Shown piece by piece: positions 1-59,450 of a DNA stretch of 59,450 bases. The stretch's first letter is position 1. The number at the start of each line of letters is the position of its first letter. Below the pieces are notes generated by a model. It worked only from the letters and a program-made list of their open reading frames with translations. It did not search any database and had not been told where the DNA came from. Source of the stretch: an uncultured Candidatus Saccharibacteria bacterium. Its GTDB lineage: Bacteria > Patescibacteriota > Minisyncoccia > JBAYJV01. The position numbers were made by a program, and so were the translations under genes. The stretch covers positions 1 to 59,450 of the forward strand of contig CAZNYQ010000004.1 in NCBI GenBank assembly GCA_964577395.1. Reading direction: 5' to 3'.

Positions 1-1
1 T

Positions 2-31
2 AAAAACCGCTAGTCCTCCTAGCGGTTTTTT
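2..31. terminator. Bidirectional intrinsic terminator-like hairpin
   Basis: AAAAACCGCTAG (2-13) / CTAGCGGTTTTT (19-30) perfect inverted repeat with T tracts on both strands. Confidence 0.75.
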
Positions 32-155
32 CTATATGTTTGAAGAACAAATTTAGTCTAGAACCCCCTCGTCGAGGTCCGAAACAAGGGAGTGTATTAA
101 AAAGATACAATCCACTTATGCTCCCCGACAAAGGGAGTTCGTAGACATGTTGGCA
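32..155 (-). ncRNA. Candidate structured small RNA (rod-like)
   Basis: Minus-strand TTGACA-16-TATCAT upstream; closing helix GUCUA(C)GAACUCCC/GGGGGUUC-UAGAC spanning 56-146, G-U pairs favour the minus strand; terminator at 2-31. Confidence 0.4.
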
Positions 156-161
156 ATAATT

Positions 162-189
162 ATGATAACTAAAGATTATTATTTGTCAA
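162..189 (-). promoter_or_regulatory. sigma70-like promoter
   Basis: TTGACA (189-184), 16-nt spacer, TATCAT (167-162). Confidence 0.5.
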
Positions 190-250
190 GTTTTTATCAA
201 AAAAGAAGAGGGATAATTATCTAAATTATCCCTCTCTCACAGATTCTTCT

Positions 251-590
251 TCAGTCGTCTACAATTTGTTTCACCAGATCAACTGGAGTGGGAAAATCTG
301 CAGACAAACACAGTTTTTCTCCTATTATCTCTATTATCTTATCCCTACGCAGTAGGAGTTTTCCTTGCCTCATTAAAGACTCAAGAAGTAAAACAGTTCT
401 CTGTATCGTCCACGACACATAATATGTCCCCTTTCCAGTTCGAGTAGCAATGAAATCAACGATTTCTTCTCTCTCTGTCTGTGTGCACATGTAGTGAATC
501 CTCCCTTGTTTCGGATTAGCGCAAGGTGGCGAAAATGACAAACGCGCTTCCTCAAACAAGTGAAGAATCTGTTTTTTCTCTATGCTACAT
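251..590 (-). pseudogene. Hypothetical protein; SD-led ATG (590) is 1 nt out of frame with the 102-aa ORF 251..559
   Basis: GAGGGGTGA-TAA-ATG-TAG; removing one base gives MSIEKKQILHLFEEARL... continuous with the ORF; own promoter at 616-643. Confidence 0.4.
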
Positions 591-615
591 TTATCACCCC
601 CTCTTTATCTTTTTT

Positions 616-643
616 ATTATACACTATTTCACTTTAGAGTCAA
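616..643 (-). promoter_or_regulatory. sigma70-like promoter
   Basis: TTGACT (643-638), 16-nt spacer, TATAAT (621-616). Confidence 0.6.
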
Positions 644-716
644 GCTATATTGTGGATAAGTTGCGTAAAACTATGAATAATATTATTATGAAATGAGACT
701 TTAAATTTATTAAAAA

Positions 717-2594
717 ATGCAGATTCTTAAAGTTATTCCTACAACTAAGATTCCTATGCCTAGAAATCAACTGCTAACATATTTTTCTTCTAAAGATGTT
801 CAAGCTGGCAGTTTGGTTAAAATAAACTTACGCAATAGAAATATTTTGGCTTTAGTTATGCAAGCAGACCATTTAAAAGCAACGAAAATGAATGTCCGGC
901 AAGCTAATTTTTCTTTAAAAAAAATTCAAGAAATTGTTTCTAATAAAGAAATGATTAGAAAGGAATTAAGGAATTTAATCTTATGGACAGGAATGTATTA
1001 TTGGGAACCCTTGGGATTATTAACTAAAAGAATTCTACCAACCCAATCTCTTAAAAAATGGCAGCAATTAGATAGCTATAAAAATTCTTTAAAACCTAAA
1101 AAAATTAGAAAATATTTCTATAACAATTTAAACAAAAAACAACTTACAAAAATATTGAGTAATTTAGATAAAAAAGAGCAAGTTCTTTTTCTCTATCCTG
1201 AGATAAGTAAATTGAAAGAAGCTTTTAATTTTTTTAAAGAAAATTTTAACAAAGAAATAGCTCTTTTTCACAGTAATTTAAAAACAAGAGAAAAATGGTT
1301 TAATTGGAAATTAATTTATGAAGGTAGAGCTCAAATTATTTTAGCTACGCGCCAAGGAGTTTTTTTACCTTTTTTAAATCTTACTAAAATTATTATTAAT
1401 GAAGAAGACAGCTCTTCATATAAATCTTGGGATCAGCATCCTAAAATTAATGCTAAACATGTTGCTTTTAAATTAGCAGAGATATACGGAGCTCAGCTTA
1501 TCTTAATTTCACAAGCCTTGTCTCTTGAAACTTATTGGAAACTTAAAGCAAAACATTATCAACAAAAAACTACTCTATTTAAACCTAATTTTAATAAATG
1601 TCGCGTAATAGATATGCGACAAAAGCTAGAAAGCAACAATTTTCAATATATTTCCCAGGAATTACAAAAATTTATTTCTCAAGCTCTTAAAAAAAAGAAA
1701 AAAATCTTGCTTATTCAAAATAGAAAAGGTTCGGCCACTTATGTATTTTGCAAAGATTGCGGTTTTTTCTATAAATGTCCTAATTGCGATACTTCATTGA
1801 CTTATCACGAAGATAAGCAAAAACTTGTTTGTCACCTATGTGGTCATGAAGAAAACTTGCCTGATGTTTGCGCTAAGTGCCATGGAGCTAATTTAAAATA
1901 CGCTGGATATGGCACTCAAAGATTAAAAAAAGAAATTAAAACACTTTTTCCGACGACTCAAGCTCTTTTGCTTGATAATGACATAGCACCTACCCATGAA
2001 GATAAAGAAAAAATCTATGAAGAATTTTTAAAAAATCCTCAAAAGAATATTTTAGTAGCAACTAAAACTATTCTAAGCTTACCACTTAAAAAAATCTTTT
2101 TAGTGGCTTTTTTAAACATTGATCTTATTAAAAACTTTCCTAATTTTTCTATTAATGAAACAACAGTACAATTAATAAAAAATATTACTAATCAATCTTA
2201 TCATACTTTAATTCAAACTTATGATATTGAAGATGAAATTTTACAATTGGTAAAAAATAATGATTATGATACAATATATCAAAATGAGCTTGCGAAAAGG
2301 AAAAGTTCTTCTTATCCACCCTTTTGGCAAATCATTAAATTAACTTATCGCCACAGAAAGGAAAAAGTAAGCCAGCAACAAGCCAGTTTGCTTTTTAATA
2401 AATTAGATAAAATTAATAAAAGTAAATTTACCATTCTTTTAGGACCATTACCTTCAAATCATCCTAAGATCAAGAATTATTATTACAATATTATTGTTTT
2501 AAAAATTAAAAGAGGTCATTTAAAAGAAAGAAATAAATTTTTAAAATTAGTTCCAGCTTCTTGGGACATTAATATTGATCCTTTAGAGATATAA
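717..2594 (+). CDS. priA: Primosomal protein N' (PriA), helicase motifs degenerate
   Basis: N-terminal 3'-DNA-binding-like region, ATRQGVFLP, EEDSSSYK, RKGS followed by four CxxC pairs, C-terminal YPPF motif. Confidence 0.88.
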   Translation: MQILKVIPTTKIPMPRNQLLTYFSSKDVQAGSLVKINLRNRNILALVMQADHLKATKMNVRQANFSLKKIQEIVSNKEMIRKELRNLILWTGMYYWEPLGLLTKRILPTQSLKKWQQLDSYKNSLKPKKIRKYFYNNLNKKQLTKILSNLDKKEQVLFLYPEISKLKEAFNFFKENFNKEIALFHSNLKTREKWFNWKLIYEGRAQIILATRQGVFLPFLNLTKIIINEEDSSSYKSWDQHPKINAKHVAFKLAEIYGAQLILISQALSLETYWKLKAKHYQQKTTLFKPNFNKCRVIDMRQKLESNNFQYISQELQKFISQALKKKKKILLIQNRKGSATYVFCKDCGFFYKCPNCDTSLTYHEDKQKLVCHLCGHEENLPDVCAKCHGANLKYAGYGTQRLKKEIKTLFPTTQALLLDNDIAPTHEDKEKIYEEFLKNPQKNILVATKTILSLPLKKIFLVAFLNIDLIKNFPNFSINETTVQLIKNITNQSYHTLIQTYDIEDEILQLVKNNDYDTIYQNELAKRKSSSYPPFWQIIKLTYRHRKEKVSQQQASLLFNKLDKINKSKFTILLGPLPSNHPKIKNYYYNIIVLKIKRGHLKERNKFLKLVPASWDINIDPLEI

Positions 2595-2602
2595 ATAAAT
2601 TT

Positions 2603-3046
2603 ATGACTAAAGATATTGTTACCCAACCTAACCCAATTTTAAGAAAAAAATCACAAGAAATTAAAGATTTTAGAGCTCCAGAAGTTAAAAAAACTATCCA
2701 AGATTTAAAAGACAGTTTAAAAGATTGCCAAGAAGGTCTTGGCTTAGCTGCTCCTCAAATAGGAGTTAATTTGAGAATTTTTGCTTTGGATTGGGAAGGT
2801 GAAATTAAAATTTTCATAAATCCTAAAATCACTCACCTTTCAAAGAAAAAAAGTCTTCTTACAGAAGGTTGCCTAAGTGTTCCTAATAAAATTGGCAAAA
2901 TTGCTAGAGCTAATAAAGTTATTATGAAATATTATGATGAAGAAGGTAAAAAGCATAAAATGACAGCTAAGGGTTTATTAGCGCAAGCTTTTCAGCACGA
3001 GACAGATCATTTAGATGGCATTCTCTATATCGACAAGGCAGAATAA
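2603..3046 (+). CDS. def: Peptide deformylase
   Basis: GLAAPQIG, EGCLS, QHETDHLDG motifs. Confidence 0.97.
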   Translation: MTKDIVTQPNPILRKKSQEIKDFRAPEVKKTIQDLKDSLKDCQEGLGLAAPQIGVNLRIFALDWEGEIKIFINPKITHLSKKKSLLTEGCLSVPNKIGKIARANKVIMKYYDEEGKKHKMTAKGLLAQAFQHETDHLDGILYIDKAE

Positions 3047-3064
3047 AATATTAAAAAGAAGGCG

Positions 3065-3334
3065 TTACTTAACGCCTTCTTCACACTTCTCTTGAGGTGC
3101 CCCCTGGAGGTAACCTCGAAAATTTACTGTCTTGCCATTTTTTTCATAAATCTTATCGACCAGAACTTCAATTTCATAAGGGACTGGTCTTTTTATTTTA
3201 CAGATAGGGCAATATCCACTATCTGCTAATTGAAAATCGATAGCACGTCCTATCTTAAAATAATCTTCATAAATACACCTCCGGCAAACTCTCAGAAAGA
3301 TTTTATTACCTTCTTGAATATCTTGCATTTGCAT
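3065..3334 (-). CDS. Small hypothetical protein with two CxxC motifs (possible zinc ribbon)
   Basis: CRRC and CPIC; GGAGGG SD before ATG 3334; TTGACT-17-TATCAT promoter (3387-3359); hairpin terminator overlapping the stop. Confidence 0.6.
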   Translation of the reverse strand: MQMQDIQEGNKIFLRVCRRCIYEDYFKIGRAIDFQLADSGYCPICKIKRPVPYEIEVLVDKIYEKNGKTVNFRGYLQGAPQEKCEEGVK

Positions 3335-3438
3335 TTCGCCCTCCAATATACCTAATATATGATAATATAAAAACAATATAAAGTCAAGAGGTAAACTGGA
3401 AAATTAAAAATAGAGCGTTAAATACTCTATTTTTAAAT

Positions 3439-3882
3439 TTAAGAAAGCTTTTTTTGAACAATTTCTTTTACTTCTTTTCCATCAGCTTTTCCTTTGGCTG
3501 TTGCCATTACTTTTCCCATAACCTTGCCCTTGTCTTGGAGAGTTTGCGCGCCTGTTTCTTGAATAGCCTTGTCAATAATTTTCATAAGCTCTTCTGCTGT
3601 TAGTTGTTCGGGAAGATAATTTTGTAATATTTTAAGTTCTTTTTTTTCATTTTCCGCCTTATCAGGTCGATTACCTTTTAAATATAATTCAATAGCATCT
3701 TTTCTTTTTTTTGCTTCGTGAGACAAAACTTGTATGATTCTTTCTTCCGTTAACTCTTGTTCTTTTCCTATCTTAATTTGTTCGTTTTGCAAAGCTGCCA
3801 AAAGACCTCTTAAAACTAAGACTTTCGTTGTCTCTTTACTTTTAAGAGCATTTTTAAGATCTTCGTTTATTTTTTTAAGCAC
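3439..3882 (-). CDS. GatB/YqeY domain protein
   Basis: LRGLLAAL, KKRKDAIELY, ELKILQNYLPEQL, GKVMG pattern; follows rpsU as is usual. Confidence 0.92.
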   Translation of the reverse strand: MLKKINEDLKNALKSKETTKVLVLRGLLAALQNEQIKIGKEQELTEERIIQVLSHEAKKRKDAIELYLKGNRPDKAENEKKELKILQNYLPEQLTAEELMKIIDKAIQETGAQTLQDKGKVMGKVMATAKGKADGKEVKEIVQKKLS

Positions 3883-3908
3883 GGTAGGTTTTAAAGTCAG
3901 AGATTAAG

Positions 3909-4187
3909 CTATTTTTTTTCTTGAAGCTCTTTTCTAATTCTTTCAGGATCTATCTTTTTACCCTTGCTAATTTCTCCAAGTTTAAGCAAACGATGTCTTA
4001 ATTCGCTTACCTTATTGCCCCATAAAGCAGCTTCTTTCCTCTCACGCTTACTTTTGGGATTTTTATGATATCTATTTCTACGAGCTTCATATAAGATACC
4101 GCTCTTTTTGACATTACCTGAAAAACGTCGAATGAGAGAACTAGTATTCTCATTATCTTGACGAGTAACTTTAACCACTAAAAACAC
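3909..4187 (-). CDS. rpsU: 30S ribosomal protein S21 (start may be GTG 4178)
   Basis: VKVTRQDNENTSSLIRRF...KKSGILYEARRNRYHKNPKS; basic; synteny with yqeY-like gene. Confidence 0.8.
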   Translation of the reverse strand: MFLVVKVTRQDNENTSSLIRRFSGNVKKSGILYEARRNRYHKNPKSKRERKEAALWGNKVSELRHRLLKLGEISKGKKIDPERIRKELQEKK

Positions 4188-4238
4188 CTCCTTTAAATGG
4201 TATATTACATTTTAAATTATGAATTAACATAAATATAT

Positions 4239-5603
4239 TTATTTTTTCTTTCTTTTTTTAGAATGCTTAGGTTGAATTTTTTTCTTTTTTCTTTCAGTTT
4301 GTGCTTTTTTTCTTAATGTTTTTTGTCTTTTTAAGGCATCTTTTAAATGTTGAGGTAGTTTTTTAATTTCAACGATTTCCTGTGTTCCACTGAGATCATC
4401 TTTTACAATAACACAATCTTCTAAAGCTTCTTTTTGCGTCACCATAATTAGAAGATCAGACTTTTCTCTTCTAGCTATTTTCTTTTGAGGGTTTAATTTA
4501 TGTTTTGAAAAAGCTTCCCTTATATTAAATCCTTTATCTCTTAATTCTTCCATTAACTTAAGAGCTCTTTTTTGACCAAAATCTCCTAAATGAGCAATAA
4601 AGATTTTTTCCTTTTCTGGCTTAGCGGGGATTATATTAGTTGCTTTCATATAATTAATCAACCTCTCAATACCAAAAGCTGCTCCCGTAGCTGGAATATC
4701 ATTGCCTCCCATAGCCTTGATTAAATAATCATAACGCCCACCTCCACCCAGAGCTTCCTTATTAGCGTATTCTTTGTTATTGGGAAGAATTTCATAAACT
4801 GCTCCGTTGTAATAATCAAGCCCTCTAACAAGAAAAGGACTAAAGACATAGGGTATTTCTAAAAAGTCAAGAAATTCTAATAATCTTTCAAAGTCTTCCC
4901 GGCAATCATCGCACAAAGCATCGATAATTTGAGGGGCTTCATGGGCTATCTGCTGGCATCTTTCATCTTTAATATCAAATATTCTTAAAGGATTCGCACG
5001 GACTTTTTTACGATATTGGGCAGGCAGTTTATTGATTTGTTGTTTTAAATAACTTTTAAGATCTTTTAAATAATCAGGACGACAATCTTGGCATCCAATA
5101 CTATTAATATGCACAGTTAAATCTGAAATTTTTAATTCTTTAAAAATAATAAAAGCCATTTGAATAAGCTGAGCATCTATAATAGGAGCCTTACTTCCAA
5201 TTACTTCAAAGCCAAATTGATGAAATTGGCGTTGACGATTGTGCTGTGGATTTTCATGGCGTAACATCGGACCAATATAGAAAAGTTTAACAGGATGCTG
5301 GCGATTTTTCATACCATTTTCGATATAAGCTCTTACAACTGGAGCTGTTCCTTCAGTTCTTAAAGTTAGCTTGTCGCCTCCCTTAGTTTTAAAAGAAAAC
5401 ATTTCTTTTTCAACTATGTCAGAAGACGCTCCAATACTTTTAACAAAAAGATCGGTGTCTTCTATCATGGGAGTGTCAATCCTTTGAAAATTATAATAAT
5501 AGGAAACCTTTTTTAATGTTTCCCGTATAGCATCCCAATAGATTTGATCTTCAGGCAAAATATCAGTTGTTCCCTTAGGACGGGTATATTTTGGTCTAGG
5601 CAT
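4239..5603 (-). CDS. hisS: Histidyl-tRNA synthetase
   Basis: PKGTTD, LRTEGTAP, RQRQFHQFGFE, LVRGLDYY, GGGRYD motifs. Confidence 0.97.
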   Translation of the reverse strand: MPRPKYTRPKGTTDILPEDQIYWDAIRETLKKVSYYYNFQRIDTPMIEDTDLFVKSIGASSDIVEKEMFSFKTKGGDKLTLRTEGTAPVVRAYIENGMKNRQHPVKLFYIGPMLRHENPQHNRQRQFHQFGFEVIGSKAPIIDAQLIQMAFIIFKELKISDLTVHINSIGCQDCRPDYLKDLKSYLKQQINKLPAQYRKKVRANPLRIFDIKDERCQQIAHEAPQIIDALCDDCREDFERLLEFLDFLEIPYVFSPFLVRGLDYYNGAVYEILPNNKEYANKEALGGGGRYDYLIKAMGGNDIPATGAAFGIERLINYMKATNIIPAKPEKEKIFIAHLGDFGQKRALKLMEELRDKGFNIREAFSKHKLNPQKKIARREKSDLLIMVTQKEALEDCVIVKDDLSGTQEIVEIKKLPQHLKDALKRQKTLRKKAQTERKKKKIQPKHSKKRKKK

Positions 5604-5608
5604 AAAAA

Positions 5609-6166
5609 TTAATTAATATTATAGCTAGGCGCAGCAAAGGCTGTCGCTTGATCAAGAGGCCAAACTCTTAAAAGAGCTCTGCCTATAATATATTCTTCTT
5701 CTAGAGGCCCCCAACGTCTTGAATCAAAGCTATGAAGACGATTATCGCCTAAGACATAATACTCATCATCTTTTAAAGTAACGTTAATATCTCTTAAATC
5801 AGGTGCATTAGCTAAGTAATCATTTTCTTTTAAGGTAAATCCTTGAGGGTTTTCTTTATTATAGATAACAAAATCTCCATTGTTTATTGTAATAGTTTCT
5901 CCGGGCATTCCTATAATACGTTTAATATAGAATTGTTTAGTATTTTGAGGAAAACGAAAAATTATCACTTCTCCTCTCTTAGGAGCTCTTATATGATAAG
6001 AAATCTCATCAATTAAAAGATAATCTTTATCATGGAAATTAGGCTCCATACTAGAGCCTTTTACAAAGAAGGGTTGAATTACATAGTATCTTATAGGTAT
6101 AATGATAATGAGAGAAATTAGAACTATCTGTAAAAATTCCCAAATAGCCTTAACAGTTTTTAACAT
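5609..6166 (-). CDS. lepB: Signal peptidase I
   Basis: N-terminal TM, GSSMEPNF (Ser), YIKRIIG (Lys), GDNRLHSFDSR. Confidence 0.96.
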   Translation of the reverse strand: MLKTVKAIWEFLQIVLISLIIIIPIRYYVIQPFFVKGSSMEPNFHDKDYLLIDEISYHIRAPKRGEVIIFRFPQNTKQFYIKRIIGMPGETITINNGDFVIYNKENPQGFTLKENDYLANAPDLRDINVTLKDDEYYVLGDNRLHSFDSRRWGPLEEEYIIGRALLRVWPLDQATAFAAPSYNIN

Positions 6167-6232
6167 AATTTTAAAAATAAAAGAATAAGATTAGACATAT
6201 TTTACCAAAAAAATCTTCTTATTTCAAATTCA

Positions 6233-7219
6233 ATGAAAGAATTTTTTAAAACTTCAAGTTTAGTCGTGATTTTCTTAACTCTCTTAGGGTTATTAATTTT
6301 TTTGCCTCAAAGCCGCGCTTTTGGCACTCAACATTTCCTTCCCTCTTCTTTGATTAATCTGGGACATGTTTTTCGCTTTACATTTGGAAGAAATACTGCT
6401 CTCCAGTCAGACCAAGATGGCTGGACTAATATTTTAGTTATGGGAATACCAGGAGAAGGCAATCCTGCTCCTGAATTAACAGATAGTATTATCTTAGCTT
6501 CTTTTAAGAATGACAAAATTGTTTTTTTATCTATTCCGCGCGATCTCTATGTTAAACCAACTAAAGATAGTTATTACAGAAAAATTAACTCTCTCTTATC
6601 AGCTAATTTTTCTCTCCAGCAGATTAAAGAAGTTATTTATGATATAACAGGACGGCGAGTTCATTATTGTATTACCGTTAATTTAGATTTAATTAAAGCA
6701 TTAACTAGAAAATTAGGTGGAATTAATATTTTAGTTAAAGAAGATATTGTAGACCCTACTTTTCCCGGACCTAATTACAGCTATGATCCTTTTTATTTAA
6801 AAAAGGGTTGGCGGCACTTAGATGCTGAAACAGCTGTAAAATATGTTAGGACACGTTATGATAGTGAAGGTGATTACGGAAGAATGAAAAGACAACAACA
6901 ATTCTTAGCAGCTATTAAGCAAAAAATTTCTAATCTAAACAGTTTTCAAAACTTTGATTTTATTCTTTCTCTCTACCAAGATTTTCAAGAACATATTAAA
7001 ACTGATATGACCATCAATGAGATTAAAAATCTTTGGCAGAAAAGTAAAGATACAGATCTTGCTAATGCTCAAGCAATTCGCTTAACAGCTTCTCAGCCCT
7101 CTCTTTTAAAGGAAAGTTTTGTAAGCACATTTCAGGGTAGAATGTTTGTTTTAGTACCCAGAGCTGGTCTTGGTAATTACACTCAAATTTCTAATTTTAT
7201 TAAACAATATTATGAATGA
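6233..7219 (+). CDS. LCP (LytR-CpsA-Psr) family cell-envelope phosphotransferase
   Basis: TDSIIL, SIPRDLY, KINS, YVRTR, DYGRMKRQQ motifs after an N-terminal TM. Confidence 0.92.
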   Translation: MKEFFKTSSLVVIFLTLLGLLIFLPQSRAFGTQHFLPSSLINLGHVFRFTFGRNTALQSDQDGWTNILVMGIPGEGNPAPELTDSIILASFKNDKIVFLSIPRDLYVKPTKDSYYRKINSLLSANFSLQQIKEVIYDITGRRVHYCITVNLDLIKALTRKLGGINILVKEDIVDPTFPGPNYSYDPFYLKKGWRHLDAETAVKYVRTRYDSEGDYGRMKRQQQFLAAIKQKISNLNSFQNFDFILSLYQDFQEHIKTDMTINEIKNLWQKSKDTDLANAQAIRLTASQPSLLKESFVSTFQGRMFVLVPRAGLGNYTQISNFIKQYYE

Positions 7220-7763
7220 TTTAAAAACAATTTTAATTTTTGGCTTAGGTAATCCAGGAGAAAAACATCACAATAGCCGTCATAATATAGGAAGAGAAAT
7301 AATTAATTTTTTGGTCAAAGAATTTAATACTTCTTTTGAACACAAAAAAAAGCTTAAAAGTTTCTTAGCCGAGGTAAACCAAAATTCTCACAAAATTCTT
7401 TTAGCAAAGACCGAAATGTTTATGAATGAAAGCGGCTATGCTGTCCGGCTTATTAAGGATTATTACAATATTTCTAATCAAAACATTTGGATTATTCAAG
7501 ATGATGTAGATATTGCTTTTGGAAATATCAAGACTTCTTTTGAAAGAAATGCAGCTGGCCATCACGGCATAGAATCAATTATTAAGCATTTAGGTAATAA
7601 TGAATTCCATCGTATCAGGATAGGAATTTGGAACCGACCTTTCTCAGAAAAGAAAAAAGAAATTACTCAAAGTTACGTTATGCAAAAATTTATCCCGGAA
7701 GAATTAGACAAAATATTAGATATAAAAAAAGAAGTAGCTCAAATAATTAAAGCTACTTTTTAA
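7212..7763 (+). CDS. pth: Peptidyl-tRNA hydrolase
   Basis: GLGNPG, RHNIG, FMNESG, DDVD, RIRIGI; start taken at ATG 7212. Confidence 0.94.
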   Translation: MNDLKTILIFGLGNPGEKHHNSRHNIGREIINFLVKEFNTSFEHKKKLKSFLAEVNQNSHKILLAKTEMFMNESGYAVRLIKDYYNISNQNIWIIQDDVDIAFGNIKTSFERNAAGHHGIESIIKHLGNNEFHRIRIGIWNRPFSEKKKEITQSYVMQKFIPEELDKILDIKKEVAQIIKATF

Positions 7764-7909
7764 AAATTCCTTACCTTGTCCTACCTACGAGCGTTAGGAA
7801 TATATGCAGTTGCATCTATCCCTAAACCTTACCGCTGATTACAGAGGTAGGAGGGATCACTCTGCAAATAGCACTCATAGGCAAGACAAGAAGAGGAATT
7901 TTTACTACT
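7762..7909 (-). ncRNA. Candidate 6S-RNA-like rod-shaped RNA
   Basis: Perfect promoter upstream; AAAAAUUCCU/AGGAAUUUUU plus a 19-bp helix CUUGUCUUGCCUAUGAGUG/CGCUCGUAGGUAGGACAAG, an internal bubble and an apical stem. Confidence 0.6.
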
Positions 7910-7915
7910 TTGTAT

Positions 7916-7944
7916 ATTATAATCTTTTAAGTTAAGTTTGTCAA
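7916..7944 (-). promoter_or_regulatory. Consensus sigma70 promoter
   Basis: TTGACA (7944-7939), 17-nt spacer, TATAAT (7921-7916). Confidence 0.8.
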
Positions 7945-7951
7945 TACTTAA

Positions 7952-9955
7952 ATGAAGACTATTTCACCGGTTTTAATATTAGCTAAGAAAGCAGAGATTT
8001 TTAATAAATCTCTTAATTTATCTTGGGATAAAACCAAGCTTGTTTTTAATAAACAAGAGATTATTCAATTAAGAAATTGGTTTGAGAAAAATATTTCTAA
8101 ACTAAAAAAAGCTTATCAAGTTAATATTTTTTGGAAAAACAATATCTTAATTTTAGAGAAAGATTTACATCTTCCTCCCCTAGAACTTTTAAAAAGATTA
8201 GAAGATTTTCATTATATTAAAAGTCGGCATATTAATTTGCCCGGTGAATATGCTCATAGGGGAGAAATTGTAGATATTTTTCCAATTAATCTATCTCAAC
8301 CTATCAGAATTGAATTTTTAGGGAATACTATTGAGAGAATATATTACTTAGAAAAAGAGGATCTTGATATTGAAACTTTTGATAAAAAATTAAAATTACC
8401 TAAGACAGCCTTAGATCATCTTACATCAGGAGACTATATTGTTCATCTTGATCACGGTATTGGTCGTTTTGCAGGCTTTTTAGTGCGCCAAAAAAAGAGA
8501 TATTATGAAATTCATTACAAAGGAGATGATGTTCTTTTGGTACCTGAAAATTTAAAAGAAAAACTATCTCCATATTTAGGATTTACCAAACCTTCTCTAA
8601 ATCGCTTAGGAAGTGGTAATTGGATAAAGACAAAGAAAAAAGTTAAAAAATATGCCTTAAAATTTGCCAAAGAACTTTTAGAAATTTATGCAAAAAGAGA
8701 AATTTCTCATCGTCTGCCCTACAATGAATTTCCTGATTTTGAAAGCAGGTTAGACGCCGCTTTTGAATATGAGTTAACTAAAGATCAAAAAAATGTTTGG
8801 AAAGAAATTAATAAAGATTTTGTTTCTTCTAAGCCAATGGATCGTCTCATATGCGGAGATGTTGGTTTTGGGAAAACAGAGATAGCCATGAGAACTGCTT
8901 TTAGAACAGCTTTAAATAATTATCAAACTGCTGTTATTTGCCCAACAACTATTTTGGCAGATCAGCATTTCTTGACTTTTTCAAGCAGATTAGAAAACTT
9001 TCCTGTTAAAACAGCGATTTTAACTCGTCTCGTTCCTAAGCATCGCCAAGGAAAAATTATCAAAGATTTAAAAAACGGCAAGATTGATATCTTAATTGGC
9101 ACGCATAGAATTTTATCCCAAGATGTCATATTTAAAAATTTAGGTCTTTTAATTATTGATGAAGAGCAAAGATTTGGAGTTAAGCAAAAAGAAAGACTCA
9201 AAAAAATGGAAGATAATATTAATATCTTAAGTCTTTCAGCTACTCCGATTCCTCGCACTCTTCACATGGCCCTCTCGCAATTAAAAGATATTAGTTTAAT
9301 TCAGACACCTCCTGTATATAAACTACCTATTAAAACTAAAATTGCCATTTTTAATGAAGCTCTTATCAAAAAAGCTATTCAGAAAGAAATTTCACGTCAA
9401 GGACAAGTATATTATTTACATAATCGCATAGGAACACTGATAGCTGTTAAACAAAAACTTCAAGAATTAATTCCTGAAGCCAGCTTCGCTGTTTTACATG
9501 GTAGAATGAGCGAAGCTAAGTTAATTAAAACAATTCATCAGTTTAGAGATAAAAAATATGATGTTTTAATTGCTACCTCAATTATTGAAAACGGACTTGA
9601 TTTAAAAAATGTTAATACTTTAATTATTGAAGATGCAACTAAATTAGGTTTATCACAAGCTCATCAAATACGAGGTAGGGTAGGTAGAGGCAATCTTCAG
9701 TCTTTCGCGTTTTTTCTTTATCCTCATCATAATTTAAACCATCAGACAAAAGAACGCTTAGTGGCTTTAGAAAAATTTTCATATTTAGGAGCAGGCTATC
9801 AAATAGCTAGTAAAGACTTAGAAATCAGAGGAGCTGGTAATCTTTTAGGAAGAGAACAATCAGGATCAATTAATAAGGTAGGCCTTAATCTATATTACCA
9901 AATATTAAATCAAGCCATTGAGTATCTCAAAAAGAATAAGAATTTGGATATTTAA
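7952..9955 (+). CDS. mfd: Transcription-repair coupling factor, shortened form
   Basis: GEYAHRGEIVDIFP, VHLDHGIGRF (CarD-like RID), GDVGFGKT, DEEQRFGV, SATPIPRTL, DLEIRGAGNLLG. Confidence 0.94.
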   Translation: MKTISPVLILAKKAEIFNKSLNLSWDKTKLVFNKQEIIQLRNWFEKNISKLKKAYQVNIFWKNNILILEKDLHLPPLELLKRLEDFHYIKSRHINLPGEYAHRGEIVDIFPINLSQPIRIEFLGNTIERIYYLEKEDLDIETFDKKLKLPKTALDHLTSGDYIVHLDHGIGRFAGFLVRQKKRYYEIHYKGDDVLLVPENLKEKLSPYLGFTKPSLNRLGSGNWIKTKKKVKKYALKFAKELLEIYAKREISHRLPYNEFPDFESRLDAAFEYELTKDQKNVWKEINKDFVSSKPMDRLICGDVGFGKTEIAMRTAFRTALNNYQTAVICPTTILADQHFLTFSSRLENFPVKTAILTRLVPKHRQGKIIKDLKNGKIDILIGTHRILSQDVIFKNLGLLIIDEEQRFGVKQKERLKKMEDNINILSLSATPIPRTLHMALSQLKDISLIQTPPVYKLPIKTKIAIFNEALIKKAIQKEISRQGQVYYLHNRIGTLIAVKQKLQELIPEASFAVLHGRMSEAKLIKTIHQFRDKKYDVLIATSIIENGLDLKNVNTLIIEDATKLGLSQAHQIRGRVGRGNLQSFAFFLYPHHNLNHQTKERLVALEKFSYLGAGYQIASKDLEIRGAGNLLGREQSGSINKVGLNLYYQILNQAIEYLKKNKNLDI

Positions 9956-9972
9956 TTGATTAATATTAAAAT

Positions 9973-10920
9973 ATGTTTTGGAAAGAATTAAAAAGACCTC
10001 TTCTCTGTTCAGCTCCTATGTCAGGAGTTACTGATGCTGTTTTTAGAAAAATTCTTACAAAAAATGGCAAACCAGCTGTTATTTTTACTGAATTTGTATC
10101 TTGTGATGGATTGTGTTCTCAAGGCAAAGAAAAACTTTTAAGACAACTTCAGTTTTCTAAAGAAGAAAAACCTATCGTAGCTCAACTTTTTGGATCGCAA
10201 CCCGATAATTTTTACACATCAGCGCGCTTAGTTAAGAATCTAGGTTTTGATGGGATTGATATCAATATGGGATGTCCAGATAGAAATGTGATTAAACAAA
10301 AAGCTGGCGCTTATTTAATCAAAACTCCTCGTATAGCTTCTCAAATTATCCAAGCTACTAAAAAAGGAGCTGGCGATTTACCTATTTCTGTGAAAACAAG
10401 GATTGGTTATGATAAAAATCAAATTAAGGAATGGGCAAGTTTTCTATTACAGCATAAACTAGCGGCGCTAACAATTCATGGAAGAACCAAACAGCAAGCT
10501 TATACAGGTAAGGTTAACTGGCAAGCTATTTACAGAACAAAAGAAATTGCAAAAAAGATATCTCCTGAAACTTTAATTATTGGCAATGGTGATATTAAAA
10601 CCTTAAAAGAAGCTTTTAAAAAAGCTCGGGAATATAAAATTGGTGGCATAATGGTAGGAAGAGCTTTATTAAATGATATCTTCTTTTTTAACCAAGATAA
10701 AAGTATCCAAAGTTTTTCTTCTCGAAAAAGAGCTGAATTACTAATTCAGCACGCTCAACTTTTTGAAGACACGTTTCCTCAAGCAAATTTTTCTAATTTG
10801 AAGAAATTCTTTAAAGGATATATTAGTGATTTTAAGTATTCTAGTAGCTTAAGAGAGAAATTAATGAAAGCAAATAACAGTCAAGAATTAAAGGAAATTG
10901 TGGACAACTTTTTTGAGTAA
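9973..10920 (+). CDS. dus: tRNA-dihydrouridine synthase
   Basis: APMSGVTD, QLFGS, DINMGCP, HGRT, NGDI, MVGRA motifs. Confidence 0.94.
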   Translation: MFWKELKRPLLCSAPMSGVTDAVFRKILTKNGKPAVIFTEFVSCDGLCSQGKEKLLRQLQFSKEEKPIVAQLFGSQPDNFYTSARLVKNLGFDGIDINMGCPDRNVIKQKAGAYLIKTPRIASQIIQATKKGAGDLPISVKTRIGYDKNQIKEWASFLLQHKLAALTIHGRTKQQAYTGKVNWQAIYRTKEIAKKISPETLIIGNGDIKTLKEAFKKAREYKIGGIMVGRALLNDIFFFNQDKSIQSFSSRKRAELLIQHAQLFEDTFPQANFSNLKKFFKGYISDFKYSSSLREKLMKANNSQELKEIVDNFFE

Positions 10921-10949
10921 AATTCATTTAAGAGATATAATATCTATAT

Positions 10950-11225
10950 ATGGATAAGATAAAAAATTTCTTTGGCTTTTACAAGATGGTTAGCACCAAG
11001 ATATTAATTTCAATATATATTATTGGTGCTCTAGCAATTATTGCCTTTGGAATTAATTTAATTACTCAAGGCGGTATTAATATTATAGCAGGTCTATTAG
11101 TTTTATTATTAGGTAGTTTGGTTTGGAGAATTATATGTGAGCTTTGGATATTACTTTTTAAAATGTATGATCTTTTAAAAAAAGTTAAAGAATATTTACA
11201 AAATTTAAGTGATAGTATTCATTAA
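10950..11225 (+). CDS. Small membrane protein, DUF4282-like
   Basis: Two TM helices and WRIICE..ILLFKM pattern. Confidence 0.65.
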   Translation: MDKIKNFFGFYKMVSTKILISIYIIGALAIIAFGINLITQGGINIIAGLLVLLLGSLVWRIICELWILLFKMYDLLKKVKEYLQNLSDSIH

Positions 11226-11268
11226 AAACCTCGTTAAAAAACGAATTTATCAAATTTATCGTTTTTAC

Positions 11269-11297
11269 TTGACAGAGGATATTTTTTTTCATAGAAT
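11269..11297 (+). promoter_or_regulatory. sigma70-like promoter
   Basis: TTGACA (11269-74), 17-nt spacer, TAGAAT (11292-97). Confidence 0.72.
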
Positions 11298-11303
11298 AGG
11301 AAT

Positions 11304-11540
11304 TAGTATCGTGGAGATAAGGAATAAAAACTTCTAAATCTCCTTTAGAGGGGAAGATATTATCAGGGCTTTAATAGGCCACTGCCAACCACAGCCCTTA
11401 CTGTAATGCTGTCTATATAAAAACAGAGGAGATATTACAGGTTAGAGTTTTCGACCTTGAGCTTTGCCTTCGAAACTCTAGGCAATATCTATCTTCCTAT
11501 CTCCGAGCCCGGTGAAGTTAGTTGCACCGGGCTCTTTAAT
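11304..11540 (+). ncRNA. Candidate multibranch structured RNA or long regulatory leader
   Basis: At least six helices of 6-11 bp between the promoter and a GC-rich terminal hairpin; no SD-led ORF inside. Confidence 0.55.
11505..11540 (+). terminator. Intrinsic terminator-like hairpin
   Basis: GAGCCCGGTG/CACCGGGCTC followed by TTTAATAT (short U tract). Confidence 0.6.
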
Positions 11541-11628
11541 ATATCTAGATATGTGGAAAAATGTCTCTTGACTTATCTTATTTATCTATGGCAATATAGA
11601 TATAAGTTCTTTTTAGGAGGTAGGAGAA

Positions 11629-12063
11629 ATGTTGATGGGAAAGCAAACTATCATATTAATTGATGGTGATAGGGTAGTCTTTTTTTATGAAGATTTTCCT
11701 ATAACTAAAGTATATAAATACTATTTAAGAGATAAAGACGATTCACAAAATATTATTTGCTATACTAAGAAAGGCAATAAAAAAATTCTGAAAGTTCGGG
11801 AAATGTATGATGATAGAGTTGCTTGGCTTTTCCGCTTAAGAAGAGCTCAAAGCCATAAAGCTCTTAAAAATATCCACAAGAATTTTTCTGAAGCAATTGT
11901 CTTACTTAAAAAACTAAATCCAAAACCTCAAGGAGAAGAGAATAATCGTCCCTTAAGAGAGGCAGCTAAAATTCTCTCACCCGATGATTATCTCATTGTT
12001 GTTCCCAGAGACCAGTTAAAGACACTGCTTAATCCTAGCGTATTAAAAAAAATCCCTGGTTAG
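11629..12063 (+). CDS. Hypothetical protein
   Basis: 144-aa ORF with double SD AGGAGGTAGGAG and a terminator overlapping its end. Confidence 0.7.
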   Translation: MLMGKQTIILIDGDRVVFFYEDFPITKVYKYYLRDKDDSQNIICYTKKGNKKILKVREMYDDRVAWLFRLRRAQSHKALKNIHKNFSEAIVLLKKLNPKPQGEENNRPLREAAKILSPDDYLIVVPRDQLKTLLNPSVLKKIPG

Positions 12064-12078
12064 TTTCAGGGATTTTTT
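12047..12078. terminator. Bidirectional terminator
   Basis: AAAAAATCCCTG/CAGGGATTTTTT between convergent genes. Confidence 0.75.
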
Positions 12079-12085
12079 ATTCTAT

Positions 12086-12508
12086 TTAAATACCTAAATT
12101 TTGTTGATCCAAAGCTTGATTAGCTAATTGATCCGCTTCCTTGTTTTGTTCTCTCGGAATTGCTTTAAATTCTAAAATTGCTTTATTCTTTAAAACAATT
12201 TTTTTGTTCCAAGCTTTTAAGAAAAGTCTTTGTAAAGACGGTTGAGTAATACGATAATCACCTTTCATTTGTTCAATCATTAATTTTGAGTCAGCATAGA
12301 AACAAATTTTTTGAGGATGGTATCGATTAACATGTTTCATTGCTTCTATGAGAGCTTCATATTCTGCTTCATTATTCGTTTTTTTTCCTAAGACTTGGTG
12401 TTTTTTCCAAATAACATTGCCTTGCTCATTTTTGAAGACGATACCTAAGGAAGCTGGTCCTGGATTACCACGTGAAGCTCCGTCTGTGTAAACATTTAAA
12501 ATTTCCAT
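12086..12508 (-). CDS. rnhA: Ribonuclease HI
   Basis: TDGASRGNPG, TNNEAEYEA, DSKL, NKEADQLAN motifs. Confidence 0.95.
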   Translation of the reverse strand: MEILNVYTDGASRGNPGPASLGIVFKNEQGNVIWKKHQVLGKKTNNEAEYEALIEAMKHVNRYHPQKICFYADSKLMIEQMKGDYRITQPSLQRLFLKAWNKKIVLKNKAILEFKAIPREQNKEADQLANQALDQQNLGI

Positions 12509-12529
12509 AAAAGTTACATATTATATAAA

Positions 12530-14284
12530 TTAAACTTTTTTCCAATCAATTATTCTAAGAGTTACTTTTTTATATCCTTGCCATTCATCAAAAAGTAAAC
12601 TAAAAGCAAAATCATATTTTTCTCCTATGACTAAAGGTTGACTTTTGAGAACATTTTCAAAAAGCAACGCTCTTAAATACATATCTTTTCCATCTTCAAT
12701 CTTCTTGATTCTAAGTAAGAGATGTTGGCCCTTTTTACCAATTTTACGTTGTTCTATTAAAAGAGCTTTTTTAACGGCAAAAAGAGGTTCAGGATTACCT
12801 TGCCCATAAGGAGCTAATTCATTTAAAATATTTTTTAGATCATATTTAATTTGAGAAAAGTTTAAGACAATATCAATGTCTAACTTAGGCTGAAGTTTCT
12901 TGTTTTTTAAAAAAACATGTGCTTGCTGAATTAAACATTTCTCAAATTTCTTAATGCAATTCTTTTTAATAGAAAAGCCTCCTGCTCCTTTATGACCTCC
13001 AAAAGTGTTTAAATATCGTTGGCATTTATCAAGCATTTTTACAATATTAACTTCTGGGATACTGCGACAAGATCCTCGAATTAGTTGATTTTCTTGGGTA
13101 TAGATAAAGCTTGGCAGATAAAACTTATCTGTTATTTTCCCTGATACTAAGCCTACTATTCCTAGAGGACACTCAGAATCTCCTTTGATAATAACTTTAT
13201 TATTAATATCCTTAGAAGAAATATTTTGAGTAATTTTTTTAGTTATCTTTCTTTGAAAACGTTGCCGCACTTGATTTTTTCTTGATAGCTTACGAGAGAT
13301 TTTTTGTGCTTCTTCAGGAGAAACAGTATTTAAAAGAAAAAATGCTGTATTAGCATGATCTATCCGACCAGCTGCATTTAATCTTGGTCCAATGATAAAA
13401 CCAATCGTATGAGCATCAATATTTTTAACGATGAAGCGATTTTTCTTTTTATCGATCCATTTAATGCGGGGATTTTTAATACCAGCATCAATTAGAAGTC
13501 TTTTTAAGCCTACTCTTTTTGTTTTAGCAAGTACCAATAATCCGTATTTAACTAACGTGCGATTCTCACCCTTAAGGATCATCATATCAGCTACTGTTGC
13601 AATAGCAACTAAATCAAGCAACCATTTCTCAGCTCCTTTATTAAATTTCTTAGGATAAGCATAAATTAAAGCTTCGGCTAATTTAAAGGCTACTCCTGCG
13701 CCTGATAAATTTTTATTAGGATAAGTATCATTTTTCTTTCGTGGATTGATTGTTACTAGAGCAGATGGAAGTTTTTTGGCTACTAAATGGTGATCTGTGA
13801 CAATAACATCCAATCCTATTTTCTTAGCAAAAGCTACTTCTTCAATGTCTGTTGTACCGCAATCAACAGTAATTACTAAACTTGCTCCTTTCTTTGCTAA
13901 TTCTTCTAAAGCTTTTTGACTTAAGCCATAACCATCCTTTTTTCTATCTGGCAAATATACAAAAGGATTTAATCCTAGTTTTTCAAAAGTTTGATTTAAG
14001 ATTGTTGAAGCGCAAATTCCATCAGCATCATAATCACCAAAAATAGCGATTTGCTCTTTATTGTAAATTGCTTTTTTAATTCGTCTAACAGCTGTTTTCA
14101 TGCCAGATAGTAAATAAGGATCGTGCAAATCTTTCTTATAATCAATTGAAAGAAAATCCTCAATTTCATCCTTGTTTCTAATATGACGATTATATAATAA
14201 ATTTAATAAAAGAGGCGGATAATCTTTAAATTGATTGATAAAAGATTGAGGAACTTTCTTTTTAATTTTCCATGTTTTATCCAT
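12530..14284 (-). CDS. recJ: Single-stranded DNA exonuclease RecJ
   Basis: GDYDADG, TVDCG, TDHH (DHH), GPRLNAAGR, GGHKGAGG. Confidence 0.96.
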   Translation of the reverse strand: MDKTWKIKKKVPQSFINQFKDYPPLLLNLLYNRHIRNKDEIEDFLSIDYKKDLHDPYLLSGMKTAVRRIKKAIYNKEQIAIFGDYDADGICASTILNQTFEKLGLNPFVYLPDRKKDGYGLSQKALEELAKKGASLVITVDCGTTDIEEVAFAKKIGLDVIVTDHHLVAKKLPSALVTINPRKKNDTYPNKNLSGAGVAFKLAEALIYAYPKKFNKGAEKWLLDLVAIATVADMMILKGENRTLVKYGLLVLAKTKRVGLKRLLIDAGIKNPRIKWIDKKKNRFIVKNIDAHTIGFIIGPRLNAAGRIDHANTAFFLLNTVSPEEAQKISRKLSRKNQVRQRFQRKITKKITQNISSKDINNKVIIKGDSECPLGIVGLVSGKITDKFYLPSFIYTQENQLIRGSCRSIPEVNIVKMLDKCQRYLNTFGGHKGAGGFSIKKNCIKKFEKCLIQQAHVFLKNKKLQPKLDIDIVLNFSQIKYDLKNILNELAPYGQGNPEPLFAVKKALLIEQRKIGKKGQHLLLRIKKIEDGKDMYLRALLFENVLKSQPLVIGEKYDFAFSLLFDEWQGYKKVTLRIIDWKKV

Positions 14285-14359
14285 AAAATATTAATAAAAA
14301 TCATTACTCTTAAACAACTTAATATAGCTGATAAGAGTTAATAAGTAAATGAAGCTGGC

Positions 14360-16291
14360 TTAAAAAACATCGGCTTCTTTTTTTTCAGAAAAGTACCAAT
14401 TTAAAATATCATAGGCAGCTGGAGCAGCAATAGCTGATCCACCACCTCCTTTTTCTATTAAAACGACTAGAACAATTTCAGGATTTTCATAGGGAGCAAA
14501 GGTTGCAAACCAAGCATGGCTTTCAGAGCCATCACCTATTTGAGCTGTTCCGGTTTTAGCAGCTGCTGTAATCGATAATCTTTGTAATATTTGAGCAGAA
14601 CCTGATAAAACTGCTTCTCTTAATCCGCGCCGAACTAAATCGATGTTTTCTTCTTGAAAATTAGATTGGGTAATAATTTCAGGCTTTAAAAAGTTAAATT
14701 TTCCTTGATCAACTTCCTGTGCTCCCAGAAGGAGTCTTGGTTGGTATAAAATTCCTTTATTAGCAAAAAAACTATAAATTTGAGCTATTTGAAGAGGAGT
14801 GAGAGATATATCACCTTGACCAATTGAAGCGTGGTAAGTATCTCCAATATACCAAGCTTCGTTTTTAGCTTGTTTTTTCCACTGAGGATCAGGTATTAAT
14901 CCCATGGCTTCATCTGGTAGATCAATTCCAGTTAATTTGTTGAGAAATATTTTATTTACATAAGCTTTGATTTTATCAATTCCTAAACCTTCAAAATCTT
15001 CATACCCTCCTCCGATAATATAAAAATAGACATTACAGGACTGAGCAATTGCTTTAATTAAATTAACTCTTCCATGAGTCTTCCAATCTCTAAAAAGATA
15101 ACTAACATTTGGATTATATTGATTAACAATTCTTAAAAAACCTTTGCAAGTAAAATATGTTTGAGGGTTCACTATACCTTCTTCTAGAGCGGCTAAAGCA
15201 ACTAAAGGTTTAAAAGTAGAACCAGGCGGATAGATTCCTTTGATAACACGATTAAAAAAAGGACGTTCTTCTGCATTTATTAATCCTTGAAATTCTTTCT
15301 GGCCAACACCTTGAGCTAAATTAGAATTATTAAAGCTTGGTAAACTTACCATAGCTAATACATCTCCATTAGAAGGATTTAAGGCTACGGCTGCTGCTGC
15401 ACTTAAATCTTTTTTTTCTAAAGTATCTTTCAAAACAGTAAATATTTTTTGTTGTAAATTAGCATCTATGGTTGTTAAAATATTTAAACCATCACTTGCT
15501 TCTCTCTGAGAGAGTGGCCTGATTTCTTCTCTAATTGGCGAAACCTCAACATTTTTAATACCTAATTGACCTCTAAGGATTTTTTCATATTGTTTTTCAA
15601 GACCAGCTTTGCCAATGATATCATCTAAAAGATAGCTACTTCCTTCTTGTTTAAGCTCTAATTGTGTTATTCTACCAGTATATCCCAAAAGGTGAGCAAA
15701 AGCTTCATCATTAAGATAATCTCTTGTTTCATAAATTTTTAAAGCAAGAAAGGGCCATTTATCTTTTTGACTTTTAAATTTAAAAACTTGTTGATCAGTT
15801 AAATTTTTCTTCAAAACAATTTCTTCATTAAATGATTTTTCTTGAAAATCTTGTATTTTTTTTAATAAATCTTCTTTAGAAATATTAATTAATTCGCTAA
15901 GAAAATTATAGGTTTTCTCAATATCTTGATCAAGAATATTGTTTTCAATGATAAGGTTATATAGCGGAACATTGTAAACTAATTGAACTTTATTTCTGTC
16001 ATAGATAATACCTCGATGAGGTCTAACCCATTCTATTTGAGAACGATTCTTTTCAGCTAATGTCCTATAATAATCTGCTCCCTTAACTTGTAAAAATATA
16101 ATTCTGCCAATGACCACAAGGAAAAAGATACTTATTAGAATGAAAGGTAAATAAACAAGAATATTTTTAACAGGCAATGGTATTCTATCCTGTGATTCAA
16201 AAGGCATGTTTTCCTGTACCTCAACTAAGACATCTTCAAAGTCTAGATGACGATCTTTTAACTTCTTCTTTTTTTTAAATAAATTAGACAC
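14360..16291 (-). CDS. mrdA: Penicillin-binding protein 2
   Basis: GSTFK (SxxK), SCN, KTGT motifs; N-terminal TM; located in the mre operon. Confidence 0.94.
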   Translation of the reverse strand: MSNLFKKKKKLKDRHLDFEDVLVEVQENMPFESQDRIPLPVKNILVYLPFILISIFFLVVIGRIIFLQVKGADYYRTLAEKNRSQIEWVRPHRGIIYDRNKVQLVYNVPLYNLIIENNILDQDIEKTYNFLSELINISKEDLLKKIQDFQEKSFNEEIVLKKNLTDQQVFKFKSQKDKWPFLALKIYETRDYLNDEAFAHLLGYTGRITQLELKQEGSSYLLDDIIGKAGLEKQYEKILRGQLGIKNVEVSPIREEIRPLSQREASDGLNILTTIDANLQQKIFTVLKDTLEKKDLSAAAAVALNPSNGDVLAMVSLPSFNNSNLAQGVGQKEFQGLINAEERPFFNRVIKGIYPPGSTFKPLVALAALEEGIVNPQTYFTCKGFLRIVNQYNPNVSYLFRDWKTHGRVNLIKAIAQSCNVYFYIIGGGYEDFEGLGIDKIKAYVNKIFLNKLTGIDLPDEAMGLIPDPQWKKQAKNEAWYIGDTYHASIGQGDISLTPLQIAQIYSFFANKGILYQPRLLLGAQEVDQGKFNFLKPEIITQSNFQEENIDLVRRGLREAVLSGSAQILQRLSITAAAKTGTAQIGDGSESHAWFATFAPYENPEIVLVVLIEKGGGGSAIAAPAAYDILNWYFSEKKEADVF

Positions 16292-16757
16292 TAAAGTTTA
16301 AAATTCTCTTTCTGAAAATAAAAGCAATTAAGAAAACTAAGAAAATATTAATTAATATCTGTTCTCCTAAAATAGTCCAATTATTTAAAATTCCTAATAA
16401 ATAAAAATATATATTCTCTAAAATTTTAAAAATTAAAAAACTTACCAATCCCATAATTAAAAGAGAAGTCATTCCAAAAGAACGCCAAAAATTCTTCCTG
16501 ACAAAATATATTAAAAAACAAAAGATTAAATATAATAAAGTTTTTGTACCTAAAGGAGTGCCAATAAAAAGATCCGTTAATAAGCCACCTATCATGACTA
16601 AAGAATAAAGCTGCCATGGAGCAACTGGCTTAAGGGCCCAGAAAAAAAGCATTATTAAAACAAAATCAAAATAAATATCCAATTTAAAGGAACTTAAAAG
16701 TCCAAATTTAAGGATAAGAGCTGTTATAAGGATCAGAAATCTTTTTAAGAAATTCAT
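16284..16757 (-). CDS. mreD: Rod shape-determining protein MreD
   Basis: Multi-TM, GGLLTDLF motif, between mreC and mrdA. Confidence 0.78.
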   Translation of the reverse strand: MNFLKRFLILITALILKFGLLSSFKLDIYFDFVLIMLFFWALKPVAPWQLYSLVMIGGLLTDLFIGTPLGTKTLLYLIFCFLIYFVRKNFWRSFGMTSLLIMGLVSFLIFKILENIYFYLLGILNNWTILGEQILINIFLVFLIAFIFRKRILNFSV

Positions 16758-16765
16758 ATATTAAA

Positions 16766-17563
16766 CTATTTTGAAATGACTAATACTTTTTCTATTGTTT
16801 CGATATCGATAAAAGATTTTAAAGTTATGATTTTAGAAATTTCTACTGGCTTAGTAGAAATTTCTATTGCTTGACCTACTAAAAAATTAGGAGGAAAAAC
16901 TCCATTAATGCCTGATGTTAAAAAATTTTCTTTTTCCTGAGGATGATCTTCATAATTAATAATTTCAACTTGCAAGATATTATTTTTGCCTGTTAAGAGT
17001 CCTTGAGCTTTACTCTCTTGTCCTTTAACGGCTACGGAAAAATCATCATTAAAAAGAGTGGTCACTTGAGATATTGTTTCAAATACTTCATTGACACGTC
17101 CTATTAAAAAATTATTAGGTAAGACGACAATGTCATTTTCTTGCATTTGATCTTTCTTACCTAAGTCAATTAAAAGAACTTGACCAGCTTCATTAGCTTT
17201 ACCAATTACTCTAGCAACTTTAAAATCATATGGATTAGCTTTTTTAAAATTGAGTGCATTTTTTAAAAATTCATTTTCTTCTTTTAGCTTATCCAACTCG
17301 GCCTGCAATCCCACTAAAATTGTTTTTTGTTTTTCAAAGGTATTGATTAAATCTATTTTTTTTTGAAATTCTAAAAAATTATATAAAGGCCGAGCTACCT
17401 TTACGTCTACTTGATGGCTTGCTTTTAAAAAAGGCGCTGTAATTCTTAAAACACCTGATTTGATATTATTTAAAATATCATTTTCATCTAAAATAAAAAT
17501 TGTGATTGTGAGAATTAAAAAAAGTATAAAAATACTTAAATTTTTTGATAAAAAATTTTTCAT
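16766..17563 (-). CDS. mreC: Rod shape-determining protein MreC
   Basis: TM, coiled coil LKEENEFLK, ARVIG, TSGINGVFPP. Confidence 0.9.
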   Translation of the reverse strand: MKNFLSKNLSIFILFLILTITIFILDENDILNNIKSGVLRITAPFLKASHQVDVKVARPLYNFLEFQKKIDLINTFEKQKTILVGLQAELDKLKEENEFLKNALNFKKANPYDFKVARVIGKANEAGQVLLIDLGKKDQMQENDIVVLPNNFLIGRVNEVFETISQVTTLFNDDFSVAVKGQESKAQGLLTGKNNILQVEIINYEDHPQEKENFLTSGINGVFPPNFLVGQAIEISTKPVEISKIITLKSFIDIETIEKVLVISK

Positions 17564-17566
17564 ATA

Positions 17567-18676
17567 CTAAGGTTCTAAAAGTAAATCACGATAATTTTCT
17601 AAATTTTCTAAAATGAAGCCTGCTCCTCTTGCTACAGCTGTTAAGGGATCTTCTGTAACATGAACTTGTACTTGTGTAGCTTGTTCTATGGCTATATCAA
17701 GACCTCTTAGGAGAGCTCCTCCACCTGTTAAGATAATGCCTCTTTTCATAATATCTGCCAATAATTCAGGCGGTGCTTTTTCTAAAACATTACGAACAGT
17801 TTTAATTAAATTTTTAACAGAACTATGAGTTGCTTTATATATATGCTGATCGTTAACAAGAATTTCACGAGGCAATCCATCAATTAAATCTCTCCCCCTT
17901 AAAAAACTTTCCAATCTGTCTTCTAGCTTAATTGCTGAACCTAAGGCAATTTTAACTTGCTCGGCTGATCGTTCACCAATCAAGAGATTTAGTTTATCAC
18001 GTGCAAAATTAACAATATCTTTGTTAAAACGATTCCCAGCAATGGTAATACTCTTTTGAGCTACAATGCCACCTAAAGAGATAACAGCAATTTCAGTCGT
18101 GCCTCCCCCAATATCTACTATAAATTGTCCAATTGCTTTTTTAACTGGTAGGCGTGCTCCAATACTAGCTGCAATTGGTTCATAAACTAAAGAAACTTCA
18201 CCAGCACCTGCATTTTTTACTGCATCTTGAGCAGATTTTTGTTCTACCTTGGTGGCCGACATAGGAATAGCAACAATTATTTTAGGGCGAGCTAGAAATC
18301 TTATTTTTTGTTGATTGACTTTTTGAATAAAATATTGAATCATTTTCTCAGTCGATTCAAAATCAGATATTACTCCATCAACTAAAGGTTCAATAGCCTG
18401 AATGTGGGGCGGTGTTTTCCCAAGCATTTCTTGAGCTTTTTTACCAACCGCTAAAACGCGACCTGTTTTTTTATTTAAAGCTACCACAGAAGGCTCTTTA
18501 AGGACAATTCCTCTCCCTGAAACATATACTAAGCTATTCACTGTTCCTAAATCAATTCCTATTAAAGGACTAAATTTTTGAAACCAGTTAGCTTTTTTAA
18601 TAATTCTATTTTTAAAAAGATTAATTTTTTTCATGCTTTTAGATATAATCATACTCCATAATTTGTTTTTTTTCAA
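17567..18676 (-). CDS. mreB: Rod shape-determining protein MreB (true start probably a downstream ATG)
   Basis: IDLGT, EPSVVA, VDIGGGTTE, LTGGGALL actin-like motifs. Confidence 0.96.
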   Translation of the reverse strand: MKKNKLWSMIISKSMKKINLFKNRIIKKANWFQKFSPLIGIDLGTVNSLVYVSGRGIVLKEPSVVALNKKTGRVLAVGKKAQEMLGKTPPHIQAIEPLVDGVISDFESTEKMIQYFIQKVNQQKIRFLARPKIIVAIPMSATKVEQKSAQDAVKNAGAGEVSLVYEPIAASIGARLPVKKAIGQFIVDIGGGTTEIAVISLGGIVAQKSITIAGNRFNKDIVNFARDKLNLLIGERSAEQVKIALGSAIKLEDRLESFLRGRDLIDGLPREILVNDQHIYKATHSSVKNLIKTVRNVLEKAPPELLADIMKRGIILTGGGALLRGLDIAIEQATQVQVHVTEDPLTAVARGAGFILENLENYRDLLLEP

Positions 18677-18725
18677 AAAAAAAGAAAAGCTAGTTAAACT
18701 AACTTTTCAAAATGTATTTTTTAAA

Positions 18726-18902
18726 TTAGCGATGAAATTGGCATTGAATCTCTGTGGTTGATCCTGCTTCAGCTTCTTCGATAGCTTTAATAGTGTTTTG
18801 GTAATAATAGAACATTATAACCGTTACAATAATTGTTGCTGCAATGAAGATAAACCAAAAGACAACACTATTTTGATTATTTTTAGGATTACTTTTTTGC
18901 AT
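18726..18902 (-). CDS. Small single-TM protein, 58 aa (not in ORF track)
   Basis: MQKSNPKNNQNSVVFWFIFIAATIIVTVIMFYYYQNTIKAIEEAEAGSTTEIQCQFHR; followed by a hairpin and T tract at about 18684-18708. Confidence 0.6.
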   Translation of the reverse strand: MQKSNPKNNQNSVVFWFIFIAATIIVTVIMFYYYQNTIKAIEEAEAGSTTEIQCQFHR

Positions 18903-18969
18903 ATATAAATATAAAAATACATTTCTAGGAATATTATATCATACCTATTTCAAATTGCTTGTTGATAAC

Positions 18970-19974
18970 TTAAGAACCATTAATTAAGGCTGGCTGATAA
19001 TCATCATTGATATACACTTCGTGGGGAATTAAATTAACCAATTTCTTATTCCTTACTTCAGCTATTAGAAGCATGCCTTTGCGAGTTTCTTGAGAAAACA
19101 TTTGATCAAAGACAAAATTACCTAAACTATAGAAAACAGATGTTCCGTCAATTTCTTCCATATTTCCAATAACATGAGAATGATGTCCTATAATCAAATC
19201 AGTTCCTGCTTTTGTAAGTGTTTGGGCTACTGTTTTTTGACGCATCGTAGGATTAGTTTCGTATTCGTTACCAAAATGAAGCGAGACAATAGTAAGATCG
19301 CATTCATCTTCATATTTTTCAACATCTTGAGCAGCTGCCTCAATCTCTAAAAATGCCATACCGCTATTTCCATTACTAGCTCCGAAAGAACGCGGACCTA
19401 AATCTGTATAAGCAAAAAAGCATAAAGAAGTATCTTTTAGCTCTTTTTTAAGAGGACTGTAAGCTTCTTGTTGATTAAAACCGCCTCCTACATAATCAAT
19501 GCCTGAAGCAGTTAATCTATTTAATGTATCTTCAAAAGCTGGTGCTGCCCAATCTCCCATATGATTATTAGCAACTGATAGAATATCAAAACCAGCATAT
19601 TCTAAACCTTGAATTGCTCTAGGATCCGCTCGAAAGGAATAAATAGAGCCTACATTCATACCTTTGTCAGAAATTCCACCTTCCAAATTACCAAAAGCGA
19701 TATCTACATTTTTTAATTTTTCAGCTGTTTCTAAAAAGGGCCATTTCCAATTTTCTTTTTCAGCCATTTTATCTCCCACTGCTCTTGATAACATAATATC
19801 TCCCACAAAAGCTAAGGTAATAGTTTGATCGGTATCATCAATTTCTAAAATTTCTTTTGTTTGATTAAAGATATTATCAATCTTCCAGTTATCTTGTTTG
19901 AAATATAAAAAAAGACCTCCTCCGAGGATAAAAAGAATAAATATGATGAAAAAAAGATTTTTAATTAATTTCAT
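18970..19974 (-). CDS. CapA family metallophosphatase-fold protein
   Basis: VGDIML, NLEG, ANNHMGD, HFGNEY, GHHSHV, YSLGNFVF. Confidence 0.92.
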   Translation of the reverse strand: MKLIKNLFFIIFILFILGGGLFLYFKQDNWKIDNIFNQTKEILEIDDTDQTITLAFVGDIMLSRAVGDKMAEKENWKWPFLETAEKLKNVDIAFGNLEGGISDKGMNVGSIYSFRADPRAIQGLEYAGFDILSVANNHMGDWAAPAFEDTLNRLTASGIDYVGGGFNQQEAYSPLKKELKDTSLCFFAYTDLGPRSFGASNGNSGMAFLEIEAAAQDVEKYEDECDLTIVSLHFGNEYETNPTMRQKTVAQTLTKAGTDLIIGHHSHVIGNMEEIDGTSVFYSLGNFVFDQMFSQETRKGMLLIAEVRNKKLVNLIPHEVYINDDYQPALINGS

Positions 19975-19981
19975 GTATATT

Positions 19982-20632
19982 CTATTCTAAGGAAAAACCC
20001 GTTGAGTAAGTCTCTAATTCAGTTTGATTAACAGGAGCAATTTTATTCCAATCATAACCTCTCCTATTAAAGGCTGCTGGTGTTTTAATCCAATGTTTAA
20101 GAGCATTTTTTAGATAGTAGACTTTATTATCTCCTGTTTGTCTAATAAGGTGATTAGATTCATACACTTCTATTTCTTCAGAACTTACTTCTAAAATATC
20201 TTCCCAATGATTACCGTATGATTCGAAAACCGCTGCACTAGGAATATGTCTTATCATGCCTGATTCAGTTAAGTAATACACCTTTGGGTCATCTGCTGCC
20301 CTTAGGAGCTTGACCCTAGGATAAGACAATAAATTACCCTCATTAACTACTTGCACATTTTGCCAATTAAAATGATAGACATTAAAAAGCTCAGCTGTTG
20401 GTATCCAGTGACGCTTATCATTAATAATTTCATATACTTTATATCCGTTCTGAGATCTTATAAGATGAGCGTTAACATATTGATTATTATTATCATCTTC
20501 AGTATCGTCTATATTGTTATCTATTATATTATCATCATTTGGGGGAGATGGAGGCATTTCTGCTAAGGATACCTTACTTAATAGAAAAATTGACATCAAG
20601 ATAAAAATTAAAGAAAAAAATCTTTTAATCAT
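19982..20632 (-). CDS. Secreted protein with three ~50-aa repeats
   Basis: Signal peptide, D/N-rich linker, three L[IL]R...KVY...[RH]W/HI...F...W repeats. Confidence 0.8.
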   Translation of the reverse strand: MIKRFFSLIFILMSIFLLSKVSLAEMPPSPPNDDNIIDNNIDDTEDDNNNQYVNAHLIRSQNGYKVYEIINDKRHWIPTAELFNVYHFNWQNVQVVNEGNLLSYPRVKLLRAADDPKVYYLTESGMIRHIPSAAVFESYGNHWEDILEVSSEEIEVYESNHLIRQTGDNKVYYLKNALKHWIKTPAAFNRRGYDWNKIAPVNQTELETYSTGFSLE

Positions 20633-20679
20633 ATGTTTAAAACACTAATTAAAATATTTTAACACATTTTTAAAAATTT

Positions 20680-21543
20680 TTAAGCAATTTCTTGAAAATA
20701 GTCTAGAAGAACTTTTGGAATATCTCTGCCTTTAGGTAATTTAGTATTCTTTAAAATTGAGTAATGAGGACGTATAGCCGGTCTTGAAAATTCTTGAGAG
20801 CTAACAGGAAATACCTTAGGTAAGGTAAAATTAGGAGTAATTTTTTGATAAGTTTCAAAAATCTTTTGAGCAAATTGATACCAATTTAAAGCTGGCTCAT
20901 TAGTAAAATGATAGATTCCTGAAACTAATTTATTCTCTATCATGTACTGAATTGTTTGAGCCAGGTCCTTGGTAAAGGTTGGCTTACCGTATTGATCATC
21001 TACTACCCGCAAGTCCTTTTTTTGATAAGCTAACTTTAACATTGTTTCAACAAAGTTTTTTCCATGAGGACCAAAAAGCCAAGATATTCTAAGAATATAG
21101 AAATTTAATCCCCGAGAAGCTTCTTTTAGAAGAAGCTTCTCTCCTAAAAGCTTTGATTTTCCATAAATATTAAGAGGGTTTAAGGGAACATCTGATTCAA
21201 TATAACCCTCTTTTTTATTTGATCCAAAGACATAATCCGTGCTTATATGAATCAAAAAAGCTCCTGTTTCAAGAGCAGCTTGAGCAAGATATTGAACAGC
21301 TTGTCCATTAATCTTCATAGCCAAGAAAGTTTCTTTTTCTGCTTTATCTACGTCTGTATAGGCAGCAGTATTAATAATAATTTCTGGTTTTAAGTGAGTA
21401 ATTTTTTCTTTTACTTTTGCTTGATAAGTAATATCTATATCTTGCCTATCCCAGGCTGTTATATCATAATTATTATTTTTAAAATGTTCTACTAAATCTT
21501 GGCCAAGCATTCCTTGAGCTCCAATGATAAGAATTTTTGGCAT
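20680..21543 (-). CDS. rfbD: dTDP-4-dehydrorhamnose reductase
   Basis: GAQGMLG, AAYTDVDKAE, STDYVF, YGKSK, DDQYGKPT. Confidence 0.95.
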   Translation of the reverse strand: MPKILIIGAQGMLGQDLVEHFKNNNYDITAWDRQDIDITYQAKVKEKITHLKPEIIINTAAYTDVDKAEKETFLAMKINGQAVQYLAQAALETGAFLIHISTDYVFGSNKKEGYIESDVPLNPLNIYGKSKLLGEKLLLKEASRGLNFYILRISWLFGPHGKNFVETMLKLAYQKKDLRVVDDQYGKPTFTKDLAQTIQYMIENKLVSGIYHFTNEPALNWYQFAQKIFETYQKITPNFTLPKVFPVSSQEFSRPAIRPHYSILKNTKLPKGRDIPKVLLDYFQEIA

Positions 21544-21545
21544 AA

Positions 21546-24206
21546 TTAACTTTTTTGAATATTAATCTTGTTATTTTTAATACCTACTTTTAATTTTTCA
21601 TTTTTCTTTATTTTGTCAGCAATAACCATTTCAGCTATTTTATCAAGAATATAATGTTGAATAGTTCTTTTAAGAGGACGAGCTCCGTAATCTGGGTTAA
21701 AACCTTTTTCAGCTAAGAATTTTTTAGCTGCTTGATTAATGCTTAATTTAATGCCTTGACGCGCTAAATGTTGAGCTGTTTTTTTAATTTCCAAATCAAC
21801 AATTTTTTCAAGCTCTTTTTTGCGTAAATATTCAAAAACAATAATTTCATCAATTCTGTTAAGAAACTCTGGTTTAAATTGCTTACGAATTTCTTCCATG
21901 ACTTGTTGCTTCATGGCATTGTAGTCCTGATGACTTTTCTCTTTTTTCTTATCTTCAAAACCAATCGGAGCATAGTTTTGAATAACATCATTGCCAATAT
22001 TTGAAGTCATAATAATAATAGTATTTTTAAAATCAACTGTTCTGCCCTTAGCATCTGTTAGGCGACCATCATCTAAAATTTGCAAAAAAAGATTAAAAAC
22101 TTCTGGATGCGCCTTTTCAATTTCATCAAATAAGACAACTGAATAAGGACGTCGTCTTACTCTCTCTGTTAATTGACCACCTTCTTCATAGCCTACATAA
22201 CCTGGTGGAGAACCAATTAGACGAGCTGTTGAATGCTTTTCCATGTATTCAGACATATCAACTCTAACCATCGCTCTTTCATCATTAAAAATAAATTCGG
22301 CTAAAGATTTAACTAATTCAGTTTTACCAACACCAGTTGGACCAACAAAGATAAAAGTTCCAATTGGTTTGTTAGCCGGAACAATATCTGCTCGAGAACG
22401 ACGAATAGCGCTAGCAACAGATTGAATAGCTCTTTTTTGATTAACAAGACGACGAGAAATAATTTCTTCCATCTTAAGCAATTTCTCTTGTTCGCTTTTA
22501 AGCATTTTTTGAACAGGGATACCTGTCCAAAGAGAAACAATTTTAGCAATATCTTCTTCATCAACTTCTTTTTTAAGAACAGAACGGGTCTTTTGAAGTT
22601 TTTTAAGCTCGTTTTCTTTTTTACGAAGTTCTTTCTTTTTTTGAGGAATTTGACTATATTTCAACTCTGCTACTCTCTCTAAATCAGAGTTTCTTTCGGC
22701 AATCTCTGCTTGAGTCTTTAATTTATCGATTTCTTTTTTAATTTTTCCAATTATGCTAATTAGATCTTTTTCCCCGCGCCATTTAGCAATTAACTTATTG
22801 CTCTTTTCTTTAATTTCGCTAATTTCCTTTTTAACTTTTTTAAGTCTTTTTTTAGATTCTTCGTCTTTTTCTCTTGAAAGCGCTTTTTTTTCAATTTCCA
22901 ATTTCATAATTTTACGCTTCATTAAATCAACTTCTTCAGGCATACTGTCAATTTCCATTCTCATGGCTGAAGCAGCTTCATCCATGAGATCAACTGCCTT
23001 GTCAGGCAAAAAGCGATCATTAATATATCGATGGGATAAATGAGCAGCTGCTATTAAAGCTTTATCGGTAATTCTAATACCATGATGGACTTCATATTTA
23101 TCTTTAATACCTCTTAAGATGGCAATAGTATCTTCTGTGGAAGGTTCTTTAATATATACTTGCTGGAAGCGTCTTTCAAGCGCTGGGTCTTTTTCGATAT
23201 ATCGTTGATATTCTTTTAGAGTAGTTGCTCCAATAGCGTGTAATTCTCCTCTAGCTAAGGCTGGTTTTAACATATTAGAAGCATCCATTGCTCCCTCTGC
23301 TTGACCAGCTCCCACTAAGGTATGCATTTCATCAATAAAAAGAATAACTTTACCAGCGGCATTTTTAACTTCACCTAAAAGTGCCTTGAGGCGTTTTTCA
23401 AATTCACCTCTAAAACGAGAACCTGCAATCATACTGCCTAAGTCTAATCCGACGATCCTTTTATCTTTTAAAATATCAGGAACATCTCTAGAGACAATAC
23501 GTTGCGCTAAACCTTCGACAATAGCTGTTTTTCCTACGCCTGCTTCACCAATTAAAACAGGGTTATTCTTTTTGCGGCGCGTCAAAACTTGCATAACTCT
23601 TCTAATTTCTTCTTCTCTGCCAATAATGGGATCTAATTTCTCTTCTTTTGCTAATTGTGTTAAATCTCTGCCATAATTTTTTAAAGCCTGATATTGTGTT
23701 TCTGGCTCAGCATCAACTACTCTGTTGGTACCTCGAATATCTTTTAAGATTTCTAAAAGATTATCATAATTAACTTCTTTAGTATCTTTATCTTTTGAAG
23801 TTTGTGATCTTTTTAAAGCATCTGAAATAATTCCACCCTCTTGCACTAAACCTAAAAGCAAGTGCTCAATACTAATATATTCATCTCCCATATTCTTTGC
23901 TTCTCTGGTAGCTCTCTCAAAAACACGAGCCATGTTTTGGCTTAAATAAAGATGATTTAAAGGAGCATTAGCAACAATGCGTGGTAAAACATCCAAAGAT
24001 TTAGTTAGGATTTTTTTAAGTTCATCATGATTAACTCCAAGTCGAGTTAGTAAAGTTTCTGTTAATCCTTCTCTTTCTTGAAGCAAAGCTAATAAAAGAT
24101 GTAAAACATCTACTTGGGGATGACCATAGTTACGAGCAATATTTTGAGCTTTCTGCAAGGCTTGGCGAGATCTAGTAGTTAAATTGTTAAAATCCATATT
24201 ATTCAT
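21546..24206 (-). CDS. clpB: ATP-dependent chaperone ClpB
   Basis: Clp-N repeats, GEAGVGKT, middle coiled coil, [17 protein letters not shown]. Confidence 0.97.
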
Positions 24207-24389
24207 ATTTAGATACTAATAATAATTTTATTATAACAAATCTTAATTTTTCTTCAAAAATAGTTTAATTTAAGATTTTAAATTCTAACATAAATCTTTT
24301 TAAAAAGCAAACTAATTTATATAGAATTCTGTAAAACATTGACAAAAACTTACATAAGAGTTATATTTAAATAAATAAAGGAGGTAATT

Positions 24390-24926
24390 ATGTTACAGAA
24401 TTCAAGAAGTATACGTATTGTAGGTTATGCAGGTATATTATTAGGAATTGCGCTTTTCTTTTACATGGCGCTTAGCGCAATTGGCATAGTTACAGGTTCA
24501 GTTTTTCTAATTTTACTTTCTGTACTCGGTGTATCGACAATATATTGTTCCTTTCCAATTTTGAGAATAATTAAGCCAGAGCATTGCGACGACATGATAG
24601 AAGAGGTTGTGCTCCTATCTTATTTGCCAAAAGCAGTATATGAAAAAGATGCTGTTTTGGTAGGTATTCACAGAGTACCTGATTGGGAATATAAAATAAT
24701 GATGCTTCCTTTAGCACATTTTGTTAAAAGAGATCGTGAAGCCATAAAAAAGAATTTTTCCTTGGATACAAATGCTCCATTGGCAATTACTAGGCTATAC
24801 ATCCAAAAACAAGAAACTCAACGAGGACCATTCTTGGAACTTGTTGAAGATGGAAAAGAAATCTTCTTAAGCCAATTTAATTCAGATGACAAAGAAGATG
24901 AAAGCCAAGAAACGGAAGTTCTGTAA
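24390..24926 (+). CDS. Hypothetical membrane protein (two N-terminal TM helices)
   Basis: TTGACA-17-TATATT promoter (24339-24367), AAGGAGGT SD, terminator 24934-24969. Confidence 0.72.
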   Translation: MLQNSRSIRIVGYAGILLGIALFFYMALSAIGIVTGSVFLILLSVLGVSTIYCSFPILRIIKPEHCDDMIEEVVLLSYLPKAVYEKDAVLVGIHRVPDWEYKIMMLPLAHFVKRDREAIKKNFSLDTNAPLAITRLYIQKQETQRGPFLELVEDGKEIFLSQFNSDDKEDESQETEVL

Positions 24927-24933
24927 GAACAAC

Positions 24934-24969
24934 AAAAGTCCCGCTTATCAGTTAAGTTGGGACTTTTTT
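24934..24969. terminator. Bidirectional terminator
   Basis: AAAAGTCCC/GGGACTTTTTT between convergent genes. Confidence 0.7.
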
Positions 24970-24972
24970 AAT

Positions 24973-26610
24973 TTAATTAGTTTTTTTGTCTTTTTTTTGC
25001 CCTTTTGTGTAATATTTTTTATATGGCAATTCTACATAAAAAGTTGTCCCCATATTCTCTCCTTCGCTTTTAGCATAAACTTTACCCTCATGAGCTTCTA
25101 CAATTTTATGACATATATATAATCCAATTCCCATACCACCAGCATGATATTTTTCACCACCCTTACCGCGACGAAACTTTTCATAAATAGCATCAATTTC
25201 TTCTTTTATCATCCCAACGCCCGTATCTTTAAATTTAAAAGTTATTTTATTGTCTTGAATCTCATTAGTAATTTCTAACCCTCCCTTTTCGGTATATTTA
25301 ATAGCATTATCGATGATATTTACAAAAACTTGCCTCATCTTATGAGGATCAGCATAAATAACAGGAACTTTTTGTAACTTAGCCTCTATTTTTAAATTCT
25401 TTTTATGAGCATTAACTTTTGCTTCGTTAATAACAGATTCAAGAATATCTTTTAAATCATCCACTTGACGAAATTCAAACTGGAGCTTGCCTCTTTCAAT
25501 ACGAGAAAGATTTAAGAGGTCATTAACTAGGCCAATTAAGCGTTCATTAGATGTATATACTCGGTTTAGAACTTCTTTCTTAGTTTTATCAAGCTTTCCG
25601 TAGCTACCATCTAAAATCATTGAAACATAGCCCTTAATGGCTGATAAAGGAGTTCTTAATTGATGAGAGGCAATTGAAATAAATTCAGATTTTGCTTTAT
25701 CAAGTTCTTTTAATTTAATATTGGCTTTTTGAAGTTTCTTAGCTAATTTTTCAGTTTCTTGACGTGCTTCGATCTCTTGTAAAACAGATTTAACGAGAAA
25801 TATACCAAAAACAATGGCACTCAAGAAAAGAGCTAAATTTAATACAAGTTGTTGTTTGTTTTCGAAGGTAAAAACATTAACTAATAGAATTAAAAGTAAA
25901 AGTCCCGTGAAGATTTCAGCTGTTAAAACTCTAATCTGAAGTAAATGATGGCGCAAGATTGCATATGTACTCGATACAATGAAAAATAGAACTGTTAAAG
26001 CTGAAAAATTAGCTACTCTTTCAATGCCCAAAAAAGGAAATAAAATTGTCCCAAAAAGCGCTAAGACGCTAGAAGAAATTGTACCAATTAAAATATATTT
26101 AATTTGTAACTTAACAACATCACTTTTATTTTTACGATAGCTTTGAATAAGTTTTACAAGCGCCCAAATAAGAAAAATAATAAAATAGGCTGTTAAAAGA
26201 AGGTGCAAGGGACCATGAATAATTTCCCTTGTTCCATCTTCTAAAATTTTAACTGACCTTACGTTCCAACTTGTTGGAGAAAAAATTAAGAAAATTAAAG
26301 AAGGCAAGGTAATAATAACTTTCTTAATATTACTCAAGGCAACTCTTTGAGGAAAAATATAGGTAAAATATAAAAAGATAGCCGGAATAGCTGCTATCCA
26401 GACAATTGCCGTCTGAGCCCAGAAGATTACCCCAACAAGCGTAAAAGACAAATCAATGAACAAAGAAGAGGTCAACCAAAAAGCAATGAAAAAAATCAAG
26501 GCTGCAAAGACTTGATTAATAGAAGAAGAACGATTATTCGCTAAAACCATTAATCCTAAAGCATAAACTGATATAAGAATGACGATGGCAATAATAAAAA
26601 TAATGCCCAT
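24973..26610 (-). CDS. Sensor histidine kinase with ~7-TM N-terminal domain (paralog 1)
   Basis: Multi-TM N-terminus, SHQLRTPL H-box, NIIDNAIKY N-box, DTGVG and GMGIGL G-boxes. Confidence 0.93.
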   Translation of the reverse strand: MGIIFIIAIVILISVYALGLMVLANNRSSSINQVFAALIFFIAFWLTSSLFIDLSFTLVGVIFWAQTAIVWIAAIPAIFLYFTYIFPQRVALSNIKKVIITLPSLIFLIFSPTSWNVRSVKILEDGTREIIHGPLHLLLTAYFIIFLIWALVKLIQSYRKNKSDVVKLQIKYILIGTISSSVLALFGTILFPFLGIERVANFSALTVLFFIVSSTYAILRHHLLQIRVLTAEIFTGLLLLILLVNVFTFENKQQLVLNLALFLSAIVFGIFLVKSVLQEIEARQETEKLAKKLQKANIKLKELDKAKSEFISIASHQLRTPLSAIKGYVSMILDGSYGKLDKTKKEVLNRVYTSNERLIGLVNDLLNLSRIERGKLQFEFRQVDDLKDILESVINEAKVNAHKKNLKIEAKLQKVPVIYADPHKMRQVFVNIIDNAIKYTEKGGLEITNEIQDNKITFKFKDTGVGMIKEEIDAIYEKFRRGKGGEKYHAGGMGIGLYICHKIVEAHEGKVYAKSEGENMGTTFYVELPYKKYYTKGQKKDKKTN

Positions 26611-26615
26611 AAATT

Positions 26616-28211
26616 TTAATTAAAAAAATGAAGTGGTAATTTAATGTAAAAAGTTGATCCTTTATTTAATCCCTCGCTTTCAGCCCATATTTTACCTCCG
26701 TGGGCTTGGATAATCTTATGAGCTACATATAATCCAATACCAGTTCCGTCTGGATGAATTTCAGCGCTTGAAGAGCCTCTTTGAAATTTTTTATAAATCG
26801 CTCCTAAATCTTCCTGACGCATACCAATTCCGGTATCTTCAACAGAAATAGTAGCATTTTCATCATCAATTTTTGTTCTAACGATAATTTTTCCCCGAGG
26901 AGTATACTTAATAGCATTATCAATAACATTTGTTAAAGCTTGCCTTAATTTATTAACATCTAAATTCATAAGAGGCAGATCTACTTTATGATACTTCAAC
27001 TTTAAGCCCCGTCTTTGAGCAATTACTTGAAATTCACCCACAACAGAATTAATTAAATCACTTAATTGAGCTTTCTTAAAATTAAATTCTAATTTACCTC
27101 TTTCAATACGAGATAGATTTAACAAATCATTAACTAATTTAATTAAACGTTCATTAGCTAAATAAATTTTATTTAAAGCTTCTTTTTCTTCGCTATCTTG
27201 AATTTCATCTAAGAGCATTGCTGCATAACCTTTAATAGCTGATAAAGGTGTTCTTAATTGATGAGAAGCAATTGAAATGAATTCAGATTTAATTTGATCT
27301 AACTTTTTTAAATGTTTATTAGCTTTTTTAAGTTCCTCGGCTAAATTGCTAATTCTCTCCTTCTGTTCTATTTCATTAATAACTGATCTGATGAGTGTTC
27401 CGCTAAAGATAAGACCTAGGATAAAAACGCTTAAATTTAAAAGAAAACGCCAAAAGTTATTGAAATAAAATATATTTAAGAAAAGAATTGAGATAAGAAA
27501 AAGAGATAAAACTTGGGCAACAATTAGCTTTATTTTAAGTAATTGATATTTAACAATTGCATAAGCAACCGCTGCTACAAAGAAGATAGTGCCAGCTTGG
27601 GCAACCCAATTAAATTTGAAAATAAACCCCCAGGGTAAAATAAGGTTAGTAATCAAACCAAGAGATACTGGCGTAAAAGTAGCAAAGATAACCCATCTTA
27701 ATTGTTTCTTTTGAAGGAAATTACTTTTTTTAAGTCTTTTTAAAAAGTTGAAAAAAGTCCATCCAAAATATATAAAATAAAAAATAAAATAAAAAACATA
27801 ACCAGTTCCGAAATAAATTGCTTTCTCTCCTGTTTTATTTAAAACAATATGATCAATAATAAAACCAGGAATTAAAGCCGAACCAGCTATGATTAAAGGA
27901 GGCACCCACAAGAAAAAATGTTGTTTAGGAGTTAATTTGAACTCTTTTTTTTGAAAAGCTATTGAAAAAAATAATAAACTAGGAGCTATAAAAACTGGGA
28001 AGAAATAAAGAATACGACACCACCAAATTGTCGCTAAAGGATTTGAAGTCCAGCGATAAACAATCATAGAGATTGTCCAAAGAAAAATACTGAAAGTTAA
28101 AAGACTAAAAGCAATATTAACAGGATTCTTTTTTCTTTGAAAATAAATATAGAAACCTAAGCCGAAATTAAAAATAGCGGCAATAGTTAAAGCAATATTG
28201 ATTAAATCCAT
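26616..28211 (-). CDS. Sensor histidine kinase with ~7-TM N-terminal domain (paralog 2)
   Basis: Multi-TM N-terminus, SHQLRTPL, NVIDNAIKY, DTGIG, GTGIGL. Confidence 0.93.
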   Translation of the reverse strand: MDLINIALTIAAIFNFGLGFYIYFQRKKNPVNIAFSLLTFSIFLWTISMIVYRWTSNPLATIWWCRILYFFPVFIAPSLLFFSIAFQKKEFKLTPKQHFFLWVPPLIIAGSALIPGFIIDHIVLNKTGEKAIYFGTGYVFYFIFYFIYFGWTFFNFLKRLKKSNFLQKKQLRWVIFATFTPVSLGLITNLILPWGFIFKFNWVAQAGTIFFVAAVAYAIVKYQLLKIKLIVAQVLSLFLISILFLNIFYFNNFWRFLLNLSVFILGLIFSGTLIRSVINEIEQKERISNLAEELKKANKHLKKLDQIKSEFISIASHQLRTPLSAIKGYAAMLLDEIQDSEEKEALNKIYLANERLIKLVNDLLNLSRIERGKLEFNFKKAQLSDLINSVVGEFQVIAQRRGLKLKYHKVDLPLMNLDVNKLRQALTNVIDNAIKYTPRGKIIVRTKIDDENATISVEDTGIGMRQEDLGAIYKKFQRGSSSAEIHPDGTGIGLYVAHKIIQAHGGKIWAESEGLNKGSTFYIKLPLHFFN

Positions 28212-28280
28212 AAAACTTAGAAACTATGCTTAAAATGTTTTCTAAGCATATTTTAACTTTTTTTTAAATTTTACGCAAAA

Positions 28281-28308
28281 AGAAAACAGGGGATAAATCT
28301 ATCCCCTG
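28281..28308 (-). terminator. Intrinsic terminator overlapping the stop of the reductase-like gene
   Basis: CAGGGGATA/TATCCCCTG followed by TTTTCTTTTT on the minus strand. Confidence 0.7.
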
Positions 28309-29525
28309 CGACGAATATTGTAAATTTCAATATCTGAAACGTATTTTCCTTTCTCCCTAAAAGGCGCGAAACTAATACCTAATTCTTGGGCTTTATGAGC
28401 TAATTGACTAATTATTTTAATTGTTTGTATATAACCAGAAGTTTCATAAAATCCAGCCTCAAGAACAACCACTCCTTCAGCTGCGCAAGTTACAACATCT
28501 TGGTCACCTATCTGACTAATAGGAAAAGTGTATTTAATTCCAGGCACATCTGCCATTACACTTAAAACAACTGTATCTTTTTGATCAAGATTAGCTGTCA
28601 CATTTGAAGGATGAGTATCATCGATAACGATTGTGCCTTTTGAAAGCATTGTTTTCTTTAAGAGAACTTGAGGAGCTGCTGTGGCAACAATCACTATATC
28701 TTTTCCTTGAGATTGCTTAATATCTTGACTAATTCTTATGCCGGGAAACTGTTCTTTAACACTTTCTAATTTTTCTCTATTAATATCAATTACTGTGATA
28801 TTTTGCTCTAAATCACGATACATTAACCAATAGAGAATATTTAATCCCATACTACCAGCTCCACCCACTAAGGCAATTTGATAATCCTCAAGTCTTTCCT
28901 GGGCAATTTCAGCAACTCTCTTAATCATTTCTGAAATTAAATATGGAGTTAGATAATTGCCAGTTAAGAAAGGTCCTTGAACACCTTTTTTTGTTAGACA
29001 CTTAATCATTCTACCTGTTAAGGCTCCTAAAATAATCGGGAAGTCTAATTTTTGCTGTAAGGCTAATAAGATCTTTGTCATTTCTTCCCGTCTAGCCTGT
29101 AAAATTTTCATTTTAGGCCGGTAGGATTGTCTTTTTTCTTTCTCAAGAGGCGGCAGCCAGTAATCTGGCGCAAGAGGCAAGGTTATTACAGGAATACTGT
29201 ACTTTGATCTTACTTGAATTGTGTCTAAAACTAAAGGCCATAATGCTTCCAAGGCTTCTTCTTTAGAATAGGATCCTAATAATGCTTGGTTCTTAAAAAA
29301 AGAACAACGGTTGAAAACGTCCTCTTGATTACGCGGATGAACTATCATAACAGCATCTATGGATCCATCAAATTGATTAATGATTTTATCTGGTTGATTG
29401 TTTTCAGCAGCTTTGATTAATGCAAGATCTTTAAGAGTTTTTTGAACAGAAAGACAATCTTCTGAAGATATCCTTTCGTTTTGTAAAATATTTAACAATA
29501 ACAATTCTAATTCTTGTCTATTCAT
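28299..29525 (-). CDS. NAD(P)-binding oxidoreductase resembling the fatty acyl-ACP reductase (AAR) family
   Basis: MIVHP, LGALT, LTGNYLT, Rossmann IALVGGAGSMG, IDDTHPSNV, VTCAAEG; order matches AAR motifs recalled from memory. Confidence 0.65.
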   Translation of the reverse strand: MNRQELELLLLNILQNERISSEDCLSVQKTLKDLALIKAAENNQPDKIINQFDGSIDAVMIVHPRNQEDVFNRCSFFKNQALLGSYSKEEALEALWPLVLDTIQVRSKYSIPVITLPLAPDYWLPPLEKEKRQSYRPKMKILQARREEMTKILLALQQKLDFPIILGALTGRMIKCLTKKGVQGPFLTGNYLTPYLISEMIKRVAEIAQERLEDYQIALVGGAGSMGLNILYWLMYRDLEQNITVIDINREKLESVKEQFPGIRISQDIKQSQGKDIVIVATAAPQVLLKKTMLSKGTIVIDDTHPSNVTANLDQKDTVVLSVMADVPGIKYTFPISQIGDQDVVTCAAEGVVVLEAGFYETSGYIQTIKIISQLAHKAQELGISFAPFREKGKYVSDIEIYNIRRRG

Positions 29526-29864
29526 TAATTCCCCCTTTAATGAATGATCTTATTTTGAAGAACTGATTTTGAAGTGCTTGTACTTTTTATACCTTATAAT
29601 TTATAAAAAAGCAAAGTATCTTTAAAAATGTAAATAATGGACCTGCATTTTTATATAAAAAATATTATACTAAGATTGTTTGGTTTTTACCTCCTTTGTC
29701 GCATCTTTATCTTAAGAAATAGGTCTTATATAATCTTTCAGGAGTTACAATCTCTCCTTAAAACCTGTCCAAAGACCTATTTAAAAGATTTTTAGTACTC
29801 TTTTTCATTGAAATTTCTTTAAAAAATGCTATTGTTATAATATCATAAGCTTGAGGAGGAAAGC

Positions 29865-30320
29865 ATGGAAGCAACAGTTATTTTAAAAATATCGGCTCTG
29901 TCTGTTTTTATAATCATTGCCATTGATTATTTCAAGCTATGGCAAAGATTTAAAAACTTTCTAGATAAAATAAGGCAAACTGCAATAAAACATGGTATCT
30001 CACCAATAGTTTTTCTTATTATTTGGTTCGCAACAACTATTATCCGATATTTCACAAGTTGGTATGGAGCCCACTTAGCTTTAAAAAACCATAACGGTAT
30101 GAATACCGGATGTGTCATTGGAAATCGCTTAGCTGCCTTTGCTATTCCTGCGTACATTCTATGGGCAACGCGCAAGAAACATTTCCAATGGTGGGTTTAT
30201 GCCATATATATAAGTTTATGGATCTTTGGAGGGGTATTAGAAATTATTGCCCCTAAATGGTTTCTGTATTTCAAGGATGGATTATGGAAGTTGTTCTTAG
30301 ACATTCTAGGAATACATTAA
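29865..30320 (+). CDS. Hypothetical membrane protein
   Basis: 3-4 TM segments, GAGGAGG SD, hairpin terminator at 30319-30351. Confidence 0.7.
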   Translation: MEATVILKISALSVFIIIAIDYFKLWQRFKNFLDKIRQTAIKHGISPIVFLIIWFATTIIRYFTSWYGAHLALKNHNGMNTGCVIGNRLAAFAIPAYILWATRKKHFQWWVYAIYISLWIFGGVLEIIAPKWFLYFKDGLWKLFLDILGIH

Positions 30321-30405
30321 AAAGGTTGGTAAAAAGTTTATCAACCTTTTTTAATATTTGCCTTAATGGAACTTTATGAATAAAATATTACCTAACTAAC
30401 TTTTT

Positions 30406-31278
30406 ATGAAAAAAGATCTAAAATATTTAAATGCTTTTAATCAATCAGATTTTTTAGGTGCCCAAAGTTTTAAAAAAATTAAAAAATATTTTAAGTCTTA
30501 TGAAAAAGCGTGGTTTGCTAATTTAAATGAATTCAAAAAAATTAATTTTTCAGAGAATATTATTTCAGAAATCAAAAAAATTCGCCTTAAGGTAAATCCT
30601 GATAAAGAAATACAAAAAATAATAAAATATCATATCCAAATTCTTACTCCTCAAGATAAATTATATCCTCCTTTGCTTAAAAACATTGCCGTACCTCCCC
30701 AAATTCTTTATACTTTAGGCAATCAAAGTATTTTATCGCAACCTTGCTTAGCTGTGGTGGGAAGCCGTCATCATTCAATCTATGGGAAAAAAGTAGTTGA
30801 AAAAATTATTCCTGCATTAGTTGAGAAAAGAATAGCAATTGTTGCTGGACTAGCCCTAGGAATCGACAGTTTAGGACACCAGGCAACTCTACGAAAAAAT
30901 GGCAAAACAATTGCTGTTTTGGGATCAGGCTTAGCACGAATCTATCCAACTTCAAATCGTTTCTTAGCTAAGCAAATTCTTGAAAAAGATGGTTTATTAA
31001 TTTCAGAATTTCCTTTAACAAGCTCACCTTTAAAAAAACATTTTCCTATGAGAAATAGAATTATTAGTGGGTTATCCTTAGGAACAGTTGTTATAGAAGC
31101 AGCCGAAAGAAGTGGTAGTTTAATTACGGCTAACTTTGCTCTTGAACAAGGAAGAGATGTTTTTGCTGTTCCAGGAAACATTTTTTCACAATATTCGCAA
31201 GGAGCAAATATGCTTATTCAACAAGGGGCTAAATTAGTCAGCCAACCAAAGGATATTTTAGAAGAACTTGATATTTAA
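30406..31278 (+). CDS. dprA: DNA-processing protein DprA
   Basis: AVVGSR, GLALGID, VLGSG, FPMRNRIISGL, SGSLITA. Confidence 0.96.
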   Translation: MKKDLKYLNAFNQSDFLGAQSFKKIKKYFKSYEKAWFANLNEFKKINFSENIISEIKKIRLKVNPDKEIQKIIKYHIQILTPQDKLYPPLLKNIAVPPQILYTLGNQSILSQPCLAVVGSRHHSIYGKKVVEKIIPALVEKRIAIVAGLALGIDSLGHQATLRKNGKTIAVLGSGLARIYPTSNRFLAKQILEKDGLLISEFPLTSSPLKKHFPMRNRIISGLSLGTVVIEAAERSGSLITANFALEQGRDVFAVPGNIFSQYSQGANMLIQQGAKLVSQPKDILEELDI

Positions 31279-31327
31279 AGAATAAAAGTGTATAAACTAA
31301 ACAAAGTTAATTCTTAATATATATATT

Positions 31328-33541
31328 ATGAAATTAGTTATCGTAGAATCACCTACTAAGGCTAAAACTATTAAAAGATTCTTAGGTAAAAATTACAAAG
31401 TAATGTCTTCCTATGGACATATTAGAGATTTGCCTAAAAATGATTTAGGTATAGATGAAAAAAAGTTTAAACTTTCCTATGCTATTCCGCCTAAAGCCTT
31501 AAAAACAGTTAATAATCTTCAAAAAGAAGCCCGAAAAGCAGATGAGATTATTCTAGCTACTGATGAAGATCGAGAAGGAGAAGCTATTGCATGGCATATT
31601 AAAAAAGCATTGAAATTAAAAAAAGGGACAGATATACAAAGAATTGTCTTTCATGAAATTACTAAAAAAGCTATCTTAGATGCCTTAAAAAATTCTCGTA
31701 AGATTAATATGCAATTAGTAGATGCGCAACAAGCAAGACGTGTTTTAGATAGATTGGTGGGATATAAGCTATCTCCTTTATTATGGAGTAAAATTGCTTG
31801 GGGATTATCTGCTGGAAGGGTTCAATCAGTAGCTGTTAAACTAATTTGCGAAAGGGAAAAAGAAATTAAAAATTTTAAACCAGTTGAGTATTGGAAAATT
31901 TTTACTACGCTTTTAAACTCTCAAAAGGAATCCTTTGAGGCTGATTTAACAAAAAAGAAGAGCAAAAAAATAGAAAAACTAACTATTAAAGAAGAAAAAG
32001 AAGCTTTGCAAATTAAGAGAGATTTAGAAAAAGCAACTTATATTATTAAGAACTTACAAAAAAAACAAATTCTTAAAAATCCTTATCCTCCCTATACTAC
32101 TAGCTCACTTCAACAAGACGCTGCTAATCGCTTATATTTTTCAACTAAGAAAACTATGTTTTTAGCACAACGTCTTTATGAGGGCGCTAAACTAGACAAG
32201 AAAAAGAGTGTTGGTCTCATTACGTATATGCGTACAGATTCATTAAACTTGTCTAATAATTTTCTTAATCAAGCCCAGAAGTATTTAAAAGAAAAGTTAC
32301 AAGAAAAAAATATTACTGGTCCAAGACGCTTTAAAACTAAATCTAAGGGAGCTCAAGAAGCTCACGAAGCTATCCGTCCTACCGATGTTTTACAAACTCC
32401 TCAAGCTATAAAAAAACATCTTGATAAAGATATGTTTCGGCTCTATGAACTGATTTGGCAAAGAGCTGTTGCCAGTCAAATGAATCCTGCTGTTTTTGAA
32501 TCTACTAAAGCAGTTATTAAAACAAAAGATAATCAATATGAACTAACAGCTCAAGGAAAGATTAAAAAAAGCCCTGGTTTCACTAAAATTTACCCCTTAA
32601 AAGATCAAGACAACCTCTTGCCTGAATTAAAAGAAAACGAAGATTTGGAATTAAAAAAAGTTACCGCTGATCAAAAATTTACCAATCCCCCAGCCCGTTA
32701 TACAGAAGCTAAGTTAGTTAAAACTTTAGAGAAATATGGTATCGGGAGACCTTCAACCTATGCTCCCATTATCTCAACAATTCAAAAAAGGAAATATGTT
32801 GAGAAAAATGATGATAAAAAATTTGTTCCAACTGAAATAGGAAGTTTAATTAATGATTTCTTGCAAAAGCATTTTTCTCAAATTGTGGATTATGATTTTA
32901 CCGCTAATATGGAGGAAGATCTCGATAAAATTGCTTTAGGTAAAAAAGAATGGCAACCAATTATTAAAGATTTTTACACGCCTTTTTCTAAAAAAATTCA
33001 ACTAAAAAAAGAAAAAGTTAAGAATAAAGAAGAAAAACGCAAAAAATTAAAACGTAAATGTCCTTTATGTGGCCATCCATTAGTAGAAAAATTCTCTCGC
33101 TATGGTCGTTTTATTGCTTGCTCGAATTATCCAGATTGTAAATACACCGAAAATCTTAATGGCAAGAATAAGAAAGATAATAAACCAAAGTACAGTGATA
33201 AGAAATGTCCTTTATGCGGTGGCAGACTTGTCTATCGCCATGGTAAGTACGGTCAATTTCTAGGTTGCGAAAACTATCCTAAATGCCGCTATATTGAAAA
33301 TTCTCAAGCTAAAACTGGCATTTCTTGCCCTAAATGTTCTAAGGGTGAGCTTGTTCAAAAAAGAACTAAAAAAGGTAGAATTTTTTATGCTTGCGATCAA
33401 TACCCCGAATGTAAATTTGCCATATGGGGCAAACCTATTAAAGAAAAATGCCCTAAGTGTGGTTCTCTACTTATGAAAACTGGCAAAGATGGAAAAGTCA
33501 TTAAATGCTCTAATAAACTCTGTGATTATAAAAAGAAATAA
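31328..33541 (+). CDS. topA: DNA topoisomerase I
   Basis: VESPTK, ATDEDREGE, SAGRVQS, TYMRTDS, GIGRPSTY, four C-terminal zinc ribbons. Confidence 0.97.
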   Translation: MKLVIVESPTKAKTIKRFLGKNYKVMSSYGHIRDLPKNDLGIDEKKFKLSYAIPPKALKTVNNLQKEARKADEIILATDEDREGEAIAWHIKKALKLKKGTDIQRIVFHEITKKAILDALKNSRKINMQLVDAQQARRVLDRLVGYKLSPLLWSKIAWGLSAGRVQSVAVKLICEREKEIKNFKPVEYWKIFTTLLNSQKESFEADLTKKKSKKIEKLTIKEEKEALQIKRDLEKATYIIKNLQKKQILKNPYPPYTTSSLQQDAANRLYFSTKKTMFLAQRLYEGAKLDKKKSVGLITYMRTDSLNLSNNFLNQAQKYLKEKLQEKNITGPRRFKTKSKGAQEAHEAIRPTDVLQTPQAIKKHLDKDMFRLYELIWQRAVASQMNPAVFESTKAVIKTKDNQYELTAQGKIKKSPGFTKIYPLKDQDNLLPELKENEDLELKKVTADQKFTNPPARYTEAKLVKTLEKYGIGRPSTYAPIISTIQKRKYVEKNDDKKFVPTEIGSLINDFLQKHFSQIVDYDFTANMEEDLDKIALGKKEWQPIIKDFYTPFSKKIQLKKEKVKNKEEKRKKLKRKCPLCGHPLVEKFSRYGRFIACSNYPDCKYTENLNGKNKKDNKPKYSDKKCPLCGGRLVYRHGKYGQFLGCENYPKCRYIENSQAKTGISCPKCSKGELVQKRTKKGRIFYACDQYPECKFAIWGKPIKEKCPKCGSLLMKTGKDGKVIKCSNKLCDYKKK

Positions 33542-33667
33542 TTTTAATTGAAATTATAAAATATTTTAAACTGCATCCTATTTTAAATATTATTTGCTCC
33601 TTTATGTTTTTTTGATAAAATATGAATAAAGAGAGCATTTTAATTTTAAATATTTTAAAAACATATT

Positions 33668-34582
33668 ATGAAAACAATTTCTCATCAAAATACAACCTGG
33701 CTCCAGGTTCAAAAACCAAAAGAAAAAGATTTAAAAAAATTAAAAGAAAAATTTGGGTTTCATTCAATTACTCTGCAAGAGCTTAAAAAACCTTCTGTGC
33801 GCGCTAAAGTTGAAAGATACAAAGACTATATCTTTATGGTTGTTCATTTTCCTATCTACAATAAAAAAGAAAAAACTGTTGTGCGTGGTGAAATTGATTT
33901 TTTAATTAACAAAAACACTTTAGCTTTAACAATTATTCATTATAGGAAAATTCAGGCCCTAGAAGAAGTTCTAGAACATTTTAAGCAAGATGAACAATTA
34001 AAGAAAAAATATTTTAAAGATCCTGTTAAATTACTTTACTATATCTTAAGTGCTAATTATAAGTTTTCTTTAAGGCAATTAGAGCATGTTAGAAAAAACA
34101 TTGATCAAGTAGAAGGAGATATTTATAAAAATAAAGAGAAGGAAATGTTAAAAGAAATTGCCTATCTTCTAAGAAATATTACAAATTTCAAAAGAATTAT
34201 GAAGTTTCATGAAAATATTTTAAATTCTTTAAGGAAAGAAATTATTAAATTATTTGGAAGAAAGTACAACCCCTATTTAGCAAATTTAGAAGGACAATTT
34301 CGTAATGTTGATAATGTCTTGGAAAATCATGTTGAAACGATTAAAATCCTCTATGACACTAACCAAAGCCTCTTTACGGCTAAAACCAATGAGGCTATCA
34401 AAGTTTTAACCGTCATCGCTGTTTTTACCTTTCCTCTAACATTGTTAGCAACAATCTTTGCTTGGGATACCCGTGTTTTGCCTATCGTTGGCATGCCCCA
34501 TGATTTTTGGATTCTGGTAACTAGTTTTGTAGTCATTGCTCTTTCTATGTATGCTATTTTTAAACATATGAAGTGGATTTAA
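33668..34582 (+). CDS. CorA-family divalent cation transporter, non-canonical signature
   Basis: Soluble N-terminal funnel domain, TNEAIKVLTV, two C-terminal TM helices; the GMN position reads AWD. Confidence 0.85.
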   Translation: MKTISHQNTTWLQVQKPKEKDLKKLKEKFGFHSITLQELKKPSVRAKVERYKDYIFMVVHFPIYNKKEKTVVRGEIDFLINKNTLALTIIHYRKIQALEEVLEHFKQDEQLKKKYFKDPVKLLYYILSANYKFSLRQLEHVRKNIDQVEGDIYKNKEKEMLKEIAYLLRNITNFKRIMKFHENILNSLRKEIIKLFGRKYNPYLANLEGQFRNVDNVLENHVETIKILYDTNQSLFTAKTNEAIKVLTVIAVFTFPLTLLATIFAWDTRVLPIVGMPHDFWILVTSFVVIALSMYAIFKHMKWI

Positions 34583-34586
34583 ATAA

Positions 34587-36038
34587 ATGAAACTATTTAA
34601 TACTTTTTCTCGTAAAAAAGAAAAGTTTGTTCCTTTGGAAAACAAACTTGTTAAAATGTATACTTGTGGGCCTACTGTCTATGATTACGCTCATATCGGT
34701 AATTTCAGAAGTTATCTAGCGGCTGATTTTTTAAGAAGAACTTTAGAATATTTAGGTTATACTGTTCAACAAGTTAAAAATATTACAGATGTTGGTCATT
34801 TAACACAAGATGACATTGATGAGGGAGAAGATAAAATTCAAAAAGCAGCTCAAAAAGGCCATAAAACGCCTCAAGCAATTGCTCGCTTTTACGAAAAAGC
34901 TTTTAGGGAAGATGAAGCTAAATTAAATATTAAAAAAGCAGCTGTTTATCCTCGCGCTACTGAAAATGTGCCTGATATGATTCGCGCTGTTCAAAAACTG
35001 CTTCAAAAAGGTTTTGCTTATCAATCAGAGGGAGCAGTTTTTTTTGATGTTAAAAAATTTAAAGATTACGGTAAATTATCTGGCAATACTTTAGATAAAT
35101 TAGACACTGGTCATCGTGTTAAATGCGAAAGATTTAAAAAAAATCCTTATGATTTTTACTTATGGCGCCCTGCCGATAAAGACCATTTAATGAAATGGTT
35201 ATCTCCTTGGGGAGAAGGTTATCCCGGCTGGCATATTGAGTGTAGCGTTATGAGTCGTAAATATTTAGAAACTGATACCCTAGATATTCATTCAGGCGGA
35301 GAGGATAATATTTTTCCTCATCATGAGAATGAAATTGCTCAGTCAGAAGCTTTAACTGGCCAAAAGTTTGTTAATTATTGGTTCCACTCAGGATATCTTT
35401 TAGTTGAAGGAGAAAAAATGGCTAAATCAAAAGGCAATTTCTATACCTTACGGGATTTAGAGAAAAAGGGGTACGATCCTTTAGCTTTTCGGATGCTGGC
35501 TTTTACCTCTCATTATCGTTCTCCGATGGATTTTTCTTTCAAGGCTCTTCATCAAGCAAGCGAAAATATGCGAACAATTAAGAATTTTATCTGGCGCTTA
35601 CAAGAGAAAAACATATCTTCAACAGAAGTTACCCAGAAGCCATCTTTCGAGAATGAAGAGCTAATAAAAATTAAGGAAAATTTCCAAAAAGCTTTTCAGC
35701 GAGCTTTAGGAGATGATTTAAATACACCTCAAGCTTTTTCTCTCTTAATGGATTTTATTAAAACAATAAATACTTATCTTGATAATGAACAAATTAGCCA
35801 ACAGTTTGTTCAAGATATTTTAAATTTAATGAAAAAATTGGATGATATGATTTTTGCTTGTCATTTAAGCCAGCAAGAAATTATTCCTAAAGAAATTCAA
35901 GAAATGGCTCAAAAACGTCAATTATTAAAAAAAACCGGTGATTATGATAAAGCAGATAATTTAAGAGAAGAAATTGAAAAACGGGGATATAAAATCCATG
36001 ATAATGGAAAACAATATTTCATTCGTAAAAATATTTAA
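34587..36038 (+). CDS. cysS: Cysteinyl-tRNA synthetase
   Basis: CGPTVY, HIGN, PGWHIECS, HHENEIAQ, KMAKS. Confidence 0.97.
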   Translation: MKLFNTFSRKKEKFVPLENKLVKMYTCGPTVYDYAHIGNFRSYLAADFLRRTLEYLGYTVQQVKNITDVGHLTQDDIDEGEDKIQKAAQKGHKTPQAIARFYEKAFREDEAKLNIKKAAVYPRATENVPDMIRAVQKLLQKGFAYQSEGAVFFDVKKFKDYGKLSGNTLDKLDTGHRVKCERFKKNPYDFYLWRPADKDHLMKWLSPWGEGYPGWHIECSVMSRKYLETDTLDIHSGGEDNIFPHHENEIAQSEALTGQKFVNYWFHSGYLLVEGEKMAKSKGNFYTLRDLEKKGYDPLAFRMLAFTSHYRSPMDFSFKALHQASENMRTIKNFIWRLQEKNISSTEVTQKPSFENEELIKIKENFQKAFQRALGDDLNTPQAFSLLMDFIKTINTYLDNEQISQQFVQDILNLMKKLDDMIFACHLSQQEIIPKEIQEMAQKRQLLKKTGDYDKADNLREEIEKRGYKIHDNGKQYFIRKNI

Positions 36039-36040
36039 AT

Positions 36041-36901
36041 ATGAAAATTGGTATTGATATTGGAGGAACTACCACAACAATTATTCTCTTGAAGGGTCAG
36101 CAAGTCGTCGATAAAATTAAAGAAAAATCCCCTCAGGGTAATTGGGAAGAATATCTTATTAGTTTAATTAAAAAAATTAAACAAAATAATTCTGTCACAA
36201 GTATTGGTATGGCTATTCCCGGAGCTTTAAATGAAAATAAAGATACTCTAGAGGCAACACCTAATACTAAAGGTATTGTAGGAATTAATTTTAAAAAACT
36301 TTTAAATGAAGAATTTGGTAGCAAAGTATTGTTAGAAAATGATGCTAATTGCTTTACTTTAGCTGAAGCTAAACAAGGTGCTGGTCAAGGTTATAAAAAC
36401 ATCCTAGGCTTAACACTAGGAACAGGCTTAGGAAGCGGCTTAATTTTAAATAACAAGCTGTTTCACGGAAGTTTTGGAACAGCCCCAGAAGCAGGCCATA
36501 TGATTGTTAAGGCGGGCGGTGCTAAGTGTGGTTGCGGATCACGGGGTTGTTTTGAACAATATGCATCAAGCCGCTTTTTCCTTAATCAATTTTCTCAAAA
36601 TCCTATTACTGCTTTTAAGAAAGCAAGAGAAAAAGATCCTCAAGCTTTAAAAGCCTGGCAATATTTCGGTTATTGGTTGGGTTTGGGAATTGGTAACTTA
36701 GTTAACATTATTGAACCTGAAATAGTTATTTTAGGAGGAGAAATGACACATGCTTGGGATTTCTTTATTCAAGAAACTCAAAAAGCCGCTCAAGAACATA
36801 TTTATTCACCTTTAGCGAAGAAAGGAGTTAAAATTATTCGTTCTCAAGTAGGCTACCTAGCTGGTGCTATTGGCGCTGCCCTCTTAAGTGAAGAAAGTTA
36901 A
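36041..36901 (+). CDS. ROK family protein (sugar kinase-like)
   Basis: DIGGT, ENDAN, GTGLG, EAGH, CGCGSRGCFE. Confidence 0.93.
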   Translation: MKIGIDIGGTTTTIILLKGQQVVDKIKEKSPQGNWEEYLISLIKKIKQNNSVTSIGMAIPGALNENKDTLEATPNTKGIVGINFKKLLNEEFGSKVLLENDANCFTLAEAKQGAGQGYKNILGLTLGTGLGSGLILNNKLFHGSFGTAPEAGHMIVKAGGAKCGCGSRGCFEQYASSRFFLNQFSQNPITAFKKAREKDPQALKAWQYFGYWLGLGIGNLVNIIEPEIVILGGEMTHAWDFFIQETQKAAQEHIYSPLAKKGVKIIRSQVGYLAGAIGAALLSEES

Positions 36902-36955
36902 ATATTTTTAAAACAAAAAAGATATTTCAAAAATATCTTTTTTTGATTATCTTTG

Positions 36956-37672
36956 TTAATTCTCTAATTGTTTGCCTATAAGAATTTTGAATGTCTCAAA
37001 ATCATGAGCCCCTATTAAAGGTTCTTGATTAATAAGAAAAGCAGGTGTGCCAAAATTATCTATTTTAACTTCTTGAATTGATTGGTTGATTTCTTCAAAA
37101 TCTTTAACAATTGTTTCGGCAAATTTTTCACTTTCAAGACATTCATTAAAAATCTCTGTATCAGCTTCTAATTCTTTTGCATATCCTTTAAGATGTTCTA
37201 GTTGAATTTTAGTAGCATTTTCAAAAATCTTCATGTAATAATCATAATAATCTAGGCCTTGATCATAAAAACATAAAGCTGCTTCAGCTACCTTTTTAGC
37301 TTCCGGATGATAAGGGAGAGGAAAATCTCTGAAAACAATTTTCGCTTTTCCTTTATCAACATATTTTTCTTTCAGCTGGGGCATAACTTGAAGAGCAAAA
37401 TCTTTACAAAAAGGACATTGATAATCATTAATAGCAATAATTGTTACAGGTGCGTCTTTGTCTCCTATAAAAGGATAATTATCATCCTCAAGTTCAAAAT
37501 TTTGAATATCTTTTTCTTGAGGAGGCAAAGGCAAGCTATTGATTAAATTAGCTTCTTCTTTTTCGGCTTGATAATTGCCAAGATATAAGACACCCAATCC
37601 TAAAAGAACACCCAAGACAATTAGCATGACAGCTATAATATATTTATTTTTTTCTTTCATGTTATTTTTCAT
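36956..37672 (-). CDS. DsbA-like thioredoxin-fold protein
   Basis: N-terminal TM, DYQCPFC, FRDFPL, GTPAF. Confidence 0.9.
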   Translation of the reverse strand: MKNNMKEKNKYIIAVMLIVLGVLLGLGVLYLGNYQAEKEEANLINSLPLPPQEKDIQNFELEDDNYPFIGDKDAPVTIIAINDYQCPFCKDFALQVMPQLKEKYVDKGKAKIVFRDFPLPYHPEAKKVAEAALCFYDQGLDYYDYYMKIFENATKIQLEHLKGYAKELEADTEIFNECLESEKFAETIVKDFEEINQSIQEVKIDNFGTPAFLINQEPLIGAHDFETFKILIGKQLEN

Positions 37673-37714
37673 TTTATCAAAAATTTATTAAAAGGCAAAA
37701 ATGCTTAAAAGGGG

Positions 37715-37742
37715 TTGACAAGAAATCTTTTTGCCCTATAAT
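37715..37742 (+). promoter_or_regulatory. Consensus sigma70 promoter
   Basis: TTGACA (37715-20), 16-nt spacer, TATAAT (37737-42). Confidence 0.72.
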
Positions 37743-37748
37743 GTAAAG

Positions 37749-37900
37749 TACACTTCTTACCAGCTTTTTTATCTAGATGGATCTTCTCGTACCTTCCATC
37801 ACGGATAAGAGAGGAGAGACTGTTCTTATCTCCACTAGATTTGGACTTCCTCCTCACAAGAAGCGTCCAGGGGAGCTACTTAGGTAGTTCCCCGTTTTCT
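37749..37900 (+). ncRNA. Candidate small RNA: three-way junction with complementary loops, then a hairpin and terminator
   Basis: P1 37771-76/37835-40, P2 37777-81/37795-99, P3 37804-10/37824-30, P4 37843-49/37860-68, terminator 37870-37900; no same-strand gene follows. Confidence 0.6.
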
Positions 37901-37958
37901 TATTTACAAAAAACGGCTTAAAACCGTTTTTTAAATTTATATATATATTTACAACAAT

Positions 37959-37987
37959 AAAAAAGGCTTGTCTCTAGACAAGCCTTT
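37959..37987 (-). terminator. Terminator of the 37999..38589 gene
   Basis: AAAGGCTTGTCT/AGACAAGCCTTT with a T tract on the minus strand. Confidence 0.7.
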
Positions 37988-37998
37988 ATCTAGTAATG

Positions 37999-38589
37999 TT
38001 AAAGAACAAGTTCAATAAACAATACAAAAGGAGCTATCGTAAAGATTATGAAACTTATAAGAGTTCCTGATACAAAAATATTAATTCTATCATTTAACCA
38101 TGAGGGATTATCTACAGAATAGCTTCTCAAGTCTAAAAAATTTTCTCCCGAGATATCTTCAAAACAGAACAACAATGCCCCACACTGTACAAATGTTGTT
38201 ACAGAAAATACTGCTATGCTTGTTAGTAAAGTCAAGGTAAGACTATTGAAGGGTTGAATCTTGAAGAATGTAACTGCCCCCACAAGAGCACCAAATAAAA
38301 CTCCCATCACCAGCTTTGCTGCATCTTGAGGCTCTTCATCAAAATCATTTTTTTGGTAAAGCAGATAAAACCAACCAAGAAAACCATTGCAAATTCCTAT
38401 TAACAGAAGAATTGTTCCTATAACAATTTTCTCTGTTAAGCTATTCAAATTAGTAAATTCAATCATAAGAGATAGAAATAACGATGCAAATACAAAATAT
38501 AAATTTACCTTCTGAATAATTTTTGAAAAAACTCTTGAAGCTTTGCTAATTTCCTGTCTTCTTTGTGCCTCATTTGGATATGTTTCCAT
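37999..38589 (-). CDS. Hypothetical multi-TM protein
   Basis: About 5 TM helices; TTGACA-17-TAGTAT promoter (38646-38618); AAGGAGG SD; own terminator. Confidence 0.72.
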   Translation of the reverse strand: METYPNEAQRRQEISKASRVFSKIIQKVNLYFVFASLFLSLMIEFTNLNSLTEKIVIGTILLLIGICNGFLGWFYLLYQKNDFDEEPQDAAKLVMGVLFGALVGAVTFFKIQPFNSLTLTLLTSIAVFSVTTFVQCGALLFCFEDISGENFLDLRSYSVDNPSWLNDRINIFVSGTLISFIIFTIAPFVLFIELVL

Positions 38590-38669
38590 ACTTCCTCCTT
38601 AACTTTGAGTTATTTATATACTATTATAAAAATATAGTTTTGTCAACTATATTTCTTTTTTTGTATTTT

Positions 38670-39179
38670 TTAAGTATGCCTATCAGCTACAGTAGAAGCA
38701 CAATAGGATTCTGGTTTATAGCGAGCGATGAAACCATTGCCTTCGATCATGCCCACAATTTCACGAATCATATTTTTAGTAGGACCATCTTTTCCTATAT
38801 CAACATGAATCTCAAAACTATAATCTAATTTTTGTTTAGTAAGTGCTTTCTTTAGTCTAGCAATAAATTGTTGGCCTAAATCTAAGGCCATGGAAGCTTC
38901 TTGATAAATTCTCGGACGGAGTTCTTTACCAACATCTTGATAATGTCTTTGATAAAAATATCGTGCTCCTTTACCTATTCTATGAACCAATATGACGTTT
39001 ACAAAAACAGTCGTTTCTCGATAAAGCTTAGAATCACACCCTACGATAACTGAATATTTATCATTAGGTTCTGCTTCCATGTAATCAACCAAATCATAGA
39101 TAAGAGTATTAAAAGTTAAACAACCTTTTGTAGGGCTGATAAAATCTTTTTTTAATATAGTTGATAATTCTTTCGTCAT
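38670..39179 (-). CDS. Ribonuclease H-like YkuK family protein
   Basis: VIVGCDS, RIYQEA, EIHVDIG..G.T, KPESYCASTVADRH. Confidence 0.85.
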   Translation of the reverse strand: MTKELSTILKKDFISPTKGCLTFNTLIYDLVDYMEAEPNDKYSVIVGCDSKLYRETTVFVNVILVHRIGKGARYFYQRHYQDVGKELRPRIYQEASMALDLGQQFIARLKKALTKQKLDYSFEIHVDIGKDGPTKNMIREIVGMIEGNGFIARYKPESYCASTVADRHT

Positions 39180-39244
39180 ATATTTTTAAGATACCGCATT
39201 TATTAAAAAAAATCAAAAAAAGACTCTTTTTTCTAAAAGAGTCT

Positions 39245-39598
39245 TTAAATAAATATTTGATCTATTAATATATGGTTAAAAAGAGACAGGAAAGAAAAAA
39301 CCCAAAAACTTTTACTTTGAATATTTAGCATTTCTAAATGCGGCAAGATGAGACCAATCAAGGCAGAAATGTAAAAGACAAAACATGTATGGAGATTAAT
39401 CCAATCATTCCTTAGAAATCTTACAATATCCGGTCCTATAAAAGCCAAGAGAAAAAACCAAACAAAAAGATATTTTTCTCTTTTTTCAAAAGCTTGAGTT
39501 TTTTGCCTAATTAAAAACCAAATAATTGCTCCTATTAAAGCCACTCCTGAACTTAAAAAAAGCTCTAATGAACTCTGATTTCCAACTATTTCAATCAT
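39245..39598 (-). CDS. Hypothetical membrane protein immediately downstream of tRNA-Gln
   Basis: 3-4 TM; AAGGAGGT SD; terminator hairpin 39219-39246. Confidence 0.65.
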   Translation of the reverse strand: MIEIVGNQSSLELFLSSGVALIGAIIWFLIRQKTQAFEKREKYLFVWFFLLAFIGPDIVRFLRNDWINLHTCFVFYISALIGLILPHLEMLNIQSKSFWVFSFLSLFNHILIDQIFI

Positions 39599-39616
39599 TT
39601 AAACCTCCTTAATATA

Positions 39617-39687
39617 TTGCCGAGCTAGGATTCGAACCCAGATAACAGCCTCCAGAGGGCTGCGTCCTACCGTTAGACGACTCGGCA
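39617..39687 (-). tRNA. tRNA-Gln (CTG), CCA not encoded
   Basis: TGCCGAG/CTCGGCA acceptor, CAGCC-CTCTGGA-GGCTG anticodon arm, GTTCGAATC T loop. Confidence 0.95.
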
Positions 39688-39694
39688 GAAAAGT

Positions 39695-40321
39695 CTACAT
39701 ATCCTTAAAAGTATCTATAAGCTTTTCATGAGGTAGCTGCATTAAAGCTTTGACAAAATTATCATACATATCAAGTCGGTAATCAAATTCTTGCTGATTC
39801 ATAACGGCATATTTAATTTCATGACCTAATTCTGCTTCAACGTTTTTAATAACTCGTACTAAATTAATTCTTTTAATATCATCTGATACAACCAAAAGAT
39901 CAACACGCGCATTATCGACATTCATAAAAACTCCTGTTATAAGAGCAAGCTTAATTCTACCAGCTTTTTTAAGTTCATGAATAAGTTTGTCTTTGACTTC
40001 AGGAGTTGATTTAAGAATCAAAGATTTCAATTCATTATAAAATTGAAAAAGTGGGTTAGCTTGATAGACTCTTCTTTCTCTCCCTATTTTCTTGTTTTTT
40101 TCTTCATCTTTATCTTCAACTCCTAGACGAGTTAATTTAGAAGAAAGTAGATTAATCTTCCTTAATTTTCTTAATTGGTATCTAGTAGAGCTAGGATCCG
40201 AATGAATCCTTTTGATTACCTCATCTAATGTAAATCCTTGTTGAGGATTTCTTAAAAAAAGCCTTAAAAGCTTAACTTTAATTTTAGAGTCAAAAAGACC
40301 TTCTAAGATACTATCATTCAT
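39695..40321 (-). CDS. Winged-HTH protein fused to a degenerate nucleotidyltransferase-like domain
   Basis: LFDSKIKVKLLRLF wHTH start; TGVF...RVDLLVV resembles the minimal NTase GS..DxD motif. Confidence 0.7.
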   Translation of the reverse strand: MNDSILEGLFDSKIKVKLLRLFLRNPQQGFTLDEVIKRIHSDPSSTRYQLRKLRKINLLSSKLTRLGVEDKDEEKNKKIGRERRVYQANPLFQFYNELKSLILKSTPEVKDKLIHELKKAGRIKLALITGVFMNVDNARVDLLVVSDDIKRINLVRVIKNVEAELGHEIKYAVMNQQEFDYRLDMYDNFVKALMQLPHEKLIDTFKDM

Positions 40322-40339
40322 ATTTTTAATTTAAATATT

Positions 40340-40394
40340 TTAAAGTTAATTTTTAACTTTAAACAATTCTACACCTTTAAAAAATCTTTGTCAA
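40340..40394 (-). promoter_or_regulatory. sigma70 promoter with a palindromic operator-like site over the predicted start point
   Basis: TTGACA (40394-89), 17-nt spacer, TAGAAT (40371-66); TTAAAGTTAA-ttt-TTAACTTTAA at 40340-40362. Confidence 0.6.
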
Positions 40395-40447
40395 AAAAAA
40401 TAGATATTTTTTATACTTTTTAAAAACCTGTGATATAATAATTATGT

Positions 40448-42352
40448 ATGAGTAAATTATTCCCCCAAACATCTGAAATTATTTTCAACAATCCCACTAA
40501 CCCTCTTAGCTTCTGTGAATCTTTTGTCTATGAACCGAGTAATATAGAAGAGGAAAATTTAGGATATCTATATATTGTTGGTCAAGTTATTACTTATCAA
40601 CAGAATAGATCTCAAGCTGCTTATCTTTTAAATTTAATCGCAACCGAAACTTCCCGTAATTTCTTTAAAAAAATAAAAAAATCTCCTAAAGAAGCTTTAG
40701 AAAATACCTTGACTCACATTAATCAGATTATTAATAAATCAGCGCAAGATAACAAATTAAGCTGGCTAAAAGATATTAATTTAACTGTCCTACTTTTTAA
40801 TCCTAAAAATCAGCTATTATCTTTCTCCTCTACTGGAAAAATAGAACTTCTTCTTTGGAGAAAAGGAAAATTAGTGGATATTGGAAAAGATTTTACATCT
40901 GAATTTTCTCAAACAGAACAAGCTAAGCTGTTCGAAAATGTAGCTAATGGAAGGATGAATCCTCAAGACCGTCTTTTAGTAAGCGCTCCTCCTTTATCAG
41001 ATATGCTTAGCTTACAAAAAATTAAAAACGCTCTTGATAAATCACAATATCAACCTAATTCAGCTTTTAAAAATATTTTAAATATTAAAGAAGACAATGA
41101 TTTGGCTTTAGTTTTTTTAACAACTTCTTCTCAACCGACTAAAGCCGACCCTAGAGAAAAAACAAAACCTGAAGATGAAAAAACTTCTCAACCAATTAAT
41201 GAAATTTCAATTAAAGAAAAAAGCAAGAAAAATCTTCAATTAAATCAATATGTATTAAAAATTAAAAACATTTCTCTTAAGATTTTTAAAGTCTTACGTA
41301 AAGTAAGTCTAGCAACTTTCCAAATCTCGAAACAATCATTTGATAAAATTAATAAAGAAAAATTACTTGCTTTAAAAAATCTTAAAAACAAAGATAAAAA
41401 AATTAATAGAAAAGATCTTTTAGTAAAAATTAAAAGAATATTTAAAAAAATTCCTAAAAAATATCTATATATCCTTGTAGGCATTCTTTTATTAGCCTTA
41501 TTGCTAACCTTTCTTCTATCTTGGGATCAAAAATCAATTGAAGAAATACCCGAAACTTTTTCAACAACAGATCAAATTGTTAAAGAACCACTTCAGTTAG
41601 TTGACCTCAAGAAAAGAACCCTTTCCTTTAACGGAAAAAATATGTTTGCTCAAGAAGGTAATTTAATATTTTTTGATGAAACTTCTTTATTCAAGTTTAA
41701 TTTAGCACAAAAAACAGGCACTTTTATCTTTCCTCCGCTTGAAAAAGACGAAAAACTTCTTTATCAAGCAGCTTTAGAAGATAATTTTGTTTATATATCT
41801 TCTAATCAAAGAATCGCTATTTTTGACCCGGTTGAAGAAACATTTAATCTAGAAAAGCTCACTGGCATAGAAGAAGAAAAGATTTTAGACTTAGCTACTT
41901 ATGGTAATAATATATATTTACTTTGTAAAAGCGGTAAAATTTTTAAATATGCTAACTTAAACTTTTCTCAAGCCATAACTTGGCTTGAGAAACATGAAGA
42001 TTTTGGCGAACAATTTATTTCTTTTGCAATTGATGGTTCTATATATATCCTTGAAAAAGGAGGTTTAATATATAAATATATGCGAGGAGAACAGGTAGAG
42101 GATTTTCTAATTACGATTAAGGGAGAGATAAAACAAAGCGATAAAATTATTACTTCACCAGATTTTAAAAATATATATATTATGGCAAGTTTTCAAAATA
42201 AAATACATATTTTTAATAGAGAAACCCAAATTCTTATAAAATCACTAACGAACCCAGAATGGCAGAATATGACTAATATATATATAGATAAAGACGAAAA
42301 AAATATTTATCTCTTAGCTGATTCTAAAACATATAAAATAAAAATACCTTAA
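40448..42352 (+). CDS. Membrane-anchored protein: N-terminal phosphatase-like (PP2C-like) fold, central TM, C-terminal beta-propeller-like repeats
   Basis: One central TM; repeated FAIDGSIYIL / IYIDKDEKNIYLL-type strands; fold calls are tentative. Confidence 0.55.
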   Translation: MSKLFPQTSEIIFNNPTNPLSFCESFVYEPSNIEEENLGYLYIVGQVITYQQNRSQAAYLLNLIATETSRNFFKKIKKSPKEALENTLTHINQIINKSAQDNKLSWLKDINLTVLLFNPKNQLLSFSSTGKIELLLWRKGKLVDIGKDFTSEFSQTEQAKLFENVANGRMNPQDRLLVSAPPLSDMLSLQKIKNALDKSQYQPNSAFKNILNIKEDNDLALVFLTTSSQPTKADPREKTKPEDEKTSQPINEISIKEKSKKNLQLNQYVLKIKNISLKIFKVLRKVSLATFQISKQSFDKINKEKLLALKNLKNKDKKINRKDLLVKIKRIFKKIPKKYLYILVGILLLALLLTFLLSWDQKSIEEIPETFSTTDQIVKEPLQLVDLKKRTLSFNGKNMFAQEGNLIFFDETSLFKFNLAQKTGTFIFPPLEKDEKLLYQAALEDNFVYISSNQRIAIFDPVEETFNLEKLTGIEEEKILDLATYGNNIYLLCKSGKIFKYANLNFSQAITWLEKHEDFGEQFISFAIDGSIYILEKGGLIYKYMRGEQVEDFLITIKGEIKQSDKIITSPDFKNIYIMASFQNKIHIFNRETQILIKSLTNPEWQNMTNIYIDKDEKNIYLLADSKTYKIKIP

Positions 42353-42368
42353 TTTAAAAATATTTACT

Positions 42369-42404
42369 AAAAAAGGACGGTAGAAAATATAACCGTCCTT
42401 TTTT
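42369..42404. terminator. Bidirectional terminator
   Basis: AAAAAAGGACGGT/ACCGTCCTTTTTT between convergent genes. Confidence 0.78.
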
Positions 42405-42420
42405 AATATTTTCCTTAATT

Positions 42421-42876
42421 TTATTTCATTTTAACCGTTGCACCAGCTTCTTCAAGCTTCTTCTTGATTTCTTCCGCTTCTTCAGGATTAAGGCTATCTT
42501 TAACGGTCTGAGGAGCTCCATCAACTAATTCTTTTGCTTCTTTAAGACCTTTGCCTGTAATTTCTTTAATAGCTTTAATAACCTGTATTTTAGAAGCACC
42601 AGCACTCTCCAGTACTAGATCAACAGTGGACTTTTCTTCTGCCTGACCATTGCCATTTTGAGCGCCTACGCCAGCAGCGGGTGCTACTGCCATAGCTCCA
42701 GAAACTCCAAATTTATCCTCTAAAACCTTAACTAATTCAGAGAGCTCTAAAACACTCATTTTTTCAATTTGCTCAACAAGTTCCTTAAATTTACTGGGAA
42801 CTGTTACTTTTTTTTCTTCTTTCTTATCTTCTGCTTGAGGAGCTTCTTTTTTAGAAGTATCTTTTTTGTCAGCCAT
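42421..42876 (-). CDS. rplL: 50S ribosomal protein L7/L12
   Basis: [46 protein letters not shown]. Confidence 0.97.
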
Positions 42877-42906
42877 GTTTTAAATATATTTTAACAAATT
42901 AATAAA

Positions 42907-43431
42907 TTATTCTTTTGATTGTTTAATTGCGTTAAGAGTCATTACTAATTTACGTTGATTGCCAGATAAAACATTCACTAAACCAGTTAAGCTGCCCTGT
43001 AACGCGCCGACCAATCGGGCTCTTAACATTTCTATGCTTGGTAAATTAGCTAATTCAATAATTTTATCTTTAGAAAAAAACTTGCCCTCTAGAAAACCAC
43101 CAAGAATAAGATTCTCTTTATCATGATCTTGAGCAAATTTATGAACACTTTTAGCAAGCGCTATGCCATCATCACCCCAAGATAAAGCTAATTGACCTTC
43201 TGTGTTTTTAATATCAGCTCCTTCTAGGTTAGCTGTATGAAGAGCTTTATCTATAAGGCGTTTTTTAACAGCTTTATGCTCCATCTTTTGTTCAACTAAA
43301 GCCATCCTTAATTCATTATCTTCTTTTGATTTCAATCCTTTAAAATTAGTCACCAAAAAAGTAGGTTTTTCTTTCATTCTAGTAGCTAATTCTTTAGTAA
43401 GCTGTATTTTATCTTCTTTTTTTAATTTCAT
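42907..43431 (-). CDS. rplJ: 50S ribosomal protein L10
   Basis: FKGL, LILGGFLEG, LANLPS.EMLRARLVG; upstream of rplL. Confidence 0.94.
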   Translation of the reverse strand: MKLKKEDKIQLTKELATRMKEKPTFLVTNFKGLKSKEDNELRMALVEQKMEHKAVKKRLIDKALHTANLEGADIKNTEGQLALSWGDDGIALAKSVHKFAQDHDKENLILGGFLEGKFFSKDKIIELANLPSIEMLRARLVGALQGSLTGLVNVLSGNQRKLVMTLNAIKQSKE

Positions 43432-43458
43432 AAATTTAAATTAAATTTAAAATGCGGT

Positions 43459-43537
43459 CCAAAGACCGCCAAAAGAAGAAAGAAACATCTTTTTCCTGCG
43501 TTGGATATTTAAGCTTTAAGCCCCAAACGGTCTTTGG
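43459..43537 (-). promoter_or_regulatory. L10 leader-like autoregulatory RNA
   Basis: CCAAAGACCG/CGGTCTTTGG closing helix with an AGACCG-UUUGG...UUAAA...CCAAC-GCAG core directly upstream of rplJ. Confidence 0.75.
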
Positions 43538-43751
43538 AAATATATATAATTTTAGTTATTTACTTTTTTAATTCTTTAATGTTCTTAGCTAAACTACCAT
43601 ATTACTTATCAATAATATCCACTTTTTTATCAAAATATTCTGTTAAAATATTTAAATATTCTTTTATATCTTTTTTAGTAATTTCTATAGTAAAAATAGA
43701 TATTTTTAAGCTAAGTATACTTATTATAAACAGAAATAGGTACTTGTCAAA

Positions 43752-45161
43752 TTAAAATTCAAAAATCTTATCAGTTAAAATAGTTTCATTAATATTTTCT
43801 TTTAATCCATTTTCTCCAATGAACTCTATTTTAACGGGCAAGGCACCAATACCAGCTTGCCTCTGGATAAGAAGTTTATAAGGCTTCTTTTCTATATGTT
43901 GAGGTAGGGTGTAGTCTAAAACTACTTGATGGTGGTTACCAACTGGAACCTTTACTAAACCAGCCATAATAGTTTTATTAAATTCTTCTCCGTATTGCGG
44001 TTCAGTGCTTAATCCTTTAATATTATTAAACCAACTACCTTGCGGAACATAAACTCGTAACCAGTCATTATAATCTCGCGTTAACCAGCTTTTCTCTTGA
44101 GCAGTATGGTGATAATTAATAATTAATTTAGCCGTAGGCATTTCTTGAGAAAAATCAATGAAATAATTTAAATTACGTCTAATAAAATAATCAGCTTTAA
44201 AAGAATTAACGTTTGAGTCAACAACCATAAAGCAGTCTTGTTCAAAATTCCTTATCCTACCATCCCAATTCATTTTTTGAATATTCTTTTGAAGTCCATT
44301 GTCTTTAAAATACAATAGAATATCCTTTTGATTAAGATGTTCTTGTGCTAAATCAAGCATACCAAATAATTGAAAAGGATTTTCTTGAATAACTTTTTCA
44401 ATTAAAATTTGTGCAATATCTTTTAAGATATTCTTTCTATCAAAACGTTGAATGCCTTGCTTGCGATAATCAATTTCAATATGTTGTTCTAATGTTAAAA
44501 GAAAATTATCTTTATGGATTACTAAATCATATTCAGGTAAATCCAAAGGACCATAAATTTCTAAAAGTGATTCTAAAACTGCCGGTGTAATGGCAATAAC
44601 ACCATCAAAGGTTTCTTGACCTCCCTGCAAATTATATAATTCAATCATTTTATTGGCTGATGTTGGAAAATCAGGCGACCAATTTCCGTCTCTAAATTGC
44701 CAGTTTTCAACCCAAAGGTATTTATTAATAGGCATAGGAGGGGCTATATTTGTAGGTTGAGACAATTCAAGGTCAAAGAAAGCTGTGTCATAGAATTCAA
44801 ATTCTTCTAATTGGGCTTTAGTAACTTTGACAGTGGCAAAACTTGAAATAAATCCCCCAGTCGGTCTTAATTCTAAATTATTTTGAAAAAGCACTAAATA
44901 GCTCATTTCTTTATCAAAGCCAGCTATCTTTCTTGCTAAATTTAATAAATTAACTTCGTTGTTTATCTGGTCATTATCTTCTAAGGTTTTCTCTGAATTT
45001 TGATTTTCTAAATATTTAATTTTAAGCTCTTTCCCTTGATAATTTCTTTGAAATATTAAAAAACCAACTCCTATAATTATAAGGCCTAAAATAATGATTA
45101 AAGTTATTAAATATGTTTTATTCATATTCAAAATTTTAATAAATTTTACCCTATTTGTCAA
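43752..45161 (-). CDS. DUF4012-like membrane-anchored extracellular protein
   Basis: YLVLFQNNLELRPTGGFI, RDGNWSPDFP, DGVIA, VDSNVNSFKAD. Confidence 0.85.
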   Translation of the reverse strand: MTNRVKFIKILNMNKTYLITLIIILGLIIIGVGFLIFQRNYQGKELKIKYLENQNSEKTLEDNDQINNEVNLLNLARKIAGFDKEMSYLVLFQNNLELRPTGGFISSFATVKVTKAQLEEFEFYDTAFFDLELSQPTNIAPPMPINKYLWVENWQFRDGNWSPDFPTSANKMIELYNLQGGQETFDGVIAITPAVLESLLEIYGPLDLPEYDLVIHKDNFLLTLEQHIEIDYRKQGIQRFDRKNILKDIAQILIEKVIQENPFQLFGMLDLAQEHLNQKDILLYFKDNGLQKNIQKMNWDGRIRNFEQDCFMVVDSNVNSFKADYFIRRNLNYFIDFSQEMPTAKLIINYHHTAQEKSWLTRDYNDWLRVYVPQGSWFNNIKGLSTEPQYGEEFNKTIMAGLVKVPVGNHHQVVLDYTLPQHIEKKPYKLLIQRQAGIGALPVKIEFIGENGLKENINETILTDKIFEF

Positions 45162-45191
45162 TAAAAAGCCGCAGAAATACTGCGGCTTAAA

Positions 45192-45428
45192 CTATGATTT
45201 TACGTTGAAAAGTTCCTCCTTATCCTTTTGTGAGATAAACTGCTGAAGTTTTTTAAGCAATTCTTTGTCATGATAATATCCCATAGGAGAAAAAAAACAA
45301 TCAAGAGCTATTTTCACTACTTCTTTAGTAGGTATTTCCAAGATAAAAGCTAGGCGATCTATCTTAGCTTTTTGTTCGCTAGAAATTAAAACTCTTAACC
45401 CTTCAACCTTAGTACTATTTTCTGACAT
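45192..45428 (-). CDS. Small ribbon-helix-helix-like DNA-binding protein
   Basis: GLRVLIS strand plus two helices; TTGACA-17-TAATAT promoter (45490-45462), AAAGGAGG SD, hairpin near 45165-45188. Confidence 0.55.
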   Translation of the reverse strand: MSENSTKVEGLRVLISSEQKAKIDRLAFILEIPTKEVVKIALDCFFSPMGYYHDKELLKKLQQFISQKDKEELFNVKS

Positions 45429-45572
45429 TTTTCCTCCTTTTAAGCAATCTTGATTATTCTCATATTATCATTTAAACAATAAATTGTCAACTATTAATTG
45501 GTAGGAAAGACCTTTTTTGTTTTTTAAGATAAAATAAAGTATAATGATATATTAAATTAATTTAAAAAAATT

Positions 45573-46115
45573 ATGTTAAAAAATATCTTTTTTCTAATTA
45601 TTGGATTTTTAATAGGTGTTTTTATAGTCTCTAGCTTGTCTTGGAGAGATATTCAATGGGATAACCTTAAAGACAATCCTTGGCAAGAAATTATGAGATT
45701 GCGAGCTATTATTTCAGAGAAAACACCCGAAGATACTCATTCAGCTTACGTTACAAAAATAGTTGATGGAGATACTGTTATTATAGAAGGAGGCAAACAA
45801 GTAAGATTATTAGGAGTTGATGCTGCTGAAAAAGGAGAAACTTGCTATCAAGAAGCTAAAGATTATTTAGAAGACCTTGTTTTAAAAAAAGAAGTAACTT
45901 TAATCTCTGACGCTAATGATAAGGATCAGTACGGTAGGTTATTGCGTTATTTACAAATTGACGGTAAGAATATTAATATTGCTTTAGCAAAGCAAGGGAT
46001 GGTTTCGCTTCTTCTAATGCCAGAAGTAACAATTTATAGAGCAGATTTAGTAGTTGCCGAACAATATGCTAAAAATAATAAATTAGGTTGTCTTTGGGAA
46101 GAGACAGAAGAATAG
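45573..46115 (+). CDS. Thermonuclease (SNase-like) family protein
   Basis: IVDGDT, VRLLGVDA.E, DQYGRLLRY, N-terminal TM. Confidence 0.92.
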   Translation: MLKNIFFLIIGFLIGVFIVSSLSWRDIQWDNLKDNPWQEIMRLRAIISEKTPEDTHSAYVTKIVDGDTVIIEGGKQVRLLGVDAAEKGETCYQEAKDYLEDLVLKKEVTLISDANDKDQYGRLLRYLQIDGKNINIALAKQGMVSLLLMPEVTIYRADLVVAEQYAKNNKLGCLWEETEE

Positions 46116-46177
46116 AAATTATTAATTATTATTTAAATAAAAAAAGCGCAGATATTCTGTTATCTGCGCTTATTTCT

Positions 46178-46705
46178 TTATATGTTAAATTCTGCATTGG
46201 CTTCTCTATAAAAAGCCAATATAATTCTTAAGGCTTCTTTATTTAAATCATTCGTTCTTAAGGTTGCTAAAGAGTTTAACATTCCAGCAGCATTTTCTTG
46301 TCCTATTTTTGAAATAATCTCTTTAATAACCGCTACCTTTAATTCTATAATATCCATATCCTTATGTTCTTCCATGTTTTGAATAATGCTTTCTTCGCTA
46401 AAAGGCCATTTATAAAAAGCTGCATGGTAAAAAGGCGCAATAGCAAAGAAGAGAAGGTTAAAAACTATCGAAAGTTTTACCGATACCATAATTCTCTCAA
46501 TGTCTGAAACATAAAGATAAACCTTAAGGTTTTTACGCACAAAATCTTCATATATCCTAGGAAAAGCTTCCTTAAAATTATCAATAAAAATGAGGAGAGA
46601 AGCTTTATCGCTCATCACCTTATCAAAATAGTCTATATCATTTTGATCTATAGAAAGAACTTCTAAAGATTTTTTCAATTTTCCTGTTGGTTCTTTTGAA
46701 GACAT
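46178..46705 (-). CDS. Hypothetical protein
   Basis: 175-aa ORF, AAGGAGGG SD, hairpin AGCGCAGATA/TATCTGCGCT just downstream. Confidence 0.7.
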   Translation of the reverse strand: MSSKEPTGKLKKSLEVLSIDQNDIDYFDKVMSDKASLLIFIDNFKEAFPRIYEDFVRKNLKVYLYVSDIERIMVSVKLSIVFNLLFFAIAPFYHAAFYKWPFSEESIIQNMEEHKDMDIIELKVAVIKEIISKIGQENAAGMLNSLATLRTNDLNKEALRIILAFYREANAEFNI

Positions 46706-46990
46706 CGGCCCTCCTTACCCTATATTTCTAAGGTTCAAGACTTTCATAAACAGCCAAAATAGTTGCTAACACCAAGGTCTCTAGATCTTTATTATTAATC
46801 TTAACCAAGACAAGAAATATCTTTATCTTGTCATATAATTCTTTCTCTGATTTTGTAACTTCGTTTAATCTTCTAAACGAATCGTTATCATATGTATTTC
46901 TCCTTTGTCATAATTAACCTTGTTCTATCATATTTAAGCGAAAAAAACAAGTTTTTTGGTTTAAAAAGTTAACTATGGTAAAATATAAGT

Positions 46991-48061
46991 ATGAATGAAA
47001 TATTTTTAGCTGTTTTAATTATTGTTGGATTAGTAGCTTTCGGGCTAATAACTTTTTATTTAACAAAAAAATATTTCAGCCAAACTTCTCATCAAAATAT
47101 TGAAAAATTAAGCGACCGCATGTTTTCTCAACTAAATGAAATAACGCGCCAAGTTAATGATAGATTAAGAGAAAACACAGCTTCTCTGCAACAGCAAAGG
47201 CAAGATTTAAATTCTCGCTTAGATAATACTCAAAAAATAGTTAATTCAGTCACTAATAAATTAGCTACCTTAGAAGAATCTTCCAAAAGAATCTTTGAAG
47301 TTGGTAAGGATATTACGTCTCTTCAAGATATTCTAAAAGCTCCTAAATTAAGAGGCGGTTTAGGCGAATATGTCTTAGCAGATATCTTAAAACAAATCTT
47401 ACCTCAAGATAATTATGCTCTCCAATACGAGTTTAGAAATCATGAAAAAGTAGATGCAATCATTAAGCTTAAAAATATGCTTATCCCAATTGATGCAAAG
47501 TTTCCACTTGAGAATTTTGAAAAAATTATTAAAACAACTAATGAAAAAATTCAAAAAAAAGCGCATAAACAATTTTTGCGAGATGTCAAAAAACATATTG
47601 AGGCAATTTCAAATAAATATATCCGTCCTGATGAGGGAACATCAGATTTTGCTTTAATGTATGTCCCAGCAGAAAATATTTACTATGAAATCATTTTAAA
47701 AGAAAAAGGCGATAAAAACATTACTAATTTCGCCCTTGCCCGTAAGGTAATTCCTGTTTCTCCTAATAGCTTCTATGCTTATCTGCAAGCTATTTTAATC
47801 GGCTTAAAAGGACTTCAAATTGAAAAAGGAGCTCAAGGAATTTTAGCTAATTTAGGTAAATTAAAGCTTGATTTTAATCAATTTGGAGAAGACTTTGGAG
47901 TTTTAGGAAAACATTTATCATACGCTAATAATGTTTATGAAAAATCTCAAAAAAAATTAGAGAAGTTTAGTGATAAATTAGAAGAAATAGAATCCCCTGC
48001 TCCTCCAAAAATATTAAGTAATAAAAAAAGAGCCTCTCAAGAAAAGAAAAATATTAATTAA
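46991..48061 (+). CDS. rmuC: DNA recombination protein RmuC
   Basis: N-terminal TM, coiled coil, RGGLGE, PIDAKFP, FALMYVPAE. Confidence 0.94.
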   Translation: MNEIFLAVLIIVGLVAFGLITFYLTKKYFSQTSHQNIEKLSDRMFSQLNEITRQVNDRLRENTASLQQQRQDLNSRLDNTQKIVNSVTNKLATLEESSKRIFEVGKDITSLQDILKAPKLRGGLGEYVLADILKQILPQDNYALQYEFRNHEKVDAIIKLKNMLIPIDAKFPLENFEKIIKTTNEKIQKKAHKQFLRDVKKHIEAISNKYIRPDEGTSDFALMYVPAENIYYEIILKEKGDKNITNFALARKVIPVSPNSFYAYLQAILIGLKGLQIEKGAQGILANLGKLKLDFNQFGEDFGVLGKHLSYANNVYEKSQKKLEKFSDKLEEIESPAPPKILSNKKRASQEKKNIN

Positions 48062-48069
48062 AAAATATT

Positions 48070-48591
48070 TTAATCAATTCCTTGAAGCTGTATATAGTTA
48101 TCATGAGCATAGAGAATCTTGCTTTTGATTTTTTGAGGATTAGAAACTGTTTTGAAAAGAAAATTACGAGTTGAGCCAGCTGTTTCAACATGAACATTAC
48201 CAAAATTAAAAAAAGTTTGTATTATTCCGCTAATATCAACAGATACATCTTGAACTCTATCAAGCTTAAATTCAGAAATTTCCCTTTTAAAAAGCCCTTT
48301 TTGTTCAATATCAATAATCCTTTCACTTGTTATAATCCAAGCATCCAGCCAATAATCTGAGAATCTTACAAAAAGAGCTAGCCAAAGACCTTGAAAAAAC
48401 AAGATAGCCAACCAAAAAAGAATTTTATTGCCATAACTAGCAAAAAAATCAGGTACAAGGTTTTTTAAAGCAATGCCAGCTCCTAAAAGAAAGATTCCTA
48501 TAAAAGATAACACAAAAACATCACGCAATAAGACAAGCCAATGGCGACGATAGACTGCTAAAACATTTTCATTGTAATTAAGTCTTAACAT
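48070..48591 (-). CDS. PH-domain (bPH_2-like) membrane protein
   Basis: YRRHW, two TM, WIITSERII, RVQDV, FGNVHVETAG. Confidence 0.82.
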   Translation of the reverse strand: MLRLNYNENVLAVYRRHWLVLLRDVFVLSFIGIFLLGAGIALKNLVPDFFASYGNKILFWLAILFFQGLWLALFVRFSDYWLDAWIITSERIIDIEQKGLFKREISEFKLDRVQDVSVDISGIIQTFFNFGNVHVETAGSTRNFLFKTVSNPQKIKSKILYAHDNYIQLQGID

Positions 48592-48594
48592 AGT

Positions 48595-48846
48595 TTAGCG
48601 AAGAAAAGAGTGAGATTGAAAACTTTCTGAAATATTTTGTGAAATTTCTTTCCAAGGAATCCAAGCAAAAGAAACAATATTTAAAATAAAAAAGACAAGC
48701 GAGACTGTTAAAAAGATAGTCATCGCTTTTTTTGTAAACTTACCACTTAAGTTATAGTGCTTAAAATGATAAACAACTGCTACCGTAACAGCAAAATAAA
48801 TAACAAGAATAATAATTAAGAAAAGTAAAGCTAAATAACCAATCAT
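48595..48846 (-). CDS. Small two-TM hypothetical protein
   Basis: Two hydrophobic helices; tight operon spacing. Confidence 0.7.
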   Translation of the reverse strand: MIGYLALLFLIIILVIYFAVTVAVVYHFKHYNLSGKFTKKAMTIFLTVSLVFFILNIVSFAWIPWKEISQNISESFQSHSFLR

Positions 48847-48905
48847 TTTAAAAATATTTTAAAACTAATATATTTATTATATATCAATAATTAAGAAAAG
48901 AAAAA

Positions 48906-50150
48906 TTATTCATGCCTAATAGCTTCAATGGGATCTAAGCGAGCTGCCTTACGAGCTGGATAAATTCCAAAAAGCACACCAACTAAAATAGAAATAAAAA
49001 AGGCAATAAAAAAACCGCCGATGGGAAAGCTTAAAGGCCATTCTAATCCTACTGTCTGAGCACCTACTTTTACTATTAAAGTTAAAGAGAAGGCTAAAAA
49101 AATACCTAATAATCCCCCAAAACTTGTTAATAAAGTAGATTCAACTAAAAATTGTCTTAAAATGTCATTATCATTTGCTCCAATAGCTTTGCGAAGGCCT
49201 ACCTCGCGAATTCTCTCTGATAAAGATACTAGCATAATATTCATAATGCCAATACCACCAACTAATAAAGAAATGCTAGCTAAAAAAATTAAGAGAAAGT
49301 TTAGGGCTTCAGTAACATCTTGGGCAATTTCCAAAGCTTCGTCAAGTGACATAATTAAAAAATCATCTTTGGTAGGATCATTAATGCGATGACGTCTTCT
49401 TAAGAGAGCTTCAAGCCGAGAAACTGCTAATTCCATATTTGTGCCTGGTTTAACTTGTATTATGCCTTCATTAATATAATCAATCCCTAAAAGAAGTTTT
49501 TGGCCTGTTGTAACAGGCAACATTACCATGGTATCTAAATTAAAGCCTGAAACCTGACCTCTTGAAGCTAAAACACCAATAACTTTAAAGCTATGATCTT
49601 GTATCTTAACTTTTTTCCCAAGAGCTTCTTGGTCACCAAAAAGATTTTCCTTAATTTCACTACCTAAAACTAAGACTTTTGCAACACCTTTTTGCTCACT
49701 ATAATTAAAAAATCTGCCTTTTTTAAGTTTGCTTTGTTGATCAATATCAATATATTGATAGCCAGAAGCAAAAAGAAAAGCGCTTGTTTCTTCGCCTTGA
49801 TAAGTTGCCCAAGCTTGTCCAGATGCAAAACCAGCTTGACCAGTTACAAAACTAAAATCTTCAGCAGCTTCTAAATCTGCTGTTTTAAGAGTTGTCACTT
49901 TAACGCCTTGTACCATAGAAGCAGCTGTACCAAATGTTCCCTTACCAGGAATTTTAGTTGTTATATCAATAATATCTGTCCCAAAAGAAGTTACTTGAGA
50001 TAAAACAAAACTTTTAACTCCCTTACCGAAAGTAATAATCAAGCTAACCGATAAAATGCCAATAATAATCCCCAAGGACGACAAAACTGTCCTCATTTTA
50101 TGACGCTTGAAATTGGATAAAGCTATATGAATGGCTGCACGAAGTGACAT
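48906..50150 (-). CDS. MacB/FtsX-like ABC transporter permease
   Basis: RTVLSSLGIIIG, VGGIGIMNIM, ERIREVGLRKAIGA, YPARKAA.LDPIEA. Confidence 0.94.
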   Translation of the reverse strand: MSLRAAIHIALSNFKRHKMRTVLSSLGIIIGILSVSLIITFGKGVKSFVLSQVTSFGTDIIDITTKIPGKGTFGTAASMVQGVKVTTLKTADLEAAEDFSFVTGQAGFASGQAWATYQGEETSAFLFASGYQYIDIDQQSKLKKGRFFNYSEQKGVAKVLVLGSEIKENLFGDQEALGKKVKIQDHSFKVIGVLASRGQVSGFNLDTMVMLPVTTGQKLLLGIDYINEGIIQVKPGTNMELAVSRLEALLRRRHRINDPTKDDFLIMSLDEALEIAQDVTEALNFLLIFLASISLLVGGIGIMNIMLVSLSERIREVGLRKAIGANDNDILRQFLVESTLLTSFGGLLGIFLAFSLTLIVKVGAQTVGLEWPLSFPIGGFFIAFFISILVGVLFGIYPARKAARLDPIEAIRHE

Positions 50151-50157
50151 TTTTTTA

Positions 50158-51396
50158 TTATTCGTATCTTAAGGCTTCAATAGGATCTAAGTGAGCTGCC
50201 TTACGAGCTGGGTAGAGTCCAAAAATCATTCCTATCATCATAGCAACCCCAGCTGCTAAAATAATTTGAGAAAAAGAAATGATAAAATACCATTCAAGAT
50301 TAGTAAATAAACGAATGGCATAGGAAATACCCCATCCTAATAAAAGACCACTTGCTACTCCTATTAAGCCAGCTAATAAAGCAATAAGAGTACTTTCTGC
50401 TAAAAATTGGATTAAAATATTATTATCTGTTGCTCCTAAGGCTTTGCGAAGACCTACCTCACGAATTCTCTCCGATAAAGACACTAACATAATATTCATA
50501 ATTCCGATACCGCCCACTATAAGAGAAATAGCTACAACTAAAATTAAAAAAGACTGAATCGCCCCTGTAACTTGTTTTAAAATAGATAAAAGTTGTGCCA
50601 TTGTCCTAACACTAAAATCATCTTTATCAGGATCGGTAATACGGTGACGAAAACGGAGTAAAGTTTCTATTTCTTTTTCAACTAATTTTTCATTAGCACC
50701 GCTTTGCATACGAGCTCGAATAAAAGCAACATGATTAATCCCAACAAGACTTTTTTGAGCTGTTGTCACAGGAACAAAAACTTGGCTATCAAAGTTACCA
50801 AATAAATACGAACCTCTCTTTTTAAAAAGACCAATTACTTCAAAATTAACATTTTTAATTCTAATTCTTTTACCAAGAGGATTTGCACCATTAAATAACT
50901 CTTGTGCTACTTCATGGCCTAAAACGGCTACTTTAGCATAGCGATTAATCTGATTTTGAGAAAAAAAATAGCCCTGTTCAAGACTTGTATCCTCTACGTT
51001 AATATAGTCAGCTGAAACACCGGCAATATCAAAATTTTGGCTCTGATTGCTGAATGTTACTGGATAATTACCCGAAACATATGAACTAACTGCTTCAATG
51101 TAGGGAAGTTTTCTAATAGCTTGGGCATCTTCATTTGTTAGAGTGGTAATATTAACTCCCATCAGAGCAATCGGAGGCCCTTCTTCTTCTGATTTGCCGG
51201 GTAAAATACCAATTAAATTAGTGCCTACTTTAGTAACTTGCGAAATAATTAACTGCTGTGCTCCCGTTCCAATAGCAGTTACTAAAATGACCGAGGCAAT
51301 GCCGATAATAATACCTAGCATTGTTAAAAAAGAACGTGTTTTGTTGGCAAAAATATCCTTAAGAGAACTTTTTAAAATTGTAACTAAAAGATTCAT
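50158..51396 (-). CDS. MacB/FtsX-like ABC transporter permease (paralog)
   Basis: RSFLTMLGIIIG, VGGIGIMNIM, ERIREVGLRKALGA. Confidence 0.94.
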   Translation of the reverse strand: MNLLVTILKSSLKDIFANKTRSFLTMLGIIIGIASVILVTAIGTGAQQLIISQVTKVGTNLIGILPGKSEEEGPPIALMGVNITTLTNEDAQAIRKLPYIEAVSSYVSGNYPVTFSNQSQNFDIAGVSADYINVEDTSLEQGYFFSQNQINRYAKVAVLGHEVAQELFNGANPLGKRIRIKNVNFEVIGLFKKRGSYLFGNFDSQVFVPVTTAQKSLVGINHVAFIRARMQSGANEKLVEKEIETLLRFRHRITDPDKDDFSVRTMAQLLSILKQVTGAIQSFLILVVAISLIVGGIGIMNIMLVSLSERIREVGLRKALGATDNNILIQFLAESTLIALLAGLIGVASGLLLGWGISYAIRLFTNLEWYFIISFSQIILAAGVAMMIGMIFGLYPARKAAHLDPIEALRYE

Positions 51397-51401
51397 ACAA
51401 T

Positions 51402-52073
51402 TTAAATATTTTCTTCAATAATGCCTTTTTTTAAATGAAGGCGACGTTGAGCATGATGAGCAATATCCTTAGAATGAGTAACTAAAATAATAGTATTGCC
51501 TTCTTTATTTAAACTGTTAAAAATCTTCATCACTGGTTCTGTGTGCTTATATCCTAAATTACCTGTTGGCTCATCAGCTAGAATGAGGGTTGGTTGGTTA
51601 ATCAAAGCTCTTGCAATAGCAACGCGTTGCGATTCTCCGCCTGATAATTGACTAGGATGATTCTTAAGACGGTGCGATAAACCGACTTTGTCAATTAATT
51701 CATGAGCTCTTTCTAAGGCTTCTGAACGTGTTATTTCTTTATTATATATTGTTGGTAAAAGTACGTTTTCTAAAACTGATGTTCGTGGTAAGAGATTGTA
51801 TCTTTGAAAAACAAAACCAATTTTATTATTTCTTAAATTAGCTAATTCATCTTTTGAAAGTTGACTAGTTGCCTTTTTTTCAATTGAATATTCTCCTTTA
51901 GTTGGTTGATCAAGTAATCCTATAATATTTAAAAGGGTTGATTTACCTGAGCCTGAGGCTCCTTCAATGGCAACATACTCACCATCTTTAATACAAAAAT
52001 TAACTCCTTTAAGAACGGGAGTTACAACTGAATCTGTGTGATATTCTTTAAAAATTCCTTGCGCTTCAATCAT
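51402..52073 (-). CDS. ABC transporter ATP-binding protein
   Basis: GASGSGKST, LSGGESQR, LADEPTG, VTH. Confidence 0.96.
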   Translation of the reverse strand: MIEAQGIFKEYHTDSVVTPVLKGVNFCIKDGEYVAIEGASGSGKSTLLNIIGLLDQPTKGEYSIEKKATSQLSKDELANLRNNKIGFVFQRYNLLPRTSVLENVLLPTIYNKEITRSEALERAHELIDKVGLSHRLKNHPSQLSGGESQRVAIARALINQPTLILADEPTGNLGYKHTEPVMKIFNSLNKEGNTIILVTHSKDIAHHAQRRLHLKKGIIEENI

Positions 52074-52076
52074 TAA

Positions 52077-53768
52077 TTAATCTTCTATAAAAGTAATAAC
52101 TTGTTCATTTTCTTGAAGGCCTTTTTTAATTTCTACCCTTGTTTCTCCTTCAAGTCCTAGAGAAACTTCTCTTTTTTCAATTTTGTTATTTGCTTTCATA
52201 ACTCGAACATAATTCTTATCTTCTTCTTGTTTAATAGCTACATAAGGAACCGTTAAAACACCTTTTGCTTGTCCTGTAATAATATCTAAATTAGCTGTTA
52301 GGCCTGATTTTAATTTTTGAGGATAACTATCAAGCAAAACCTCAATTCTATAATATATAACACCTTCTTTGACAATTTCTGCAGGATAAATTTTAGAAAC
52401 TTTAGCTAAATATTGTTCTCCTGGGTAAGCATCAAAATCAACTTCAATCTTATCTTTAATTTTAATTTTGCCTATGTCAACTTCAGAAACGTCCGCTTCT
52501 ATTTTAAAATTATCATTAGGCATCATTGTAACAGCTACTTGACCTGGTTTAGCTGTTTCTCCCTCTTCTAATTCTACTTTCGTAATAGTACCTGCCAAGG
52601 GAGCCTTTAAGGTCATTCTCTTAAGTAACATTCTTGCTTGAGCAACATCAGCAGAGAATGAACTAGCTTGAGCTTGATTAAGGGCAAGTTCTTTCTGGGT
52701 CTGGTCTATGGTGGCTTCTGTTTGAGAAATAGTTTCTTCTCTTTGAGCTTCAACATATTCTAAATTACTTTGAGCAGCATCAACAGAAGCTTGAGCACTA
52801 TCTAATTGTGATTGAGCTGTGTTAAGGCTAGAAGTATTAGTAATTTTTTGAGATTCAATTGCCTGTTCGGCGGTAATCAAATCATTTATAGCAGCTTCGA
52901 CGTTAGTCTTCTGAGTATCAATAGCTGTTCTGTCAGTATCGCTCACGGTTGATTTATATGGAGGAGTCTCAAAACCTTCTTGACGAATATAGCTTAAAGT
53001 TTCCTTAATAAGTCCTAAAGAATCTCTTAAAGAAATTAAAGCTGTTAAAGTTTTCTCGGGGTCTTCTGTTAATTGAGCTTCGGTGATAAGAGTATTTGTA
53101 TTATTAAGATCTGTATAAGCTATATCACGCTTACTTTTAATTTTAGCTCCTATTTGATTTACGCTAGAAAAATAGCTATTTCTAATATTATCAATCTTTA
53201 AAAGAGCTTCATCGCCCACTAAAAAATTAGAAGCTAAATCACTGCGAGCATCTTCATAAGATTCTTTAAGATCGTTATGAGTCTCTCTCTGGACATCTTC
53301 CAAATTCTGTTTCTTAGCAGTTAAATTAGTTTCAGCTGTTATTAAGTCGCTCTCTGCTTTTTGAATGCTTTGTTGAGTGCGTGCCTTAACTTTTTCAAGA
53401 TTTTTTATTGCATTAGTTAACTGAATTTCTGAAAGGTTAATTTGATATTGAGCTTTAGTTAAATTAGCTTGGGCTTTTTGAAGATTAATGCTTTCTTCTT
53501 CATTATCCAAATAAATTAAAGGGGTTTCTGCTTCAACCACATCTCCAACTTCAACCACAACTTCTTCTATCTTGCCTTGCCTATCAACCTCTAAATCAAT
53601 CCTTTTTAAAGGAATTAAGCTACCAGTAACACTAATCTTTTCCGTAATATCTTCTTTAACTACTTCAGCTAAGGATATTTCAGGTTCTTGCTTATTAAAA
53701 ACTTGAAAAAGAATTAAAACCAAAAAGATAAAAACAATACTGCTTATAATAATAACTTTTTTCTTCAT
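52077..53768 (-). CDS. MacA/HlyD-like membrane fusion protein with a long coiled coil
   Basis: N-terminal TM, LKAPLAGTI, ADVSEVDIG, LKSGLTA. Confidence 0.9.
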   Translation of the reverse strand: MKKKVIIISSIVFIFLVLILFQVFNKQEPEISLAEVVKEDITEKISVTGSLIPLKRIDLEVDRQGKIEEVVVEVGDVVEAETPLIYLDNEEESINLQKAQANLTKAQYQINLSEIQLTNAIKNLEKVKARTQQSIQKAESDLITAETNLTAKKQNLEDVQRETHNDLKESYEDARSDLASNFLVGDEALLKIDNIRNSYFSSVNQIGAKIKSKRDIAYTDLNNTNTLITEAQLTEDPEKTLTALISLRDSLGLIKETLSYIRQEGFETPPYKSTVSDTDRTAIDTQKTNVEAAINDLITAEQAIESQKITNTSSLNTAQSQLDSAQASVDAAQSNLEYVEAQREETISQTEATIDQTQKELALNQAQASSFSADVAQARMLLKRMTLKAPLAGTITKVELEEGETAKPGQVAVTMMPNDNFKIEADVSEVDIGKIKIKDKIEVDFDAYPGEQYLAKVSKIYPAEIVKEGVIYYRIEVLLDSYPQKLKSGLTANLDIITGQAKGVLTVPYVAIKQEEDKNYVRVMKANNKIEKREVSLGLEGETRVEIKKGLQENEQVITFIED

Positions 53769-53880
53769 AAAATAAATTTAATTATAAAATTTAAAATAAA
53801 GTTTTTTTAATTATACTAAAAATCACGAAAAATAAAAGGATTATAAGCATAAAATCTACATTATTAAGTAATTTTTAATA

Positions 53881-53911
53881 AAAAATCCTCAAGTCTCTAG
53901 ACCTGAGGATT
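53881..53911 (-). terminator. Terminator at the left edge of the accessory island
   Basis: AATCCTCA/TGAGGATT with a T tract on the minus strand. Confidence 0.68.
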
Positions 53912-53920
53912 CTCTTGTGC

Positions 53921-54262
53921 CTATTGCCAATCAAACTCCTCGGCAAAACGGTCTTTTATAATACCTGTAATGTGAGGAAGACTATGTTCTTCTTCTTTCT
54001 TTCTTCTCTCTCTTACCAATTGAGCGGGACTCATAGAGAGAATTCTTTCATTGTTAAACTCATCTTCAAAATTCTCTAAACCAAAGTGTTTTAAAATATC
54101 TATGCAGTCTTGTCTAATAAAATGTATATCATACCATAGAGTGCCATCTTTTTCACGAAGAAGTATCCAGCCTGAAGAGGAAATCCATTCTGCAGCTTGA
54201 GGCATCCCCTGTTCATCATACCTAAGCTTAATAGGATAATACTGCACTCCAACTTTAGACAT
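53921..54262 (-). CDS. Hypothetical protein (ORF track start 54298; SD favours ATG 54262)
   Basis: AAAGGAG SD before MSKVGVQY; directly downstream of the HD gene. Confidence 0.7.
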   Translation of the reverse strand: MSKVGVQYYPIKLRYDEQGMPQAAEWISSSGWILLREKDGTLWYDIHFIRQDCIDILKHFGLENFEDEFNNERILSMSPAQLVRERRKKEEEHSLPHITGIIKDRFAEEFDWQ

Positions 54263-54278
54263 CTTAACATCTCCTTTT

Positions 54279-54713
54279 TTAAAATATTTTTCTCTCAAGG
54301 TACTGCAAGGCTTTTATATAGAGACCTTTTCTTCCTGACAGCTTCTTGCATTCTTCGTTATTACTCCTAGCAATGTTTCTTAAATTATCTTTAATATCTG
54401 CAATTTTAACTTGAGTAGCCAACTGATTACAAGAAAGACGTCCTATATATCGCTCATATCTTTCGTTATCCTTACGAGTCAATGAATCAACAGCATTTGC
54501 TATAACATAACCAAATGAATTTTTAATATCATTAAATGTAACATCCGTATCTTCTATTATGTCGTGGAGAAGAGCTATCGTCTGAAGGTCATCATCTTGA
54601 AATTCACTAGCCACTCTAATAGGATGAAGAATATAGGGCTCTCCATTACAACAAAGTTGCCGTTGTTCATGTTTTTCTATAGCCAAAACCAATGCCATGG
54701 TTTTTCTATTCAC
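54279..54713 (-). CDS. HD-domain protein of the RelA/SpoT small alarmone hydrolase (Mesh1-like) type
   Basis: H..Q...NGEPYILHPIRVA, ALLHDIIEDT, LT, VKIADIKDNL; TTGACA-17-TATTTT promoter and AAAGGAGGT SD. Confidence 0.85.
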   Translation of the reverse strand: MNRKTMALVLAIEKHEQRQLCCNGEPYILHPIRVASEFQDDDLQTIALLHDIIEDTDVTFNDIKNSFGYVIANAVDSLTRKDNERYERYIGRLSCNQLATQVKIADIKDNLRNIARSNNEECKKLSGRKGLYIKALQYLERKIF

Positions 54714-54843
54714 TTTGACCTCCTTTATGTATTAAGCCTTATTTAAAAAATAGCAAATATATACCTATATGTCAATACTAATATTAAATTAGTGGACACT
54801 TAAAGAACGCTAATTTAAAAACTAATCTTATAGAAAAAGCAGC

Positions 54844-54873
54844 GAAGGAAGCAATAATCTTATTACTTCCTTC
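54844..54873 (-). terminator. Terminator of the 54885..55313 gene
   Basis: GAAGGAAG...CTTCCTTC hairpin followed by GCTGCTTTTTCT on the minus strand. Confidence 0.6.
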
Positions 54874-54884
54874 TTAATATTAAT

Positions 54885-55313
54885 TTATCCTAAAATATAG
54901 CGACTTATACGTGAAAGAGGTATAACATCCGTTTTCCTAACATATATCTTATTCTCTCCGCTGTTTTCAAGAGTAAGGTATTCTTCCTCCTCGGGATTCC
55001 AGCTCCATTTTTTTAGACAGTTCTTAGCAACTTCAGGTATTGTTATACTATCAAGCAATCCCACTTGGGAAATTATCGCCCCTCTGACAAGGCGACCATT
55101 ATCAAGGTACTTTATAACAGCGTTAAATCTGCGTTTGCTAGGACTCAATTTAACATAAGGTAAACTAACCAGTTCTTGTTTTAAACTTAGACAAATTTCT
55201 TTACCTGGTATTTGTTTCCCTTCAGCAATAAAGGCAATTTCACAATCATGTTTCAATAAATTATTCTCACTAATAGGTATACCGTGGACATCAACTCCTA
55301 TTAAGTTCTCCAT
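54885..55313 (-). CDS. Hypothetical protein, paralog of 56469..56906
   Basis: AAAGGAGG SD; collinear shared motifs HD.EI..IAEG, GKE, D.GRL, SQ.GLL, W.WN, YVR..DV.PLSR. Confidence 0.8.
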   Translation of the reverse strand: MENLIGVDVHGIPISENNLLKHDCEIAFIAEGKQIPGKEICLSLKQELVSLPYVKLSPSKRRFNAVIKYLDNGRLVRGAIISQVGLLDSITIPEVAKNCLKKWSWNPEEEEYLTLENSGENKIYVRKTDVIPLSRISRYILG

Positions 55314-55733
55314 GCCTTTCCTCCTTTAGTAAATTTTCATCTTTTATTCTATATTATTAGTTATTGTTTATCAAATACTATATAATCCACAACTAAAAAT
55401 TTACATGAGAAAAATTATTAATGAAAGCTGAAAAATAATTTTTTATGCTAAGAAAATGTCCAAGTTCTTGCTTAAACATTGATCTATATAACACAATTCA
55501 TTAACAGGCTAGGATATATACTTAACGCTAACTTGTTTTCTTCTTTAGTAAATTATAGAATATTCTTTCTTTTTAGGCTAATACATGATCTTTCATCTTT
55601 CCTCCTTTTAGTCTTAATATTTGATACTTCTTAAAATAAAGACTTAAATTAATTAAGAACTAATACTTTTTGACTAAGTCTTTATTCTAATCATTAGAGA
55701 ATAAAGCTGTTAAATCTTATTTCTTTCTTTAAT

Positions 55734-55765
55734 AAAAAAATAGCCCACAAGTTTATTGTGGGCTA
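55734..55765 (-). terminator. Terminator downstream of the ArsR-like gene
   Basis: TAGCCCACAA/TTGTGGGCTA with a T tract on the minus strand. Confidence 0.72.
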
Positions 55766-55851
55766 TGCTCTTATTCTTTTCTTATTGTTTGTAAGAACCG
55801 TTATTTTGAATATAGATGAAATAAGTATTACTCATACCCTAAGTTGTAAAT

Positions 55852-56175
55852 TTAGGTGCCCTTCAAGAATTCTATTATAGACATTTCAAGAATACTAGAA
55901 GTTTTGTACTGTGCCCGAAAAGTACTGGTTTCATGCGGGTCATCCTGGGGAGCTAAGTCCGTGATTCTACAAACTAAGCCAACCTCGCAAAGTATCTTCA
56001 AATGTTTAGATAGCTTCTCAACGTCCCAGCTATCAAGAAGCTTCAGAAGTTCGCTAAACGACATTGCTTTATCTTGGTTTTCAAGCATAACAGATAAAAT
56101 TTTTCTACGTTCATCGCTATCCAGAGCATTTGCTGCTATACGATAAAAACCACGATTTTTAGTTATCTCGTTCAT
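55852..56175 (-). CDS. ArsR-like winged-HTH transcriptional regulator
   Basis: NALDSDERRKIL..., SFSELL, LSKHLKILCEVGLV; module promoter and AAAGGAGG SD. Confidence 0.8.
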   Translation of the reverse strand: MNEITKNRGFYRIAANALDSDERRKILSVMLENQDKAMSFSELLKLLDSWDVEKLSKHLKILCEVGLVCRITDLAPQDDPHETSTFRAQYKTSSILEMSIIEFLKGT

Positions 56176-56179
56176 TTTT

Positions 56180-56300
56180 CCTCCTTTAGAATTATCTACA
56201 TACTATATTATCTTTCATATTTTGTCAAGTAAGTTTGACCCACCATAAAAGAGGTATAACAAAAACCTCATAAATAGAGGTTTAGGGAAAAGGATGTTAA
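56180..56300 (-). repeat. Terminator-promoter-RBS module, copy A
   Basis: Aligns by eye with 56914-57040 and 59234-59350; TTGACA (56228-23), 17 nt, TAGTAT (56205-56200). Confidence 0.85.
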
Positions 56301-56318
56301 CGGGAGCGGGTTCGAACC
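56292..56318 (-). other. Degenerate copy of the tRNA-His 3' end (att-like remnant)
   Basis: GGTTCGA-acccgc-TCCCGTTAACATCC versus tRNA GGTTCGA-g-TCCCGTTAGCACCC. Confidence 0.7.
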
Positions 56319-56424
56319 TGTTTGATGAGGCTAATTAGAAAAAATTTATTTAGAAATAAAGTGAGGTTCTTAGGTTTTAGGATTGTGAGTAGACGATGAG
56401 TTATTTATATTCTTCATAAATTAT

Positions 56425-56457
56425 AAAAGAAAAACCCGAGTGACTATCGTAACCCGG
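56425..56457 (-). terminator. Terminator of the 56469..56906 gene
   Basis: CCCGGG...CTCGGG followed by TTTTCTTTT on the minus strand. Confidence 0.65.
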
Positions 56458-56468
56458 GCAATAAACCA

Positions 56469-56906
56469 TTATTTAGGCGATTCGATGAGTAAACCTTGTA
56501 AGCGTGAAAGGGGCACAACATCTTCTCCCCTGACATATACGCAATCTCCTTCATTGTTTTTCAGGACAAGATAATCATCTTTACTAAAATTCCAGCCCCA
56601 GTGCCCTAGACATGTCTTCACGATTTCTGGCGCAACTAAATCCCCAAGAAGTCCCCTTTGGGAAACTCTTACATCGTAAAGTAAACGACCGTGATCAAAA
56701 GCTCCAACTACAACATTGAATTTACTACGACTTGAACTAAGCTCGGCAGGATAAAAGAACATTAACTCTTTTTCTCCCCTGAGACGAACTTCTTTACCCA
56801 ATGCGTTTCTTCCTTCAGCAATTAGCAAGATTTCGTAATCATGACTTAGTAGTTCTTCTTCTGGGACAACTTTTCCATATTCATCAATGCCCATTAATCC
56901 TTTCAT
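56469..56906 (-). CDS. Hypothetical protein, paralog of 54885..55313
   Basis: AAAGGAGGT SD; same collinear motifs as its paralog. Confidence 0.8.
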   Translation of the reverse strand: MKGLMGIDEYGKVVPEEELLSHDYEILLIAEGRNALGKEVRLRGEKELMFFYPAELSSSRSKFNVVVGAFDHGRLLYDVRVSQRGLLGDLVAPEIVKTCLGHWGWNFSKDDYLVLKNNEGDCVYVRGEDVVPLSRLQGLLIESPK

Positions 56907-56913
56907 CTTATCT

Positions 56914-57040
56914 ACCTCCTTTAGAATTACTTATATAATATATTATCTTCTATATTATGTCAAGCAAGTTCAAGCTAACACAAAAAGAGATATAACAAAA
57001 GCCTCATGAATAAAGGCTTAGAAAAAAGGGTGCTAACGGG
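56914..57040 (-). repeat. Terminator-promoter-RBS module, copy B (abuts tRNA-His 3' end)
   Basis: TTGACA (56963-58), 17 nt, TATTAT (56940-35); hairpin AAGCCT/AGGCTT. Confidence 0.85.
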
Positions 57041-57099
57041 ACTCGAACCCGTATCGCTAGGACCACAACCTAGTGCTCTGCCCTTGAGCTATAGCCACC
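57028..57099 (-). tRNA. tRNA-His (GTG) with G-1, CCA not encoded, acceptor 3' strand one C short
   Basis: GGTGGCTA TA GCTC..GAGC, CTAGG-TTGTGGT-CCTAG anticodon arm, ACGGG-TTCGAGT-CCCGT T arm, 3' TAGCACCC. Confidence 0.9.
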
Positions 57100-57251
57100 A
57101 TATTAAAAAATATACTTTATGTTCATTTTTTTAACCAATTACTTTCATAAATAAAAGTTACCAAAAAAACTAATTACTCATTGTAGGTTAAAGCTTGCTA
57201 TGGTAAAATATTATAATCCTAAATTATGAATAATGAAGGGGGGTGAATACT

Positions 57252-57833
57252 TTGAAAATCATCAAAAATAATATTAAACCATTAAGTTTTTTTCTTCTAG
57301 GTTTTTTTATCGCTACAGGGATAGCTCTATCTTTTGTTCCTAATTTAACCACAGCACAGCAGTCCGACTGTCAAATGACACAAGAAAATGTTGAAAATCT
57401 TTATCAAGCTATTTTCCATCGCGATATGGACACCGACGCTGAAGATTATATTGGACATCAATTTAGTTTTGTTGTCCAACAAATGCAACAATCTCAGGAA
57501 CAAACAAAATACAATGCTCTATATAAGTCTATGAAATCCTTAGAAGAAGCTCAAAGAGAACCTGGAGAAATTAGTGAAGAAAATCAACAGATATATAAAG
57601 ATTACATTGATCAATCAGCAGCTATTATTAATGAGTGGGCAAAGACTCTTCCGGAACAAGCATCTGAAGATAAAGTTATTGGCCCAGAACAAGCTCGAGA
57701 AGCAATTCAAAATGCTTATCAAAACATGAATCAGATAGCTCAGCAAGCTTGTGAACAGGGATTATTGCAAGCGCAAAGACAAATAGGCAAGCCTTCTGAC
57801 TTGCCAACTCCTTCTAATAAAAAAGGGCAATAA
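57252..57833 (+). CDS. Secreted Gln-rich hypothetical protein (ORF track start 57243)
   Basis: GGGGGGTGA SD before TTG 57252; signal peptide; LYQAIFHRDMD segment loosely DUF4214-like; terminator 57853-57886. Confidence 0.72.
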   Translation: MKIIKNNIKPLSFFLLGFFIATGIALSFVPNLTTAQQSDCQMTQENVENLYQAIFHRDMDTDAEDYIGHQFSFVVQQMQQSQEQTKYNALYKSMKSLEEAQREPGEISEENQQIYKDYIDQSAAIINEWAKTLPEQASEDKVIGPEQAREAIQNAYQNMNQIAQQACEQGLLQAQRQIGKPSDLPTPSNKKGQ

Positions 57834-58129
57834 AATTAAGCAACGATAAATTAAAAAAGGCCTATCTAAACAGATAGGACTTTTTTATTTCTTTTAATCG
57901 CCAATAAATATTGTAAGCTTTTTAACAGTTCTTTTAAAAACTCGTTAATAAAAGCAGGTTTTAAGAAAAGGGTTAGGAGCATAATATTATTATAACTTTA
58001 CTAGAGAAATATGATGAGTTTAGCAAGCTAATCAATGGTTTAAAGGAAATCAACGAATTGCAAAAAAGTTTTGCATAAAAATTTTTAGCATGGTTATTTC
58101 AATAAAATAAAATATCCCCAAATTAGGGG

Positions 58130-58157
58130 TTGACAGGAATTTATTATTTGTTAGAAT
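58130..58157 (+). promoter_or_regulatory. sigma70 promoter with extended -10
   Basis: TTGACA (58130-35), 16 nt, TG-T-TAGAAT (58149-57). Confidence 0.65.
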
Positions 58158-58163
58158 AGATAA

Positions 58164-58209
58164 TGTGATAGCACTCTGGGGTGTCTTCGGACAGCTCCAG
58201 ATTTTTTTT
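58164..58209 (+). ncRNA. Candidate ~45-nt RNA consisting mostly of a cUUCGg terminator hairpin
   Basis: TCTGGGGTGTC-TTCG-GACAGCTCCAGA then T8, starting ~18 nt after the -10 box. Confidence 0.45.
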
Positions 58210-58717
58210 ATTGAGAAATTTGTTTCTTCAGCTTACGAATATCTATATATTTAGCTCTTTCTAATAGTTCTTTAGCAATTCTTCCTCGTGTAGACATAAC
58301 AATAATTCTTTTTTTCTTATCCTTAATTCTATCTATTGGAGCAGAAAAATCACTATCGCCTGACATTAGTACAGCTGTAGTATACTTATTAGATAATTCA
58401 ACCATCTCAAGTGCTAATTCCATATCTAGGTTTCCCTTATATTTTTGTAAATGTTTAGATACACGAATTTTCTTAATTGCTTTTGTTCTTAAGATATAGC
58501 CATTGATATCAAGCATATCCAAAAATTTTCTTTCTCGCTTCCTGTCTTCATTGTAAGCAATATAAACGAAGCATTTAACATTCGTACCACATTCTTTTCT
58601 AAAATATTTAATTAATTTTTCATAAGAAATTCTCCAGCCTAAGTTTCTTTGAGAATAAAAAAGATTCGCCGCATCAATAAAAACATAAACCCTGCCTTTT
58701 ATAAGTTCTTTAAGCAT
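58208..58717 (-). CDS. NYN (LabA/DUF88, PIN-like) domain ribonuclease
   Basis: FIDAAN, KGNLDMELA, LMSGDSDF, catalytic Asp pattern intact. Confidence 0.92.
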   Translation of the reverse strand: MLKELIKGRVYVFIDAANLFYSQRNLGWRISYEKLIKYFRKECGTNVKCFVYIAYNEDRKRERKFLDMLDINGYILRTKAIKKIRVSKHLQKYKGNLDMELALEMVELSNKYTTAVLMSGDSDFSAPIDRIKDKKKRIIVMSTRGRIAKELLERAKYIDIRKLKKQISQ

Positions 58718-58890
58718 ATTAGCTTATTTTATCATAAAACCATCGTTGAAAAAGTATTTTAAACAATTCTATCATAGAACCCGCAAGTGCGAACGGCCCT
58801 ACTTGTCCATCTCTAACTTTAGCGAGAGAGAACCTGTTTGAACAGATTGATTATACAAAGCTTTTCTGAATACCCGTGGAGTTTTAGATT

Positions 58891-59109
58891 TTAAAAGTAA
58901 AATAATCTCAATAATACAAAAAAAGAGGATTGACTTAAATCAATCCTCTGATCTATTTCACCATAGATACAGCAAATAATTCCAGGAATAGCTAGAAAAG
59001 AAAACCAAGGATTACAAACTATCGAAAGACTAACAGCGACCGCTAGAAATAGGGCACCAAAATAGAGAATTAGACCCCTTGCTTCTTCGATAAAGTTTCG
59101 CGTGGTCAT
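58891..59109 (-). CDS. Small two-TM hypothetical protein
   Basis: 72 aa, hydrophobic; ATGA overlap with the upstream 40-aa ORF. Confidence 0.6.
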   Translation of the reverse strand: MTTRNFIEEARGLILYFGALFLAVAVSLSIVCNPWFSFLAIPGIICCIYGEIDQRIDLSQSSFFVLLRLFYF

Positions 59110-59228
59110 CCCTTTCTATCTCCCTTATCTACTTTATTTTCTTCTTCGGGCAGTCCTCCTATAGCAACACAAAAAAATCCAATGACCAAAAAACCAATCC
59201 ATATACATAGCAATGTGTATTCGCTCAT
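59106..59228 (-). CDS. 40-aa single-TM peptide (not in ORF track)
   Basis: MSEYTLLCIWIGFLVIGFFCVAIGGLPEEENKVDKGDRKG; AAAGGGGGT SD; module promoter; TGA overlaps the next ATG. Confidence 0.62.
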   Translation of the reverse strand: MSEYTLLCIWIGFLVIGFFCVAIGGLPEEENKVDKGDRKG

Positions 59229-59233
59229 ATCTA

Positions 59234-59350
59234 CCCCCTTTGCCTAGAACTATCAATATCATATATCATTTTCTATACTCTATCAAGCAGTTTCGAGCTA
59301 CCACGAAAGAGGTATAACAAAAACCTCGTAAATAGAGGTTTAGAAAAAAG
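59234..59350 (-). repeat. Terminator-promoter-RBS module, copy C
   Basis: GAAAGAGGTATAACAAAAACCTCGTAAATAGAGGTTTAGAAAAAAG nearly identical to copy A; TTGATA (59286-81), 17 nt, TATGAT (59263-58). Confidence 0.85.
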
Positions 59351-59450
59351 TGTCGTTTATGCGACAATGCTAGGACTTTTCTATGTATCTAATTAGTATT
59401 TTGAAGACTTCTTTCTTTCCATTCATTTAATGTTTCGTATTTCCGTCCGC

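What the first reader, a model, noticed from the sequence alone, without database searches (positions are those of the whole stretch)
7762..7944. Unannotated 6S-like RNA antisense between pth and mfd, driven by a perfect promoter
Seen: TTGACA-17-TATAAT on the minus strand with no ORF behind it. The next ~145 nt fold end to end: a 10-bp terminal helix, a 3x3 loop, an uninterrupted 19-bp helix, an asymmetric bubble (15 and 25 nt, partly closable by UGCAG/CUGCA), then UCCCU/AGGGA, ACCU/AGGU and an apical loop. Established: 6S RNA is a long duplex with a central bubble that mimics an open promoter and sequesters sigma70 RNA polymerase; typical examples are somewhat longer. Inference: a compact CPR 6S RNA, or a new rod-shaped RNA family.
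Basis: partly seen in the sequence, partly recalled or inferred. Interest (0 to 1): 0.62.

Follow-up and report, generated by a model that had tools for sequence, protein, structure and literature searches.

The report
Conserved anti-Shine-Dalgarno-loop small RNA
The gap between pth and mfd holds a real, separately transcribed, roughly 150-nt Y-shaped RNA gene that is conserved across ultra-small (CPR/Patescibacteria-like) bacteria and absent from Rfam; it is not a 6S RNA, and its one unchanging exposed stretch, CCCUCCU, copies the ribosome's anti-Shine-Dalgarno core.

Summary
Observation confirmed. A perfect TTGACA-17-TATAAT sits on the minus strand (7944-7916). No conserved ORF follows it. 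The next ~148 nt fold far better than shuffles (z = -7.8).

Interpretation only partly right. It is a new RNA family, but not a compact 6S RNA.
- Covariance models built here find one copy in 73 of 401 genomes of the class and 38 more in other classes of the phylum.
- In 30 of 30 examined loci the gene is convergent with pth. In 29 of 30 it has a near-consensus sigma70 promoter.
- Covariation (42 of 48 pairs with double changes, 95% of cells paired) supports a three-way junction. It has a 28-bp closing stem, a short arm with a 13-nt loop, and a second hairpin.
- No Rfam family matches. A relative (G013) carries both this RNA and a bona fide 6S RNA at another locus.
- SRP RNA is excluded: the genome and its class lack Ffh and FtsY.

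The loop reads CCUCCU in 43 of 43 copies and resembles the 16S tail. The genome is Shine-Dalgarno-poor. About a third of loci have an SD-led small membrane-protein gene directly downstream.

Best reading (inferred): the loop pairs with SD sequences to control translation.

The parts
7939..7944 (-). -35 hexamer TTGACA
   Evidence: An exact TTGACA is kept in 27 of 30 homologous loci.
7916..7921 (-). -10 hexamer TATAAT, 17-nt spacer. Transcription start inferred at about 7909.
   Evidence: 29 of 30 loci have a promoter matching at least 10 of 12 positions within 120 nt upstream, against 3.4% of control windows. The start site is inferred, not measured.
7873..7900 (-). P1 closing stem, 5' strand. 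The inner part UCUUGCCUAUGAGU is conserved in sequence.
   Evidence: RNAalifold and pair counts: 24 of 28 pairs show changes on both sides and 95.7% of cells are paired.
7765..7792 (-). P1 closing stem, 3' strand (GCUCGUAGGUAGGAC...). It ends 2 nt from the pth stop codon.
   Evidence: G-U pairs occur only in the minus-strand reading.
7834..7872 (-). P2 arm. It has a 3-bp helix (7872-7870 with 7836-7834), an internal loop (7869-7865 and 7841-7837), a 5-bp stem (7864-7860 with 7846-7842) and a 13-nt loop (7859-7847).
   Evidence: Helices 2 and 3: 7 of 8 pairs show double changes and 93-97% of cells are paired. In relatives the internal loop is mostly GAAA opposite AGUAG.
7849..7855 (-). Invariant CCCUCCU in the P2 loop (here GAUCCCUCCUA), the anti-Shine-Dalgarno-like element.
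   Evidence: CCUCCU is present in 43 of 43 aligned copies, CCCUCCU in 42 of 43 and AUCCCUCCU in 30 of 43. The 16S tails of relatives read GGAUCACCUCCUUUC.
7824..7833 (-). Single-stranded junction J2/3 (GGUAAGGUUU), A-rich in relatives.
   Evidence: Alignments.
7796..7823 (-). P3 hairpin: 12 positions (7823-7812 with 7807-7796, one G-A mismatch) and loop AACU (7811-7808).
   Evidence: Helix 4: 11 of 12 pairs show double changes. P3 is shortened or missing in some distant members.
7724..7758 (-). Probable intrinsic terminator of the RNA. The stem is AAGUAGCU/AGCUACUU with an 11-nt loop, followed by C and U7. It lies inside the last codons of pth on the other strand.
   Evidence: Read from the sequence. 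Comparable hairpin-plus-T-run sites follow the RNA and overlap the pth 3' end in many homologous loci. The scanner did not call it, probably because the 11-nt loop exceeds its 8-nt limit (my reading of the tool's stated limits).
7170..7763 (+). pth (peptidyl-tRNA hydrolase), convergent with the RNA gene.
   Evidence: Pfam PF01195, E = 1.8e-45. pth is convergent with the RNA in 30 of 30 loci.
7952..9955 (+). Short mfd-like gene (667 aa), divergent from the RNA promoter. It is a neighbour, not part of the RNA unit.
   Evidence: Pfam finds UvrB_inter, CarD_TRCF_RID, DEAD and Helicase_C. It is the neighbour in only some families.

Best explanation
This is an independently transcribed, non-coding, Y-shaped RNA gene on the minus strand. 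It runs from a start at about 7909 to 7765, and probably on to a terminator at about 7724. It belongs to an uncatalogued family that is spread through this phylum of ultra-small bacteria and is always encoded tail-to-tail with pth.

Shown here:
- a consensus sigma70 promoter;
- a covarying fold made of a 28-bp closing stem P1, a short arm P2 and a second hairpin P3;
- a P2 loop that always displays CCCUCCU;
- one copy per genome in most genomes.

Inferred: the exposed CCCUCCU loop, which copies the anti-Shine-Dalgarno core of the 16S rRNA 3' tail, base-pairs with AGGAGG(G) ribosome-binding sites and so blocks or tunes translation. The likely targets are the small minority of Shine-Dalgarno-led mRNAs in an otherwise SD-poor genome. 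In about a third of loci the candidate target is a small hydrophobic-protein gene encoded directly downstream. Otherwise the RNA would act in trans. The long P1 stem would give stability and perhaps serve as an RNase III handle.

I put about 0.9 on 'a real new RNA family, not 6S and not SRP RNA'. I put about 0.4 on the SD-pairing mechanism.
For: Promoter and fold.

Family and distribution:
- R1 matches 55 of 401 and R2 matches 73 of 401 class genomes. The matches are full length and nearly always single.
- 38 further genomes in other classes match.

Structure:
- 95.1% of cells are paired and 42 of 48 pairs show double changes. 0 of 500 shuffles reach this, and slid controls give 37-48% pairing.

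Strand:
- The minus strand scores 142 bits and the plus strand 34 bits.

Promoters:
- 29 of 30 loci score at least 10 of 12, against 3.4% of controls. Many have an extended -10 TG.

Synteny:
- pth is convergent in 30 of 30 loci.

Loop:
- CCUCCU is in 43 of 43 copies and CCCUCCU in 42 of 43.
- 16S tails of relatives read GGAUCACCUCCUUUC.

SD usage:
- In this genome only about 6% of first-ATG starts carry a strong SD, and there is no G peak upstream of starts.

Candidate targets:
- 10 of 30 class loci and 3 of 10 loci from other classes have an SD-led small hydrophobic ORF downstream on the same strand. It starts 8-40 nt after the RNA in the class loci. An eleventh class locus has an SD-led ORF that is not obviously hydrophobic.
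- In this genome the best predicted loop partner among 7655 start regions is the ribosome-binding site of a 74-aa two-helix membrane ORF at C7:30012-30236 (12 bp, -19.8 kcal/mol).

Other:
- Tandem duplicate copies occur in one family, as is common for regulatory sRNAs.
Against: - No transcript ends or abundance could be measured. Only assembled contigs of relatives were found in metatranscriptome runs, and several of those contigs also contain promoter or flanking DNA.
- No conserved mRNA target was shown. The single predicted trans target has no detectable homologues, and a 10-nt match is expected about once per genome by chance.
- The downstream small ORFs are homologous only within one family, and the window itself has none.
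- Phylum-wide conservation, a 28-bp stem and conserved sequence in the inner part of P1 are unusual for base-pairing sRNAs. They fit a protein-bound housekeeping RNA at least as well.
- A 6-7-nt anti-SD seed cannot by itself explain target specificity.
Confidence: 0.45

Rival explanations
1. Mimic of the 16S rRNA 3' tail that acts through a protein or the ribosome rather than through mRNAs. The loop AUC-C-CCUCCU would imitate GAUCACCUCCU and titrate or recruit a factor that normally reads the 16S tail. Candidates from general knowledge are the Era KH domain, 3'-end maturation nucleases and S1/S21-type proteins. The result would be a housekeeping ribonucleoprotein.
For: - 30 of 43 loops read AUCCCUCCU, differing from the relatives' 16S tail AUCACCUCCU at one position.
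- Conservation is phylum-wide, mostly single-copy, with rRNA/tRNA-grade promoters.
- Sequence, not only pairing, is conserved in the inner part of P1. A GAAA/AGUAG internal loop looks like a protein-binding motif.
- A KhpA-like KH-domain gene lies beside rpsP in this genome, judged from its sequence and position only.
Against: No partner protein was identified or tested. The AUC flank is absent in about 30% of members, while CCUCCU, the part that pairs with SD sequences, is universal. The family is missing or undetected in most genomes of the class, which is odd for an essential housekeeping RNA.
Confidence: 0.2
2. Cis-acting leader or toxin-control module. The RNA would be the structured 5' part of a transcript that continues into a small hydrophobic-protein gene, and its anti-SD loop would mask that gene's SD, as in the 5' untranslated regions of type I toxin mRNAs. 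Stand-alone copies such as the one in this window would be remnants, or would act on a relocated copy of the small gene.
For: - 10 of 30 class loci and 3 of 10 loci from other classes have an SD-led 46-88-aa hydrophobic ORF directly downstream on the same strand, in lineages that otherwise rarely use SD sequences.
- This genome's best predicted target is such an ORF elsewhere in the genome.
Against: Two thirds of loci, including this window, have a terminator and then pth directly after the RNA, yet keep every conserved feature. The small ORFs are not homologous across families. A U-run directly follows P1 in the cis cases, so read-through is uncertain.
Confidence: 0.15
3. Compact 6S-like RNA: a promoter mimic that binds the sigma70 holoenzyme.
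For: It has a strong housekeeping-type promoter, a long duplex and about 150 nt. It is mostly single-copy. No RF00013 match exists anywhere in this genome, so the 6S role is unfilled here.
Against: - No RF00013 similarity at E up to 10.
- The covarying fold has no open 5' bubble strand and only a 5-bp apical stem.
- G013 carries both a member of this family and a bona fide 6S RNA of 52.1 bits. G185 has a 33-bit 6S candidate as well.
Confidence: 0.04
4. Divergent SRP (4.5S) RNA.
For: It is a single-copy rod-like RNA with a strong promoter. No RF00169 match was found in this genome or in 25 other genomes of the class.
Against: - No Ffh M domain (PF02978) is found in the genome.
- tblastn with E. 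coli Ffh finds nothing, while RplS, TrmD, RpsP and GrpE controls are found.
- No SRP54-type GTPase turns up in 31 genomes of the class.
- There is no GNRA tetraloop or helix-8 loop pattern in the alignment.
Confidence: 0.01

Closest known systems
Base-pairing sRNAs with C/U-rich anti-SD loops: RsaE/RoxS and other UCCC-motif RNAs of Firmicutes, Listeria LhrC1-5, streptococcal csRNAs, actinobacterial 6C, the alphaproteobacterial alpha-r14/cuckoo type (named from my own knowledge)
   Same: It has its own promoter and terminator and no ORF. A pyrimidine-rich motif complementary to the Shine-Dalgarno sequence is displayed in a hairpin loop. Tandem gene copies occur in some lineages.
   Different: There is no sequence or structure match to any of these Rfam families. 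This RNA has a 28-bp closing stem and a three-way junction. It is conserved across classes of a phylum rather than a genus or family, and it is fixed in position next to pth. Targets are unproven.
3' tail of 16S rRNA (anti-Shine-Dalgarno region, GAUCACCUCCUUUC in relatives)
   Same: The loop reads AUCCCUCCU in 30 of 43 copies, one substitution away from AUCACCUCCU. The CCUCCU core is universal.
   Different: The motif is presented in a closed 13-nt hairpin loop of a separate small RNA, not at a free 3' end after helix 45. No other rRNA similarity was seen.
6S RNA (Rfam RF00013)
   Same: Strong promoter, long duplex, similar size class, mostly single-copy.
   Different: It does not match the model. 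It has no central bubble and no long apical stem. It co-exists with a true 6S RNA in G013.
5' untranslated regions of type I toxin mRNAs that mask their own SD (hok, aapA1 and similar; named from my own knowledge)
   Same: In about a third of loci an SD-led small hydrophobic ORF follows the anti-SD-bearing structure.
   Different: Most loci, including this one, have no such ORF. No antitoxin RNA is evident. The structure is far more conserved than the ORFs.

Membership tests
6S RNA (RF00013) | Match to the family covariance model | tested here: not met
   No hit at E up to 10 on 7650-8050. No hit in the whole genome at E up to 10. The G013 copy of this family (L103) gives no 6S hit, while the true G013 6S scores 52.1 bits.
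6S RNA (RF00013) | Rod with a large central bubble between a closing stem and a long apical stem (open-promoter mimic) | tested here: not met
Covariation supports a three-way junction with no unpaired 5' strand at the junction and a 5-bp apical stem.
6S RNA (RF00013) | It is the organism's 6S RNA (no other 6S present) | tested here: not met
   G013 has both RNAs at separate loci. G185 has a 33-bit 6S candidate elsewhere. This genome itself has no detectable 6S RNA.
6S RNA (RF00013) | Binds the sigma70 RNA polymerase holoenzyme and templates product RNAs | not testable with these tools
   This needs a binding assay or small-RNA sequencing. No read-level RNA data were found.
Bacterial SRP RNA (RF00169) | Match to the model; helix 8 with a GNRA tetraloop and conserved loops | tested here: not met
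   No hit. The hairpin loops are AUCCCUCCU-type and U-rich, not GNRA.
Bacterial SRP RNA (RF00169) | Partner protein Ffh (M domain) encoded in the genome | tested here: not met
   PF02978 is absent. tblastn with E. coli Ffh finds nothing while the controls are positive. PF00448 is absent in 31 class genomes.
Anti-SD / C-rich-loop base-pairing sRNAs (functional class) | Own promoter and terminator, non-coding | tested here: met
Anti-SD / C-rich-loop base-pairing sRNAs (functional class) | Conserved unpaired pyrimidine motif complementary to the SD sequence | tested here: met
   CCUCCU sits in the P2 loop of 43 of 43 copies. The loop is unpaired in the covariation-supported fold.
Anti-SD / C-rich-loop base-pairing sRNAs (functional class) | Demonstrable or conserved mRNA targets at ribosome-binding sites | tested here: inconclusive
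   The top-ranked site in this genome is the RBS of a small membrane ORF, but that ORF has no homologues. SD-led small ORFs lie downstream in cis in about a third of loci. No neighbouring gene is a conserved target.
Named sRNA families RsaE/RoxS, 6C, csRNA, alpha-r14 and others in Rfam 15 | Match to any family model | tested here: not met
   cmscan against 4227 families found no match at E up to 10. Gathering-threshold hits in the window are only two tRNAs and the L10 leader.

The most novel reading that the evidence does not exclude
The RNA is a free-standing, strongly expressed copy of the ribosome's anti-Shine-Dalgarno tail. It would be kept by a lineage whose own genes have largely abandoned SD-led initiation.

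By occupying AGGAGG sites, or a factor that reads the 16S tail, it would act as a lineage-wide housekeeping gate on SD-dependent translation. That could mean silencing SD-led accessory, toxic small-membrane-protein or foreign (phage or host-derived) mRNAs.

This would be a new class of global translational regulator, not an ordinary target-specific sRNA.
Probability: 0.2. Interest if true: 0.9.

Novelty: new variant of a known kind. Interest (0 to 1): 0.7.

Why it matters
Patescibacteria/CPR make up a large share of bacterial diversity, yet almost nothing is known about their RNA biology. I found no paper on 6S or other small RNAs in these organisms.

This family has strong covariation support and promoters at the sigma70 consensus. 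It occurs across classes of the phylum and has a fixed genomic address.

Its only invariant exposed sequence is the anti-Shine-Dalgarno core, in genomes that barely use Shine-Dalgarno sequences. That links it to an open question: how translation initiation is organised and policed in reduced genomes.

It is also a clean candidate for a new Rfam family and a useful marker for annotating these genomes.

Tried and rejected
- **Rfam.** Searches at gathering and relaxed thresholds found nothing on the locus.
- **6S.** Rejected by model, structure and co-occurrence with a true 6S RNA. I also looked for a 6S RNA in this genome at the comEC-ndk position where G013 has one. That site has only a promoter, a weak fold and a small ORF.
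- **SRP RNA.** Rejected. There is no model match and the class has no Ffh or FtsY.
- **Coding or type I toxin ORF on either strand of the RNA gene.** Rejected. No ORF is conserved.
- **DNA-level palindrome, or an element on the plus strand.** Rejected by the strand asymmetry of model scores and G-U pairs.
- **Neighbouring genes as conserved pairing targets of the loop.** None found in 30 loci.
- **Homologues of the predicted trans target.** None found.
- **Expression evidence.**
  - No RNA run holds the window's own copy or the G013 copy.
  - Relatives of the G115 copy occur in more than 20 RNA-seq or metatranscriptome runs, but only as assembled contigs.
  - One 151-nt contig covers only the RNA. 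Others extend into promoter or flanks, so they do not define a transcript.
- **16S tail of this genome.** It could not be read because the assembly lacks the rRNA operon. The tails of relatives were used instead.

Full report
**1. What is in the window**

On the minus strand a perfect sigma70 consensus (TTGACA 7944-7939, 17-nt spacer, TATAAT 7921-7916) is the only 12-of-12 site in 7000-8600.

- It lies between pth (7170-7763, plus strand; PF01195) and a short mfd-like gene (7952-9955, plus strand).
- The RNA read from about 7909 downwards folds at -66.4 kcal/mol, against -34.7 +/- 4.1 for dinucleotide shuffles (z = -7.8).
- The complementary strand folds less well.
- The only ORF in the gap is a 43-codon plus-strand frame, and no relative has it.

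**2. It is a conserved gene**

BLAST against relatives found homologues in the three other genomes of the same family. Each has its own perfect TTGACA-17-TATAAT.

- A covariance model from these four sequences (R1) matched 55 of 401 genomes of the class. The matches are full length and almost always one per genome.
- A second model from 30 sequences (R2) matched 73 of 401 class genomes (60 of 283 genera).
- R2 also matched 38 genomes in other classes of the phylum.
- A filter-free search next to pth in genomes that had no hit found two more, one of them lacking the second hairpin.
- One family has tandem copies.
- The minus-strand reading scores 142 bits and the plus-strand reading 34 bits.

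**3. Structure**

On the 30-sequence alignment the consensus fold has 95.1% of cells paired.

- 42 of 48 pairs have changes on both sides, in 378 cells.
- None of 500 shuffles reaches this, and sliding the partners drops pairing to 37-48%.
- That alignment was fitted to the model, which leans the counts towards the structure. A free MAFFT/RNAalifold run on four sequences already gave the same fold, with 12 compensatory pairs.

The anatomy in window coordinates is:

| Element | Coordinates | Notes |
|---|---|---|
| P1 | 7900-7873 with 7792-7765 | 28 positions, one 2x2 mismatch |
| P2 base helix | 7872-7870 with 7836-7834 | 3 bp |
| P2 internal loop | 7869-7865 and 7841-7837 | mostly GAAA opposite AGUAG in relatives |
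| P2 stem | 7864-7860 with 7846-7842 | 5 bp |
| P2 loop | 7859-7847 | 13 nt, UGAUCCCUCCUAC |
| J2/3 | 7833-7824 | single-stranded |
| P3 | 7823-7812 with 7807-7796 | loop AACU |
| J3/1 | 7795-7793 | AAC |

- Across the family it is 74.9% paired and has no real covariation.
- Its partners in P3 covary with the P3 3' strand instead.
- An alternative conformer in this particular sequence cannot be excluded, but it is not a family feature.

**4. Transcription signals and address**

- In 29 of 30 loci a promoter matching at least 10 of 12 positions lies within 120 nt upstream. 27 have an exact TTGACA and many have an extended -10 TG. Only 3.4% of control windows from the same loci reach that score.
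- Many loci have a hairpin plus T-run after the RNA.
- In the window the candidate terminator is 7758-7732 followed by U7 (7730-7724), inside the last codons of pth.
- In 30 of 30 loci pth is on the opposite strand with its 3' end facing the 3' end of the RNA.
- lytR-pth is usually kept, whereas the upstream neighbour varies (mfd, dus or others).

**5. Not 6S**

- No Rfam family matches at E up to 10 on the locus.
- RF00013 finds nothing in the genome.
- The fold lacks a central bubble and a long apical stem.
- The strongest argument is co-occurrence. G013 has a member of this family at C1:111768-111914 and a bona fide 6S RNA at C1:126974-127144. That 6S RNA is 171 nt, scores 52.1 bits (cut-off 46.4), has its own promoter and lies downstream of ndk. 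G185 has a 33-bit 6S candidate at another locus.

The 6S role is therefore filled by a different gene in relatives.

**6. Not SRP RNA**

This rival was worth testing, because RF00169 finds nothing in this genome or in 25 others of the class. But the protein partner is missing too.

- There is no PF02978 match.
- tblastn with E. coli Ffh gives no hit, while RplS, TrmD, RpsP and GrpE from the same E. coli locus are found.
- No SRP54-type GTPase is found in 31 genomes of the class.
- The hairpin loops are not GNRA.

**7. What it probably does**

The one invariant unpaired element is CCCUCCU. CCUCCU occurs in 43 of 43 copies, CCCUCCU in 42 of 43 and AUCCCUCCU in 30 of 43. The 16S rRNA tails of four relatives read GGAUCACCUCCUUUC. 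The loop is therefore a one-substitution copy of the anti-Shine-Dalgarno region.

The genome itself hardly uses SD sequences.

- Strong SD 5-mers precede about 6% of first-ATG starts of ORFs of at least 150 aa, against 2.6% of internal ATGs.
- There is no G-rich peak upstream of starts.
- Caveat: gene starts were crude first-ATG calls.

Against that background, SD-led small ORFs stand out.

- 10 of 30 class loci and 3 of 10 loci from other classes have a small hydrophobic ORF (46-88 aa in the class loci) directly downstream on the same strand. These ORFs have AGGAGG-type SD sequences. In the class loci they start 8-40 nt after the RNA. An eleventh class locus has an SD-led ORF that is not obviously hydrophobic.
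- The window has no such ORF.
- The best predicted loop partner among 7655 start regions of this genome is the ribosome-binding site of a 74-aa two-helix membrane ORF on another contig (C7:30012-30236). The duplex is 12 bp at -19.8 kcal/mol, 2.4 kcal/mol better than the runner-up.

This is suggestive, not proof.

- The ORF has no homologues that I could find.
- The small ORFs are homologous only within one family.
- A 10-nt match is expected about once per genome by chance.

I therefore commit to SD pairing as the most likely mechanism at about 0.4. A protein- or ribosome-directed mimic of the 16S tail gets about 0.2. A cis leader or toxin-control role gets about 0.15.

**8. Expression**

- No RNA run holds the window's own sequence.
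- Relatives of the G115 copy appear in more than 20 RNA-seq or metatranscriptome runs (wastewater, digester, sediment), but only as assembled contigs.
- One run has a 151-nt contig that covers only the RNA. Others have contigs reaching into the promoter or several kilobases of flank.

This is compatible with expression but does not define a transcript.

**9. Earlier notes of this scan**

After I had reached the reading above, a word search showed that other agents had described the same family in at least eight other genomes. Those copies lie between pth and dprA, topA or rplY, and the agents reached the same conclusions: absent from Rfam, not 6S, CCCUCCU loop, SD-poor hosts. These are unchecked AI notes and not independent evidence. 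I re-derived each point here. One note about a small ORF downstream prompted the check.

**10. Verdict**

This is a real gene of a new structured RNA family. The 6S label is wrong. The function is inferred to be translational control through an anti-SD loop. It is novel relative to Rfam 15 and to the searchable literature.

Noticed in passing
whole genome G000 and 30 relatives of the class: No Ffh, FtsY or SRP RNA is detectable. RF00169 is absent in 26 of 26 genomes and PF02978 is absent in this genome. tblastn with E. coli Ffh is negative while four control proteins are found. PF00448 gives only weak P-loop-like hits in 31 genomes. An entire class apparently without the signal recognition particle would be remarkable and deserves its own check.
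   Followed up: partly
whole genome G000: The genome is Shine-Dalgarno-poor. There is no G-rich peak upstream of start codons, which are A-rich at -11 and at -6 to -3. Only about 6% of first-ATG starts carry a strong SD 5-mer. Relatives nevertheless keep a canonical CCUCC tail on 16S rRNA.
   Followed up: partly
G000 contig C7:30012-30236 (minus strand; outside the window): A 74-aa two-helix membrane ORF whose ribosome-binding site UUUAGGAGGGAUUAUAUG is complementary to the RNA's loop over 12-13 nt. It is the top-ranked predicted partner in the genome. No homologues were found.
   Followed up: partly
L033, L036, L038, L041, L050-L053, L058, L060, L111, L116, L120 (downstream of the RNA): Small hydrophobic ORFs with strong AGGAGG-type SD sequences lie downstream of the RNA on the same strand. 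In the class loci they are 46-88 aa and start 8-40 nt after the RNA. The one in L120 has a lipoprotein-type signal peptide. Only the three from one family are homologous to each other.
   Followed up: partly
window 7952-9955 (+): The mfd-like protein has only 667 aa. Pfam finds UvrB_inter, CarD_TRCF_RID and the helicase domains, but nothing for the N-terminal and C-terminal domains of full-length Mfd. Its start codon has no SD and lies 8 nt from the RNA's -35 element on the other strand.
   Followed up: no
window 7724-7763 and homologous loci: The RNA's probable terminator hairpin and T-run lie inside the last codons of the convergent pth gene. Relatives show the same arrangement, with a recurring ...GCTTTTTTAATTATTTC... 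on the RNA strand. One hairpin may therefore terminate both genes and tie them together.
   Followed up: partly
G013 C1:126974-127144 (L098 1501-1671); G000 C11:23700-23900: G013 has a canonical 6S RNA with its own promoter just downstream of comEC-ndk. At the syntenic place this genome has a promoter-like site followed by a weakly folding stretch and a small membrane-like ORF. No 6S RNA was found anywhere in this genome.
   Followed up: partly
G126 C88:11000-11287; G343 C24:5560-5847; G293 C3:35755-36044: Two directly abutting tandem copies of the RNA occur in one family of the class. The second copy in G293 has ACCUCCU in the loop, which is even closer to the 16S tail.
   Followed up: no
P2 arm, window 7865-7869 and 7837-7841, and relatives: A conserved internal loop, mostly GAAA on the 5' side and AGUAG on the 3' side, resembles a loop-E/bulged-G motif. 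It may be a protein-binding or tertiary-contact site. In the window's own copy it is less typical (AUUUG / UAAUC).
   Followed up: no
window 43439-43555 (-), 39617-39687 (-), 57028-57098 (-): The only Rfam matches above threshold in the window are a ribosomal protein L10 leader and two tRNAs.
   Followed up: no
G000 assembly: The assembly is rated 100% complete, yet the conserved 16S 3' motif is not found. The rRNA operon therefore seems to be missing, and the organism's own anti-SD tail could not be read.
   Followed up: partly

What the first reader, a model, noticed from the sequence alone, without database searches (positions are those of the whole stretch)
11269..11628. ~230-nt multibranch RNA with mutually exclusive helices upstream of an orphan gene
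Seen: after TTGACA-17-TAGAAT come P1 GGAGAU(A)AGGAA/UUCCUAUCUCC (11313-24/11494-504), hairpin 11331-51, AGAUAUU/AAUAUCU (11355-61/11484-90), AGGGCU/AGCCCU (11365-70/11393-98), CUGUAAU/AUUACAG (11401-07/11434-40), UAGAGUUU(U)CGA/UCGAAACUCUA (11443-54/11470-80) and a 10-bp terminal hairpin. An alternative 9-bp helix GGGAAGAUA/UAUCUUCCU (11351-59/11490-98) competes with P1. I do not recognise RNase P, tmRNA, SRP, T-box or common riboswitch cores. Inference: a new standalone RNA or a switching leader for the 144-aa gene, which may also have its own weaker promoter (TTGACT 11568).
Basis: partly seen in the sequence, partly recalled or inferred. Interest (0 to 1): 0.65.

Follow-up and report, generated by a model that had tools for sequence, protein, structure and literature searches.

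The report
Abundant new small RNA gene in CPR bacteria
This is very likely a separately transcribed, strongly folded non-coding RNA gene that one small order of ultra-small (Patescibacteria) bacteria keeps at the same spot; a relative's copy is about as abundant as tmRNA in lake samples, it matches no described RNA family, and its function is unknown.

Summary
The + strand folds better than all 200 shuffles (z -3.7). Rfam 15 has no match.

The 144-aa gene is a true orphan. Eight relatives in the same order carry, at the same site after the DUF4282 gene:
- the same TTGACA-N16/17-TAnnnT promoter;
- a 225-550 nt multi-hairpin body closed by a purine-rich 5' strand paired to a CU-rich 3' strand;
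- a terminator 0-7 nt further on.

The downstream gene is absent or unrelated, so this is a standalone RNA, not a dedicated leader.

Two relatives' copies occur in metatranscriptomes as discrete RNAs while the flanking genes are barely seen or absent. One reaches tmRNA-like depth. A natural variant keeps 7 of 7 substituted stem pairs.

The RNA bodies evolve very fast. The window's copy aligns with none of the others, and RNA types do not follow the species tree.

Function is unknown. My best guess (about 30%) is a regulatory RNA acting through the CU-rich element. In this genome that element best matches the orphan gene's ribosome-binding site (rank 1 of 766), so a local cis role on read-through transcripts remains possible.

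The parts
11269..11297 (+). Promoter TTGACA-17-TAGAAT. Predicted transcription start is near 11304.
   Evidence: 11 of 12 matches. TTGACA and TA...T are invariant at the same spacing in all nine positional homologues (alignment A3).
11313..11324 (+). Purine-rich 5' strand GGAGAUAAGGAA. In conformer B it folds locally with 11332-11343 into a 5' hairpin.
11331..11351 (+). Hairpin CUUCUAAA-UCUCC-UUUAGAGG (conformer A). It contains a U-G pair that would be a C-A mismatch on the minus strand.
   Evidence: direct reading.
11351..11361 (+). Second purine-rich strand GGGAAGAUAUU. It pairs with 11484-11498 (the alternative 9-bp helix, or the inner 7-bp helix).
   Evidence: It corresponds to the purine/pyrimidine clamp of the relatives.
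11365..11480 (+). Three interior hairpins: 11365-98, 11401-40 and 11443-80.
11484..11504 (+). CU-rich 3' element AAUAUCUAUCUUCCUAUCUCC. It is the shared 3' partner of both competing helices and ends at the hairpin. UAUC...CUUC is the best-kept sequence across the homologues.
   Evidence: It is the best-matching partner of the downstream gene's TIR.
11505..11540 (+). Terminator-like hairpin: 10-bp G+C-rich stem 11505-14/11525-34, followed by UUUAAU. The U-tract is weak.
   Evidence: Not called by the terminator scan. The relatives have U5-U8 here, apart from L139's shorter UUUUC.
11568..11597 (+). Possible weak promoter for the orphan gene: TTGACT, an 18-nt spacer, then TGgCAATAT.
   Evidence: Read. 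Not listed by the scan.
11616..11631 (+). SD and start codon of the orphan gene (GGAGGUAGGAGAAAUG), complementary to 11494-11504.
   Evidence: -20.7 kcal/mol, rank 1 of 766; pairing probability about 0.95 in a read-through transcript.
11629..12063 (+). 144-aa orphan ORF. It is not part of the conserved RNA unit. This position holds variable cargo in the relatives.

Best explanation
Window 11304-11540 (+) is a standalone, strongly transcribed, highly structured non-coding RNA gene. It is the positional counterpart of an undescribed RNA family confined, as far as I can see, to one order of Patescibacteria.

The conserved unit has five parts:
- a near-consensus sigma-70 promoter directly after the DUF4282 gene;
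- an optional 5' hairpin;
- a purine-rich (GAAGA-like) strand that clamps onto a CU-rich (UAUC...CUUCYYUC) strand;
- between those strands, a fast-changing set of 3-5 hairpins;
- a terminator 0-7 nt after the CU-rich strand.

**Shown.** The unit recurs at the same site in 9 of 12 lineages. Two members are discrete RNAs in metatranscriptomes while their neighbouring genes are barely seen or not seen. One of them reaches roughly tmRNA-level depth. Substitutions keep base pairs on this strand only.

**Inferred, about 0.3.** The RNA acts as a regulator through the sequence-constrained CU-rich element. That element is normally masked by one of several internal purine-rich strands and can pair with purine-rich, Shine-Dalgarno-like sites. 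In this genome the terminator is degenerate. The best predicted partner is the ribosome-binding site of the adjacent orphan gene, so read-through transcripts would carry a masked SD. That is a local add-on, not the conserved function.

My probability that this is a real, separately expressed structured RNA gene is about 0.85. The figure given for the whole statement is lower because the mechanism is a guess.
For: **Structure and family membership of the window's copy**
- Fold z -3.67, 0 of 200 shuffles as good. G+C is 41% against 32% for the genome.
- No Rfam match at gathering or at E<=10.

**The unit recurs**
- The same promoter is invariant in nine loci.
- A long-range purine/CU-rich duplex of -19.5 to -34.5 kcal/mol ends 0-7 nt before the terminator in all nine.
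- The locus after DUF4282 is syntenic.
- Downstream ORFs are absent or mutually unrelated. The 144-aa protein is unique among 5.8 billion proteins.

**Expression of the G002 homologue**
- Contigs with 0 mismatches covering L028:6390/6400 to 6551-6636 occur in 8 lake metatranscriptomes, at word depth 11-1262.
- The flanking genes have zero or 5-14 depth.
- In the same runs, tmRNA of the same genome has depth 301-730. No RNase P RNA contig was found.

**Expression of the G001 homologue**
- Contigs of 512-517 nt in wetland metatranscriptomes cover RNA positions 37-515 only.
- Of 13 substitutions against G001, 7 lie in MFE stems and all 7 keep a pair (Watson-Crick to G-U or the reverse). The other 6 are unpaired. 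A 38-nt insertion replaces an apical loop.

**Conserved structure between relatives**
- Consensus folds of the three close pairs beat column shuffles: z -3.4, -11.1 and -4.3.
- No ORF is kept between close relatives.

**CU-rich element as the functional site**
- It is the best-kept sequence. Its purine-rich partner drifts to G-U pairs in some relatives.
- R0's element against 766 TIRs of the genome ranks the adjacent ORF first at -20.7 kcal/mol (background mean -6.5, sd 3.2).
- In a read-through fold, SD 11616-26 pairs with 11494-504 with probability about 0.95.
Against: - The window's own RNA has no significant sequence similarity to any relative (local-alignment z <= 1.4). BLAST finds nothing in 60 relatives. 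Its membership therefore rests on position, promoter and architecture, and unrelated RNA genes could occupy the same slot.
- No RNA-seq run holds this organism. All its DNA copies are identical. Expression and structure of this exact sequence are therefore inferred.
- My pairwise alignments used pairing profiles, which biases the consensus-fold z-scores towards structure.
- Logan contigs are unstranded, and their depth is a rough measure of abundance.
- The CU-rich element sits in a stable 9-14 bp helix, which is unusual for a seed region.
- Only about 6% of long ORFs in this genome have a GGAGG-type SD.
- For G001 and L135, their own CU-rich elements do not single out their own downstream genes (ranks 86 and 124 of 766).
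- No universal loop motif exists.
- The RNA is missing at this site in three lineages (L131, L141, L137), so it is dispensable or mobile.
Confidence: 0.55

Rival explanations
1. In this genome the structure is mainly a cis-acting 5' leader (attenuator or translational switch) of the 144-aa gene. Transcription from the strong promoter reads through the weak hairpin. The CU-rich strand then either stays clamped by an internal purine-rich strand, leaving the SD free, or pairs with the gene's SD, leaving it masked.
For: - The hairpin is followed only by UUUAAU and is not scored as a terminator.
- The gene's own promoter is weak and is not listed by the scan.
- SD/CU-rich complementarity is the best of 766 TIRs.
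- That pairing dominates the ensemble of the read-through transcript (probability about 0.95), whereas a transcript starting at 11600 leaves GGAGG free.
- The two internal conformers are iso-energetic.
Against: - The gene is a singleton orphan.
- Homologous units in G002, G003, L130, L139 and L132 have no downstream gene in the same orientation, and all but L139 (UUUUC) end in strong U5-U8 terminators.
- Where downstream ORFs exist they are unrelated, have their own promoters and show no special complementarity.
- There is no conserved core sequence of the kind a ligand-binding leader would have.
- The internal helices form first during transcription, so the SD-masking fold may never be reached.
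Confidence: 0.17
2. It is a protein-sequestering or protein-scaffolding RNA, analogous to 6S, CsrB/RsmZ or CrcZ. The abundant multi-hairpin body titrates or carries a protein. The clamp helix only protects the ends.
For: - Abundance is tmRNA-like.
- The 5' and 3' ends are paired.
- Hairpin number and length vary from 225 to 550 nt, and G001 has two tandem modules. That is typical of sponge RNAs, which conserve architecture more than sequence.
Against: - No CsrA or Hfq is detectable in the genome.
- No 6S model hit was found, and the fold is multibranched, not a rod with a central bubble.
- A much better 6S-like rod, conserved in sequence, lies at window 7755-7950 on the minus strand (homologue in L137).
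- No repeated loop motif is shared by the members.
Confidence: 0.18
3. It is not a functional RNA of its own. Either the fold is a by-product of an A+T-rich spacer with GATA/TATC-type repeats (a DNA-level protein-binding or recombination site), or the slot is a hotspot that holds unrelated transcribed junk.
For: - AGATA/TATCT words recur through 11313-11610.
- The minus strand folds equally well.
- R0 aligns with no relative.
- The neighbouring cargo is variable.
Against: - A near-consensus promoter is kept in nine lineages.
- The region is G+C-enriched.
- Relatives' copies are discrete and very abundant RNAs.
- Substitutions are pair-preserving, and the G-U pairs work only on the plus strand.
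- The same clamp-plus-terminator layout appears in all nine.
Confidence: 0.05

Closest known systems
RsaE/RoxS-type pyrimidine-rich sRNAs of Firmicutes (Rfam RF01820; properties stated from my own knowledge)
   Same: Both are standalone genes with their own sigma-70 promoter and a terminator. Both carry a sequence-constrained pyrimidine-rich element able to pair with purine-rich ribosome-binding sites. Neither depends on Hfq.
   Different: There is no covariance-model or sequence match. This RNA is two to five times longer. Its CU-rich element lies in a long-range closing helix next to the terminator, not in hairpin loops. No target is conserved.
6S RNA (RF00013)
   Same: Both are very abundant. 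Both have paired 5' and 3' ends. Both are conserved in architecture more than in sequence.
   Different: This RNA is a multibranched body, not a rod with a central bubble. It has no RF00013 hit. It is missing in some lineages. A separate, better 6S-like RNA is present 3.4 kb upstream.
Protein-sponge RNAs (CsrB/RsmZ, CrcZ)
   Same: Both have a modular array of hairpins whose number changes between relatives, high copy number and rapid sequence turnover.
   Different: The genome has no CsrA or Hfq. No repeated GGA or A-rich loop motif stands out beyond a modest enrichment of SD-like words.
SD-sequestering leaders and riboswitch expression platforms
   Same: In this genome a CU-rich anti-SD strand, competing purine-rich strands and a hairpin directly after the closing helix resemble an expression platform.
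   Different: No regulated gene is conserved, no core is conserved, and the relatives end in strong terminators facing a convergent gene.

Membership tests
Any Rfam 15 family | Covariance-model score at or above the family's gathering threshold | tested here: not met
   Window at gathering threshold: only 2 tRNAs and an L10 leader, all elsewhere. Region 11150-11700 at E<=10: only chance-level hits of 13-20 bits. Homologues R2, R3 and R1 also have none.
6S RNA (RF00013) | Rod-like fold: closing stem, large central bubble, terminal stem | tested here: not met
   MFE and centroid structures are multibranched in R0 and in all homologues.
6S RNA (RF00013) | Match to the 6S covariance model | tested here: not met
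   No hit in the region or anywhere in the genome at E<=10.
6S RNA (RF00013) | Binds RNA polymerase holoenzyme and templates pRNA | not testable with these tools
   This is a biochemical property.
SRP RNA (RF00169 / RF01854) | Model match, including the domain IV motif (GNRA loop plus conserved symmetric loop) | tested here: not met
   No hit in the region or the genome. By inspection, none of the hairpins has a GNRA loop followed by AGCA.
SRP RNA (RF00169 / RF01854) | Partner protein Ffh encoded in the genome | tested here: not met
   No ORF has SRP-GTPase motifs.
Cis-regulatory leader or riboswitch | A conserved downstream gene in the same orientation | tested here: not met
   The downstream gene is absent or convergent in G002, G003, L130, L132 and L139. 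It is unrelated in G000, G001 and L135.
Cis-regulatory leader or riboswitch | A conserved core sequence across relatives | tested here: not met
   Interiors cannot be aligned between types. No universal k-mer exists.
Cis-regulatory leader or riboswitch | Mutually exclusive helices that decide termination or SD access | tested here: inconclusive
   Two iso-energetic conformers exist, and SD pairing is predicted in a read-through transcript. Both results are thermodynamic predictions for one genome only.
CsrB/RsmZ-type sponge | CsrA/RsmA encoded, plus many GGA motifs in hairpin loops | tested here: not met
   tblastn with two CsrA sequences gives a best E-value of 0.065. GGA counts are 4-16 against 3-10 expected.
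Retron msr-msd RNA | Adjacent reverse-transcriptase gene downstream on the same transcript | tested here: not met
   The neighbours are Dus, DUF4282, an orphan ORF, RNase H and RecJ. A terminator follows the RNA in the relatives.
RsaE/RoxS-like sRNA | Model match, and C-rich motifs exposed in loops | tested here: not met
   No Rfam hit. The CU-rich element is base-paired in every predicted fold.
Positional family described here (DUF4282-downstream clamp RNA) | TTGACA-N16/17-TAnnnT promoter directly after the DUF4282 (or Dus) gene | tested here: met
   Alignment A3: TTGACA and TA...T are invariant in 9 of 9.
Positional family described here (DUF4282-downstream clamp RNA) | Purine-rich 5' strand paired to a CU-rich strand that ends 0-7 nt before a terminator hairpin | tested here: met
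   RNAduplex gives -20.8 kcal/mol for R0, with distance 0 to the hairpin. The other eight give -19.5 to -34.5 kcal/mol.
Positional family described here (DUF4282-downstream clamp RNA) | Detectable sequence homology of the RNA body to other members | tested here: not met
   R0 against all others gives z <= 1.4. BLAST of R0 finds nothing.

The most novel reading that the evidence does not exclude
The site is a cassette-like RNA locus. The promoter, the purine/CU clamp and the terminator are kept, while the hairpin body is replaced, duplicated or lost between even congeneric species. RNA types do not follow the species tree, G001 carries two tandem modules, and unrelated orphan genes land just downstream. 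Combined with tmRNA-level abundance, this would point to a new class of fast-diversifying RNA involved in conflict or partner interaction (phage defence, or dealings with the host cell of these episymbionts), not in housekeeping regulation.
Probability: 0.12. Interest if true: 0.85.

Novelty: new variant of a known kind. Interest (0 to 1): 0.6.

Why it matters
Patescibacteria (CPR) make up a large share of bacterial diversity. They have tiny genomes with few known regulators and almost no described non-coding RNAs beyond the universal ones.

Here a transcript absent from Rfam is kept at one locus across an order. In environmental RNA data it is roughly as abundant as tmRNA, and no RNase P RNA contig of the same organism was found in the same runs. 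That makes it one of the major RNA species of these cells.

Two features suggest it is not simply one more base-pairing sRNA: the unusually fast turnover of its body, and the conserved clamp next to the terminator.

The locus also shows that automated annotation can mislabel such genes. A 129-codon spurious ORF overlaps the relative's RNA.

If the function were found, it would open a first view of RNA-based regulation, or of conflict, in uncultivated ultra-small bacteria.

Tried and rejected
**Searches for homologues that found nothing usable**
- BLAST of the window's RNA against 60 relatives gave only chance 15-28-nt matches.
- BLAST of the G002 RNA against 401 genomes of the class found only itself.
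- The Dus-anchored scan of genome contigs found one syntenic relative; the other 79 loci had lost synteny.
- The RNase H-anchored scan of metagenome contigs found nothing above 48% identity.

**SRP hypothesis, rejected**
- No SRP RNA model hit in the genome.
- A regex hit resembling domain IV at C1:8385 was not confirmed by cmscan.
- No Ffh or FtsY was found.
- RF00169 hits 0 of 41 genomes of the class.

**6S hypothesis, rejected.** There is no model hit, the fold is the wrong shape, and a better candidate lies elsewhere in the window.

**CsrA or Hfq sponge, rejected.** The proteins are absent.

**Retron, rejected.** No reverse transcriptase is nearby.

**Coding gene, rejected.** No ORF is kept between close relatives.

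**Methods that were uninformative**
- Plain MAFFT plus RNAalifold at about 50% identity. I replaced it with a pairing-profile aligner of my own.
- A search for universal k-mers: only AGGGA/GAGGGA came out marginally above the null.

**Conserved anti-SD targeting of downstream genes.** It holds only for G000, not for G001 or L135.

**RNA runs**
- None for the window's organism or for G003.
Full report
**1. The observation**

- A TTGACA-17-TAGAAT promoter lies at 11269-11297. It matches 11 of 12 consensus positions and is the best promoter-like site in 10800-12400.
- From about 11313 to 11504 there is a set of perfect Watson-Crick helices, followed by a 10-bp G+C-rich hairpin at 11505-11534. I checked each helix against the sequence, and all are present at the stated coordinates.
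- The plus strand (11300-11550) folds to -76.1 kcal/mol. Two hundred dinucleotide shuffles give -59.2 +/- 4.6 (z -3.67, none as good).
- The RNA is 41% G+C in a 32% genome, between flanks of 24-32%.
- The competing helix GGGAAGAUA/UAUCUUCCU is real. Forcing the alternative gives -75.1, with 11313-11343 then folding into a 5' hairpin.

Two caveats apply.
- The minus strand folds equally well (z -4.55), because nearly all pairs are Watson-Crick.
- The terminal hairpin is followed only by UUUAAU and is not scored as a terminator.

**2. It is not a known RNA**

- Rfam 15 gives nothing for the region at gathering thresholds or at E<=10.
- The window is contig C4 of a 613-kb Patescibacteria genome.
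- That genome's RNase P RNA is at C8:26870-27192 and its tmRNA at C2:19994-20349.
- SRP RNA (small and large) and 6S models hit nothing in the genome.
- I considered whether this RNA could be a divergent SRP RNA. It has no GNRA/AGCA domain IV motif. The genome appears to encode no Ffh or FtsY. RF00169 hits 0 of 41 genomes of the class.
- I also considered 6S. The fold is multibranched. A far better rod-shaped, promoter-driven RNA lies at window 7755-7950 on the minus strand (z -6.9). It was flagged by an earlier first-reader note, and I found a sequence-conserved homologue of it next to pth in L137.

**3. The downstream gene**

- The 144-aa ORF (11629-12063) has no homologue among 5.8 billion proteins except itself and no Pfam domain.
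- Seven contigs of the same population from several samples are 100% identical across 11226-11640. They therefore carry no information on covariation.

**4. Relatives**

- The order holds only four species in the genome library.
- Anchoring on Dus and RNase H, I recovered the syntenic locus Dus - DUF4282 - gap - RNase H(-) - RecJ(-) in G001, G002 and G003.
- RNase H proteins at 63-69% identity led to further metagenomic contigs.
- In 9 of 12 lineages the gap after DUF4282 holds the same kind of unit. In L132 the gap follows Dus. In L134 the locus is rearranged but the unit still follows Dus-DUF4282.

The unit has three recurring features.
- An invariant TTGACA, a 16-17-nt spacer, then TAnnnT (alignment A3).
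- A G+C-enriched body of 225-550 nt that folds well (for example z -3.8 for G002; folds).
- A terminator hairpin followed by a U-run (U5-U8 in all relatives but L139, which has UUUUC).

In every one of the nine, RNAduplex finds a strong long-range helix (-19.5 to -34.5 kcal/mol). It joins a purine-rich 5' strand (GAGGGGAAGA, GAGGGAGAAG, AAGAGGAAGU, GAGAGAAGA, GAGAGGAGA, GAAGAGAAGG, GGAGGGUCA, GGAAGAAAGG) to a CU-rich strand (UAUC...CUUCYYUC) that ends 0-7 nt before the terminator.

The CU-rich strand is the best-kept sequence. Its partner drifts, with G-U pairs in L135, L130 and L139.

Mapping the window's two conformers onto the relatives:
- The window's alternative helix (conformer B: 5' hairpin plus clamp) matches the layout of the G002 and G003 types.

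Three lineages lack the unit at this site.
- In L131 and L141, DUF4282 abuts RNase H.
- In L137, the RNA found after DUF4282 is the 6S-like one.

**5. Standalone or leader**

- G002, G003, L130, L132 and L139 have no gene in the same orientation after the RNA. The next gene is the convergent RNase H.
- G000, G001 and L135 each have a small ORF there (144, 67 and 100 aa). These are unrelated to one another. In G001 and L135 they follow a strong terminator and have their own TTGAC(A/T) promoter.
- The conserved element is therefore a standalone RNA gene. The position just after it collects variable cargo.

**6. Expression**

No RNA run holds the window's organism. Two relatives are covered.

*G002.*
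- Eight lake-water metatranscriptomes hold contigs with no mismatch that cover only L028:6390/6400 to 6551-6636. That span runs from the 5' hairpin to the last base of the terminator stem.
- Word depths are 11-1262.
- The rest of L028:1-8000 shows nothing, except one 300-nt stretch at depth 5-14.
- In four of the same runs, tmRNA of G002 has depth 502, 529, 730 and 301. The new RNA has 1262, 966, 1206 and 114. No RNase P RNA contig of G002 was found.
- Contig depth is a rough measure. Even so, the RNA is clearly in the tmRNA class of abundance.

*G001.*
- Wetland metatranscriptomes hold contigs of 512-517 nt from a strain about 96% identical. They cover RNA positions 37-515 and nothing else in the 3.8-kb locus. 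The 546-nt two-module RNA is therefore one transcript.

*5' ends.*
- In both cases the contigs start about 37-47 nt after the promoter-predicted start.
- This skips a leader that is conserved between the G002 and G001 types.
- That suggests either 5' processing or a second start site. The window's RNA has no such leader.

**7. Structure conservation**

- *Natural G001 variant.* It differs at 13 positions. Seven fall in MFE stems and all seven keep a pair (A-U to G-U, C-G to U-G, U-G to C-G). Six fall in unpaired positions. A 38-nt insertion replaces an apical loop, and two of three single-base insertions lie in a loop. The G-U pairs would be C-A mismatches on the other strand, which fixes the strand.
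- *Close pairs.* For G002/L132, G003/L135 and L130/L139 (about 50% identity) I aligned with a pairing-profile method. The consensus folds beat column-shuffled alignments: z -3.4, -11.1 and -4.3. They show 11, 17 and 13 double-sided changes. The aligner itself favours structure, so these values are supportive, not decisive.
- *Examples read directly.* The 5' hairpin GUCUGA/UCAGAC (G003) becomes GUUGGC/GUCAAC (L135). The hairpin UUUCG-AGUUUC-CGAAA becomes CCG-AGUUUC-CGG, with the loop kept.
- *Coding.* No reading frame is kept between close relatives.

**8. Evolution**

Local-alignment z-scores define RNA types.
- G002 and L132: z 28.
- G003 and L135: z 9-10. L135 and the 3' module of G001: z 6-8.
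- L130 and L139: z 5-8.
- The leader of G002 and the 5' module of G001: z 4-5.
- The window's RNA and L134 resemble none of the others.

A Dus + RNase H tree puts (G002, L141) and (G003, L132) in one tight clade. Within that clade the RNAs are, respectively, type R2, none, type R3 and type R2. Type R3 recurs in distant L135 and G001.

G001's RNA consists of two tandem clamp-closed modules. Either an ancestral multi-module gene lost different modules in different lines, or bodies are exchanged between lineages. I cannot tell which.

BLAST with the G002 RNA finds nothing in 401 genomes of the class, not even in its congener G003.

**9. How it may work**

*Shown:* a strong conserved promoter, a stable end-clamped fold, very high steady-state level, fast turnover of the body, and dispensability in some lineages.

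*Inferred:* the CU-rich strand is the sequence-constrained functional site.
- In this genome I scored it against the translation-initiation regions of 766 ORFs. The best partner is the adjacent orphan gene at -20.7 kcal/mol (background -6.5 +/- 3.2; rank 1).
- In a modelled read-through transcript (11304-11680), SD 11616-11626 pairs with 11494-11504 at probability about 0.95. A transcript starting at 11600 leaves GGAGG free.
- With the weak U-tract and the weak promoter at 11568, a local cis effect is plausible.

*Against generalising this:*
- G001 and L135 show no such preference for their own downstream genes.
- SD use in this genome is low.
- The element is buried in a helix.

A protein-sponge role is the main alternative. 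CsrA and Hfq are absent, and no repeated loop motif exists.

I put about 0.85 on a real standalone structured RNA gene. I put about 0.3 on the CU-rich-element mechanism, about 0.2 on protein sequestration and about 0.17 on a primarily cis leader in this genome.

**10. Verdict**

- The 'new standalone RNA' reading is supported by synteny, expression and pair-preserving variation in relatives.
- The 'switching leader' reading is not the conserved function, though it remains possible locally.
- The RNA belongs to no described family. Its own body has no detectable sequence relative, so its assignment to the positional family rests on promoter, place and architecture.

Noticed in passing
whole genome G000; class-level search: No SRP is detectable. 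There is no hit to RF00169 or RF01854 and no ORF with SRP-GTPase motifs. RF00169 hits 0 of 41 genomes of the same class. Either this Patescibacteria class lacks SRP and FtsY, or the models miss them.
   Followed up: partly
window 7755-7950 (minus strand); L137:4700-4900: A rod-shaped RNA behind a TTGACA-17-TATAAT promoter (z -6.9) was flagged earlier as 6S-like. It has a clearly sequence-conserved homologue next to pth in L137. It is much better conserved than the RNA studied here.
   Followed up: partly
L028:6601->6411 (run X8) and 6636->6432 (run X9): Two metatranscriptome contigs join the 3' part of the G002 RNA back to its 5' part, at different positions. The first junction lies at the base of the clamp helix. 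This may be reverse-transcriptase template switching or ligation chimeras. Circular or permuted forms are not excluded.
   Followed up: no
L028:6354-6390; L129 (RNA positions 1-36): A leader of about 36 nt is conserved between the G002/L132 and G001 RNAs but is missing from all RNA contigs, which start at about +37 to +47. This suggests 5' processing or a second start site.
   Followed up: no
L028:6278-6667 (minus strand): A 129-codon ORF runs antisense through the whole G002 RNA. It is broken in the close relative L132. It is a likely spurious gene call and could hide the RNA in annotations.
   Followed up: partly
window 11629-12063; L129 (67-aa ORF); L135:3115-3417: The position just downstream of the RNA holds unrelated small genes in different lineages. 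These are a 144-aa orphan, a 67-aa protein with a weak ribbon-helix-helix match (E 0.045) and a 100-aa orphan. The site behaves like an insertion hotspot.
   Followed up: partly
L134:5060-5390: In the rearranged locus a second TTGACA-16-TATAAT promoter follows the RNA's terminator. It drives another structured stretch, with a 16-codon ORF behind a strong SD, before the convergent mfd.
   Followed up: no
window 10913-10952: The DUF4282 gene's promoter-like site (TTGAGT-17-TATAAT) ends 8 nt before its ATG at 10950. The mRNA may therefore be leaderless.
   Followed up: no
runs X8 and X12, over L028:6423-6467: A further expressed R2-type relative is visible: 4 differences over 45 nt, with flanks such as UAGCCCUAAGAGGAAGUGCA. 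More homologues can be mined from these runs.
   Followed up: no

What the first reader, a model, noticed from the sequence alone, without database searches (positions are those of the whole stretch)
24973..29525. Possible lipid-signal synthase/receptor module: AAR-like reductase next to twin 7TM histidine kinases
Seen: three co-oriented genes. The 408-aa enzyme has HP...GALT...TGN.LT, a Rossmann GGAGSMG, IDDTHP.NV and TCAAE. The two kinases share an almost identical DHp helix (KSEFISIASHQLRTPLSAIKGY) but have divergent membrane sensor domains. No response regulator is in the 59-kb window. Established (from memory): cyanobacterial acyl-ACP reductase has this motif order with a catalytic Cys in ACFAE and makes fatty aldehydes; synthase plus membrane kinase pairs (CqsA/CqsS, LqsA/LqsS, LuxM/LuxN) mediate lipid-like quorum signalling; CPR generally lack fatty-acid synthesis. 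Inference: the enzyme converts host-derived acyl thioesters into an aldehyde/alcohol signal read by two receptors feeding one regulator. Caveat: a terminator at 28281-28308 separates the enzyme from the kinases, so adjacency could be incidental.
Basis: partly seen in the sequence, partly recalled or inferred. Interest (0 to 1): 0.72.

Follow-up and report, generated by a model that had tools for sequence, protein, structure and literature searches.

The report
Acyl-thioester enzyme paired with membrane kinases
An ultra-small freshwater bacterium encodes a relative of the cyanobacterial fatty-aldehyde-forming enzyme directly in front of two membrane-embedded sensor kinases, and the same enzyme-then-kinase pair recurs in many unrelated genomes, which points to an undescribed lipid-linked sensing module whose ligand is unknown.

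Summary
The window has three co-oriented minus-strand genes. The first is a 408-aa soluble enzyme of the AAR / PigE-N / TAD fold with the catalytic Cys in place. The other two are intact HisKA_7TM histidine kinases, HK-A and HK-B, which are old paralogues. No receiver domain is in the window.

Of 41 informative non-redundant homologue loci, 26 have a HisKA_7TM kinase immediately downstream on the same strand, in unrelated gene contexts. No such kinase occurs anywhere else among 376 flanking genes. So enzyme plus 7TM kinase is a conserved functional module (about 0.85-0.9).

How it works is inferred, not shown. I favour a self-monitoring lipid loop over cell-to-cell quorum sensing. Relatives carry PilZ or PlsC fusions, FadL upstream, and HD-GYP response regulators downstream. 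One locus has all the parts of a kinase, c-di-GMP, enzyme circuit. One sublineage has a decaying enzyme (N-terminus lost, Cys to Ser) but intact kinases.

In this lineage a conserved terminator plus promoter-like element separates the enzyme from the kinases.

I found no description of the pair in the searchable literature. Earlier agents of this scan noted it in other genomes.

The parts
28299..29525 (-). AAR/PigE-N/TAD-fold acyl-thioester enzyme, 408 aa, soluble. Family-invariant residues are H63, D69, G221/G224/G227, D302, P306, C347 and E350. D247 sits at the end of strand beta-2.
   Evidence: ORF. NCBIfam hits to AcACP_reductase (46.9 bits, cut-off 449.7) and PigE. Profile against PDB. 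Model with pLDDT 92.7. Foldseek top hits AAR and TAD. Invariant columns. No TM segment (maximum KD19 1.46).
28276..28309 (-). Intrinsic-terminator-like hairpin GCAGGGGATA/TATCCCCTGT plus T-run, overlapping the enzyme's stop codon.
   Evidence: The ACAGGGGA...TCCCCTGT stem and T-run are conserved in all 10 loci of the lineage.
28250..28278 (-). Conserved promoter-like element for the kinases: TTGCGT, 17 nt, TAAAAT, directly after the terminator.
   Evidence: Read. TTGC and GTTAAAAT are conserved across the lineage alignment. The -35 matches the consensus at only 3 of 6 positions, so the consensus scan does not list it. Function is inferred.
26616..28211 (-). HK-A: HisKA_7TM histidine kinase with 9 predicted TM helices, an outside beta-hairpin at residues 119-134, and the last TM helix running straight into the DHp. 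H317, N, G1 and G2 boxes are intact. It is the ancestral-type partner.
   Evidence: It is closer than HK-B to the single-copy kinases of other loci.
24973..26610 (-). HK-B: paralogous HisKA_7TM histidine kinase with a diverged sensor domain. It starts 5 nt after the HK-A stop, so translational coupling is likely.
   Evidence: A and B orthologue groups are each conserved across the lineage (55-66% in the 7TM part), while A against B is about 20%.

Best explanation
The three genes are one conserved enzyme-plus-sensor module.

The enzyme is a soluble, cysteine-dependent acyl-thioester enzyme of the AAR / PigE-N / TAD fold, probably NAD(H)-dependent. By analogy it loads an acyl chain from a thioester onto Cys347 and releases a hydrophobic product, most likely a fatty aldehyde.

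The two kinases are intramembrane-sensing HisKA_7TM kinases. Each has nine TM helices, almost no extracellular domain, and a last TM helix that runs directly into the DHp helix.

The enzyme and the 7TM domain act on the same lipid. The 7TM domain reads the enzyme's product, its substrate pool, or the membrane state it creates. The kinase output, through a regulator encoded elsewhere, feeds back on lipid handling. This is a self-monitoring lipid loop of an organism that scavenges lipids, not a cell-to-cell quorum signal.

HK-A is the original partner. HK-B is an old duplicate with a re-specified sensor domain.

Shown: fold and catalytic Cys, intact kinases, and conserved linkage.
Inferred: the chemistry, the ligand, and the direction of information flow.
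For: Linkage:
- 26 of 41 informative clusters (80% identity) have a co-oriented HisKA_7TM kinase at -44 to +199 nt downstream.
- Contexts differ: DnaK/DnaJ, tRNA synthetases, FadL, MFS, NAD synthase.
- No 7TM kinase occurs elsewhere among 376 flank genes.
- The linked state is found in almost every deep branch of the enzyme tree.
- Four of four sampled fusion proteins (PilZ- or PlsC-enzyme) are also followed by a kinase, three of them of the 7TM type.

Enzyme:
- Profile hits to AAR at 1.6e-41 and PigE at 2.7e-39, with the Cys aligned.
- Fold match to AAR and TAD.
- AAR and PigE-N reduce thioesters to aldehydes (PMC8341465).
- dN/dS of 0.13-0.15 shows the gene is under purifying selection.

Lipid link:
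- PlsC acyltransferase fusions in 5 of 20 long relatives.
- FadL directly upstream in L059 and L076.
- KS plus ACP upstream in L013.

Loop:
- RR-GAF-HD-GYP follows the kinase in L059, L035 and L075.
- PilZ is fused to the enzyme in 7 of 20 long relatives.
- L075 has PilZ-enzyme, 7TM kinase and RR-HD-GYP together.

Specific tie to the sensor domain:
- Enzyme distances track 7TM distances (r 0.77) better than kinase-core distances (r 0.50).
- The partial correlation is 0.68, permutation p 5e-4.
Against: - No biochemical datum exists for any member of the kinase-linked clades.
- TAD, a fold relative, may not be a reductase at all (10.1101/2024.10.28.620694).
- In this lineage the enzyme and kinases are separated by a conserved terminator and promoter-like element, so co-expression is not guaranteed.
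- The enzyme is only 36-42% identical across the lineage, while the kinases are 61-69%. This gives no sign of matched signal and receptor diversification within the lineage.
- In L009/L010 the enzyme has lost its N-terminal third, carries a frameshift and has Cys to Ser, while both kinases stay intact. So the kinases do not strictly need the enzyme's catalysis.
- No acyl carrier protein is in the window.
- The rest of the genome could not be searched.
- The Mantel result is confounded by shared ancestry.
Confidence: 0.5

Rival explanations
1. Quorum-sensing pair. The enzyme makes a diffusible aldehyde or alcohol autoinducer from acyl thioesters. The signal leaves the cell and is read from outside by the two 7TM kinases, as in CqsA/CqsS, LqsA/LqsS or LuxM/LuxN.
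For: There is tight, conserved synthase-like and membrane-kinase adjacency. The products of AAR-type enzymes are hydrophobic and could cross membranes. A conserved outside beta-hairpin (residues 119-134, GEKxIxFGxxY) is a possible external contact.
Against: - The enzyme is unrelated to CqsA or LuxM.
- The kinases are not hybrid kinases, as they have no receiver domain.
- PilZ fusions and HD-GYP regulators indicate intracellular control of the enzyme.
- Within the lineage the receptor sensor domains are highly conserved while the enzyme drifts, which is the opposite of dialect-type co-diversification.
- L009 keeps both receptors with a broken synthase.
Confidence: 0.15
2. DesK/Des-type arrangement without product sensing. 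The 7TM kinases sense a bulk membrane property or an exogenous fatty acid or host lipid. The enzyme is simply the regulated target (output) of the pathway. Adjacency reflects regulation, not ligand supply.
For: - The architecture is like DesK: multi-pass, no extracellular domain, TM helix continuous with the DHp (DesK from established knowledge).
- In this lineage the enzyme has its own transcription unit, separated by a terminator and promoter-like element, as des is separate from desKR.
- The kinase, RR-HD-GYP, c-di-GMP, PilZ-enzyme logic in L075 places the enzyme downstream.
- FadL upstream suggests imported lipid as the input.
- Kinases persist without an active enzyme in L009.
Against: - The strict order of enzyme then kinase, with overlapping or closely abutting ORFs (-44 to +13 nt) in non-CPR loci, suggests co-translation and stoichiometric coupling rather than mere regulation.
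- Enzyme divergence tracks the sensor domain, not the kinase core.
- No DNA-binding regulator was seen next to any module.
- No conserved operator was found upstream of the enzyme.
Confidence: 0.2
3. Co-sensor complex. The enzyme docks on the cytoplasmic face of the kinase and acts mainly as a ligand-binding subunit that reports acyl-thioester or NAD(H) state. Catalysis is secondary or dispensable.
For: - The truncated Cys-to-Ser copy in L009/L010 is still an open 314-codon frame, 69% identical to its nearest relative over the retained part. It was seen on four contigs.
- ORFs are tightly coupled in many loci.
- There is a partial correlation between the enzyme and the 7TM domain.
Against: Cys347, Glu350, His63, Asp302 and the Rossmann glycines are invariant in the 21-sequence alignment A2, which omits the truncated Cys-to-Ser copy P0010. 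This argues for retained chemistry. No interaction test could be run. The L009 copy has raised dN/dS (0.26) and looks more like decay.
Confidence: 0.12
4. Incidental adjacency. The enzyme and kinases are functionally unrelated neighbours held together by lineage synteny.
For: All close homologues (36-42% identity) lie in one syntenic block, CysS-CorA-TopA-DprA-x-enzyme-HK-HK-x-ClpB. A terminator separates the genes.
Against: The pair recurs outside that block in at least eight other contexts and several deep clades. The background rate of 7TM kinases in the flanks is zero.
Confidence: 0.03

Closest known systems
Cyanobacterial acyl-ACP reductase AAR (EC 1.2.1.80; TIGR04058; PDB 6JZQ/6JZU/6JZY)
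   Same: Same three-part fold (Foldseek E 8e-16, TM 0.66/0.78). The Rossmann GxxGxxG is present. The catalytic Cys sits in an xCxAE motif aligned with AAR Cys294, and the N-terminal His motif is present.
   Different: - About 16% identity, and 46.9 bits against a 449.7-bit family cut-off.
- An extra N-terminal three-helix extension (residues 1-55) and an inserted helix at 133-157.
- Asp247 where AAR has Thr-Ala-Arg, which suggests NAD(H) rather than NADPH.
- The neighbouring partner is a 7TM kinase, not an aldehyde-deformylating oxygenase.
PigE N-terminal thioester-reductase domain (prodigiosin MAP pathway; PDB 4PPM; PMC8341465) and TamH-type reductase domains
   Same: Same superfamily: the family profile matches at E 2.7e-39 over the whole domain. 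It reduces a thioester to an aldehyde.
   Different: PigE is fused to a class III aminotransferase that consumes the aldehyde. No aminotransferase is fused to or adjacent to the enzyme here.
Putative terminal amidation domain (TAD) of the carmabin NRPS CarI (PDB 9E4S/9E4X/9E50; bioRxiv 10.1101/2024.10.28.620694)
   Same: AAR-like didomain fold with an invariant Cys and NAD(H) preference (TM 0.60-0.70). That paper's 'cluster 4' consists of discrete proteins outside biosynthetic clusters.
   Different: TAD sits at the end of NRPS modules and is proposed to amidate. Here the protein stands alone and is coupled to a kinase. The profile match covers only the middle part (E 1e-19).
DesK-DesR-Des membrane-fluidity loop of Bacillus subtilis (from established knowledge)
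   Same: A lipid-modifying enzyme gene lies next to a multi-pass kinase with no extracellular domain, whose TM helix continues into the DHp. The enzyme product changes what the kinase senses.
   Different: DesK has 5 TM helices and a HisKA_3 core. Des is a desaturase. The regulator is adjacent and DNA-binding. None of the proteins is homologous to those here.
CqsA/CqsS, LqsA/LqsS, LuxM/LuxN autoinducer synthase and membrane-kinase pairs (from established knowledge)
   Same: An enzyme that uses acyl thioesters is encoded next to a polytopic membrane histidine kinase that reads a hydrophobic product.
   Different: The synthases belong to other families (PLP-dependent or LuxM). The receptors are hybrid kinases with receiver domains and 6-9 TM helices of other families. 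No evidence here points to a secreted signal.

Membership tests
AAR sensu stricto (TIGR04058 equivalog) | Score at or above the curated family cut-off | tested here: not met
   46.9 bits against a cut-off of 449.7, and only residues 186-322 matched.
AAR/PigE-N/TAD fold superfamily | Macro-like N-domain plus Rossmann domain plus C-terminal part, detectable by profile and by fold | tested here: met
   Family profile against AAR at E 1.6e-41 (chain residues 32-335), PigE at 2.7e-39 and TAD at 1e-19. Foldseek gives AAR at E 8e-16, TM 0.66/0.78, and TAD at TM 0.60-0.70.
AAR/PigE-N/TAD fold superfamily | Invariant catalytic cysteine after the Rossmann domain (AAR Cys294, CarI Cys2238) | tested here: met
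   Cys347 in TCAAE aligns with AAR ACFAE. It is invariant in 21 of 21 sequences of alignment A2. The only exception found is the truncated copy P0010 (Ser), which is in A1 but not A2.
AAR sensu stricto | NADPH specificity (basic residue after beta-2) | tested here: not met
   Asp247 (ITVID) and Asp/Glu in relatives occupy the position where AAR has T-A-R. Cofactor use is inferred from the Rossmann rule and was not measured.
AAR sensu stricto | Works with an adjacent aldehyde-deformylating oxygenase | tested here: not met
   The downstream neighbours are two kinases. The upstream neighbour is a 151-aa membrane protein with no Pfam match. The rest of the genome was not searchable.
AAR/PigE-N | Thioester-to-aldehyde reductase activity | not testable with these tools
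   Requires an enzyme assay.
HisKA_7TM histidine kinases (PF16927 + PF00512 + PF02518) | All three domains above the Pfam gathering score | tested here: met
   HK-A scores 59.4, 69.0 and 93.4 bits. HK-B scores 38.5, 69.8 and 82.0 bits.
HisKA_7TM histidine kinases | Phospho-acceptor His and the N, G1 and G2 ATP-binding boxes intact | tested here: met
   H317, N428/D431/N432, D459xGxG and GxGxG 489-493 are invariant or nearly so in 23 kinases, including both window copies.
Autoinducer synthase/receptor pairs (CqsA/CqsS type) | Synthase homologous to CqsA, LqsA or LuxM | tested here: not met
   The only Pfam and NCBIfam hits are Rossmann dehydrogenase, AAR, PigE and HemA.
Autoinducer synthase/receptor pairs (CqsA/CqsS type) | Hybrid receptor kinase with a C-terminal receiver domain | tested here: not met
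   Neither kinase has a Response_reg domain.
Autoinducer synthase/receptor pairs (CqsA/CqsS type) | Extracellular, density-dependent signal | not testable with these tools
   Requires culture or heterologous expression.

The most novel reading that the evidence does not exclude
HisKA_7TM kinases have no known ligand. They may be the receptors of a widespread, undescribed lipid-signalling system whose dedicated ligand-making enzyme is the AAR-fold Cys/NAD(H) thioester reductase encoded just upstream. In lipid-auxotrophic Patescibacteria the module would convert scavenged, host-derived acyl chains into a membrane aldehyde cue. The two paralogous receptors would read that cue, letting the epibiont sense host lipid supply. 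In other phyla the same pair would be wired through HD-GYP and PilZ to c-di-GMP.
Probability: 0.3. Interest if true: 0.8.

Novelty: new variant of a known kind. Interest (0 to 1): 0.62.

Why it matters
HisKA_7TM is a widespread sensor domain of bacterial and archaeal kinases. The two papers that mention it list it only as a sensor domain and name no ligand or stimulus (PMC5847659, PMC6944256). A conserved, catalytically intact partner enzyme of a fold that handles acyl thioesters narrows the search to a small, testable class of lipid-derived molecules.

Candidate phyla radiation bacteria are generally held to lack fatty-acid synthesis and to depend on host lipids (established knowledge, not tested here). 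A lipid-linked two-component input would be one of the few concrete handles on how these cells perceive their host or their membrane state.

PilZ-enzyme, 7TM kinase and RR-HD-GYP together in a single relative locus suggest a previously unnoticed connection between c-di-GMP signalling and acyl-thioester chemistry.

Tried and rejected
- Whole-genome searches for an orphan response regulator, ACP, acyl-CoA ligase or ADO were impossible because the genome tools were shut.
- A broad 21-sequence alignment was too diverse for the locus scan, so a narrower one was used. The sampled loci are therefore biased towards proteins with the [GN][TA][IV][VI][IL]DD[TS][HQ]P motif.
- Only DNA runs hold this stretch, so transcript boundaries could not be checked.
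- An alignment of the 260 nt upstream of the enzyme across nine lineage loci showed no conserved operator-like motif.
- A search for an ACP in the window and all flanks found only the one in L013.
- A plasmid search for a cultured carrier returned only PigE-like aminotransferase fusions.
- A retinal-like Schiff-base idea (aldehyde plus 7TM) was dropped. The only Lys near TM7 (in the AYAIVKY motif) is replaced by Arg or Thr in relatives.
- A GluTR-like role on aminoacyl-tRNA was considered because tRNA synthetase genes often lie nearby. It was rejected because the catalytic Cys is at the AAR position, not the GluTR position, and the synthetases differ from locus to locus.
- I did not run a fold search on the HK-A model. 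The model cannot be trimmed, so kinase-core hits would dominate.

Full report
**1. What is in the window**

The region holds three co-oriented minus-strand ORFs:
- a 408-aa enzyme at 28299-29525;
- a 531-aa kinase, HK-A, at 26616-28211;
- a 545-aa kinase, HK-B, at 24973-26610, starting 5 nt after the HK-A stop.

The window has about 30% G+C. The genes lie inside a housekeeping block: ClpB, then a small ORF, HK-B, HK-A, the enzyme, another small ORF, DprA, TopA, CorA and CysS.

Both kinases carry HisKA_7TM, HisKA and HATPase_c above Pfam's thresholds. No receiver domain is encoded in any window ORF of 60 aa or more. The HMM used for this check found receivers elsewhere at E 1e-17 to 1e-28.

**2. 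The enzyme**

Pfam sees only a Shikimate_DH-type Rossmann domain. NCBIfam gives weak hits to acyl-ACP reductase (46.9 bits, cut-off 449.7), to PigE and to HemA. The single sequence hits AAR in the PDB at E 1.5e-4.

A profile of 21 family members is much clearer:
- AAR 6jzq at E 1.6e-41, over chain residues 32-335 of 347;
- the PigE N-terminal domain 4ppm at 2.7e-39;
- the carmabin TAD at 1e-19.

The family's invariant tCLaE aligns with AAR's ACFAE, which holds catalytic Cys294. Invariant residues across the 21 sequences are H63, D69, L166, G167, G189, G221, G224, G227, D302, P306, C347 and E350.

The AlphaFold model is confident (pLDDT 92.7, pTM 0.91). Its best structural matches are AAR (E 8e-16, TM 0.66/0.78) and TAD (TM 0.60-0.70). 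The next hits fall to TM of about 0.3.

Two characterised relatives, AAR and PigE-N, reduce thioesters to aldehydes through an acyl-Cys intermediate (PMC8341465). TAD is proposed to amidate and prefers NAD(H) (10.1101/2024.10.28.620694).

The window enzyme has Asp247 at the end of beta-2, where AAR has Thr-Ala-Arg. By the usual Rossmann rule this suggests NAD(H). That is an inference.

The enzyme has no TM segment. It is therefore a member of the AAR/PigE-N/TAD superfamily but not an AAR orthologue.

**3. The kinases**

HK-A and HK-B are 37% identical overall. Identity is 20% in the 7TM part, 38% in the linker and 53% in the catalytic core. The DHp helix-1 22-mer is identical in the two.

Across the lineage each paralogue has its own orthologues: 55-66% identity in the 7TM part for A and 57-63% for B. 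So the duplication is old and both copies are maintained.

HK-A's sensor is closer than HK-B's to the single-copy kinases of other loci, for example 35-36% against 27-28% to L061 and L054. HK-A is therefore the ancestral-type partner.

The His, N, G1 and G2 boxes are intact in all 23 kinases aligned.

The HK-A model (pLDDT about 80) shows:
- nine TM helices;
- one short beta-hairpin (residues 119-134) on the outer side;
- a last TM helix that runs uninterrupted into the DHp helix.

This is the layout of an intramembrane-sensing kinase. The two papers that mention HisKA_7TM list it only as a sensor domain and name no ligand or stimulus (PMC5847659, PMC6944256).

**4. Is the adjacency meaningful?**

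The nine close homologues (36-42% identity) all lie in the same syntenic block. They count as one observation.

I therefore collected more distant relatives from genome and metagenome contigs, called ORFs, and scored them with HMMs for the enzyme, the 7TM domain, the kinase core and the receiver domain. The 73 loci collapse to 50 clusters at 80% enzyme identity:
- 26 have a HisKA_7TM gene immediately downstream on the same strand (gap -44 to +199 nt);
- 15 have none;
- 9 have no room on the contig.

The surrounding genes differ between loci:
- DnaK-DnaJ and TyrS/TrpS in L016 and L042;
- ArgS in L020;
- LeuS in L073;
- NAD synthase in L054;
- FadL in L059;
- IMPase-MFS in L035;
- KS-ACP in L013.

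Among 376 other genes in these flanks, the only further 7TM kinases are the tandem second copies.

On a maximum-likelihood tree the linked state occupies almost every deep branch. One well-supported clade of ten lacks it. Members of that clade are instead followed by a Pyr_redox_2 flavoprotein.

Four fusion proteins were sampled independently from the exhaustive profile search, which returned 2,689 hits at E≤1e-3. All four are also followed by a kinase:
- PilZ-enzyme followed by a 7TM protein (L074);
- two PilZ domains fused to the enzyme, followed by a 7TM kinase and then RR-HD-GYP (L075);
- PilZ-enzyme followed by a non-7TM kinase (L076);
- PlsC-enzyme followed by a 7TM kinase (L078).

It clearly fails to refute the reading.

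**5. The terminator**

The hairpin at 28309-28286 (10 bp, 5 G-C pairs, T-run) overlaps the enzyme's stop codon. The same ACAGGGGA...TCCCCTGT stem plus T-run is present in all ten lineage loci. It is followed directly by a conserved TTGC-N17-TAAAAT promoter-like element.

Unrelated hairpin-plus-T-run elements sit in the same gap in other candidate phyla radiation loci (L016, L042, L044, L058, L073). In the non-CPR loci the ORFs overlap or abut.

In this lineage the enzyme and the kinases are therefore probably separate, or attenuated, transcription units. That is compatible with either differential dosage or regulation of the enzyme gene by the pathway. Only DNA runs hold the sequence, so no RNA data exist to test this.

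**6. Clues to mechanism**

(a) Lipid link:
- PlsC acyltransferase is fused to the enzyme in 5 of 20 long relatives.
- FadL lies directly upstream in two independent loci.
- KS plus ACP lie upstream in L013.

(b) Second-messenger link:
- PilZ is fused to the enzyme in 7 of 20 long relatives.
- RR-GAF-HD-GYP or RR-HD-GYP follows the kinase in L059, L035/L036 and L075.
- L075 contains all the parts of a kinase, HD-GYP, c-di-GMP, PilZ-enzyme circuit. In that locus at least, this puts the enzyme downstream of the kinase.

(c) Rates:
- Against the window, lineage orthologues are 73-77% identical for ClpB, 62-65% for TopA, 61-69% for the kinases, and only 36-42% for the enzyme.
- dN/dS is 0.13-0.15 for the enzyme and 0.03-0.05 for HK-A.
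- The enzyme is constrained but far more free to change than its supposed receptors.

(d) Decay:
- In L009/L010 the enzyme has lost residues 1-112, carries a frameshift at about residue 123, and has Ser in place of the catalytic Cys.
- Both kinases there are intact.

(e) Co-variation:
- Across 18 loci, enzyme distances correlate with 7TM distances (r 0.77) more than with kinase-core distances (r 0.50).
- The partial correlation is 0.68, permutation p 5e-4.
- The reverse partial correlation is -0.08.
- This ties the enzyme to the sensor domain, although shared ancestry confounds such tests.

**7. Reading**

I put the claim that enzyme and 7TM kinase form one functional module at about 0.85-0.9.

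The most economical mechanism has three parts. A cytoplasmic Cys/NAD(H) enzyme turns an acyl thioester into a hydrophobic product at the membrane. The 7TM domain reads that product, or the lipid state it reports. The pathway feeds back on the enzyme.

Points (b), (c) and (d) favour such a self-monitoring loop, or a DesK/Des-like arrangement, over a secreted quorum signal. Nothing here tests secretion.

"Two receptors feeding one regulator" is consistent with the conserved DHp helices but is untested. The regulator is not in the window, and the genome could not be searched.

**8. Novelty**

Full-text searches returned no description of an AAR-fold enzyme coupled to a HisKA_7TM kinase, nor of PilZ-AAR fusions.

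After my own neighbourhood analysis, I found that earlier agents of this scan had noted the same pairing in at least seven other genomes. Those are unchecked AI notes, not independent evidence. They do mean that this window is a further instance rather than the first sighting.

The features particular to this window are:
- the old tandem duplication of the kinase;
- the fast-evolving enzyme subclade, with its N-terminal three-helix extension;
- the conserved terminator and promoter-like element between enzyme and kinases;
- the sister lineage with a decaying enzyme.

Noticed in passing
L009:7440-8945 and L010 (relatives of the window locus): The enzyme gene is decaying in one sublineage. Residues 1-112 are gone, there is a frameshift near residue 123, and the catalytic Cys is replaced by Ser. 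Both downstream kinases remain intact. The truncated protein was seen on four contigs.
   Followed up: yes
L075:380-6274; also L074, L076 and L077: PilZ domains are fused to the enzyme's N-terminus. In L075 the fusion is followed by a 7TM kinase and an RR-HD-GYP phosphodiesterase, which makes a complete candidate c-di-GMP loop. Full-text search found no paper describing PilZ-AAR fusions.
   Followed up: partly
L059:4426-5778 and L076:2-496: A FadL/TodX outer-membrane transporter for hydrophobic compounds lies directly upstream of the enzyme in two independent non-CPR loci.
   Followed up: partly
L039, L043, L052 and L057 (gene after the enzyme): A sister clade of the enzyme family is never followed by a kinase. 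Instead it is tightly coupled (gap about 10-15 nt) to a Pyr_redox_2 flavoprotein of about 430 aa. In L019 (Modestobacter) a GAF-EAL protein lies upstream.
   Followed up: partly
window 28226-28249 (minus strand) and the HK-A start at 28211: The window's HK-A has no Shine-Dalgarno sequence. In its 5' leader it has a 7-bp hairpin (ATGCTTA...TAAGCAT). Most lineage relatives have AAAGGAGGT at this place (alignment).
   Followed up: no
L016, L018, L020, L042, L073 and L078 (flanks of the module): Aminoacyl-tRNA synthetase genes of differing specificity (TyrS/TrpS, HisS, ArgS, LeuS, AspS/LysS-type) lie within one or two genes of the module in most candidate phyla radiation contexts. This looks more frequent than a rough chance estimate, but no specific synthetase recurs.
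   Followed up: no
window 29865-30320 (+) and 24390-24926 (+): Two small membrane proteins without Pfam matches bracket the module. The 151-aa one is divergent from the enzyme and the 178-aa one is convergent with HK-B. Weakly similar ORFs (23-33% identity) hold the same positions in lineage relatives, but not in other contexts.
   Followed up: partly
L054:4847-5623: An NAD synthase gene overlaps the start of a distant enzyme homologue by 4 nt. The TAD paper also remarks on NAD synthetase genes next to some TAD clusters.
   Followed up: no

What the first reader, a model, noticed from the sequence alone, without database searches (positions are those of the whole stretch)
37715..37900. Standalone kissing-loop RNA with a switchable GAGGAG loop
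Seen: a consensus promoter, then a three-way junction whose two 13-nt loops are complementary over 7 bp (UCUUCUC 37782-88 with GAGGAGA 37811-17). A further hairpin displays CUCCUC (37850-55), which could pair with the same GAGGAG loop instead. A terminator follows and no same-strand gene lies downstream. Established: P1-P2-P3 with a loop-loop contact is the architecture of purine riboswitches and the SRP Alu domain, but I do not see their consensus residues, and a riboswitch needs a downstream gene. Inference: a new trans-acting RNA; its CUCCUC hairpin is antisense to the RBS of the convergent membrane-protein gene, as in type I toxin-antitoxin or sRNA control.
Basis: partly seen in the sequence, partly recalled or inferred. 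Interest (0 to 1): 0.68.

Follow-up and report, generated by a model that had tools for sequence, protein, structure and literature searches.

The report
New small RNA gene beside dsbA
This is very likely a real, separately transcribed small non-coding RNA gene. It is kept next to the dsbA gene in one small group of ultra-small (CPR/Patescibacteria) bacteria and is absent from Rfam 15, but the "kissing-loop switch" and the toxin-antitoxin idea proposed for it are not supported.

Summary
The promoter (TTGACA-16-TATAAT, 12/12), the hairpins, the complementary loops, the CUCCUC motif and the terminator are all at the stated coordinates. The unit encodes an RNA of about 150 nt. It folds far better than shuffles on the + strand only (z -3.8 to -5.4, against -0.9 on the - strand).

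A 7-bp loop-loop match arises in 22% of shuffles of the two loops. No homologue shows loop-loop complementarity.

Eight lineages carry a promoter-RNA-terminator unit at the same place, divergent from dsbA: all 4 reference species of the family, plus 4 from metagenomes. They share the promoter and the G-rich terminator. Most share a 5'/3' closing helix (AAGAAGC block), a pyrimidine motif (CCUCCU or UCCUUAC) and a hairpin loop with C-GAGA-G. No Rfam family matches.

The 196-aa neighbour is an orphan that replaced mgsA/rarA in this species only, so the RNA does not depend on it.

Best reading: a new, lineage-restricted, trans-acting sRNA with an anti-Shine-Dalgarno-like element. Its target is unknown and no expression data exist.

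The parts
37715..37742 (+). Sigma-70-type promoter of the RNA gene (TTGACA, 16-nt spacer, TATAAT). The start site is inferred near A37750.
   Evidence: 12 of 12 consensus matches. The same TTGACA-17-TATAAT-G promoter lies at the same place in 7 related lineages.
37750..37866 (+). Structured body of the small RNA (about 117 nt), closed by a 5'/3' helix (37750-58 with 37858-66).
   Evidence: Folds at -35.2 kcal/mol, z -3.82, 0 of 200 shuffles as good. Closing-helix pair probabilities are 0.64-0.97. The 3' strand CAAGAAGCG is shared with L234, L203, L035 and L201. The reverse strand has z -0.93.
37767..37810 (+). Hairpin A: UUUUAUCU/GGAUAAGA (two U.G pairs), capped by AUGGA/UCCAU (37777-81/37795-99) with the 13-nt loop UCUUCUCGUACCU (37782-94).
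   Evidence: Pair probabilities are 0.81-1.0. The AUGGA/UCCAU hairpin with a 13-nt loop matches AUGGU[UGUCUCGAGAGCC]ACCAU of L032. The loop is the reverse complement of AGGUACGAGAAGA.
37811..37855 (+). Hairpin B: the purine tract GAGGAG (37811-16) paired with the anti-SD-like CUCCUC (37850-55), with an inner imperfect stem.
   Evidence: Pair probabilities are 0.97-0.99. The duplex GAGGAGAG/CUUCCUCCUC is worth -9.7 kcal/mol, against -7.2 for the proposed kiss.
37870..37903 (+). Intrinsic terminator of the RNA: GGGGAGCUAC-UUAG-GUAGUUCCCC plus a U-rich tail.
   Evidence: 10-bp stem with 6 G-C pairs. One G.U pair would be A-C on the other strand. The G-rich 5' arm (GGGGAG) is shared with L234, L035 and L201. 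Terminator pairs show compensatory changes among homologues.
37908..37932 (.). Second, symmetrical terminator (AAAAAACGG-CUUAAAA-CCGUUUUUU). It is probably the old terminator of the convergent gene.
   Evidence: Found. Relatives have AAAAAACGAAGA...UCUUCG(C/U)(G/C)UUUUUUU at the same place behind mgsA.
37671..37698 (-). Candidate promoter of the divergent dsbA gene (TTGCCT-16-TAAAAT with TG), back to back with the RNA promoter.
   Evidence: Found. Relatives have TTGACA-17-TAAGAT/TAATCT in the same back-to-back arrangement (by eye).
36956..37672 (-). dsbA-family thiol-disulfide oxidoreductase gene, the invariant divergent neighbour of the RNA gene.
   Evidence: Pfam Thioredoxin_4 at 1.2e-29 and DSBA at 5e-11. 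Orthologues of 50-59% identity flank the RNA unit in all 8 lineages.
37999..38589 (-). Orphan 196-aa predicted membrane-protein gene, convergent with the RNA. It is context only and not part of the unit.
   Evidence: No Pfam family. No homologue among 5.8 billion proteins. It takes the place of mgsA/rarA of relatives. Its RBS AGGAGGAAGU is complementary to 37846-55.

Best explanation
The finding is a genuine, independently transcribed small non-coding RNA gene, about 150 nt from promoter to terminator on the + strand. It belongs to a previously uncatalogued RNA family confined to one family/order-level lineage of CPR/Patescibacteria. There it always lies back to back with the dsbA promoter.

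The RNA folds into a domain closed by pairing of its 5' and 3' ends, holding two hairpins and followed directly by the terminator hairpin.

It most likely acts in trans as a base-pairing riboregulator. Family members display a pyrimidine-rich, anti-Shine-Dalgarno-like element (CCUCCU or UCCUUAC) and a large hairpin loop. These could pair with purine-rich ribosome-binding regions of mRNAs and block translation initiation.

In this species the pyrimidine element is masked by an internal GAGGAG tract, so it would have to be opened by competition with a target.

Shown: the gene anatomy, the strand-specific structure, the conservation and synteny, and the absence of a known family or coding potential. 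Inferred: transcription itself, action in trans, and the target class.
For: - Anatomy: a perfect promoter and an intrinsic terminator with no ORF between or behind them.
- Structure: strand-specific stability, z -5.4 and -3.8 on + against -0.9 on -. Three G.U pairs would be A-C on the other strand (by eye).
- Stability in the population: the sequence is identical in 5 independent metagenome contigs.
- Conservation: at the same site, divergent from dsbA orthologues, 7 further lineages have TTGACA-17-TATAAT-G, then 75-120 nt, then a G-rich terminator. These include all 4 reference species of the family/order.
- Structure in relatives: all 8 RNA bodies fold better than shuffles, z -1.7 to -4.7, and 5 of 8 have 0 of 200 shuffles as good.
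- Shared blocks: CAAGAAGCG plus GGGGAG before the terminator (window, L234, L203, L035, L201); GAGAGC in 6 of 7 relatives (the window RNA has only GAGAG) and CGAGAGC in 5 of the 8 RNAs; CCUCC in all 8.
- Accessibility: the pyrimidine motif is 40-85% unpaired in 6 of 7 relatives.
- Coding: no conserved peptide and no SD in front of any small ORF.
- Known families: no Rfam 15 match in the window or in 6 related loci.
- Independence from the neighbour: the RNA was kept although the convergent neighbour was swapped.
Against: - No transcript evidence exists. Only DNA runs hold the sequence and no RNA run could be listed.
- In this window's RNA the CCUCC element is fully paired, with unpaired probability 0.01.
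- Target prediction gives nothing specific. An anti-SD-like motif matches hundreds of SD sites (676 GGAGG in the genome), and the ranking shows no coherent set.
- The order of motifs differs between homologues. Automated alignment aligns only the terminator, so no covariation test of the body was possible.
- Two of the eight lineages (the window and L234) lack the C-GAGA-G loop, so no single internal motif is invariant.
Confidence: 0.45

Rival explanations
1. The RNA is a decoy or mimic of ribosomal RNA elements, or a protein sponge. It would display an rRNA-like hairpin (a C-GAGA-G tetraloop preceded by UA, as in the 23S sarcin-ricin loop) and a copy of the 16S 3' tail (ACCUCCUUA). It would titrate a factor that recognises those elements, such as a ribosome-directed nuclease toxin or another translation factor, rather than pairing with mRNAs.
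For: - UACGAGAG is in the hairpin loop of L035, L038 and L200. ACGAGAG is in L201 and CGAGAG in L032.
- These 8 nt are identical to the core of this genome's own sarcin-ricin loop, GUACGAGAGGAUC.
- L038 carries ACCUCCUUA and L200 carries ACCUCCUU.
- VapC-type toxins that cleave the sarcin-ricin loop are known (PMC7180214).
Against: - The 3' half of the sarcin-ricin motif (the G-A of the bulged-G module) is missing in all relatives.
- The loop motif is lost in L234 (AAUACAAAAC). In the window it is present only as its reverse complement.
- An 8-mer has roughly a 7% chance of matching somewhere in about 4.5 kb of rRNA (my estimate), and the match was noticed after the fact.
- No candidate partner protein is syntenic.
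Confidence: 0.12
2. A three-way junction whose two loops kiss (UCUUCUC with GAGGAGA) switches to a GAGGAG:CUCCUC pairing. The freed CUCCUC hairpin represses the RBS of the adjacent 196-aa membrane-protein gene, as in type I toxin-antitoxin or local sRNA control.
For: - The complementary segments exist.
- ACUUCCUCCU pairs perfectly with AGGAGGAAGU at the neighbour's RBS. That 10-mer is otherwise absent from the 613-kb genome.
- The GAGGAG tract does have two alternative partners.
Against: - The junction fold is 12.8 kcal/mol above the minimum-energy fold, and still about 5.6 above after crediting the kiss.
- The loop complementarity is expected in 22% of shuffles and is absent from 7 homologues.
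- The neighbour is an orphan that replaced mgsA in this species only.
- Its start region ranks 14th of 888 by duplex energy.
- There is no overlap with the gene, and the protein is far too large for a type I toxin.
Confidence: 0.07
3. There is no RNA function. The promoter would be a by-product of the divergent dsbA promoter region, and the hairpins would serve only as terminators or insulators between convergent genes.
For: - The two -35 boxes lie back to back.
- The terminator abuts the stop codon of mgsA in L035 and L234.
- The internal sequence evolves fast.
Against: - A 12/12 promoter is kept in 8 lineages.
- The bodies are significantly structured in all 8.
- Internal motifs (CAAGAAGCG, CGAGAGC, CCUCCU) are shared far beyond chance.
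- The unit was kept after loss of the convergent gene.
- A separate terminator for the convergent gene exists (37908-32).
Confidence: 0.1
4. It is a very divergent copy of a housekeeping RNA (SRP RNA or 6S RNA) that Rfam models fail to recognise in this class.
For: - The bacterial small SRP model finds nothing in this genome or in 25 related genomes, so at least one housekeeping RNA is unaccounted for.
- The promoter is of the strength typical of stable RNA genes.
Against: - There is no GNAR tetraloop with the AGG/AGCA symmetric loop of SRP helix 8 (by eye; motif scan).
- The architecture and motif order differ between close lineages, which an essential universal RNA would not tolerate.
- The family is not detectable outside one family of the class.
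- A much better 6S-like candidate lies at window 7762-7944 on the - strand.
Confidence: 0.03

Closest known systems
RsaE/RoxS and other C-rich-motif sRNAs of Firmicutes (Rfam RsaE, RF01820); stated from my own knowledge of the literature
   Same: A self-contained promoter-to-terminator sRNA of about 100-150 nt. It is non-coding and carries pyrimidine-rich motifs complementary to Shine-Dalgarno sequences. It has a modular hairpin architecture ending in an intrinsic terminator.
   Different: - No sequence or structure match in cmscan.
- No repeated UCCC loops.
- In the window RNA the motif is sequestered in a helix.
- The phylum is different.
- Targets and any chaperone are unknown.
Anti-SD-loop small RNAs noted in other Patescibacteria by earlier agents of this scan (unchecked AI notes)
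   Same: CPR host, perfect consensus promoter, terminator, CCUCC(U) element, no Rfam match, and restriction to narrow clades.
   Different: No sequence similarity to any earlier window. Here the CCUCC element is not an invariant apical loop, its position differs among homologues, and this genome uses strong SD sites widely.
   Same: Only a possible P1-P2-P3 drawing with complementary loops.
   Different: - No cmscan hit.
- No consensus residues.
- No downstream gene.
- The three-way junction is not the favoured fold and is not conserved.
Type I toxin-antitoxin antisense RNAs (for example Sok, RF01794)
   Same: A small RNA next to a convergent membrane-protein gene, with complementarity to its RBS.
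   Different: - The RNA does not overlap the gene.
- The protein is 196 aa with several predicted membrane segments, not a peptide of under 60 aa.
- The gene is absent from all relatives that keep the RNA.
- The only sok 'hit' is 11.4 bits, E 4.5, on the wrong strand.
[quoted passage not shown]
   Same: UAC-GAGA-G in a hairpin loop in several family members. In the window RNA, 13 nt (37780-92) are complementary to the genome's own loop GUACGAGAGGAUC, with one G.U pair.
   Different: The bulged-G half of the motif is missing and the motif is not invariant in the family. Genome-wide, 2 sites match the 13-mer with one mismatch or fewer, against about 0.7 expected, so chance is not excluded.

Membership tests
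Independent bacterial sRNA gene (generic class) | Own promoter and own intrinsic terminator, with no ORF | tested here: met
   A 12/12 promoter and a 10-bp G+C-rich terminator. No conserved or SD-led ORF in 8 homologues.
Independent bacterial sRNA gene (generic class) | Strand-specific stable structure kept in relatives | tested here: met
   z -3.8 and -5.4 on the + strand against -0.9 on the - strand. All 8 homologous bodies have z -1.7 to -4.7.
Independent bacterial sRNA gene (generic class) | Base-pair covariation in the body | tested here: inconclusive
   MAFFT and RNAalifold align only the terminator. The closing helix is conserved in sequence in 5 lineages and replaced by unrelated paired sequences in L038 and L032. 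There are too few sequences for a statistical test.
Independent bacterial sRNA gene (generic class) | Detected transcript | not testable with these tools
   Only DNA runs hold the sequence and no RNA run could be listed.
Purine riboswitch (RF00167) | Match to the covariance model, and a downstream regulated gene | tested here: not met
   No hit even at E up to 10 on 451 nt. No + strand gene before 40448.
SRP RNA (RF00169; Alu domain or helix 8) | GNAR tetraloop with conserved symmetric and asymmetric loops, and a model match | tested here: not met
   No cmscan hit in the window or in the genome. The motifs are absent by eye and by regular-expression scan.
6S RNA (RF00013) | Long rod with a central bubble, and a model match | tested here: not met
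   No hit. The fold is a closed multi-hairpin domain. A rod-like candidate lies elsewhere, at 7762-7944 on the - strand.
Type I toxin-antitoxin system | Small hydrophobic toxin ORF whose mRNA overlaps, or is specifically paired by, the antisense RNA, with the pair conserved together | tested here: not met
   The neighbour is 196 aa, does not overlap the RNA, is an orphan and is absent from all 7 related loci.
RsaE/RoxS family (RF01820) | Model match, and two or more UCCC motifs in unpaired regions | tested here: not met
   No hit and no UCCC repeats. The resemblance is in presumed mode of action only.

The most novel reading that the evidence does not exclude
The family is an rRNA-element RNA. 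Most members display a sense copy of the sarcin-ricin-loop core (UAC-GAGA-G) and of the 16S 3' tail (ACCUCCUUA). They could act as decoys for factors that attack or read these two ribosomal sites. In this window's species the hairpin loop has been inverted, so the RNA now carries 13 nt complementary to its own 23S sarcin-ricin loop. It could then pair with helix 95 of nascent or mature 23S rRNA and modulate ribosome assembly or GTPase-factor binding.
Probability: 0.05. Interest if true: 0.8.

Novelty: new member of a known kind. Interest (0 to 1): 0.35.

Why it matters
CPR/Patescibacteria have tiny genomes and almost no described riboregulation. A strongly promoted, structured RNA kept at one locus through gene turnover suggests that even these 0.6-Mb genomes invest in RNA regulators. 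It adds one more family to a recurring class of CPR small RNAs with anti-Shine-Dalgarno-like elements. That class could be tested as a general translation-control device.

On its own this is an incremental find. The family is narrow, the target is unknown, and the more striking structural claim (a kissing-loop switch) does not hold.

Tried and rejected
1. Known RNA families. I ran cmscan at gathering threshold on the whole window, at E up to 10 on 37600-38050, and at E up to 1 or 5 on six related loci. Nothing overlapped the RNA.

2. DNA-level homologues. BLAST against 61 related genomes found only terminator-like scraps.

3. Homologues of the 196-aa neighbour. There are none.

4. The search for related loci with a DsbA profile in metagenome and genome collections. 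It returned mostly distant DsbA genes (30-47% identity) without the unit. L040 is not syntenic.

5. A promoter upstream of dsbA in 26 more distant genomes of the class. None has one.

6. The pattern TTGACA..TATAAT..ACGAGAGC in 401 genomes of the class. It matched only the family members G001 and G003, plus two unrelated terminator stems.

7. Automated alignment and consensus folding of the 8 RNAs. Only the terminator aligns.

8. Small-peptide reading. There is no conserved ORF and no SD.

9. dsbA as a pairing target. In all 8 lineages the duplex energies against the cognate dsbA start region equal those of shuffled RNAs, z -0.4 to +1.4.

10. The 196-aa gene as a specific target. It ranks 14th of 888. 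A first run with the full-length RNA in duplexfold gave unrealistic long-loop duplexes and was discarded.

11. SRP RNA reading. A motif scan of the genome gave no helix-8-like site in this RNA.

12. RNA-seq evidence. No runs are available.

13. Earlier notes of this scan, searched by sequence. No look-alike was found.

Full report
**Observation**

- a TTGACA-16-TATAAT promoter at 37715-42, 12 of 12 matches;
- UCUUCUC at 37782-88 and GAGGAGA at 37811-17, which can form 7 antiparallel pairs, one of them U.G;
- CUCCUC at 37850-55;
- a 10-bp G+C-rich terminator at 37870-93 with a U-rich tail.

No + strand ORF of note follows before 40448.

The stretch is strongly structured. It folds at -54.9 kcal/mol, z -5.42, with 0 of 200 dinucleotide shuffles as good. 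The body without the terminator gives z -3.82. The reverse strand gives z -0.93, with 36 of 200 shuffles as good. Two U.G pairs in the UUUUAUCU/GGAUAAGA helix and one G.U in the terminator would be A-C on the other strand. The structure therefore belongs to the + strand, like the promoter and terminator.

**The proposed fold**

The 7-bp kiss adds at most -7.2. His P1 and P3 have pair probability 0.00.

The favoured fold does three things:
- it closes the 5' and 3' ends (37750-58 with 37858-66);
- it stacks AUGGA/UCCAU and its 13-nt loop on UUUUAUCU/GGAUAAGA;
- it pairs GAGGAG (37811-16) with CUCCUC (37850-55), with probability 0.97-0.99.

One loop is all pyrimidine and the other nearly all purine. 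Because of this, 7 or more contiguous pairs appear in 22% of shuffles of the two loops, and in 3.5% of random loops of the RNA's composition. The complementarity is real but not remarkable.

**Known families**

- cmscan against Rfam 15 at gathering threshold finds only two tRNAs and an L10 leader in the window.
- At E up to 10 on 451 nt, nothing meaningful overlaps the RNA on its strand.
- Six related loci give nothing either.

**Relatives**

BLAST against 61 related genomes finds no DNA homologue. Five metagenome contigs carry the identical 300 nt.

The 196-aa convergent neighbour has no Pfam family and no homologue among 5.8 billion proteins. The divergent neighbour is a DsbA-family protein with orthologues of 50-59% identity.

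Around those orthologues the order CorA-CysRS-ROK-dsbA is kept. Upstream of dsbA, on the opposite strand, every lineage has TTGACA-17-TATAAT-G, then 75-120 nt, then a G-rich terminator. Beyond it lies a convergent mgsA/rarA gene.

Three of these loci are the three other reference species of the family, which is also the whole order in the reference set. Four more come from metagenomes (L035, L038, L203, L234).

In 26 more distant genomes of the class, the region upstream of the best DsbA match has no such promoter. A pattern search in 401 genomes found only family members plus two unrelated terminator stems.

This genome has no mgsA. The orphan gene sits where mgsA used to be, and the RNA was kept.

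**What the eight RNAs share**

- All bodies fold better than shuffles, z -1.7 to -4.7.
- The window RNA shares CAAGAAGCG followed by GGGGAG with L234. It shares AGAAGC(G/A) with L203, L035 and L201, and the matching 5' strand (C/G)CUUCU with L203 and L234. It is therefore a true homologue.
- L038 and L032 have closing helices of unrelated sequence.
- GAGAGC occurs in 6 of the 7 relatives (the window RNA has only GAGAG), CGAGAGC in 5 of the 8 RNAs and CCUCC in all 8.
- The pyrimidine motif (ACCUCCUUACC, GUCCUUAC, ACCUCCUACC, GCCUCCUGG) is 40-85% unpaired in most relatives. In the window RNA it is fully paired.
- A 5-6-bp hairpin with a 10-15-nt loop carries (UA)C-GAGA-G in L035, L201, L038, L200 and L032, and U-GAGA-G in L203. 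L234 has AAUACAAAAC. The window has UCUUCUCGUACCU, the reverse complement of AGGUACGAGAAGA.
- The order of motifs differs between lineages, and MAFFT with RNAalifold aligns only the terminator. A covariation test of the body was not possible.
- None of the seven relatives shows complementarity of 5 bp or more between unpaired segments. The kissing contact is not a family feature.
- No small ORF is conserved or SD-led.

**Function**

I tested two local targets.

- The dsbA start region shows no more complementarity to its cognate RNA than to shuffled RNAs in any of the 8 lineages.
- The 196-aa gene's RBS, AAGGAGGAAGUAUG, holds the only other AGGAGGAAGU in the genome and pairs perfectly with 37846-55. 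By duplex energy, however, it ranks 14th of 888 candidate start regions. The gene is also younger than the RNA.

No RNA-seq data exist.

The best-supported reading is therefore a lineage-restricted, trans-acting sRNA with an anti-SD-like element. This is inferred by analogy with C-rich-motif sRNAs of Firmicutes (my own knowledge) and with similar unchecked notes on other Patescibacteria in this scan.

**An odd point**

UACGAGAG is the core of the 23S sarcin-ricin loop. This genome's own loop reads GUACGAGAGGAUC. Relatives carry the sense 8-mer without the 3' half of the motif. The window RNA carries a 13-nt complement, with one G.U pair.

Genome-wide, two sites match the 13-mer with one mismatch or fewer, against about 0.7 expected, and the second site is clearly fortuitous. 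I keep this as a low-probability, high-interest reading. VapC toxins that cut this loop are known (PMC7180214).

**Verdict**

This is a real and new small RNA family of narrow range. The anatomy is confirmed, the specific kissing-loop and type I toxin-antitoxin interpretation is not supported, and the function is unknown.

Noticed in passing
window 7762-7944 (-): A perfect TTGACA-17-TATAAT promoter followed by about 150 nt with a long closing helix and a central bubble. It is a better 6S-like candidate than the RNA studied here, and it also contains CCCUCCUACC.
   Followed up: partly
whole genome G000 and 25 relatives (not a window coordinate): The Rfam bacterial small SRP RNA model (RF00169) finds nothing at E up to 1 in any of 26 genomes of this class, although it rings in 13 of 14 control genomes. 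The SRP RNA of this class is either very divergent or missed by the first-look filter.
   Followed up: partly
genome contig C3, minus strand, promoters at about 27283 and 28044 (outside the window): Two further promoter-to-terminator, ORF-less units lie 760 nt apart. Each shows a CCUCC element: UUACCUCCCGAG in a hairpin loop, and UUUUCCUCCUUGAG. Several such units exist in this 613-kb genome.
   Followed up: no
window 37999-38589 (-) and 37908-37932: The orphan 196-aa membrane-protein gene occupies the place of mgsA/rarA, which this genome lacks altogether. The symmetrical terminator at 37908-32 resembles the one behind mgsA in relatives and may be a relic of it.
   Followed up: partly
window 37640-37700 (-): dsbA seems to lack a Shine-Dalgarno site here and in all relatives, and its candidate -10 box overlaps the first ATG. 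The mRNA may be leaderless or start at the second ATG (37660). Relatives share a conserved AU-rich 5' leader (UUAGAUUUGU).
   Followed up: no
window 37780-37792 (+): GAUCUUCUCGUAC is complementary (13 bp, one G.U) to this genome's own 23S sarcin-ricin loop, GUACGAGAGGAUC (contig C8, about 149342, -). Related RNAs carry the sense 8-mer UACGAGAG in the equivalent hairpin loop. This could reflect inversion of a hairpin loop, or chance.
   Followed up: partly
genome contig C8, last ~420 nt (outside the window): Only a 3' fragment of the 23S rRNA gene is present, at a contig end, and I found no 16S 3' end (GTCGTAACAAGG is absent). The rRNA operon is largely missing from this assembly although it is scored 100% complete.
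   Followed up: no
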